Part shown: one piece after another, positions 1-20,039 of the stretch
Layout of the letters: every line of letters starts with the position of its first letter
How positions within the stretch are numbered: position 1 is the stretch's first letter
Source: an uncultured virus (IMG/VR IMGVR_UViG_2061766007_000275)
Taxonomy: Duplodnaviria; Heunggongvirae; Uroviricota; Caudoviricetes
Reading direction: 5' to 3' (one strand)
IMG/VR virus record: IMGVR_UViG_2061766007_000275
DNA: 20,039 nucleotides
The notes under the pieces: model-generated
The model's database searches: none
What the model was told of the DNA's origin: nothing
The model's input: the letters and a program-made list of their open reading frames with translations, nothing else
Translations under genes and position numbers: made by a program

Positions 1-1
1 T

Positions 2-700
2 CTTTGTGAGAAATGGGTATGTGCCCAGAAGGGTGTAAGTACTATAGCTGATGCCGGTGCATATGGTGCTGGTTGGAATATTCTCAAAAGAGAGTTTGAA
101 GATATTGTAAGACAGATTACTCAGTTAGGATATGCTGTATTTTTTATCTCTCACGATAAGGATAAAGAATTTACTCGTAAAGATGGAACAAAGTATAATC
201 AGATCGTTCCCACCTGTCCTTCATCTTTTAATAATATTTGTAAGAATGCTGCAGATATCTATGGTTACGCAGAAAAGTATCAAGATGAAAATGGAACAGC
301 AAAGGTAAGATTAATCCTTAGATCTCCTGATGACTCAGTTGAAACTGGTTGCAGATTTAAGTATATTGAACCTATTATTGAAATGGGCTATGAACCATTA
401 AAGAAAGCAATCAATGATGCTATTGACAAAGAAGCTAAAGAGCATGACGGAAAATTCGTAACAGATGAAAGAGAAGCTATTACAACTCAAAAGACTTATG
501 ACTTTGAAGGATTAATTAATGAGTTCAACGAAATTACAATGGCTATGATGGATGAAGATCCTGCTTACTATCAGCCAAGAATAATTGATTTAGTAACAAG
601 AATTCTTGGGCCCGGAAAGAAAGTAAATGAAGCTACTATCCAACAGGTAGAATTAATAGCAGAGATTGTTGAATCTCTAAAAGATATGAAGAAGAAATAA
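2..700 (+). CDS. AAA-family ATPase (Sak4/YorG-like), 5'-truncated by the window edge
   Basis: The frame of track ORF 383..700 is open back to position 2: LCEKWVCAQKGVSTIADAGAYGAGWNILKREFEDIVRQITQLGYAVFFISHDKDKEF. The YGxGW and FISH motifs are typical of phage AAA_24/Sak4-like proteins. Walker A would lie upstream of the window. Confidence 0.75.
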   Translation, partial: LCEKWVCAQKGVSTIADAGAYGAGWNILKREFEDIVRQITQLGYAVFFISHDKDKEFTRKDGTKYNQIVPTCPSSFNNICKNAADIYGYAEKYQDENGTAKVRLILRSPDDSVETGCRFKYIEPIIEMGYEPLKKAINDAIDKEAKEHDGKFVTDEREAITTQKTYDFEGLINEFNEITMAMMDEDPAYYQPRIIDLVTRILGPGKKVNEATIQQVELIAEIVESLKDMKKK

Positions 701-704
701 TACT

Positions 705-740
705 TAAGGCACCTAGGTTCTAGGTGCCTTATTTGACTTT
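705..740 (+). terminator. Intrinsic terminator
   Basis: 12-bp stem TAAGGCACCTAG (705-716) / CTAGGTGCCTTA (720-731), GTT loop, followed by TTTGACTTT. Confidence 0.8.
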
Positions 741-761
741 ATAAAAAAATTTTGATATAAT
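733..761 (+). promoter_or_regulatory. SigA/sigma70-type promoter with extended -10
   Basis: TTGACT (733-738), 17-nt spacer, TG-n-TATAAT (756-761); RBS AAGGAG at about 780-785. Confidence 0.85.
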
Positions 762-791
762 TATTATATAAAGAATAAAAAGGAGTTTTGT

Positions 792-1310
792 ATGGCTAAG
801 GCGATAGTTAAATGTCTTTATTGCGGCGTGCAGTTTGATAGGCTCACAGAACCTTGTGTCAAAATAAAAACTCGTTATGCTCATGAACAATGTGCTAAAG
901 AGCATGAAGAGAAGATCCCGCAAGATAAAAAAGATGAAGAAGCTTTAAAGAATTATATCAAAGAAAGATTTAAAGAAAGTGCGAATTGGGCATTAATTAA
1001 CAAACAATTAAAAACTTATATCAGTTCAGGAGATTATACATATAAAGGAATATTAAAAACATTACAATATTGGTATGACTTAAAGCATAATGATATAAGC
1101 AAAGCCAAAGGCGGTTTAGGTATTATCCCATATGTATATGGTCAAGCACTGGATTATTATTATAACTTGTATTTAGCTCAACAAGTAAATGAAGGCAAAG
1201 ATATCTCAGTTATAACTCAATCAAAAGAAATAACAATCAGATATCCAGAAAGAAAAACTAAACCATTTAAACTACATAACTTGGAGGATATAGAAGAAGA
1301 TGAAGAGTAA
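792..1310 (+). CDS. YorH-like Zn-binding replication accessory protein (possible helicase loader)
   Basis: VKCLYCG...RYAHEQC Zn ligands, YKGI..TL.YWY and GLGIIPYVY motifs. Lies between the AAA ATPase and the helicase, as SPbeta yorH does. The loader function is inference. Confidence 0.65.
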   Translation: MAKAIVKCLYCGVQFDRLTEPCVKIKTRYAHEQCAKEHEEKIPQDKKDEEALKNYIKERFKESANWALINKQLKTYISSGDYTYKGILKTLQYWYDLKHNDISKAKGGLGIIPYVYGQALDYYYNLYLAQQVNEGKDISVITQSKEITIRYPERKTKPFKLHNLEDIEEDEE

Positions 1311-2820
1311 GTATACAGATTTAGTTTCAATTATTCAGGTATTAGGTGGCATTTATAGTAATCCACAGTTACTTGATAACACAGATAAATATCATCTTCT
1401 TGCAGATGACTTCCCGGAAGCTTTTCATAAAATAATATATGAAACTATTGATAATCTTCATATGTTAGGTGCAAAGCAGATCACACCTTCCGCAGTAGAA
1501 GATTATCTTGAGCAACGTCCTAAACAGTTAGCAATTTTTAAGGCAAACAAAGGAATTGAGTATCTACAAGAGTTACAAGATAAAAGTTTATTAGCTACTT
1601 TTGATTATTATTACAATAGAATGAAAAAGTTCACTCTATTGAGAATGTACGACAATTATGGTGTTGATGTAAAGTGGTTATATGACCCAGACAACATCTT
1701 AGATATAAAGAAGAAACAAGAACAAGAAGATTGGTTAGATAATATCGAACTTCAAAAGATAGCAGATATTATAGATGAAAGAATTGAAAGAGTTCGTATA
1801 ACTTATGCGGACAATGGTGCGGGAGAAGCAACCCAGGCAGGTGAAGGAGTTTTAGATCTACTTGAGTCATTAAAAGAAAATCCTGAAGTTGGCTATCCAT
1901 TGTTTGGAACTTACATTAACTCAATCTTCAGAGGTGCAAGATTAGGCAAGTTTTATCTTCGTTCTGCGGCAACTGGTGTTGGTAAGACACGTAGTATGAT
2001 TGCAGATGCTTGTACTATTGCTTGTGATAAGAGATATGACTCAAAGGAAGGAAAGTGGATTGATATTGGTAAAGGTCAACCCACAGCTTTCATTGCGACA
2101 GAGCAAGATTTATCTGAAGTACAGACTATGATGATTGCATTTTTATCTGATGTAAATGAGGAGCATATTTTGAATGGTGATTATTATGCGGGAGAGTGGG
2201 AGCGTGTAACGAGAGCTGCTAAGATCCTTAAGGACAGCCCGCTATATGTAGAGCAGTTGCCTGACTTCTCTCTACAAGATATAGAGAATACAATTAAAAG
2301 AAATATAAGAGAACATGGAATTCTTTATGTATTTCTTGATTATATACATACATCAATGAAAATATTAGAAGAGATTACAAGAAGAAGTGGCGGTGTCCGC
2401 CTAAGAGAAGACAATATCTTGTTTATGATGGCGATAAGATTAAAAGATATTTGTGTTCAATATGATGTCTTCATTATGTCGGCAACTCAGCTGAATGGTG
2501 ATTACACAGACACAGATAATTATGACCAGAATCTACTTCGTGGTGCAAAAGCTATCGCAGATAAGATCGATGCTGGTATGATTATGTTAGAGACTACCGC
2601 AAATGATATTGAATCTCTTAAGACTATTATTAATTCAGGTCTTCCAGTTCCGACAGTTAAAATTAGTGTATATAAGAATCGTAGAGGTCGTTGGAAGAAT
2701 ATTTGGTTATGGTGTGTAGAAGATAGAGGTACATGTAAGATAACTCCAGTGTTTGTAACAAAGATGAATTATGAATTAGTAGAGATACAAGATACACAAA
2801 TAAAATTTAAGGAAAAATAA
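1300..2820 (+). CDS. dnaB: Replicative DnaB-family helicase
   Basis: Walker A SAATGVGKT, Walker B VFLDYIH, SATQLN, RGAKAIADKID, KNRRGR. Confidence 0.92.
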   Translation: MKSKYTDLVSIIQVLGGIYSNPQLLDNTDKYHLLADDFPEAFHKIIYETIDNLHMLGAKQITPSAVEDYLEQRPKQLAIFKANKGIEYLQELQDKSLLATFDYYYNRMKKFTLLRMYDNYGVDVKWLYDPDNILDIKKKQEQEDWLDNIELQKIADIIDERIERVRITYADNGAGEATQAGEGVLDLLESLKENPEVGYPLFGTYINSIFRGARLGKFYLRSAATGVGKTRSMIADACTIACDKRYDSKEGKWIDIGKGQPTAFIATEQDLSEVQTMMIAFLSDVNEEHILNGDYYAGEWERVTRAAKILKDSPLYVEQLPDFSLQDIENTIKRNIREHGILYVFLDYIHTSMKILEEITRRSGGVRLREDNILFMMAIRLKDICVQYDVFIMSATQLNGDYTDTDNYDQNLLRGAKAIADKIDAGMIMLETTANDIESLKTIINSGLPVPTVKISVYKNRRGRWKNIWLWCVEDRGTCKITPVFVTKMNYELVEIQDTQIKFKEK

Positions 2821-2831
2821 TTATGATATTT

Positions 2832-2876
2832 GGACAAAGTTATACAATTTGCTAAAATTATTTTTTATATTAAGTA
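2832..2876 (+). promoter_or_regulatory. Putative phage-specific promoter motif GGNCAA-N28-KATAT (copy 1)
   Basis: GGACAA at 2832 and TATAT at 2866; the same 34-nt offset recurs at 7958, 8950 and 14628. Confidence 0.6.
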
Positions 2877-2903
2877 TAACAAAAAGAAGTAAGGAGAAAA
2901 AAT

Positions 2904-3827
2904 ATGAAAATAAAAGATATAACTGGACAGAGGTTCGGTAAATTAACTGTCCTTCAAGCAACAAACGAAAGAAAGAATAGGCAAGTTGTATGGCTTTGTA
3001 AATGCGATTGTGGCAATGAAGTTAAAGTTGTCGGTGGAAGTTTAAGAAGTGGACATACACAATCTTGTGGTTGTCAACGATCGGAAACTAAAACAGAAGA
3101 TTTAACAAATCAGCATTTTGGTAAATTAACTGTAATATCTAAATCAGATTATAAAACAAAAAATCGTAGTGTTTATTGGAATTGTCAATGTGAATGTGGC
3201 AATACTCGTATAGTTCAAGCATCTGATTTAAGAACAAATAAAATTACAGAATGCACTGAATGTACTAAAAAAAATCGTATTGCTGAAAAAGGCGGTATAG
3301 GACCTATAAAAGATTTATCCGGAAAAAGATTTGGTAAATTAATTGTCCAAAGACCTACTAAGTTAAGAGATAATAGTGGACATATTATTTGGGAATGTTT
3401 ATGTGATTGTGGTGAAACTTGTTATATTTCTTCTATTAAACTAGTAACAAATAATACAATGTCTTGTGGTTGTTTAAGACGCACTTCTCATTCTTTAGGA
3501 GAAACTAAAATTGCTCAAATTTTATCAGATAATAAAATTGAATATATTCCTCAGTATAGTTTTGATGATTGTAAAAGTCCTAAAAATAGTTTATTACGAT
3601 TTGATTTTGCCTTGATAAAAGACAATAAAGTAATTAAATTGATTGAATATGATGGAGAACAACATTTCCAACCTTATGACTTTTTCGGTGGAGAAGAAGG
3701 ATTTTTGTATTTAAAAGAAAAAGACAATATAAAAAATGAATATTGTAAACAACACAATATTCCATTATTAAGAATTTCTTATTTAGAATTAAAGGATATA
3801 ACTTTGGAGAAAATATTAAATGGATAA
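2904..3827 (+). CDS. Free-standing putative homing endonuclease: three Cys-rich repeats plus Vsr/DUF559-like nuclease domain
   Basis: Three D(I/L)xxxxFGKLxV...WxCxC(D/E)CG...Cx(1-2)C repeats; C-terminal RFDF...LIEYDGEQHF...KNEYCKQHNIPLLRI. RBS AAGGAG; the stop overlaps the primase start. Confidence 0.8.
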   Translation: MKIKDITGQRFGKLTVLQATNERKNRQVVWLCKCDCGNEVKVVGGSLRSGHTQSCGCQRSETKTEDLTNQHFGKLTVISKSDYKTKNRSVYWNCQCECGNTRIVQASDLRTNKITECTECTKKNRIAEKGGIGPIKDLSGKRFGKLIVQRPTKLRDNSGHIIWECLCDCGETCYISSIKLVTNNTMSCGCLRRTSHSLGETKIAQILSDNKIEYIPQYSFDDCKSPKNSLLRFDFALIKDNKVIKLIEYDGEQHFQPYDFFGGEEGFLYLKEKDNIKNEYCKQHNIPLLRISYLELKDITLEKILNG

Positions 3828-4911
3828 GGATGAATTAAAAACATTAATAACTGCAGATCAAATTTTTGATTTTCTAGCTGAACATGGTGGAGAACCAAAA
3901 TGGTCTGGAGATGAGGTAATTATTAGTAAGACAATATGTCATGGTGGAGACTCTCATAAATTGTATTATTATGATAATACAAAATTGTTCAAATGTTATA
4001 CAAATTGTGATAATCAAAATTCATTTGACATATACCAGCTTATGATGAAATATAAGGAAGTTAACACACATCTACAGTGGACACTTCCGCAAGCTATTAA
4101 GTATGTAGCAAATTATTTTGGGTTCTCTCTTGAAATAGATGACCAGTCATTTGGAGAAGTTCTTCCAGACTGGCAAGTATTTAAGAATTATGAGAAATTA
4201 GAAGACATCAAGAAGCCTGAGCAAAATATAACTTTTAAGAAGTTGAATCCGGATATATTAAAGTATTATCCTCGTCCTCATATCGAACCTTGGGAAAAAG
4301 ATAATATCCCATATGAAATAAGTAACGCTAGGGGAATTTGTTATGATCCTATTAATCATGGCATCATCATACCTCACTATGATGTTGACAATAATTTAAT
4401 AGGTATAAGAGAAAGAACTCTTATAAAAGCATATGAAGAAAATGGAAAATATAAGCCAGCCATTCTTGGAAAAACAATGTATAATCACCCGTTAGGCTTT
4501 AATCTTTACAATTTGAACAACAGCAAATGTAATATTTCAAAAATTAAAAAAGCGTTTTTATTTGAGGCTGAAAAAAGTACTTTGCAATATGCAAATTACT
4601 TTGGATTGGAAAATGATTTAAGTGTCGCAAGTTGCGGAAGCTCCCTGATATCGCATCAGGTTCAGTTACTATTGGATAATGGTTGTGAAGAATTGATTAT
4701 TGGATATGATAAACAATTTCAAAAGATTGGTGATGATGAATGGAAGGGCTGGACTAAGAAACTAAAAGCTATCCATACGAAATATGGAGCCCGCATCCGC
4801 ATTAGTTTTATGTTTGATACTAAAGGTTTATTAGGATATAAAGACTCACCTACTGACAGGGGAAAGGATGTGTTTATGCAACTATTTGAGGAAAGGATAT
4901 ATTTAGAATGA
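3820..4911 (+). CDS. dnaG: Phage DNA primase (DnaG/YorJ-like)
   Basis: N-terminal Zn finger ICHGGDSHKLYYY...FKCYTNC; IIIPHYD..GIRER; TOPRIM-like FEAEKS, IIGYD and KDSPTD; lies between the helicase and RecJ. Confidence 0.85.
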   Translation: MDKDELKTLITADQIFDFLAEHGGEPKWSGDEVIISKTICHGGDSHKLYYYDNTKLFKCYTNCDNQNSFDIYQLMMKYKEVNTHLQWTLPQAIKYVANYFGFSLEIDDQSFGEVLPDWQVFKNYEKLEDIKKPEQNITFKKLNPDILKYYPRPHIEPWEKDNIPYEISNARGICYDPINHGIIIPHYDVDNNLIGIRERTLIKAYEENGKYKPAILGKTMYNHPLGFNLYNLNNSKCNISKIKKAFLFEAEKSTLQYANYFGLENDLSVASCGSSLISHQVQLLLDNGCEELIIGYDKQFQKIGDDEWKGWTKKLKAIHTKYGARIRISFMFDTKGLLGYKDSPTDRGKDVFMQLFEERIYLE

Positions 4912-6707
4912 ATATACAATTAATAAATGAGCCGATAAAAAATTTTACTACAATAGAACAAATACTATATAATAGAGGAATAACAGATAAGAAAGATATG
5001 TATAATTATCTTAATACCACAGATGCAGATATAAATAAACCTGAACTTTTTGGTATAGATAAATTAGAAGAAGCTGTAAAAGCTTTAGCATGGACATTAA
5101 TTAATGAAGAAGAAATTTTAGTTATAGTTGATGCTGATTGTGATGGTTTTACATCAGCAGCTTGTCTAATAAATTTTTGTTATCATTATTTCCCATCTGG
5201 GACTAGTAATCATCTACATTGGTTTTTGCATGATGGTAAGCAACATGGATTACATGATTGTATAGATACAGCAATGCAATATGATTTAATTATTTGCCCA
5301 GATTCTGCAAGTAATGATATAGAAGAACATCAGCGTTTGAGAGAAGCTGGAAAAACAGTTATTGTACTAGACCACCATGATATTGAAGGAGACTTAAGTC
5401 AAGATGCAATAATAATTAACAATCAAGCTTCATATTATCCAAATAAATTTTTATCAGGAGTTGGAGTAACTTGGCAATTCTGTAGATATATGGAACAATA
5501 TTTTACAGGAGAAAATAACTACACTGATAAACTTCTTGATTTAGTTGCTCTTGGTAATACAGCTGATATGATGAGTTTAAAAGAAATAGAAACAAAACAT
5601 TTAATAAATAAAGGCTTTGAACCAGATAATGTTGTTAATCCTTTTATTTATGGAATGTGGTGTAAAAACTCTTATAAACTTGGTGATAAAATAACATCTT
5701 GGGGTGCTGCATTTTATATTGCGCCATTGGTTAATGCAATAGTAAGAAGTGGTAGTCAAGAGGAAAAAGAACTTGTATTTAAGTCAATGCTTACAATGTG
5801 TGCTAATGAACAAATACCTTCCACTAAAAGAGGACATAAGCCAGACGAAATGGAAACCATATTGGCAGCCGCATTGAGAACTTGTACTAATGTGAAGAAT
5901 CATCAAACAAAAGCAGAAAAAGCTGGACTTGAATTACTTGAGAAGAGAATTGAAGACGAGCATATGTTAGATCATAAAGTTTTATTATTCTTGATGGAAC
6001 CTGGGCAAATCCATCCTAATATTGCGGGATTGGTAGCTAATAGAATTATGGGTAAATATCAACGTCCTGTATGTATATTAACTAAACAAATAAATATACA
6101 ATTTAAAAATGGTGAATCTATAAATGTAACCTCAGGAACCTATGCGGGCTCCGCTCGTGGGTGTGATATAACTGGTATTACAGAATTCAAATCTATCTGC
6201 TATGAAACTGGAGTTATTGAATGGGCTGTAGGTCATGAAGGAGCTTTTGGTCTTTGTATAAAAGAAGAAAATATAGAAAAGTTCTTAGAAAAGACAGATG
6301 AAATCTTAGCACAATATCCAGATGAAGCTTGCTATCATGTAGATTATCTCTGGGAAGGAGATCATGCAGATGGACAAATAATTGAAGATATTGCGGGCTA
6401 TGGATTCCTCTGGGGTAAAGATATGCCAGAGTCTAAGGTTGGAATAAAGAATTTAAAGATAACTAAAGATAACATTAGTCTAAAGAGTGCTGATAAGAAT
6501 CCTACATTATGTATCACTTTACCTGAGTGTGAGATTATAAAGTTTGGATCTTCAAAGGAAGAATATGAATCACTTCGACAAGAAGATGGTTTCACAACTA
6601 TTAATCTTGTAGGAACTTGTGGTAAGAATGAATGGATGGGTACAGTCACTCCACAGATTATGTTAGAAGATTATGAGATCGTAAATAGTTCCAAGTATTA
6701 CTTTTGA
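4908..6707 (+). CDS. recJ: RecJ-like ssDNA exonuclease (DHH family)
   Basis: DADCDG, GKQHGL, VLDHH, LSGVGV, ALGNTADMM, GSARG and GHEGAFG motifs. Confidence 0.92.
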   Translation: MNIQLINEPIKNFTTIEQILYNRGITDKKDMYNYLNTTDADINKPELFGIDKLEEAVKALAWTLINEEEILVIVDADCDGFTSAACLINFCYHYFPSGTSNHLHWFLHDGKQHGLHDCIDTAMQYDLIICPDSASNDIEEHQRLREAGKTVIVLDHHDIEGDLSQDAIIINNQASYYPNKFLSGVGVTWQFCRYMEQYFTGENNYTDKLLDLVALGNTADMMSLKEIETKHLINKGFEPDNVVNPFIYGMWCKNSYKLGDKITSWGAAFYIAPLVNAIVRSGSQEEKELVFKSMLTMCANEQIPSTKRGHKPDEMETILAAALRTCTNVKNHQTKAEKAGLELLEKRIEDEHMLDHKVLLFLMEPGQIHPNIAGLVANRIMGKYQRPVCILTKQINIQFKNGESINVTSGTYAGSARGCDITGITEFKSICYETGVIEWAVGHEGAFGLCIKEENIEKFLEKTDEILAQYPDEACYHVDYLWEGDHADGQIIEDIAGYGFLWGKDMPESKVGIKNLKITKDNISLKSADKNPTLCITLPECEIIKFGSSKEEYESLRQEDGFTTINLVGTCGKNEWMGTVTPQIMLEDYEIVNSSKYYF

Positions 6708-6708
6708 T

Positions 6709-6737
6709 TTGATTTTTTATAAAAATTTTGTTATAAT
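6709..6737 (+). promoter_or_regulatory. SigA/sigma70-type promoter with extended -10
   Basis: TTGATT (6709-6714), 17-nt spacer, TG-n-TATAAT (6732-6737); RBS GAGGTG follows. Confidence 0.8.
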
Positions 6738-6764
6738 ATTTTTAGAAAATAAAAGAGGTGAATT

Positions 6765-7943
6765 ATGGAACTAAATGAAAAGCAAAAAGAAGGTTTACAA
6801 TTAGCGATTGCTCGTTATAAAAATGGAGAAAAATATACTGTTATCGCAGGATACGCTGGTACTGGTAAGACAACTCTAGTTCATCATATTATTCAAGAAT
6901 TAGGAATAGCAGATGGTTTTGTTTGCCACGCTGCATTTACAGGTAAGGCAGCAGAAGTTTTAAGAAATAAAGGAAACAAAAATTGTATAACACTGCACAA
7001 GTTATTGTTTGATTCTTTCCCTCTTCCTCGTGGTGGCTTTAAGCGTGTACCTAAGGTGAAGTTAGATTATAAAGTGGTGGTTGTAGATGAGGTGTCAATG
7101 GCACCCATTGAGTTGGTAAATAGGTTGCTGAGTCATGACGTATACGTTTTGTTTCTCGGCGACCCGTTCCAGCTTCCGCCAATAGATAAGAACTCAGATA
7201 ATCATCTTCTTGATAATCCGCATATTTTTCTTGATGAAATTATGAGACAGGAAGCTGAATCAGAAATTATTCAGCTTACAATGGCAATTCGAGAAGGTAA
7301 ACAAATAAATACCTTTGATGGCAAGGATGTAAAAATCTTTGAACAAGAGGATTTAAGCACTGGAATGATGGAATGGGCAGACCAAATTATATGTGCCACT
7401 AACCGCATGAGATTTGGTTTAAATAAACAAATGAGAGAGATTAAGGGATTTGAAGGAATATATCCCGTTGAAGGAGATAAACTTATCTGCCTTAGAAATT
7501 ATTGGGAGACAGGCTCAGAAATAAATGATGATCCAATAGTTAATGGTACTATTGGATATCTTGAAGGCGGGTATGACACTACGATTCAGTATCCTAGATT
7601 TATTGTGAGAAATCCTGTTCCTGTATTATGCGGGAACCTGAGGATTCCTGAACTCAATGATACTTATAAGGATTTAATCCTTGATAAAAAAATGATAGGA
7701 GAAGGTGCAAAGACTCTTGAAAGCTTAACTGAATATCAGATACACAAGAATCGTACGGCACCGCCTACGCCTATGGAATTTGCTTATGGATACGCAATAA
7801 CTTATTGGAAGGCGCAAGGCAGCGAATGGAATAAAATGTTAATGGTTGAAGAAGATTTCCCTTATGATAGAGAAACTCATGCTCGAGCTATGTATACAGC
7901 AGCGACTAGAGCTAGAGATAAACTTGTCTGGATTAAAAATTAA
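6765..7943 (+). CDS. RecD/Dda-like SF1B DNA helicase
   Basis: GYAGTGKTT, AFTGKAA, TLHKLL, VVDEVSM, LGDPFQLPP, IMRQ, YAITYWKAQGSEW, YTAATRA. Confidence 0.9.
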   Translation: MELNEKQKEGLQLAIARYKNGEKYTVIAGYAGTGKTTLVHHIIQELGIADGFVCHAAFTGKAAEVLRNKGNKNCITLHKLLFDSFPLPRGGFKRVPKVKLDYKVVVVDEVSMAPIELVNRLLSHDVYVLFLGDPFQLPPIDKNSDNHLLDNPHIFLDEIMRQEAESEIIQLTMAIREGKQINTFDGKDVKIFEQEDLSTGMMEWADQIICATNRMRFGLNKQMREIKGFEGIYPVEGDKLICLRNYWETGSEINDDPIVNGTIGYLEGGYDTTIQYPRFIVRNPVPVLCGNLRIPELNDTYKDLILDKKMIGEGAKTLESLTEYQIHKNRTAPPTPMEFAYGYAITYWKAQGSEWNKMLMVEEDFPYDRETHARAMYTAATRARDKLVWIKN

Positions 7944-7957
7944 TTTTGTTAATTACT

Positions 7958-8002
7958 GGTCAAAAAGTTATAATTTACTGTTCATAAAATTGATATATAA
8001 TA
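7958..8002 (+). promoter_or_regulatory. Putative phage-specific promoter motif (copy 2)
   Basis: GGTCAA at 7958 and GATATATAAT at 7992 (34-nt offset), upstream of RBS AAGGAG and the ATG at 8025. Confidence 0.6.
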
Positions 8003-8024
8003 TCAAAAAAAGGAGCATACAAAT

Positions 8025-8810
8025 ATGAGTAAACTAATTGATTTAACTGGACAAGATTTTGGTTTTTGGCATGTAATTGAAAGAGCTGAAAATACTAAAG
8101 AAGGTAGAGCGCAATGGTTATGTTTATGTACAAAATGTGGAAAAACTATTAAACCAGTTCAAGGCGCTCATTTAAGGAGTGGTAGAAGCACTGCTTGCAC
8201 TAATTGTAGACAGAAAAAGATGGTAGCAGCTACAATTAAAGATGAAACTGGAAAAACGTATGGATTTTTGAAAGTTATAAGACAAGCCACCGAAGAAGAA
8301 AAACCTAGACATGATAGAACCGGAATTTATTGGAATTGTACTTGTACTAAATGTGGTAGAGAAAATGTAATTGTATTTGGAGATTATTTAAGAAAAGGAG
8401 AAACACAAAGTTGTGGATGTATATCTAGTATCAATGAAAGTAAAATATGTCAAATGCTTGATAATATGAATATTAAATATAAACAGCAACAAAGTTTTGA
8501 TGATTTAAAATCAAAACAAAGTAACTCTTATAATAACAATTTATTTTTTGATATTGGAGTATATAATGAAGATATATTAATTTATTTAATAGAGTATGAT
8601 GGTATTCAACATTTTGAAAAAGGGCATTTTTATGATAGTTATACTAGAACCCATCCCAATGATTTATTAAAAAATGAGTATTGTTTTAAACATAATATAC
8701 CTTTAATTCGTATACCTTTTAATGTAGAATATACTCCAAATGATTTAAAACTTGAAACTACACGATTTTTATTAACAAAAGAAAAAGAAGAACAATATTA
8801 CGCAATTTAA
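8025..8810 (+). CDS. Free-standing putative homing endonuclease: two Cys-rich repeats plus Vsr/DUF559-like domain
   Basis: Repeats IDLTGQDFG...WLCLCTKCG...CTNC and KDETGKTYG...WNCTCTKCG...SCGC; C-terminal FFDI...LIEYDGIQHF...KNEYCFKHNIPLIRIP. Confidence 0.8.
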   Translation: MSKLIDLTGQDFGFWHVIERAENTKEGRAQWLCLCTKCGKTIKPVQGAHLRSGRSTACTNCRQKKMVAATIKDETGKTYGFLKVIRQATEEEKPRHDRTGIYWNCTCTKCGRENVIVFGDYLRKGETQSCGCISSINESKICQMLDNMNIKYKQQQSFDDLKSKQSNSYNNNLFFDIGVYNEDILIYLIEYDGIQHFEKGHFYDSYTRTHPNDLLKNEYCFKHNIPLIRIPFNVEYTPNDLKLETTRFLLTKEKEEQYYAI

Positions 8811-8817
8811 AAAAACT

Positions 8818-8852
8818 TGCGGAAGCTAGATGGCTTCCGCATTTGACTTTTT
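8818..8852 (+). terminator. Intrinsic terminator
   Basis: 9-bp stem TGCGGAAGC (8818-8826) / GCTTCCGCA (8833-8841), followed by TTTGACTTTTT. Confidence 0.75.
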
Positions 8853-8871
8853 ATAAAAATTTTGTTATAAT
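8843..8871 (+). promoter_or_regulatory. SigA/sigma70-type promoter of the dnaE locus
   Basis: TTGACT (8843-8848), 17-nt spacer, TG-n-TATAAT (8866-8871); RBS AAGGAG at 8891-8896. Confidence 0.85.
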
Positions 8872-8903
8872 ATATATAGAAAAATGAAAAAAGGAGAAAA
8901 AAG

Positions 8904-8972
8904 ATGTTAAGGTTTGAAACTCACTCACATACACATTATAGCAATATTAGGACAAAATTATTAAAAACATAG
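8904..8972 (+). pseudogene. Detached original 5' end of dnaE (22-aa mini-ORF, first strand of the PHP domain)
   Basis: Translates to MLRFETHSHTHYSNIRTKLLKT*. HxHTxYS is the PHP N-terminal metal-binding motif, and SNIR matches the start of the DnaE body at 10032. It has its own promoter and RBS. Missed by the ORF track. Confidence 0.85.
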
Positions 8973-8994
8973 ATTTAAAATTTTATATATTATA
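8950..8994 (+). promoter_or_regulatory. Putative phage-specific promoter motif (copy 3)
   Basis: GGACAA at 8950 and TATAT at 8984 (34-nt offset); begins exactly where similarity to dnaE stops. Confidence 0.6.
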
Positions 8995-9008
8995 GAAAAT
9001 ATAATATA

Positions 9009-9086
9009 NNNNNNNNNNNNNNNNNNNNNNNNNNNNNNNNNNNNNNNNNNNNNNNNNNNNNNNNNNNNNNNNNNNNNNNNNNNNNN
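9009..9086. other. Assembly gap (78 N)
   Basis: Run of n; should contain the RBS and start codon of the third endonuclease. Confidence 0.99.
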
Positions 9087-9974
9087 GGACAAAAAATTAA
9101 TCATTTAACTTTTTTAAAATTTTTAGGTAATAGTTATTGGGAATGTCAATGTGATTGTGGTAATATTATTAAAATTAGAAAAGATCAAGTTACACGTTCT
9201 CGATATCCTAAAAAAGATTGTGGTTGCGGGTTGCCTTCTCGTTTAGGTAGTAAATTAAAAGATGAAACTGGAAATAGATATGGGAAATTAATAGTTTTAT
9301 ATCGAACTAATGATTTAAGACCTGGTGAAGCTAGATGGCATTGTAAATGTGATTGTGGCAATGAATGTGATGTATCTGGTGTTCATTTAAGAAATGGTTC
9401 TGTTCAATCTTGTGGTTGTTTAAGATACGAAAGTCATAATGGAATAGATGAAACTGGAAAAAGATATGGAAAATTATTAGTTTTATATCGAACAGATAAA
9501 AATATTAAGTCAGATGGCACTCATATTTTTTGGCATTGTAAATGTGATTGCGGCAATGAATGTGATGTTAATGGTAGCTATTTAAGGCAAGGCATTTCAA
9601 CTAATTGTGGATGTGAACGAAGTGTTGGAGAGTTGAAAATTAAAAAGATATTGGATGAGAATAAAATTTTATATCAAAGAGAATATAATTTTCCTGATTT
9701 ATTAGGTGTTGGAGGTGGCAAACTAAGATTTGATTTTGGAATTTTAGATCAAAATAATAATCTTTTGTATTTAATAGAATATGATGGTATTCAACATTTT
9801 AAATTAAATTGTTTTGGAAATGAACAAGAATATTTTAATACATTAAAGCAACATGATAAATTAAAAGATGACTATTGTAAAGAGCATAATATACCATTGA
9901 TAAGAATTCCTTATACAAAATTTAAAACTCTAACAATAAAAGATCTTTTATTAAATAAAGGAGGTGACGATTAA
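9087..9974 (+). CDS. Putative homing endonuclease: at least three Cys-rich repeats plus Vsr/DUF559-like domain; true start lies in the gap
   Basis: The frame of track ORF 9231..9974 is open back to the gap: GQKINHLTFLKFLGNSYWECQCDCGNIIKIRKDQVTRSRYPKKDCGC. C-terminal RFDF...LIEYDGIQHF...KDDYCKEHNIPLIRIP. Confidence 0.82.
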   Translation, partial: GQKINHLTFLKFLGNSYWECQCDCGNIIKIRKDQVTRSRYPKKDCGCGLPSRLGSKLKDETGNRYGKLIVLYRTNDLRPGEARWHCKCDCGNECDVSGVHLRNGSVQSCGCLRYESHNGIDETGKRYGKLLVLYRTDKNIKSDGTHIFWHCKCDCGNECDVNGSYLRQGISTNCGCERSVGELKIKKILDENKILYQREYNFPDLLGVGGGKLRFDFGILDQNNNLLYLIEYDGIQHFKLNCFGNEQEYFNTLKQHDKLKDDYCKEHNIPLIRIPYTKFKTLTIKDLLLNKGGDD

Positions 9975-9979
9975 AAATA

Positions 9980-12900
9980 ATGGGAACTAAAAGATTTGAA
10001 GTACATGCACACACCCATTATTCTTAGTGTGTCAAATATTAGATTGTTAGATTGTATCAACAAACCTAAAGATTTAATTAATAGAGCGGTTGAGTTAGGT
10101 TTAGCAGGAATTGCCCTAACCGACCATGAGTGCCTAGCTGGGCATCCTGAAGTAAATATATATTATAATGATGTGATAAAGAAAGAACATCCTGATTTTA
10201 AAGTTGCATTAGGAAATGAAATTTATTTATGTCCTAATCGTGATAAGGATCAAAGTTTTTATCATTTTATTTTAATAGCAAAAAATAAGACAGGTCATCG
10301 AGCATTACGTGAGCTGTCTTCTACTGCGTGGTTAAATATCTTTGAAACAAAAAGAATGGAAAGAGTTGTCACAACATATGACGATCTCAATAAAATAGTT
10401 AAAAAGTATCCGGGTTCATTAATAGCAACCACCGCATGTATTGGTGGAGAAGTGTCAAAGCAAACATTAGCTCTCATTTCGGCGGAAAAGGCAGGTGACA
10501 CGCGCGCACAGGAAGCCGCCCGCTATGATATAGGAACTTTTATTGAAAGATGTCAGGATTGGTTTGGTGATGACTTTTATATTGAGTGTGCTCCGGGAAT
10601 GAGTCCAGAACAGCAGGCAGTAAATAAAAGATTGGTTAGTATTGCAAACTGTTTTGACATTAAAATGGTAATAGGAACTGACGCACATTATTTAAAGAAA
10701 GAAGATAGATATGTTCATAAGGCATATCTTAAGTCAAAAGAAGGAGAAAGAGAAGTAGATAAGTTTTATGAATTCTCTTATCTTCAGTCAGAAGAAGATA
10801 TATTGACAAATCTCAATATTAAAGATAAGTATGAAGAATTATGTAATAATAGTATGGAGATTTGGAATAAGATAGAAGTTTGGGATATGCGGCATCCGCA
10901 ACAGATCCCAAAAGTTGAAGTAGAAGATTTTCCTAAGCCAGTATATGATCAAGATGATGTAAAAACTATATCTACTCCAATTAAACCACTTAAAATGGTT
11001 TTTAATACTTTTGAAAAAACTTATCCAACATTATGGAGTATGAGATGCTCAGATGATAAGGTTGAAAGATGTTGGGTAAATAAATGTTTAAACAAGCTAA
11101 AAGAAATAAATAAATATAATGAAACTTATTTATCTCGTCTTGAGGAAGAAGCAAGAGTAAAGAAAATTATAGGCGAAAAGCTTCAAACAAATATGTTCTC
11201 ATATCCTTTAACACTTCAACATTATTGTGATTTGTTTTGGAAGTGCGGAAGTATCGTTGGTGCGGGCAGAGGTTCATCGTGTTCAGGACTTAATCATTAT
11301 TTATTAGGAATAACTCAGCTTGATCCTATTGAATGGGAACTTCCATTTTGGAGATATCTGAATGAAGAAAGAACTGAATTAGGTGATATTGACTTAGACT
11401 TATGCCCAAGCAAGCGTCCGCTGATATTAAATGAGATAAAGAAAGAAAGAGGAAAAAACTTCATTCCGGAAATTGATGATAGCGCAGCCCGCAGTAACTT
11501 AGGTTGTACACTGATTGCAACTTTTGGCACAGAAAGTACAAGGTCTGCGATTCTAACAGCCTGCCGCGGTTATAGAAGTGAAGAATGCCCTCAAGGTATA
11601 GATACAGATATAGCAAAGTATTTATCTTCACTTATCCCCGAAGAAAGAGGATTTGTTTGGAGTATAGATGATATTATAAATGGTAATGAAGAGAAAGGCC
11701 GTAAGCCGTTAACATCATTCATACAAGAAGTTGAGCAGTATCCGGGATTGTTAACAATCATTCAGGGTATTGATGGTCTAGTAAATAAGAGATCAAGTCA
11801 CGCATCAGGTGTTATCTTGTTTGATGAAGATCCTTTTGAGTTTGGTTGTTTTATGAGAACTCCTAATTGGGAAATCATCACACAGTATGATTTACATATG
11901 GATGAAGCTTGTGGCTTAACGAAATATGACTTTCTTGTAACTGAAATTCAAGATAAAATTGCAATCACGATTAATCTTCTACAAAAGCATGGGGAAATTG
12001 AACAAGATTTAAGCTTAAGAGAAATTTATGACAAGTATCTCAATCCGAATGTTCTTCCAATAGAAGATATGAAGTATTGGAAAAGATTTTATAATATGGA
12101 TGTGATTAATGTCTTCCAGTTTGATTCACCGGTTGGTAAACAAGCAGCAAAAAAGATTAAACCTATCTCAATATTAGAGTTAGCAGATGCAAATGGTTTG
12201 ATGCGATTAATGACTGCGGAAAAAGGTGAAATAACTCCAATGGATAAGTATGTTATGTTTAAAAATAACATTGAGTTATGGTATAATGAAATGAGAGAAT
12301 ATGGGTTAACAAAAGAAGAAATGGAAGTTGTTAAGCCTTACTTCTTAAAGTCACATGGAGTACCTCCAAGCCAAGAGCAAATGATGAAGATGTTAATGGA
12401 TCCAGATATATGTGGGTTCACGCTCGCGGAAGCTAATACCGCACGTAAGATAGTTGGTAAGAAGCAGATGAACAAGATTCCCGCATTAAGAGATAAGGTA
12501 TTAGAACAAGCAAAGTCTCCATGTCTTGGACATTATATTTGGAAGTGCGGTATTGGTCCTCAGATGGGTTATTCATTCTCTATCATTCATGCTCTTGCAT
12601 ATTCGTTCATTGGTTTCCAAACAGTTTATCTTGCAACAAATTGGGATCCGATTTATTGGGATACAGCTTGTCTAATAGTTAATAGTTGTTCAACTGATGA
12701 AGAAGATGAAGATGATGATATAATAGATGTTGAGGAAGATGAGAAAGAAGAACAGATTGAAGAAGAGGAAGTAGTTGAAGTTAGTGCAAAGAAGAAAACG
12801 AAGACAGTTGATTATGGTAAGAATGCAAAGGCATTAGGTGAAATTATCTCGAACAACATTAAAGTCTCACTAATTGATATTAATAAGTCAAGTCTTCAGT

Positions 12901-14054
12901 TTGAACCTGATGTAGAGGATCAGCAGATATTATTTGGATTTAGAGCATTAACAGGTGTTAATGTTGATATAATAAAAGAAATAGTAGCAAAACGTCCGTT
13001 CGTAAGTCTTACAGATTTTATGAATAGATGCAAAATAAAAAAGCCAGCAATGATCTCATTGATTAAGGCGGGAGCTTTTGATAATCTTGAGGAAGAAGTA
13101 AATCTTGCGAAGGTTCTTGGTGTCGAACCACGTATTGCCGCAATGATGTTATATATTTGGAGAGTAAGTGAGCCAAAGACAAACATTAATCTTCAGAGTT
13201 TTAATGGTTTATTAGAGAAAGATTTAGTTCCGAAAGAAGATTTGGACTTTGAAATAAGAGTATTTCACTTCAACAAAGCAATGAAGTATTTTAAAAAAAA
13301 TGTTGAAGGAACTCCAGTTTATTATTTTGGTCAAGATAATATGTATGATTTTTATGCAAAATATTTTGATTTAGATCAAATCATTCAAGTAAATAATTAT
13401 TTTGGTGTACCTCAAAAATATTGGGATAAGGTTTATACTAAAACAATGGATAAAGCAAGAGATTGGTTAAAAGATAATAAACAAGCAGTTTTAAATGCAA
13501 TAAATTATATGAACTTCAAAGAACTTTGGGATAAATATGCAAATGGTACAGTAGCAAGTTGGGAAATAGATAGTCTTGGATTCTATTATCATGAACATGA
13601 TTTAGCAAAAGTAAATATGTCAAAATATGGCATAGTTGATTATCAGACTCTTCCTGAGACACCAGAAGTTGACTATTACTTCACAAAAGGTAAGTTAAGC
13701 ATCCCGATCTTTAAGACAAGTATTATAATTGGAACAGTAATAGCAAAAGATGATAAGAGATCAACAGTATCTATCTTAACAACAAGTGGAGTTGTTGATG
13801 TTAAGTTCTCAAAAGAGTACTATGCAAATTATAAAAGACAAATCTCTGAAGTCGGAGCAGATGGTAAAAAGAAAGTTATTGAAAAAGGTTGGTTTAGAAG
13901 GGGAGTTCAGATTATGGTAACTGGCTTCCGCAGAGAAGATACTTTTGTTGCGAAGTCATATAGCAAGACAGCAACACATCAACTTTATAAAATAACTGAA
14001 GTAGATGATAATGGAAATATATGTTTAGTACACGATAGGAGTAAAACTGCATGA
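9980..14054 (+). CDS. dnaE: DNA polymerase III alpha (DnaE) with a stop and frame break at 10022-10031
   Basis: 9980-10027 encodes MGTKRFEVHAHTHYS*. The body resumes in the +1 frame at 10032 (SNIRLLDCINKP). PHP motifs TDHE, GNEIY, TACIGG, TDAHY; polymerase motifs GRGS, GDIDLD, HASGV, KYDFL; C-terminal OB-like region. The track start at 9996 lacks the HxH motif. Confidence 0.93.
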
Positions 14055-14656
14055 TAACTAAGAAAAAATATCAAGTAATTGCATTATATGGCGCGAGTGG
14101 GTCAGGAAAGGACACTATCCTTAAGTGGATAGTGTCCCACTACCCCAAGATTAATTTAATAGTTAGTTGTACGACCAGACCACCGCGGGAAGGCGAGATT
14201 GATGGCGTTGACTACCATTTCATAAATGAAAAAAAGTTTACAGAACAAGTAATGAATGGTGAGATGCTTGAAGCTACAGAATTTAGAGGTTGGTTCTACG
14301 GAACCCAGGTCTCCGCATTATCTGAAGATACAGTTAATATTGGAGTCTTCAATCCCGCAGGTTTAATGGCTCTTGAAGAAAATTCTGAAATAGAATTATT
14401 AAAAATTTTTATAAATGCTTCAGATAAAACAAGAATGTTGAGATGTCTGAATAGAGAAAAAGATCCTAATGTGGATGAAATTGTTCGTAGATATCAGACA
14501 GATAAAAGAGATTTGAAGGAATACTTTGCAGAGACAGATATAATGGATAGAGGTTATTTTATTGATAATAATAATCTAGATTTAGATCATTTAAGTGTAA
14601 CAACATTTGAAAACATCTTAGACGATTGGGCAACTTTATTTAAATTACTTCGTTAA
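14051..14656 (+). CDS. gmk: Guanylate kinase-like nucleotide kinase
   Basis: P-loop GASGSGKD, TTRPPREGEIDGVDYHF, FYGT. Confidence 0.9.
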   Translation: MITKKKYQVIALYGASGSGKDTILKWIVSHYPKINLIVSCTTRPPREGEIDGVDYHFINEKKFTEQVMNGEMLEATEFRGWFYGTQVSALSEDTVNIGVFNPAGLMALEENSEIELLKIFINASDKTRMLRCLNREKDPNVDEIVRRYQTDKRDLKEYFAETDIMDRGYFIDNNNLDLDHLSVTTFENILDDWATLFKLLR

Positions 14657-14672
14657 TTTTTTATATAATATG
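14628..14672 (+). promoter_or_regulatory. Putative phage-specific promoter motif (copy 4), upstream of nrdD
   Basis: GGGCAA at 14628 and TATATAAT at 14662 (34-nt offset); RBS AGGAGG at about 14704-14709. Confidence 0.6.
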
Positions 14673-14715
14673 TTACAATAAAATCCTTAAAATAATAATA
14701 CTTAGGAGGTAGACA

Positions 14716-16965
14716 ATGATTGAAAAAAGAGATGGGCGTAAAGTTCCATACGCTCCAAACAAAATTAAAGAAGCAGTATTAAAAGCCTTTATGGCAGTAG
14801 ACAAAAAAGTAACACCTTATGCTTTAGAAAAAGCAGATAACATTGCAGATTATGTAACTAATATTTACAATGAAAAATTAAAATTTGGTGCAAATCTTAC
14901 TGTCGAGGAAACACAAGATTTAGTTGAGCATGGTCTTATGGCATGTAAGAGAAAAGATGTAGCAAGAGCTTACATCACTTACAGAAATCAAAGAACCGCA
15001 GAGCGTGAGCGTAAGAATAAGACAATGCAAATTGCTAAAAATAATTTAACAAAAGGTAATGATGATAAACAGAATGCTAATGTAGATGCTCATTCCTTTG
15101 GCGGTAGAGTCGGAGAGGCGATTTCCGCAGTAACAAAGCAAATTGCTTTAGATGAATATGTTAGTCCAACAGCTAGATATAATCATTTACATAACATTGT
15201 TTATATTCATGATCTCGATGCTTATGTAGTTGGTTCACATAATTGTTTGACTATTCCTTTTGATGACTTATTAGCCAATGGGTTTAATACAAGACAAACA
15301 GATGTTCGTCCTGCAAACTCAATTAATACTGCATTCCAATTAGTAGCTGTAATCTTCCAGTTACAGAGCTTACAGCAGTTCGGAGGCGTTTCCGCAAGTC
15401 ACTTAGATTGGACAATGGTGCCTTATGTAAGAAAAAGTTTTAGAAAACATTATATTGATGGTCTTAAATATATTGAAAGACCCCTTACTTATAGTAAAGA
15501 ATTAGAAGAACATATTCCAGTAGATGCTGGCATTGAAGATGCAGAATATTTTGCTTTCCCAAGAGCATATATGTATGCAAAAGATATGACTCAGAGAGAA
15601 ACACAACAAGCAGTTGAAGGTATGTATCATAACTTAAATACATTACAGAGTAGATCTGGAAATCAATTACCTTTTACCAGTATCAATTATGGTACTTGTA
15701 CCTTACCTGAAGGTAGAATGGTAATTAAGGCTTTATTAGAAGGAAGTCTTAAAGGTGTTGGTAAATTCCATAGAACATCAATCTTCCCTTGTGGCATTTT
15801 TCAATTAGGCAAGGGCATCAATAGAAAACCTGGCGATCCTAATTACGATTTATTTAGATTGGCTCTTAAATCAACAGCACAGAGAATTTATCCTAACTAT
15901 GCAAACATTGATTGGAGCGGCAATACTGGATATGATAAGAATGATCCTAAGACATATTTTAGTACAATGGGATGTAGAACAGCTAATGGCTGGGATATTA
16001 ATGGATTAGGACAGCAGAAAGATGGTCGTGGGAATATTTGTCCTGTAACTATTATTCTTCCAACAGTCGCTATGTTAGCTCAGGAAGAAGTTATGGAATC
16101 GAATGGAGATCCAACCGAAGAAAAAATCGTGAACAAATTTATGGAATTACTTGATCATTATATTCATGATGCAAAAGATTCATTAATTGATAGATTTGAG
16201 TGGATTTGCTGCCAGAGCCCAGCTTCCGCGAAATTTATGTATGAAAATCATACAATGGCTGGTTATGATGGAAAAGATATACGTTCTGCTCTTAAACATG
16301 GAACTTTAGCTGTTGGCCAGTTAGGTTTAGCAGAATGCTTACAGATCTTAATTGGTTGTGACCATACCGAACCAAAAGGTATGGAATTAGCTAAAAAAAT
16401 TGAAGAATTGTTTAAGAAAAGATGTGCAGAATTTAAAGAAGAATATAAATTAAATTTTGGTGTTTATTATACGCCTGCAGAGAATTTATGCTTTACCGCA
16501 ATGAAAAAGTTCCAAGAAACTTATGGAGTAATACCTAATGTATCAGATAGAAAATACTTTACTAACTCAATGCATGTACCGGTATGGAAAAAAATGTCAG
16601 CTTTTGATAAGATTGATATTGAATCTCAGTTAACTCCTTATAGTTCAGCAGGCTGTATTACTTACGTTGAGTTAGATAGTTCAACGAAGAATAATATTGA
16701 TGCTCTTGAACAGATGGTTAATTACGCCATGGATAAGGATATTCCTTATTTCGCATTAAACACTTGTCCTGATACTTGTCTTGATTGCGGCTATACTGAT
16801 GAAATGGGAGATACTTGTCCGGTATGCGGAAGCCACAATATTCAGAGACTTAGAAGGGTAACAGGCTATTTAACTGGTAATTACACAACAGCATTCAATG
16901 AAGGTAAACAACAAGAAACAGAACAGAGAGTTAAACACACGGGTATAGAATATGAGATATGCTAA
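14716..16965 (+). CDS. nrdD: Anaerobic class III ribonucleotide reductase, large subunit
   Basis: N-terminal ATP cone (IEKRDGRKV...YITYR), HDLD..HNC, MGCRT, YFTNS, CLDC/CPVC Zn site, glycyl-radical motif RVTGYL. Confidence 0.96.
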   Translation: MIEKRDGRKVPYAPNKIKEAVLKAFMAVDKKVTPYALEKADNIADYVTNIYNEKLKFGANLTVEETQDLVEHGLMACKRKDVARAYITYRNQRTAERERKNKTMQIAKNNLTKGNDDKQNANVDAHSFGGRVGEAISAVTKQIALDEYVSPTARYNHLHNIVYIHDLDAYVVGSHNCLTIPFDDLLANGFNTRQTDVRPANSINTAFQLVAVIFQLQSLQQFGGVSASHLDWTMVPYVRKSFRKHYIDGLKYIERPLTYSKELEEHIPVDAGIEDAEYFAFPRAYMYAKDMTQRETQQAVEGMYHNLNTLQSRSGNQLPFTSINYGTCTLPEGRMVIKALLEGSLKGVGKFHRTSIFPCGIFQLGKGINRKPGDPNYDLFRLALKSTAQRIYPNYANIDWSGNTGYDKNDPKTYFSTMGCRTANGWDINGLGQQKDGRGNICPVTIILPTVAMLAQEEVMESNGDPTEEKIVNKFMELLDHYIHDAKDSLIDRFEWICCQSPASAKFMYENHTMAGYDGKDIRSALKHGTLAVGQLGLAECLQILIGCDHTEPKGMELAKKIEELFKKRCAEFKEEYKLNFGVYYTPAENLCFTAMKKFQETYGVIPNVSDRKYFTNSMHVPVWKKMSAFDKIDIESQLTPYSSAGCITYVELDSSTKNNIDALEQMVNYAMDKDIPYFALNTCPDTCLDCGYTDEMGDTCPVCGSHNIQRLRRVTGYLTGNYTTAFNEGKQQETEQRVKHTGIEYEIC

Positions 16966-17419
16966 TTTAATAACTGAAGATTGCGTGAATGGAGAGGGAG
17001 TTTGTGTCTCCCTCTTCATGCAAGGCTGTCATTTTCATTGCCCAGAATGTCATAATCCTGAGACTTGGGACTTCAATGGCGGCAAGGAAGTAAGTATTGA
17101 TGACTTAATCGCAGCAATAGTAACTGCAATTAGTAAGAATAAAATACAGAGAAACTTTTCAATACTAGGCGGCGAGCCCCTCGCGCCAGAGAATATACAC
17201 AATACTGCGACAATCGTTCAAGCAGTTCGTTTAGTTTATCCTAATATTAAGATATTCATTTGGACAGGCTATGAGCCTGAAGAACTACCAGACAACAATG
17301 ATATGACAACAATTAAATTACATATTAATAAGTTAATTACAGGCAGGTTCAAGATAGAAGAACGAGATGTCTCGCTCCCATTAAGGGGTTCCCGCAATCA
17401 GCAAATAATTGACTTTTAA
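16952..17419 (+). CDS. nrdG: Anaerobic RNR activase (radical SAM)
   Basis: NGEG, GCHFHCPECHNPETW (CxxxCxxC), GGEPL, WTGY, RGSRNQ; overlaps the nrdD stop. Confidence 0.95.
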   Translation: MRYANLITEDCVNGEGVCVSLFMQGCHFHCPECHNPETWDFNGGKEVSIDDLIAAIVTAISKNKIQRNFSILGGEPLAPENIHNTATIVQAVRLVYPNIKIFIWTGYEPEELPDNNDMTTIKLHINKLITGRFKIEERDVSLPLRGSRNQQIIDF

Positions 17420-17437
17420 AAAAATTTTTGTTATAAT
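17409..17437 (+). promoter_or_regulatory. SigA/sigma70-type promoter with extended -10
   Basis: TTGACT (17409-17414), 17-nt spacer, TG-n-TATAAT (17432-17437). Confidence 0.85.
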
Positions 17438-17468
17438 ATTATTAGAAAATAAGAAAGGAATTTTTAAT

Positions 17469-17957
17469 ATGGAAAATGAAACTATTACGAATACTGAAAA
17501 TCTTGAACCATTAGAAATTAAGATGCCGGCTGAAACTTATGGAAATCCTGATGAGCCTATTGATATTCCACAACTAAGTATATATGAGTCAAATAAGCAG
17601 CTACTTGCACAGAATGGTAAGGTTATGTCACTTTCAAAACTTAATATTGCTATTGGCAATATAGCTGTTCGTTTTAGAAAATGGGTTTGGGATAACAAGT
17701 ATAAATATTTTATGCTATTATGTAAAGATCGCAGTGATTATACTTTATTTAATATGACTGATAGTAATTTTGATATTCAAGAGCTAAAAGAAGCCCTTAA
17801 AGATTGTTTCACTAATCGTGGTGATGTTTATGATATTCATTATGAGAAGAACACCGATGCCTATGAAATTTGGTTAAAAATTGAAGATGAATTTTATGCT
17901 TATTATTTATTCCCTTATGATGTAGGCGTAATCGAGATAGGAGCTGTAAATGGATAA
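17469..17957 (+). CDS. Hypothetical phage protein (162 aa)
   Basis: Start moved to ATG 17469 behind AAAGGA, because the track start TTG at 17409 is the -35 box. Aromatic-rich motifs YFMLLCKD and YYLFPYD; function unknown. Confidence 0.75.
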   Translation: MENETITNTENLEPLEIKMPAETYGNPDEPIDIPQLSIYESNKQLLAQNGKVMSLSKLNIAIGNIAVRFRKWVWDNKYKYFMLLCKDRSDYTLFNMTDSNFDIQELKEALKDCFTNRGDVYDIHYEKNTDAYEIWLKIEDEFYAYYLFPYDVGVIEIGAVNG

Positions 17958-18216
17958 AGAAGTAAGAATTGTTATAAATAATCCTATGTTTGTTGCTAAT
18001 GGCAAGAGCATAACAGTTCTATTTGAGGATGGCGAGGTAGCTGAATTTCAAGGAGCTTGCCCTGCAATGGTTTTGCACTTAGCAAATAAATATGAAGTAA
18101 GTAAGATTTATATCAAAGGAAATAAACTTTACAATAAGAAACTTGTAAAAGAAATTCAAGAGGAAGAAAATCTAACATATAGAGAAAATATATTAGAATT
18201 TGAATTTATTAAATAA
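17950..18216 (+). CDS. Hypothetical protein (88 aa)
   Basis: RBS AGGAG; start overlaps the upstream stop. Confidence 0.7.
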   Translation: MDKEVRIVINNPMFVANGKSITVLFEDGEVAEFQGACPAMVLHLANKYEVSKIYIKGNKLYNKKLVKEIQEEENLTYRENILEFEFIK

Positions 18217-18229
18217 GGAGAATAAAAAA

Positions 18230-18490
18230 ATGGGAAAGTATTTAATTAAAGTTACTGAAGAATATCGTGCGGATAGTGAAGCGGAAGCTGATGAGATCCT
18301 AAGGGCGGCCCGCGAGGATACAATGTATGAGATCAAGAAATCTACAAAGACTAAGAAAGAAGCAAAAGCAAAAGGTGAAGTTGTAGATGAATGGTACAAT
18401 GTAAGTATTACAAAAATTTTTGATAGCGAAAAGGAGCCGATAGGCTCTGCCCGCATACTATATGATTTGAAAGGAGACTCAGCGTTCTAA
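18230..18490 (+). CDS. Hypothetical protein (86 aa)
   Basis: Start moved to ATG 18230 behind AAGGAG; TAATG overlap with the dUTPase start. Confidence 0.72.
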   Translation: MGKYLIKVTEEYRADSEAEADEILRAAREDTMYEIKKSTKTKKEAKAKGEVVDEWYNVSITKIFDSEKEPIGSARILYDLKGDSAF

Positions 18491-18924
18491 TGATTAAAGT
18501 AAAGAAATTAACAGAGACAGCTAAGTTGCCTACAAGAGCAACTCAATACGCAGCGGGCGCAGACCTGTATGCAGATACGCAGGAAGAAGTTATTATTCAT
18601 CCAGGTGAGAGAACCGCAATTCACACCGGACTTGCAATGCAAATCCCTTATGGATTTGCTGGTTATATATTTGCTAGAAGCGGACTTGCTACTAAACGGG
18701 GCATTCGTCCTAGTAATTGCGTTGGTGTAATTGATGCAGATTATCGTGGAGAAATTATTGTTAATTTAACTTGCGATGACAACGAGCCTCAGAAGATACA
18801 GCCGGGTGAAAGGGTTGCGCAGCTTGTTATTCTTCGTCATGATCCAATGCCTTTTGAAGAAGTTGATCATCTGGACTCGACTGAGCGTGGAGATGGCGGT
18901 TTTGGCTCAACGGGACAGTTTTAA
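18490..18924 (+). CDS. dut: Trimeric dUTPase
   Basis: All five motifs present: AGADL, RSGL, GVIDADYRGEI, AQL, RGDGGFGSTG. Confidence 0.96.
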   Translation: MIKVKKLTETAKLPTRATQYAAGADLYADTQEEVIIHPGERTAIHTGLAMQIPYGFAGYIFARSGLATKRGIRPSNCVGVIDADYRGEIIVNLTCDDNEPQKIQPGERVAQLVILRHDPMPFEEVDHLDSTERGDGGFGSTGQF

Positions 18925-18951
18925 TTAGATTATAGCATCCTCCTTTGGGAG

Positions 18952-18983
18952 AATACAGCACCTTAGGGTGCTGTATTTTTTTT
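18952..18983 (+). terminator. Intrinsic terminator
   Basis: 11-bp stem AATACAGCACC / GGTGCTGTATT, TTAG loop, T-tract. Confidence 0.9.
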
Positions 18984-18993
18984 GTCTAAAAAT

Positions 18994-19022
18994 TTGACAA
19001 ATTAAAAAATTTTTGTTATACT
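18994..19022 (+). promoter_or_regulatory. SigA/sigma70-type promoter with extended -10
   Basis: TTGACA (18994-18999), 17-nt spacer, TG-n-TATACT (19017-19022). Confidence 0.85.
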
Positions 19023-19098
19023 TTAGATAGAAAATATAAGAAAGGAGAATGAGGTTGCGGCAGTTAAGGTATGTGGCGCCATAGACCTCGGTTCGCGC

Positions 19099-19584
19099 AT
19101 GATTTTTTTAAGTTTAGATATGAGCACCACTTGTACTGGTTGGTGCATATGGGATTGCAATAAAATTAAGGAATATGGTTGTATAGTGGCGGATAAGGGG
19201 CTCCCGCTAAATGAGAGGATACATAAGATGGCTACTGGGATATTTGAGATATTGATGAAGAATCCTAGTGTTAGTAAAATAGTAATGGAAGACCCGCTCC
19301 CGCGCACAGATAAAAAAACTAATGAAAGTACTTATAGAGCTTTAAATTGGTTACAAGGATATGTGTGTGTTATATTAAAGGATAAGGGATATAAAGATTT
19401 AGAATTTATTTTGCCCAATACTTGGAGAAGTAAGGTTGGAATTAAGACAGGTTGTTATAAGAAGAGAGAACAATTAAAAGAAGAAGATATGGCATGGGTT
19501 AAAAATCAATTTGGAATAGATGTAAATGATGATATTGCAGATGCTATTGGAATTGGTTATAGCTCGATAGACAGCGCCTTTTGA
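19099..19584 (+). CDS. RuvC-like Holliday junction resolvase
   Basis: RNase H-fold acidic pattern LSLDMSTTCTGW, IVMED, P..WRS..G, DDIADAIGIG. Confidence 0.82.
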   Translation: MIFLSLDMSTTCTGWCIWDCNKIKEYGCIVADKGLPLNERIHKMATGIFEILMKNPSVSKIVMEDPLPRTDKKTNESTYRALNWLQGYVCVILKDKGYKDLEFILPNTWRSKVGIKTGCYKKREQLKEEDMAWVKNQFGIDVNDDIADAIGIGYSSIDSAF

Positions 19585-19610
19585 GTGCGCTATGTGTGCC
19601 AGTAATTTTG

Positions 19611-19645
19611 AGGTCGGATAGAAGATATCCGACCTTCTTTTTTTT
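19611..19645 (+). terminator. Intrinsic terminator
   Basis: 10-bp stem AGGTCGGATA / TATCCGACCT, GAAGA loop, T-tract. Confidence 0.9.
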
Positions 19646-19674
19646 ATCCTATTTTAAGGGATGATGATGAATTG

Positions 19675-19896
19675 AAATTGAATTTGATAAAATAGTCGTT
19701 TTTAGATTTGAAAATTGAATTTGATAAGTTTTTGAGGCTGGCAAATCAATTTTCTGACAATTTCTTAAATTTTTCTTAAAAACCACGCCCCCATCAAACA
19801 ATTCAAACAATTCTTTGTAGTTTTGTAAATTTTCAGACAATTCAAACAAAACAACACCCCCTAGTTGAATTGTATCAAAAAGACAAACAATTCAAC
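19675..19896. repeat. Non-coding cluster of TTGAATT/AATTCAA direct and inverted repeats
   Basis: AAATTGAATTTGATAA at 19675 and 19712; ACAATTCAAACAA at 19798 and 19837; inverted pair GTTGAATTGT (19864-19873) / ACAATTCAAC (19887-19896). Confidence 0.75.
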
Positions 19897-19931
19897 AAAA
19901 AAACTTTCTATTCTGAATATTTATTTTGCTA

Positions 19932-19960
19932 TTGACTTTTTTCTTGAATAGGTGTATCAT
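19932..19960 (+). promoter_or_regulatory. Possible SigA/sigma70-type promoter
   Basis: TTGACT (19932-19937), 17-nt spacer, TATCAT (19955-19960); any downstream gene lies outside the window. Confidence 0.55.
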
Positions 19961-20039
19961 GTAGTCAAGCTCAAAGGAAACAACTTGAATTTGATTTACC
20001 TTTTCCCTTTGATTAGGTTTGTAAAAGGTAGAAAAAAAA

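What the first reader, a model, noticed from the sequence alone, without database searches (positions are those of the whole stretch)
8843..10042. Endonuclease cassette that displaced the dnaE start and carries a replacement N-terminus
Seen: the dnaE promoter and RBS drive only MLRFETHSHTHYSNIR-TKLLKT*. Similarity to dnaE ends exactly where the GGACAA motif begins (8950). About 1.1 kb later a diverged second copy (RFEVHAHTHYS versus RFETHSHTHYS, with different codons) follows the endonuclease. The endonuclease's last codons (KGGDD) contain AGGAGGTG, a ready-made RBS, although about 15 nt from ATG 9980. AATATTAG flanks both ends, and fusing the two copies gives a perfect dnaE. Inference: an intron-less homing element invaded an essential conserved motif and compensates by bringing a foreign 5' gene end. 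Precise excision at DNA or RNA level through the 8-bp repeat is an alternative. The 22-aa upstream peptide could also complement the PHP barrel in trans.
Basis: partly seen in the sequence, partly recalled or inferred. Interest (0 to 1): 0.85.

Follow-up and report, generated by a model that had tools for sequence, protein, structure and literature searches.

The report
Homing endonuclease cassette splitting phage dnaE
A selfish endonuclease gene has inserted into the start of a phage DNA polymerase gene, bringing a spare gene start that a stop codon plus four bases cuts off from the rest, so the ribosome must probably hop over this gap or restart after it.

Summary
At 8904-8972 the dnaE promoter and RBS drive only a 22-codon remnant. 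A Vsr-like (EDxHD-type) homing endonuclease gene (HEG) follows, then a second, diverged dnaE start (9980-10024).

It ends TCT TAG, and four more bases (TGTG) put SNIRLLD... in the +1 frame.

The N run hides no intron. Contigs bridge it with 38-39 bases holding an RBS and the HEG start codon.

The same "HxHxxYS, TCY, stop, 0-5 nt" interruption occurs in 25 distinct dnaE contexts from viral and metagenome contigs. Nine have this HEG directly upstream; 13 show no such HEG in the DNA held upstream. The last sense codon is always TCT or TCC, against 8 of 63 in uninterrupted genes. Nine of the 25 have no start codon from which the dnaE body could be translated.

A different, HNH-type HEG goes with a one-base insertion that makes CTT TGA, which I recall as the prfB +1 shift site, in the same motif.

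The architecture matches the T4 mobA/gene 60 cassette. My best reading is a HEG cassette whose short insert shields the target site and is decoded by a short stop-hop. In this window a restart at GTG 10029 (a split protein) is a serious rival. No decoding step has been shown.

The parts
8025..8810 (+). Second, paralogous free-standing endonuclease gene ('heg_up' type, 261 aa), upstream of the dnaE promoter
   Evidence: 40% identical to the cassette HEG. Matches PHROG 374/559/9084. Orthologues (47-69% identity) lie upstream of uninterrupted dnaE in 9 loci; L053 and L067 carry a more distant paralogue (about 40%).
8818..8841 (+). Terminator-like hairpin ending the upstream gene
   Evidence: 10 pairs followed by a T-rich tail.
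8843..8871 (+). dnaE promoter (TTGACT, 17 nt spacer, TG-extended TATAAT)
   Evidence: 11 of 12 matches. Nearly the same sequence precedes the uninterrupted dnaE of L001. Depth spike at 8814-8927 in all four runs.
8904..8972 (+). Copy 1: the resident dnaE 5' end, cut after SNIR, plus a 6-codon tail (TKLLKT) and TAG
   Evidence: Homologous remnants occur in L158, L010 and L081.
8943..8950 (+). Left copy of the 8-nt repeat AATATTAG (codons N-I-R)
8951..10031 (+). The inserted cassette: left end GACAAAA..., HEG with its own RBS, spare dnaE 5' end, stop and spacer
   Evidence: The left end aligns with L158, L010 and L081. The right end is set by comparison with uninterrupted relatives.
9009..9086 (.). 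Run of 78 N; in bridging contigs it stands for 38-39 bases holding the HEG's RBS and start
9087..9974 (+). Homing endonuclease ORF (visible part 295 aa plus TAA). It has three Cys-rich beta modules and a C-terminal Vsr-like nuclease domain
   Evidence: PHROG 374/559/9084. The model's residues 178-293 match 3r3p_B (I-Bth0305I catalytic domain; Z 9.8, rmsd 3.2, 93 aligned) and 1cw0_A (Vsr; Z 9.7).
9959..9966 (+). AGGAGGTG inside the last HEG codons. It lies 13-15 nt before ATG 9980, and the HEG stop lies 5 nt before that ATG
   Evidence: Whether it serves as an RBS or the ORFs are translationally coupled is inference.
9980..10027 (+). Copy 2 mini-ORF MGTKRFEVHAHTHYS plus TAG (an N-terminal extension and a homologous replacement of the dnaE 5' end)
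10022..10034 (+). Junction: TCT (candidate take-off), TAG, TGTG, TCA (candidate landing). GTG 10029-10031 is a possible restart codon
10035..10042 (+). Right copy of the 8-nt repeat AATATTAG
10032..14054 (+). Body of dnaE (1340 codons; PHP, DNA_pol3_alpha, finger and HHH_6 domains)
   Evidence: It is 83% identical to L001.

Best explanation
A free-standing Vsr-like (EDxHD-type) homing endonuclease cassette homed into the 5' end of a phage dnaE gene.

Layout:
- The resident start survives as a 22-codon stump (copy 1).
- The cassette then supplies the HEG and a diverged spare 5' end, MGTK-RFEVHAHTHYS (copy 2).
- Directly after the Ser codon comes a stop plus 4 nt, and then the gene resumes at SNIRLLD.

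Proposed role of the insert (inferred): it sits at or next to the HEG's target in the conserved HTHYSNIRLLD-coding DNA, so the carrier genome is not cut by its own enzyme.

Proposed decoding (inferred): the polymerase is made by ribosomes that start at ATG 9980. With peptidyl-tRNA-Ser on UCU and UAG in the A site, they slide 10 nt and re-pair at UCA 10032. This short 'stop-hop' would give a normal ...HYSNIRLLD... protein.

What is shown and what is inferred:
- Shown: the architecture, its recurrence, its linkage to the HEG, and the codon constraints.
- Inferred: the target site, the immunity role and the hop.
For: (1) Architecture.

(2) HEG identity: PHROG homing endonuclease families. The nuclease domain matches I-Bth0305I (Z 9.8) and Vsr (Z 9.7).

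(3) Recurrence: 25 distinct dnaE contexts carry H.H..Y, TCY, a stop and 0-5 nt before N[IL]RL.D. Of the 80 relatives fetched by protein likeness, 73 are uninterrupted, with fixed spacing.

(4) Linkage to the HEG: an orthologue of this HEG (53% identity or more) ends within about 60 nt of the junction in 9 of 25 interrupted contexts. In the unbiased set it is found in 2 of 3 interrupted lineages and 0 of 76 others (Fisher p about 0.001).

(5) The mini-ORF is under selection: both His, the Tyr and the Ser are kept in 25 of 25. The codon after the gap has drifted to Phe, Ala or Thr in 9 of 25, although that Ser is invariant in uninterrupted genes. So the upstream Ser appears to be the one in use.

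(6) Take-off codon: it is TCT or TCC in all 5 lineages found without a codon filter, against 8 of 63 in the background. Otherwise identical scans of the viral collection gave 13 stretches for TCY, 0 for TCR and 0 for AGY.

(7) Landing codon: it is TCY in 13 of 25, and this position was not set by the search pattern.

(8) Start codons: 9 of 25 contexts have no ATG, GTG or TTG in the dnaE frame before the Asn codon. In L136 a second stop (TAA) lies in the dnaE frame inside the gap, so a +1 shift at the take-off site and an upstream start are both ruled out.

(9) Gap lengths: gaps of 2 to 8 nt fall in all three frames. No single frameshift explains this; a hop does.

(10) A parallel case: a different, HNH-type HEG lies directly upstream in 5 of 5 dnaE genes that carry a one-base insertion making CTT TGA in the same motif.

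(11) Precedent: the MobA element of T4-like phages has a C-terminal tail on the upstream ORF, a HEG, an N-terminal extension plus a homologous replacement region (67-81% identical to the parent), then a bypass cassette with stops or frameshifts. Its HEG is often lost while the bypass is kept (passages of bioRxiv 10.1101/2022.08.31.505936).
Against: - In this window a GTG (10029-31) lies directly before the landing codon. ATG or GTG sits there in 6 of 25 contexts, including TAATG and TGATG overlaps that look like classical stop-start coupling.
- L088, L121 and L155 place TGA after the take-off codon. L088 and L155 read TGA as Trp, and L121 has an in-frame TGA in dnaE, so for them there is no stop at that point.
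- L156 has TAG there, yet its HEG has 10 in-frame TAG codons at Gln positions.
- The window's landing codon UCA is not an exact match to UCU. In 4 contexts the landing codon mismatches at its first base (GCT twice, ACT, ACC).
- No conserved RNA structure was found around the junction (z from -3.7 to +1.0, mostly near 0).
- The junction lies in a loop after beta-strand 1 of the PHP domain, where model confidence is lower. A break or a small insertion may be tolerated there.
- The 25 contexts share ancestry, so the statistical tests overstate independence. Searches imposed TATTCY on most of them.
- No protein, RNA or cleavage data exist.
Confidence: 0.45

Rival explanations
1. Split gene with termination and restart. 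The 15-codon ORF ends at TAG. The same ribosome restarts at GTG 10029, one base later, and makes a body that begins (M)SNIRLLD. The 15-aa peptide carrying HxH..YS then binds non-covalently as strand 1 of the PHP barrel. This is a 'genes in pieces' solution, as recalled for Aeh1 nrdA/mobE and T4 genes 39/60.
For: - GTG or ATG lies directly before the landing codon in 6 of 25 contexts. These include the window, TAG GTG in L031, TAATG in L125 and TGATG in L088, L121 and L155.
- L088 and L155 read TGA as Trp (L121 has an in-frame TGA in dnaE) and so have no stop for a hop, yet all three have an ATG.
- The break lies in a loop of lower model confidence after strand 1.
- The mini-ORF peptide is conserved.
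- The preprint passages mention split proteins that reassemble after HEG insertion.
Against: - 9 of 25 contexts have no ATG, GTG or TTG available. L010 and L122 have only an in-frame stop and then the Ser/Thr and Asn codons.
- The model gives no reason for the last sense codon to be limited to TCY.
- It gives no reason for a second Ser-like codon after the gap.
- No Shine-Dalgarno motif precedes GTG 10029.
- A 15-aa peptide acting as a stable subunit of a replicase would be unusual (inference).
Confidence: 0.3
2. Frameshift or readthrough that leaves a small insertion. In the window this would be a +1 shift at UCU UAG U, giving ...HYS-SVS-NIR.... In-frame cases would use stop readthrough and 3n+2 cases a -1 shift.
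For: - 16 of 25 gaps are 3n+1 (13 of 4 nt, 3 of 7 nt), the class a +1 shift at a 'shifty stop' would serve.
- The sister system with CTT TGA looks like a true +1 shift site.
- The loop may accept extra residues.
Against: - tRNA-Ser cannot re-pair from UCU to CUU (established codon-anticodon pairing rules).
- L136 has a stop in the +1 frame inside the gap.
- One conserved family would need three different mechanisms.
- The motif shows no length variation in 63 distinct uninterrupted N-termini.
Confidence: 0.1
3. The N-terminal strand is dispensable. dnaE is translated independently from ATG 10005 or GTG 10029 without the HxH strand, and both small ORFs are inert relics of the insertion.
For: - The dnaE frame is open from 9996 and contains TTG 9996, ATG 10005 and GTG 10029.
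- From recall, PHP metal ligands are not needed for polymerisation in some DnaE enzymes.
Against: - The mini-ORF keeps its start codon and all invariant residues in 25 of 25 diverged contexts, which relics would not.
- 9 of 25 contexts have no start codon for an independent body.
Confidence: 0.08
4. Self-splicing intron, or precise DNA or RNA excision between the two AATATTAG repeats, restoring copy 1 fused to the dnaE body.
For: - The 8-nt repeat is real.
- A 5' exon ending in U (CATTAT) and an element ending in G (..TGTG) would fit group I rules (my reading).
- True group I-like introns interrupt these dnaE genes elsewhere: L031 3727-4097 gives a weak Rfam hit of 16.7 bits.
Against: - No intron hit in window 8000-11000 or in the gapless L010 2800-7972 at E up to 10.
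- The non-ORF parts are AT-rich and short. The gap hides only 38-39 bases.
- L031 and 12 other contexts have the interruption with no upstream exon or HEG.
- No matching joint appears among the joints listed.
Confidence: 0.02

Closest known systems
T4-type MobA / gene 60 mobile cassette (HEG plus translational bypass). Bonocora et al. 2011 was seen only as reference 19 and in passages of bioRxiv 10.1101/2022.08.31.505936
   Same: - A HEG is inserted inside an essential replication gene.
- The upstream ORF gains a short new tail.
- The downstream part gains an N-terminal extension plus a diverged copy of the displaced coding sequence (67% identical here; 67-81% there).
- A stop or frameshift block follows, ending at a codion-matched landing site: the codon there is like the one before the block.
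- Relatives have lost or degraded the HEG but keep the interruption.
- The interruption is thought to shield the target.
   Different: - The host gene is dnaE, not topoisomerase.
- The HEG is Vsr-like, not HNH.
- The gap is 2-8 nt, not 20-50 nt.
- There is no take-off stem-loop and no room for a long nascent-peptide signal (only 15 codons).
- The displaced part is the whole 5' end, so the upstream product is a useless stump rather than a subunit.
- Bypass is not shown here.
I-Bth0305I, prototype of the EDxHD (Vsr-like) homing endonucleases (PMC3239194, passages; PDB 3r3p)
   Same: - The C-terminal nuclease domain has the same fold (Z 9.8, rmsd 3.2, 93 of 98 residues aligned).
- It is phage-borne and targets a conserved replication or repair gene.
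- The family includes free-standing members.
   Different: - I-Bth0305I sits in a group I intron of recA and has NUMOD/HTH DNA-binding modules.
- This enzyme is free-standing and has three Cys-rich beta modules.
- Sequence likeness is too low for phmmer.
Synthetic 'stop-hops' in E. coli: matched codons flanking a stop, so that 9 nt specify one residue (described in PMC5009743, passages)
   Same: L010 (TCT TAG TCT) has exactly this configuration. The window has the same scheme with 4 extra bases.
   Different: Those were low-efficiency events in reporter constructs. The review passages state that no natural in-frame stop-hop was known. Here the configuration is a conserved natural feature, but it is untested.
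HEG-split 'genes in pieces': Aeh1 nrdA/mobE and T4-like gp43A/B (recalled; touched on in a passage)
   Same: A free-standing HEG splits an essential gene, and new stop and start codons yield two products that reassemble.
   Different: Here one piece would be only 15 aa, and most relatives lack the new start codon.
prfB-type +1 frameshift site CUU UGA (recalled)
   Same: The sister dnaE alleles L095, L104, L164, L166 and L168 carry exactly CTT TGA after a one-base insertion.
   Different: This site is absent from the window. No Shine-Dalgarno stimulator lies upstream in those loci.

Membership tests
EDxHD / Vsr-like homing endonucleases | Vsr-like nuclease fold in the C-terminal domain | tested here: met
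   AlphaFold model (mean pLDDT 80; blocks covering 181-290 mostly 83-96, one at 74). The best structural matches are 3r3p_B (Z 9.8) and 1cw0_A (Z 9.7) over residues 178-293.
EDxHD / Vsr-like homing endonucleases | Conserved catalytic Glu/Asp/His/Asp residues | tested here: inconclusive
   D216, E231, H237 and D257 are invariant, and D233 nearly so, among 11 homologues. I made no residue-by-residue superposition on I-Bth0305I.
EDxHD / Vsr-like homing endonucleases | N-terminal NUMOD/HTH DNA-binding modules | tested here: not met
   Pfam finds no NUMOD. The model shows three beta-rich repeats with CxCxCG...CGC motifs.
EDxHD / Vsr-like homing endonucleases | Site-specific cleavage of the HEG-less allele | not testable with these tools
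   Needs enzyme assays.
HEG plus bypass cassette (MobA / gene 60 kind) | HEG inside an ORF, flanked by a new C-terminal tail upstream and an N-terminal extension plus homologous replacement region downstream | tested here: met
   TKLLKT tail; MGTK plus RFEVHAHTHYS; 22 of 33 nt identical to copy 1.
HEG plus bypass cassette (MobA / gene 60 kind) | Take-off codon followed by a stop, with a matching landing codon at the end of the insert | tested here: inconclusive
   The window has UCU UAG ... UCA (synonymous, not identical). Across the family, take-off and landing codons are identical in 10 of 25 contexts, and the landing codon is TCY (cognate to the same tRNA-Ser) in 13 of 25.
HEG plus bypass cassette (MobA / gene 60 kind) | Take-off stem-loop and nascent-peptide signal | tested here: not met
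   No consistent structure. Only 15 codons precede the site.
HEG plus bypass cassette (MobA / gene 60 kind) | Sequence homology to the MobA element | tested here: not met
   The HEG's fold is Vsr-like rather than HNH, and the host gene differs. This is an analogue, not a member.
HEG plus bypass cassette (MobA / gene 60 kind) | Bypass shown at the protein level | not testable with these tools
   No RNA holder or proteome was available.
Group I intron | Conserved catalytic core (P3-P9) | tested here: not met
   No Rfam Intron_gpI match in the window or in L010 at E up to 10. A true intron elsewhere in L031 does give a weak hit. The non-coding flanks are about 80 and 60 nt of AT-rich DNA.
Bacterial DNA polymerase III alpha (DnaE) | PHP, pol3 alpha, finger and HhH domains | tested here: met
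   Pfam PF02811, PF07733, PF17657 and PF14579, all above their cut-offs.

The most novel reading that the evidence does not exclude
Rumen and gut phage dnaE genes carry a natural, widespread family of very short programmed translational bypasses ('stop-hops' over 2-8 nt). tRNA-Ser takes off from UCY next to a stop and lands on a Ser-like codon. These inserts spread with, and protect against, a Vsr-like homing endonuclease. A second, HNH-type endonuclease has independently driven a prfB-like CUU UGA +1 shift 15 nt away in the same motif. Recoding-dependent indels would then be a general way to shield endonuclease targets in codons too conserved to change.
Probability: 0.4. Interest if true: 0.9.

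Novelty: new variant of a known kind. Interest (0 to 1): 0.8.

Why it matters
Efficient bypassing in T4 gene 60 long stood as an isolated curiosity. The review passages I read (PMC5009743) say that shorter natural counterparts with matched codons were long presumed but not known.

- This finding gives about 25 natural variants of one site, with different gap lengths, stops, landing codons and even genetic codes. That is close to a ready-made mutational series for testing the rules of short hops against restart.
- It suggests that homing endonucleases aimed at invariant protein motifs select for indels that only recoding can repair. That would link mobile-DNA conflict to the evolution of non-standard decoding.
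- In practice, gene callers will truncate or split these polymerase genes.

I found no paper on this in full-text searches. The supplements of the MobA preprint are closed and could list further host genes.

Tried and rejected
- Intron: no group I or II match in Rfam for window 8000-11000 or L010 2800-7972.
- Whole genome: none is held for this window.
- PDB by sequence: no relative of the HEG. Foldseek on the whole model gave only noisy rows: the best E was 0.004, and the rows with the highest probabilities were PD-(D/E)xK nucleases. VIA-align then found the Vsr fold.
- RNA evidence: no RNA holder was listed, so expression, transcript ends and editing could not be examined.
- Cassette-free variant: none of the 15 joints listed (9 more not shown) links 8950 to 10043. 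Contigs drop rare variants, so this shows nothing either way.
- Conserved take-off hairpin: not found. Two 7-nt gaps (window and L151) can pair with the upstream His-Thr codons, but their z-scores disagree (-0.6 for the window, -3.2 for L151).
- ATG made by CAT GCN in the +1 frame as a general start: present in only 6 of the 16 contexts with a 3n+1 gap, so dropped.
- Special tRNAs: five related phage records carry 8-25 tRNA matches. ARAGORN on 15 of the fetched loci found Ser(GCU) and Ser(UGA), but no Ser(GGA) and no odd anticodon loops. One record has a tRNA(CUA). This did not help decide. The window itself has no tRNA.
- Peptide-plus-body complex prediction: not run, because the peptide is shorter than the tool's 30-residue minimum.
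- Earlier findings of this scan: none on record.
- Pattern scan: 27 stretches, of which only 2 were dnaE (L031 and L033, the latter being L010).
- Pattern scan: 27 stretches, of which 3 were false (L133, L154, L145).
- Pattern scan: 13 stretches, of which 8 were false.

Full report
**What the window holds**

The window is the replication module of a low-GC (33%) phage-like genome. It encodes DnaB, RecJ, an SF1 helicase, DnaE, guanylate kinase, NrdD/NrdG and dUTPase. No whole genome is held. The nearest annotated phage DNA is distant: 12 records, all 60-80% identical over at most 6% of the query. The endonuclease part hits genes annotated as homing, HNH or EDxHD endonucleases. The dnaE part hits SPbeta-like Staphylococcus phages.

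**The observation**

- A terminator (8818-8841) and a near-consensus promoter (8843-8871) are followed by an RBS and ATG 8904.
- The ORF reads MLRFETHSHTHYSNIRTKLLKT and stops at TAG 8970-72.
- L001 is 83% identical in DnaE. It has almost the same promoter and an uninterrupted MCKRFEVHSHTMYSNLRLLDC.... So copy 1 is the resident gene start, cut after the NIR codons.
- An endonuclease ORF runs from the N run to TAA 9972-74.
- ATG 9980 opens MGTKRFEVHAHTHYS. Over RFE..HYS, 22 of 33 nt match copy 1.

The spare 5' end is therefore a separate 15-codon ORF.

**The gap and the intron idea**

- Contigs of three runs bridge 9009-9086 with 38-39 bases. L158, whose endonuclease is 96% identical, reads through it. 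The hidden piece is a Shine-Dalgarno motif, an ATG and six codons of the endonuclease.
- Rfam finds no intron in the window or in L010, a gapless relative with the same architecture. By contrast, a genuine intron-like interruption elsewhere in the dnaE of L031 does give a weak group I hit.
- The junction TAG TGTG shows no listed difference in contigs of two other studies (not all rows were shown).

**The endonuclease**

- It matches PHROG families annotated as homing or HNH endonucleases.
- A model of it (mean pLDDT 80) has three Cys-rich beta modules and a C-terminal domain.
- The best structural matches of that domain are the I-Bth0305I catalytic domain (3r3p_B; Z 9.8, rmsd 3.2, 93 aligned) and Vsr (1cw0_A; Z 9.7).
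- It therefore works like an EDxHD-type enzyme, but it lacks that family's NUMOD/HTH modules (passages of PMC3239194).
- Two paralogues lie in the window, at 2904-3827 and 8025-8810.

**Relatives**

L010 (57% DnaE identity) has the same layout:
- a stump VDRFEIHSHTHYSNIR plus a tail
- a 55%-identical endonuclease
- MSLSRFEVHSHTHYS, then TAG, then TCT AAT ATA AGA

L081 has the same layout with a decayed endonuclease. The DNA just after the stump is homologous in the window, L158, L010 and L081, so the cassette has a single origin.

L031 has its own promoter and MSGRMEIHSHTHYS, TAG, GTG, TCA AAT..., with no endonuclease and no stump.

Of 80 loci fetched by DnaE likeness:
- 73 are uninterrupted
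- 4 are interrupted at the Ser codon (L081, L088, L090, L117)
- 2 carry a one-base insertion further on (L095, L104)
- 1 lacks the N-terminus

A pattern for TAT TCY plus a stop-like triplet, 0-8 nt and the N.RL.D.IN codons gave 13 of 13 true dnaE hits in the viral collection. It gave 24 of 27 in the metagenome collection. After removing repeats there are 25 distinct contexts.

**Anatomy of the 25 junctions**

| Feature | Counts |
|---|---|
| Upstream residues | both His, Tyr and Ser kept in all 25 |
| Last sense codon | TCT or TCC in all 25 |
| Next triplet | TAG 11, TAA 8, TGA 6 |
| Gap between the two flanking codons | 2 nt (1), 3 (2), 4 (13), 5 (4), 6 (1), 7 (3), 8 (1) |
| Codon before Asn | TCT 11, TCA 3, TCC 2, TTT 5, GCT 2, ACT 1, ACC 1 |

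Most contexts were found with a pattern that fixed TCY, so I checked this constraint separately.
- The five lineages found without any codon filter (window, L010, L081, L088, L117) all have TCY.
- In 63 distinct uninterrupted N-termini the Ser codon is TCY in only 8.
- Twin scans of the viral collection with TCR or AGY in place of TCY returned 0 and 0 stretches, against 13.
- The landing codon was not fixed by the pattern and is TCY in 13 of 25.

All these tests treat lineages as independent, which they are not.

**Linkage to the endonuclease**

- An orthologue (53% identity or more) ends within about 60 nt of the junction in 9 of 25 contexts. Three more have weak or remote family hits and 13 have none. 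L141 offers only 782 nt upstream.
- In the unbiased 80-locus set, the orthologue is adjacent only in interrupted loci. Eleven uninterrupted loci carry family members further upstream: nine are of the paralogous 'heg_up' type, and L053 and L067 are more distant (Fisher p about 0.001 with duplicates merged).
- A different, HNH/EndoVII-type endonuclease lies directly upstream in all 5 dnaE genes that have a single T inserted to give ...RLL CTT TGA Y.... In these, Asp and the rest lie in the +1 frame (the other 8 pattern hits were not dnaE).
- Two unrelated endonucleases, each tied to its own frame-breaking insertion in the same invariant motif, is the strongest argument that the insertions are target-site shields.

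**How the gene is read**

The mini-ORF is conserved as protein, while the codon after the gap has drifted to Phe, Ala or Thr in 9 of 25 contexts. That Ser is invariant in uninterrupted genes. The upstream piece is therefore translated and used.

Evidence that ribosomes must come through from the mini-ORF in many contexts:
- Nine contexts have no ATG, GTG or TTG from which the body could start.
- L010 and L122 have only an in-frame stop between the pieces.
- L136 has stops in two frames inside its 7-nt gap.

Gaps fall in all three frames. One mechanism covers all of them: peptidyl-tRNA-Ser leaves UCY while a stop waits in the A site, then re-pairs a few bases on. L010 (UCU UAG UCU) is exactly the synthetic 'stop-hop' layout described in PMC5009743 (passages). 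Those passages also say that no natural in-frame case was known.

Evidence against a hop as the sole mechanism:
- Six contexts, the window among them, have ATG or GTG right before the landing codon. TAATG and TGATG look like stop-start coupling.
- L088, L121 and L155 have TGA after the take-off codon, and L088 and L155 read TGA as Trp. For them a restart is the simpler reading.
- A model of the uninterrupted N-terminus places the junction in a loop after strand 1, with pLDDT about 65 for residues 11-20. A nick or a small insertion may be tolerated there.
- No conserved RNA structure surrounds the site.

For the window itself I put the hop at about 0.45 and a restart at GTG 10029 at about 0.3. 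Both could operate.

**Comparison with what is known**

The closest system is the MobA element of T4-like phages. In the passages I read (bioRxiv 10.1101/2022.08.31.505936) it has:
- a short new tail on the upstream ORF
- the endonuclease
- an N-terminal extension that overlaps the endonuclease ORF
- a replacement region 67-81% identical to the displaced sequence
- a bypass cassette with stops or frameshifts, ending at the landing codon
- relatives that lost the endonuclease but kept the bypass

The dnaE cassette matches this point for point. It differs in host gene, endonuclease fold, gap length (2-8 nt against 20-50 nt), and in lacking a take-off hairpin or a long nascent-peptide signal. It is an analogue, not a member.

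Four full-text searches found no paper on it.

**Verdict**

The finding is real and richer than described. The cassette reading is well supported. The immunity role is supported by association only. The decoding step is open and can be tested directly.

Noticed in passing
L095 about 2490-2510; L104 about 1430-1450; L164, L166, L168 around 1501: dnaE genes with one extra T giving ...RLL CTT TGA Y..., so the rest of the gene lies in the +1 frame. I recall CTT TGA as the prfB +1 shift site. All 5 have an HNH/EndoVII-type endonuclease gene directly upstream.
   Followed up: partly
L119 1121-1945, L132 621-1445, L156 1514-2392 (minus strand), L122, L048, L063: The endonuclease genes of related phages carry 1-10 in-frame TAG codons at conserved Gln positions, which points to TAG=Gln recoding. 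The first 410 dnaE codons of the same loci have none, or one in L132. The endonuclease may therefore be made only once TAG is being suppressed.
   Followed up: partly
L088/L090 1534-2439 and dnaE; L155: In-frame TGA at conserved Trp positions in both the endonuclease and DnaE. These phages appear to read TGA as Trp.
   Followed up: partly
window, all 17 long ORFs: None of the 17 long ORFs ends in TAG (13 end in TAA, 4 in TGA). The only TAG 'stops' are those of the copy-1 stump and the copy-2 mini-ORF. The window's phage might itself belong to a TAG-recoding lineage.
   Followed up: no
window 2904-3827: A third endonuclease paralogue (307 aa, 37% identical to the cassette enzyme) lies between the helicase gene and the next ORF.
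   Followed up: no
L031 3727-4097; L010 about 5270-6010 and about 6890-7720: Further interruptions of dnaE at the ...FRFLN / KER.E..DID active-site region. In L031 it is about 290 nt of GC-richer, structured DNA with a weak group I hit (16.7 bits). In L010 there are insertions carrying ORFs, one of them GIY-YIG-like.
   Followed up: partly
window 8841-8883: The promoter stretch is held by many unrelated contigs in all four runs laid (depth 160-620 against 3-40 beside it). It looks like a promoter consensus shared by many phage genes or genomes.
   Followed up: no
window 10009-10032; L151 junction: In two of the 7-nt gaps, the extra bases can pair with the upstream His-Thr codons (ACACAC/GTGTGT in the window, ACCCA/TGGGT in L151). 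This would place the Ser codon and the first bases of the stop (UA in the window) in a hairpin loop. The fold z-scores disagree (-0.6 for the window, -3.2 for L151).
   Followed up: partly
G002 (L188 1956-2301), G003 (L191 519-807 and 1250-1321): Related large phage records encode tmRNA-like genes. One also encodes a tRNA with a CUA anticodon.
   Followed up: no

What the first reader, a model, noticed from the sequence alone, without database searches (positions are those of the whole stretch)
9980..10046. dnaE broken by a 10-nt insert (TCT-TAG-T-GTG-TCA): candidate ribosomal bypass or stop-restart split polymerase
Seen: ATG 9980 reads MGTKRFEVHAHTHYS and stops at TAG 10025-10027. The polymerase body continues in the +1 frame at TCA 10032 (SNIRLLDC). 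Removing exactly 10 nt restores HTHYSNIRLLD, the same spacing as the upstream copy at 8904. Three details suggest the insert is organised rather than random. First, Ser codon UCU, then a stop, then Ser codon UCA is take-off/stop/landing geometry. Second, TAG-T-GTG is also a stop followed by an in-frame GTG start. Third, ACACAC (10009-10014) can pair with GTGTGT (10027-10032) around the stop. None of the 18 main CDSs here ends in TAG (14 TAA, 4 TGA). Established: HxH supplies PHP metal ligands; the T4 gene 60 bypass gap travels with the adjacent MobA endonuclease and protects against it; phage Aeh1 nrdA works as a gene split by mobE. Inference: the insert destroys the neighbouring endonuclease's target, and DnaE is rebuilt either by a 10-nt hop or from a 15-aa peptide plus a GTG-restarted body.
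Basis: partly seen in the sequence, partly recalled or inferred. Interest (0 to 1): 0.92.

Follow-up and report, generated by a model that had tools for sequence, protein, structure and literature searches.

The report
Short ribosome-hop gap in phage dnaE
The DNA polymerase gene of this uncultured cattle-gut phage is really broken after 15 codons by a stop codon plus seven bases brought in by a selfish nuclease gene, and many related phages keep the same design behind a co-varying RNA hairpin, so ribosomes most likely hop over the gap, a reading trick proven so far only for phage T4 gene 60.

Summary
A mini-ORF (9980-10027, MGTKRFEVHAHTHYS-TAG) is separated by TGTG from the intact 1340-codon dnaE body (TCA 10032, +1 frame).

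It is the 3' end of a mobile cassette: native dnaE start stub (8904-8972), a Vsr-like homing endonuclease (to 9974), a new SD and start, then a copy of the PHP HxH strand.

I found 11 gap types on 26 other contigs. All have TCY followed directly by a stop. The distance to the Asn codon is 5, 6, 7, 8 or 10 nt, covering all three frames. The triplet before Asn is TCN in 7 of 11 types and one substitution from TCY in the other 4.

A 9-10 bp co-varying hairpin ends at the take-off codon only in gapped alleles: at least 9 bp in 11 of 19 gapped, 0 of 61 intact.

The take-off Ser is TCY in 12 of 12 gapped alleles found without codon bias, against 4 of 73 intact.

Gapped dnaE is the only polymerase found in four relatives' genomes.

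Best reading: a programmed 10-nt Ser-to-Ser stop-hop (about 0.55). Rivals are restart with a split protein, a +1 shift, and a truncated enzyme. Nothing has been tested at the bench.

This scan has already noted the same design in other phage polymerase genes. I found no published description.

The parts
8025..8810 (+). HEG-1, a free-standing Vsr-like homing-endonuclease paralog upstream of the native dnaE promoter
   Evidence: PHROG 374/559/9084 at E 3e-24 to 2e-17. It is 40% identical to HEG-2. HEG-1-like genes sit directly upstream of gapped dnaE in L183 and L197.
8819..8903 (+). Native dnaE upstream region: terminator-like hairpin GCGGAAGC/GCTTCCGC (8819-8840), TTGACT (8843-8848), TATAAT (8866-8871) and SD AAAGGAG (8890-8896)
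   Evidence: Read. The region is nearly identical to the sequence upstream of the intact dnaE of L003.
8904..8972 (+). Left stub: native dnaE codons 1-16 (MLRFETHSHTHYSNIR, to 8951), then 6 cassette codons and TAG
   Evidence: Homologous stubs occur in L004, L029, L109 and L111.
8952..9974 (+). Cassette left part and HEG-2. The ORF is readable from 9087; its start is hidden by the N run 9009-9086. Stop TAA is at 9972-9974.
   Evidence: PHROG 374 at E 9e-41. The model has pLDDT 83. Residues 175-293 match Vsr 1cw0_A (Z 10.3, rmsd 2.5, 105 aligned) and I-Bth0305I 3r3p_B (Z 10.0, rmsd 3.0, 92 aligned).
9960..9968 (+). Shine-Dalgarno GGAGGTGAC of the mini-ORF
   Evidence: Strong SDs are seen in the same place in relatives.
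9976..9984 (+). 5' arm of the conserved hairpin (AATAATGGG, includes ATG 9980)
   Evidence: 9 bp, -7.7 kcal/mol.
9980..10027 (+). Mini-ORF of 15 codons plus TAG. It encodes the PHP strand with HxH that the body lacks.
   Evidence: The Pfam PHP profile matches positions 2-161 in intact L003 but only 7-161 in the window body. pS is 0.59 against pN 0.19 over 10 codons.
10014..10022 (+). 3' arm of the hairpin (CCCATTATT), ending on the first base of the take-off codon
10022..10024 (+). Proposed take-off codon TCT (Ser)
   Evidence: TCY in 12 of 12 gapped alleles found without codon bias, against 4 of 73 intact alleles.
10025..10031 (+). Gap: stop TAG plus spacer TGTG. GTG 10029-10031 is in the body frame.
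   Evidence: A stop directly follows Ser in 11 of 11 types.
10032..10034 (+). Proposed landing codon TCA (Ser)
   Evidence: The triplet before AAY is TCN in 7 of 11 types.
10035..14054 (+). dnaE body (NIRLLDC... to TGA)
   Evidence: Pfam PHP, DNA_pol3_alpha, finger and HHH_6 domains. It is 83% identical to intact L003 DnaE.

Best explanation
This is a mobile cassette driven by a Vsr-like homing endonuclease. It sits in the first codons of the phage's replicative polymerase gene. Like the MobA/gene 60 element of T4, it carries its own copy of the disrupted coding stretch followed by a short untranslatable gap.

Proposed reading path:
- Ribosomes start at ATG 9980 and make MGTKRFEVHAHTHYS.
- They pause with peptidyl-tRNA-Ser on UCU 10022-10024 and UAG in the A site.
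- The mRNA then slides 10 nt and the tRNA re-pairs with UCA 10032-10034.
- Decoding resumes at AAU 10035, giving one DnaE chain with the normal ...HTHYSNIRLLDC sequence.

The hairpin 9976-9984/10014-10022 is unwound by the ribosome at that moment. It is proposed to refold behind the ribosome and bias movement forward. At the DNA level, the gap is inferred to break the endonuclease's target so the cassette does not cut itself.

Shown here: the anatomy, its recurrence, purifying selection on the mini-ORF, hairpin covariation, gap-specific codon choice and mobility. Inferred: the hop itself, its efficiency, the hairpin's role and the immunity function.
For: 1. The insert is real and is kept in a strain about 6% diverged from another study.

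2. There are 11 gap types on 26 other contigs, all with TCY plus a stop. The distance to the Asn codon is 5, 6, 7, 8 or 10 nt, so all three frames occur. No single frameshift fits this; a hop does.

3. The triplet before AAY is TCN in 7 of 11 types. In the other 4 it is ACC, ACT, GCT or TTT, each one substitution from TCY. In L208, L183 and L204 both TCT codons are unchanged while the stop plus spacer differ (TAAC, TGAA, TAGG).

4. The mini-ORF peptide is under purifying selection, with H, H, Y and S invariant (pS 0.59, pN 0.19). It supplies PHP profile positions 2-6, which the body lacks.

5. In intact genes Ser is always followed directly by Asn (73 of 73). The HxH-to-Ser spacing is fixed in 72 of 73. 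An exact join is therefore expected to matter.

6. Hairpin: contiguous Watson-Crick stems of at least 9 bp occur in 11 of 19 gapped sequences and 0 of 61 intact ones; stems of at least 7 bp in 14 of 19 against 4 of 61. The 3' arm ends 0 to 3 nt from the take-off codon. Compensatory changes are present: at pair -4, A-T 7, C-G 6, G-C 3; at pair -6, G-C 9, C-G 7.

7. The take-off codon is TCY in 12 of 12 gapped alleles found without codon bias, against 4 of 73 intact alleles (TCA 27, AGT 18, AGC 15, TCG 9, TCT 4).

8. Two in-frame forms are stop-hop motifs. TCT TAG TCT occurs in L004 and L192; L192's genome is estimated 100% complete and none of its 8 tRNA genes that were found has a CUA anticodon. 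TCT TAA ACT occurs in L260.

9. In four relatives' genomes, two of them estimated 100% complete, the gapped dnaE is the only Pfam-detectable DNA polymerase. All 22 bodies checked are open for about 330 codons apart from recoded stops.

10. Mobility: gapped L112 and intact L256 differ at 1 of about 290 nt from the AAT codon onward, but are diverged or unrelated 5' of it. The gap label needs at least 14 changes on a 97-row DnaE tree (quick tree). The HEG lies within 500 nt upstream in 5 of 5 gapped against 3 of 75 intact loci.

11. Precedents read in papers:
- MobA element architecture (10.1101/2022.08.31.505936, sections 6 and 12).
- Synthetic stop-hops with matched codons flanking a stop, with no natural case known (PMC5009743, passages).
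- An upstream refolding hairpin next to the E site stimulates forward shifting at a stop in a 70S system (PMC6321510, abstract and passages).
Against: - There is no protein, RNA or ribosome data for any member.
- Landing UCA differs from take-off UCU at the wobble base. Four of 11 types have no Ser landing codon.
- The window, L320 and the TGATG type have an in-frame GTG or ATG exactly where a restart would begin. In the TGATG type the 'stop' is TGA in phages that read TGA as Trp, so no true stop follows Ser there.
- The window's hairpin alone is modest: -7.7 kcal/mol, z -1.9, with 10 of 200 shuffles as good. It is weak in the L193/L197/L201 group (5 bp).
- At take-off, the 3' arm lies inside the ribosome, so how it acts over a 5-10 nt slide is conjecture.
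- No 3' structure is enriched in gapped alleles.
- Known stop-hops in E. coli are inefficient (my recollection).
- Hairpin, TCY and gap travel on one mobile module, so part of their association could be shared descent. Sequences found by the pattern are ascertainment-biased for F, H, H, Y and TCY.
Confidence: 0.55

Rival explanations
1. Termination and restart give a split enzyme. Ribosomes release the 15-residue peptide at TAG and reinitiate at GTG 10029, one base later. The peptide then docks non-covalently as the first PHP strand of the body.
For: TAG-T-GTG in the window, TAGTG in L320 and TGATG in L030 and L196 are classic coupling arrangements. Purifying selection on the peptide also fits a trans-acting piece. 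Genes split by endonucleases do function in phage Aeh1 nrdA (as described in 10.1101/2022.08.31.505936, section 12).
Against: Eight of 11 gap types have no ATG, GTG or TTG in the body frame at the junction. In L004 the next in-frame canonical start listed, ATG 4127, lies 42 codons downstream. There is no SD before the restart. In the window the native stub already encodes the same strand from a strong native start, so a trans-acting peptide would make the second copy redundant. A restart model does not predict the gap-specific hairpin or the TCY choice. A 15-residue central barrel strand supplied in trans is unprecedented, to my knowledge.
Confidence: 0.15
2. Lineage-specific simple recoding without a hop. 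In this window it would be a +1 shift at UCU UAG U, giving ...HYS-SVS-NIR. Elsewhere it would be +2 or -1 shifts, or stop readthrough.
For: A hairpin abutting the E site plus a stop in the A site is the condition shown to stimulate +1 shifting in a 70S system (PMC6321510, passages). Seven-nt gaps (+1) are the commonest class, at 5 of 11 types.
Against: It needs three different mechanisms in one family. It would insert 1-3 variable residues where 73 of 73 intact proteins have none. UCU to CUU gives no re-pairing. UAA readthrough (L260) is not known to be efficient (my recollection).
Confidence: 0.12
3. Only an N-terminally truncated DnaE is made, from GTG 10029 or ATG 10005. The mini-ORF is just a leader that delivers ribosomes, and the PHP HxH ligands are dispensable.
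For: The body is intact, and start codons exist in this window.
Against: Peptide-level conservation of the mini-ORF, with many synonymous changes. There is no start codon in 8 of 11 types. In types ACC, ACT, GCT and TTT the invariant Ser exists only in the mini-ORF.
Confidence: 0.08
4. A recent inactivating indel or an assembly error, so dnaE is a pseudogene.
For: None beyond the frame break itself.
Against: Three independently assembled contigs, one from another study, carry it. It recurs on 26 other contigs with open bodies. Gapped dnaE is the sole polymerase in four relatives' genomes.
Confidence: 0.02

Closest known systems
Phage T4 gene 60 translational bypass within the MobA homing-endonuclease element (Manning & Atkins, bioRxiv 10.1101/2022.08.31.505936, sections 6, 12 and 19 read; Bonocora 2011 as cited there)
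   Same: The cassette consists of an endonuclease gene, a new start, an element-encoded copy of the disrupted coding stretch, and an untranslatable gap that begins with a stop right after the take-off codon. The element's 3' end lies at the landing site. The endonuclease can be lost while the gap is kept. The host gene is an essential replication gene.
   Different: The gap is 5-10 nt rather than 50. The codons are Ser UCY rather than Gly GGA. The endonuclease is Vsr-like rather than HNH MobA. The host gene is dnaE rather than topoisomerase. There is no room for a take-off stem-loop or an SD inside the gap. A conserved, co-varying 5' hairpin is present here, whereas the T4 5' stem-loop is not conserved (section 19). 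The nascent chain is only 12-21 residues. The protein is restarted rather than split.
Synthetic 'stop-hops' in E. coli, in which matched codons flank a stop (as described in the Atkins 2016 review, PMC5009743, passages read)
   Same: TCT TAG TCT (L004, L192) is exactly this motif. The window's version is the same with 4 extra bases.
   Different: Those were engineered and of low efficiency (efficiency from my recollection). The review states that no natural occurrence was known. Here the motif is natural, conserved and accompanied by a hairpin.
Upstream refolding hairpin, or an internal SD next to the E site, stimulating +1 frameshifting at CUU UGA (prfB-type site) in 70S ribosomes (PMC6321510, abstract and passages read)
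   Same: [quoted passage not shown]
   Different: That is a 1-nt shift with re-pairing on an overlapping codon. Here the new codon does not overlap and the distance varies.
Vsr-like / EDxHD homing endonucleases (I-Bth0305I; 'fractured genes', Dassa 2009, PMC2677866, passages read)
   Same: The catalytic-domain fold matches (Z 10.0 to 3r3p_B). The endonuclease is free-standing inside essential replication genes of uncultured phages, dnaE included.
   Different: Fractured genes are rejoined by split inteins. Here there is no intein and the N-terminal piece is 15 residues.
Phage Aeh1 nrdA split by MobE (genes in pieces), as described in 10.1101/2022.08.31.505936, section 12
   Same: An endonuclease insertion inside an essential gene supplies a stop and a new start.
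   Different: There the two sizeable polypeptides assemble. Here the cassette re-supplies the whole N-terminus and adds a gap.
Byp elements of Magnusiomyces capitatus mitochondria (PMC5009743, passage read)
   Same: Many short inserts are bypassed by ribosomes.
   Different: Those inserts are longer (about 27-55 nt, from my recollection). According to the review they are context-independent and rely on relaxed mitochondrial decoding.

Membership tests
Programmed translational bypass of the gene 60 / MobA kind | Stop or slow-to-decode codon directly 3' of the take-off codon | tested here: met
   TAG 10025 follows TCT. A stop follows TCY in 11 of 11 gap types. Caveat: it is TGA in two TGA=Trp phages.
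Programmed translational bypass of the gene 60 / MobA kind | Landing codon matching the take-off codon, directly 5' of the resume codon | tested here: inconclusive
   The window has UCU to UCA: the same amino acid, with 2 of 3 bases matching. There is an exact TCT/TCT match in 5 of the 7 types that have two Ser codons. Four of 11 types have ACC, ACT, GCT or TTT.
Programmed translational bypass of the gene 60 / MobA kind | Take-off stem-loop and SD-like element inside a roughly 50-nt gap | tested here: not met
   The gap is 7 nt between the two codons. No 3' structure is enriched relative to intact genes (Mann-Whitney p 0.63).
Programmed translational bypass of the gene 60 / MobA kind | Element made of an endonuclease, an element-encoded homologous region and a gap, ending at the landing site | tested here: met
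   L112 against L256; the window against L003; endonuclease association 5 of 5 against 3 of 75.
Programmed translational bypass of the gene 60 / MobA kind | One polypeptide made from the two ORFs; nascent-peptide signal | not testable with these tools
   No proteomic or ribosome data. No RNA run was listed.
Programmed translational bypass of the gene 60 / MobA kind | Homology to the MobA (HNH) element of T4-like phages | tested here: not met
   The endonuclease fold is Vsr-like PD-(D/E)XK. The host gene is dnaE.
Vsr-like / EDxHD homing endonucleases (I-Bth0305I) | Vsr-like PD-(D/E)XK catalytic-domain fold | tested here: met
   1cw0_A Z 10.3 (rmsd 2.5, 105 aligned) and 3r3p_B Z 10.0 (rmsd 3.0, 92 of 98 aligned) for model residues 175-293. 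The sequence-only PDB search found nothing. Pfam gave only weak DUF2726 and DUF5889 hits.
Vsr-like / EDxHD homing endonucleases (I-Bth0305I) | Conserved acidic and His catalytic residues | tested here: inconclusive
   D216, E231, H237, D257 and K260 are invariant and D233 nearly so in 22 homologs. They were not mapped residue by residue onto I-Bth0305I.
Vsr-like / EDxHD homing endonucleases (I-Bth0305I) | Cleaves the element-free allele and spares its own | not testable with these tools
   Only presence/absence polymorphism between near-identical alleles was seen.
Group I intron carrying an endonuclease ORF | Conserved ribozyme core flanking the ORF | tested here: not met
   No Rfam match at gathering or at E up to 10 in 8700-10300. 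Only 5 nt separate the HEG-2 stop from ATG 9980. Bases 9009-9086 are masked and could not be read.
Split-intein 'fractured gene' | Intein halves at the ends of the two gene pieces | tested here: not met
   The N piece is 15 residues. Pfam finds only PHP and polymerase domains in the body.
Stop-codon reassignment (TAG=Gln or TGA=Trp phages) | In-frame recoded stops at conserved residues that restore one open frame | tested here: not met
   Relatives do use such codes. In the window, reading TAG as sense leaves the frame broken, and no window gene has an in-frame stop.
DnaE-type DNA polymerase III alpha with PHP domain | PHP, pol3 alpha, finger and HhH domains | tested here: met
   Pfam E-values 3e-22, 4e-37, 5e-19 and 6e-18.

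The most novel reading that the evidence does not exclude
A compact, portable bypass module makes bacterial ribosomes hop 5-10 nt efficiently. It consists of a refolding hairpin ending at a UCY codon, a stop, and a spacer of 2-7 nt. Vsr-like homing endonucleases spread it as their self-immunity device. Short programmed hops would then be a common, systematically mis-annotated feature of phage polymerase genes, and gene 60 would be one extreme of a broad class rather than a singular case.
Probability: 0.45. Interest if true: 0.9.

Novelty: new variant of a known kind. Interest (0 to 1): 0.8.

Why it matters
Programmed translational bypass has one bench-proven bacterial example (T4 gene 60). The 2016 review I read states that natural stop-hops were unknown.

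This family offers dozens of natural variants of a minimal version, differing in gap length, frame, stop codon, landing triplet and hairpin sequence. That is a ready-made mutational series for asking what a ribosome needs in order to slide.

It also shows how a selfish nuclease can occupy the most conserved codons of an essential gene without killing it.

For annotation, such dnaE genes are currently called as pseudogenes or as two ORFs.

Tried and rejected
- **Group I intron:** no Rfam match in the window at gathering, none in 8700-10300 at E up to 10 apart from a chance thermometer hit at 18.6 bits, and none in five relatives.
- **Assembly error:** rejected.
- **TAG reassignment as the explanation for this window:** the frame stays broken.
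it folds at -6.1 kcal/mol but is absent from all other types.
- **A conserved 3' or take-off stem-loop:** folding energies of 48 nt from the Ser codon do not differ between 19 gapped and 58 intact sequences. A small UCUUAA/UUAAGA pairing recurs in some but was not tested further.
- **RNAalifold on alignment A2:** not run, because the 5' arms lie in different registers. Pairs were counted by script instead.
- **Expression:** no RNA holder listed. Run X19, labelled metatranscriptomic but probably DNA, holds only a diverged relative from 10047 onward.
- **Identifying the phage:** megablast against cultured phages found no match. The best protein match is about 38%, to Bacillus SPbeta-like yorL. 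The window's contig is not in viral contigs. No whole genome is held, so tRNAs and code use of this phage beyond the window could not be examined; there is no tRNA in the window.
- **HEG annotation by sequence:** no PDB sequence hit. Foldseek gave only weak rows. The fold was identified by VIA-align.
- **Per-sequence shuffle test of the hairpin:** significant for most sequences but not all (the window 6 of 500; L183, L109 and L193 not significant).
- **Complex prediction for the split-protein rival:** not run, because a pass would not discriminate.
- **Literature:** six searches (the last was badly framed) found no description of short bypass gaps in phage dnaE.
- **Earlier scan notes naming cultured Gordonia and mycobacteriophage cases:** not checked here.
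Full report
**What is in the window**

Bases 8700-10400 hold, in order:
- The end of an endonuclease-like gene (HEG-1, 8025-8810).
- A terminator-like hairpin, a sigma-70-like promoter and an SD.
- ATG 8904, reading MLRFETHSHTHYSNIR and then TKLLKT-TAG (8970-8972).
- An AT-rich spacer that runs into a masked stretch (N, 9009-9086).
- A second endonuclease ORF readable from 9087 to TAA 9972-9974 (HEG-2).
- A strong SD (GGAGGTGAC, 9960-9968).
- ATG 9980, reading MGTKRFEVHAHTHYS, then TAG 10025-10027, TGTG, and TCA 10032 AAT ATT AGA TTG..., which stays open to TGA 14054.

The long ORF is a DnaE-type polymerase with PHP, pol3-alpha, finger and HhH domains. Its PHP match starts at profile position 7. 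The intact homolog L003 matches from position 2. The missing positions are what the mini-ORF encodes.

**It is not an artefact**

The window comes from a bovine gut metagenome.
- Logan contigs of two runs of the probable source sample reproduce 9100-10730 and 9940-10161 without any difference.
- A 1539-nt contig from a different study, about 94% identical, spans 9768-11092 with substitutions only and no indel before 10949.
- These are contigs, so rare variants cannot be seen.

**It is a mobile cassette**

- The sequence upstream of the stub is almost identical to the sequence upstream of the intact dnaE of L003, whose DnaE is 83% identical. The stub is therefore the native gene start.
- HEG-2 matches phage endonuclease families (PHROG 374, 559, 9084).
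- Its modelled C-terminal domain (pLDDT 83) superposes on Vsr (Z 10.3) and on the homing endonuclease I-Bth0305I (Z 10.0). This is the Vsr-like family of Dassa 2009 (PMC2677866, passages read).
- L004 has the same stub, endonuclease and mini-ORF layout, as do L029 and L109.
- L111 has the stub and endonuclease but an uninterrupted second copy (MSYFNNHSHTEFSNLRLLDC). This shows what the second copy is for: it re-supplies the N-terminus.
- Gapped L112 and intact L256 differ at 1 of about 290 nt from the Asn codon onward. They are only about 77% alike in the mini-ORF and unrelated further upstream. The module therefore ends exactly at the gap. The MobA element likewise ends at or shortly after its landing codon (10.1101/2022.08.31.505936, section 6).
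- On a quick DnaE tree of 97 rows, the 19 gapped rows need at least 14 gains or losses, 11 of them forced by well-supported branches. The window is sister to intact L003. The careful tree search did not finish.
- In an unbiased sample of the 80 best dnaE loci in viral contigs, 5 are gapped and 75 intact (73 by script, 2 by eye). The endonuclease lies within 500 nt upstream in 5 of 5 gapped against 3 of 75 intact. L266 and L267 are near-duplicates.
- Six gapped contigs found by DNA pattern have no endonuclease within 1.6 kb (L192, L193, L201, L196, L204, L207). The gap therefore outlives the nuclease, as in gene 60 relatives.

**The gap family**

Sources searched:

| Search | Kept or examined |
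|---|---|
| HEG-2 protein, viral contigs | 80 of 507 |
| DNA pattern | 21 hits, 2 unrelated GC-rich ones dropped |
| dnaE profile, viral contigs | 80 |
| dnaE profile, genomes | top 22 of 80 examined; 2 gapped |

Junctions after TAY:

| Junction | Loci |
|---|---|
| TCT TAG TGTG TCA AAT | window |
| TCT TAG TG TCT AAC | L320 |
| TCT TAG TCT AAT | L004, L192 |
| TCT TAA ACT AAT | L260 |
| TCY TAA CC AAY | L029, L109, L209, L193, L197, L201 and duplicates |
| TCC TGA TG TCT/TCA AAT | L030, L196 |
| TCT TAA ATTT AAT | L032, L112 |
| TCT TAG TGCT AAT | L199 |
| TCT TAA C TCT AAT | L090, L324 |
| TCT TGA A TCT AAT | L183 |
| TCT TAG G TCT AAT | L204 |

That makes 11 types on 26 other contigs.
- TCY plus a stop is always present.
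- The number of bases between Ser and Asn is 5, 6, 7, 8 or 10.
- The triplet before Asn is TCN in 7 types. In the other 4 it is one substitution from TCY.
- A canonical start codon in the body frame is present in 3 types only.

All bodies are open. In four relatives' genomes, two of them estimated complete, the gapped dnaE is the only polymerase detectable with the Pfam family A, family B and pol3-alpha profiles.

**Selection on the mini-ORF**

- Over the 10 codons F..S of 15 gapped sequences, pS is 0.59 and pN 0.19. F, H, H, Y and S are invariant.
- Sequences were selected for those residues. The nine found through the endonuclease or dnaE show the same pattern.
- In intact genes Ser is followed directly by Asn in 73 of 73. 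The spacing from HxH is fixed in 72 of 73.

**A gap-specific hairpin**

- The last 9-10 nt before the take-off codon, including its first base, pair with a stretch near the mini-ORF start. In the window these are 10014-10022 and 9976-9984 (9 bp, -7.7 kcal/mol).
- Contiguous Watson-Crick stems of at least 9 bp occur in 11 of 19 gapped and 0 of 61 distinct intact 5' ends. Stems of at least 7 bp occur in 14 of 19 against 4 of 61.
- The 5' arm is the start-codon region where the 3' arm encodes Thr-His-Tyr (ATG pairs with CAT). Where the 3' arm encodes Thr-Glu-Tyr, the 5' arm lies a few codons further into the mini-ORF. The position of the 3' arm is therefore the conserved feature.
- Compensatory pairs are plentiful.
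- The hairpin is weak in the L193 group (5 bp plus a bulged extension). L111, the cassette without a gap, shows no comparable stem.

**Codon choice**

- The Ser codon before the stop is TCT or TCC in 12 of 12 gapped alleles found without using that codon.
- Intact genes use TCA 27, AGT 18, AGC 15, TCG 9, TCT 4 and TCC 0.

**Genetic codes**

- Relatives vary. TGA reads as Trp in L030, L196 and L009. TAG reads as Gln in L032, L112, L111 and L001.
- No TAG=Gln phage uses TAG at the gap.
- The TGATG type sits in TGA=Trp phages, which weakens the 'stop' rule there.
- L192's estimated-complete genome has an in-frame TAG at the gap. None of its 8 tRNA genes that were found has a CUA anticodon; it does have tRNA-Ser(UGA).

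**Reading**

A Ser-to-Ser hop explains every type with one mechanism and yields the invariant ...YSN... sequence. The stop, the near-matched triplets, the hairpin abutting the shift site and the nuclease cassette all have experimental precedents (PMC5009743; PMC6321510; 10.1101/2022.08.31.505936).

Restart with a split protein fits the three types that have start codons, including this window, and cannot be excluded for them. Simple +1 shifting would add SVS in a length-invariant loop.

I put the hop at about 0.55. A covalent join by some recoding event (the hop plus the +1-shift rival) comes to about 0.67.

**Prior notes of this scan**

After I had found the hairpin, a look-up showed earlier AI notes describing the same design: a short leader, a co-varying hairpin, a stop and a 2-11 nt gap beside a nuclease gene. 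They concern other phage polymerase genes, including dnaE PHP motifs of soil and lake phages. I did not test those loci; they are leads, not support.

I found no paper describing this.

Noticed in passing
window 2904-3827, 8025-8810, 9087-9974: The 20-kb window holds three paralogous Vsr-like endonuclease genes, 37-40% identical to each other. Each has three CxCxC..CGC zinc-ribbon-like repeats before the nuclease domain.
   Followed up: partly
window 9009-9086: A run of N hides the start of HEG-2 and part of the spacer after the stub. Nothing could be said about this stretch.
   Followed up: no
L030, L196, L009 (TGA); L032, L112, L111, L001, L029, L109 (TAG): Close relatives of this phage use different genetic codes (TGA=Trp or TAG=Gln). 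In L029 and L032 the endonuclease ORF carries 2-7 recoded TAGs, while the first 775-824 dnaE codons carry none. This could delay nuclease expression until the code switch.
   Followed up: partly
L004 5260-6013 and 6864-7839: The dnaE of L004 has two further insertions. The first is GC-rich, looks structured and holds a small ORF (intron-like). The second holds a 247-aa ORF. Rfam finds nothing at the gathering score.
   Followed up: partly
L290 2491-2779 and L301 1250-1321 (genome G001, the phage of L208): A 178-kb gapped-dnaE phage encodes its own tmRNA (tag AKNNYRPVLMAA) and a tRNA with a CUA anticodon, in a cluster of tRNA genes that includes tRNA-Ser(UGA) and tRNA-Ser(GCU).
   Followed up: no
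G005:C1:106760-108547 (the phage of L197): The pol3-alpha domain is matched in two pieces about 1 kb apart within one open frame of 1598 aa. This suggests an in-frame insertion such as an intein in that dnaE.
   Followed up: no
L324, L183, L320, L194, L260 junctions: In several types the take-off codon plus stop (UCUUAA or UCUUAG) can pair with the downstream UUAAGA or CUAAGA of the Leu/Ile-Arg codons, enclosing the landing codon in a small loop. Overall folding energy is not enriched compared with intact genes.
   Followed up: partly
L078, L089, L160, L162, L249, L282: Endonuclease genes of the same family sit directly upstream of uninterrupted dnaE genes with no gap and no hairpin. How those alleles escape cleavage is open.
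   Followed up: no
window 14051-16965: Directly after dnaE come a guanylate-kinase-like gene that overlaps the dnaE stop, and an anaerobic ribonucleotide reductase (NrdD) with an ATP-cone. This fits a phage of an anaerobic host.
   Followed up: no
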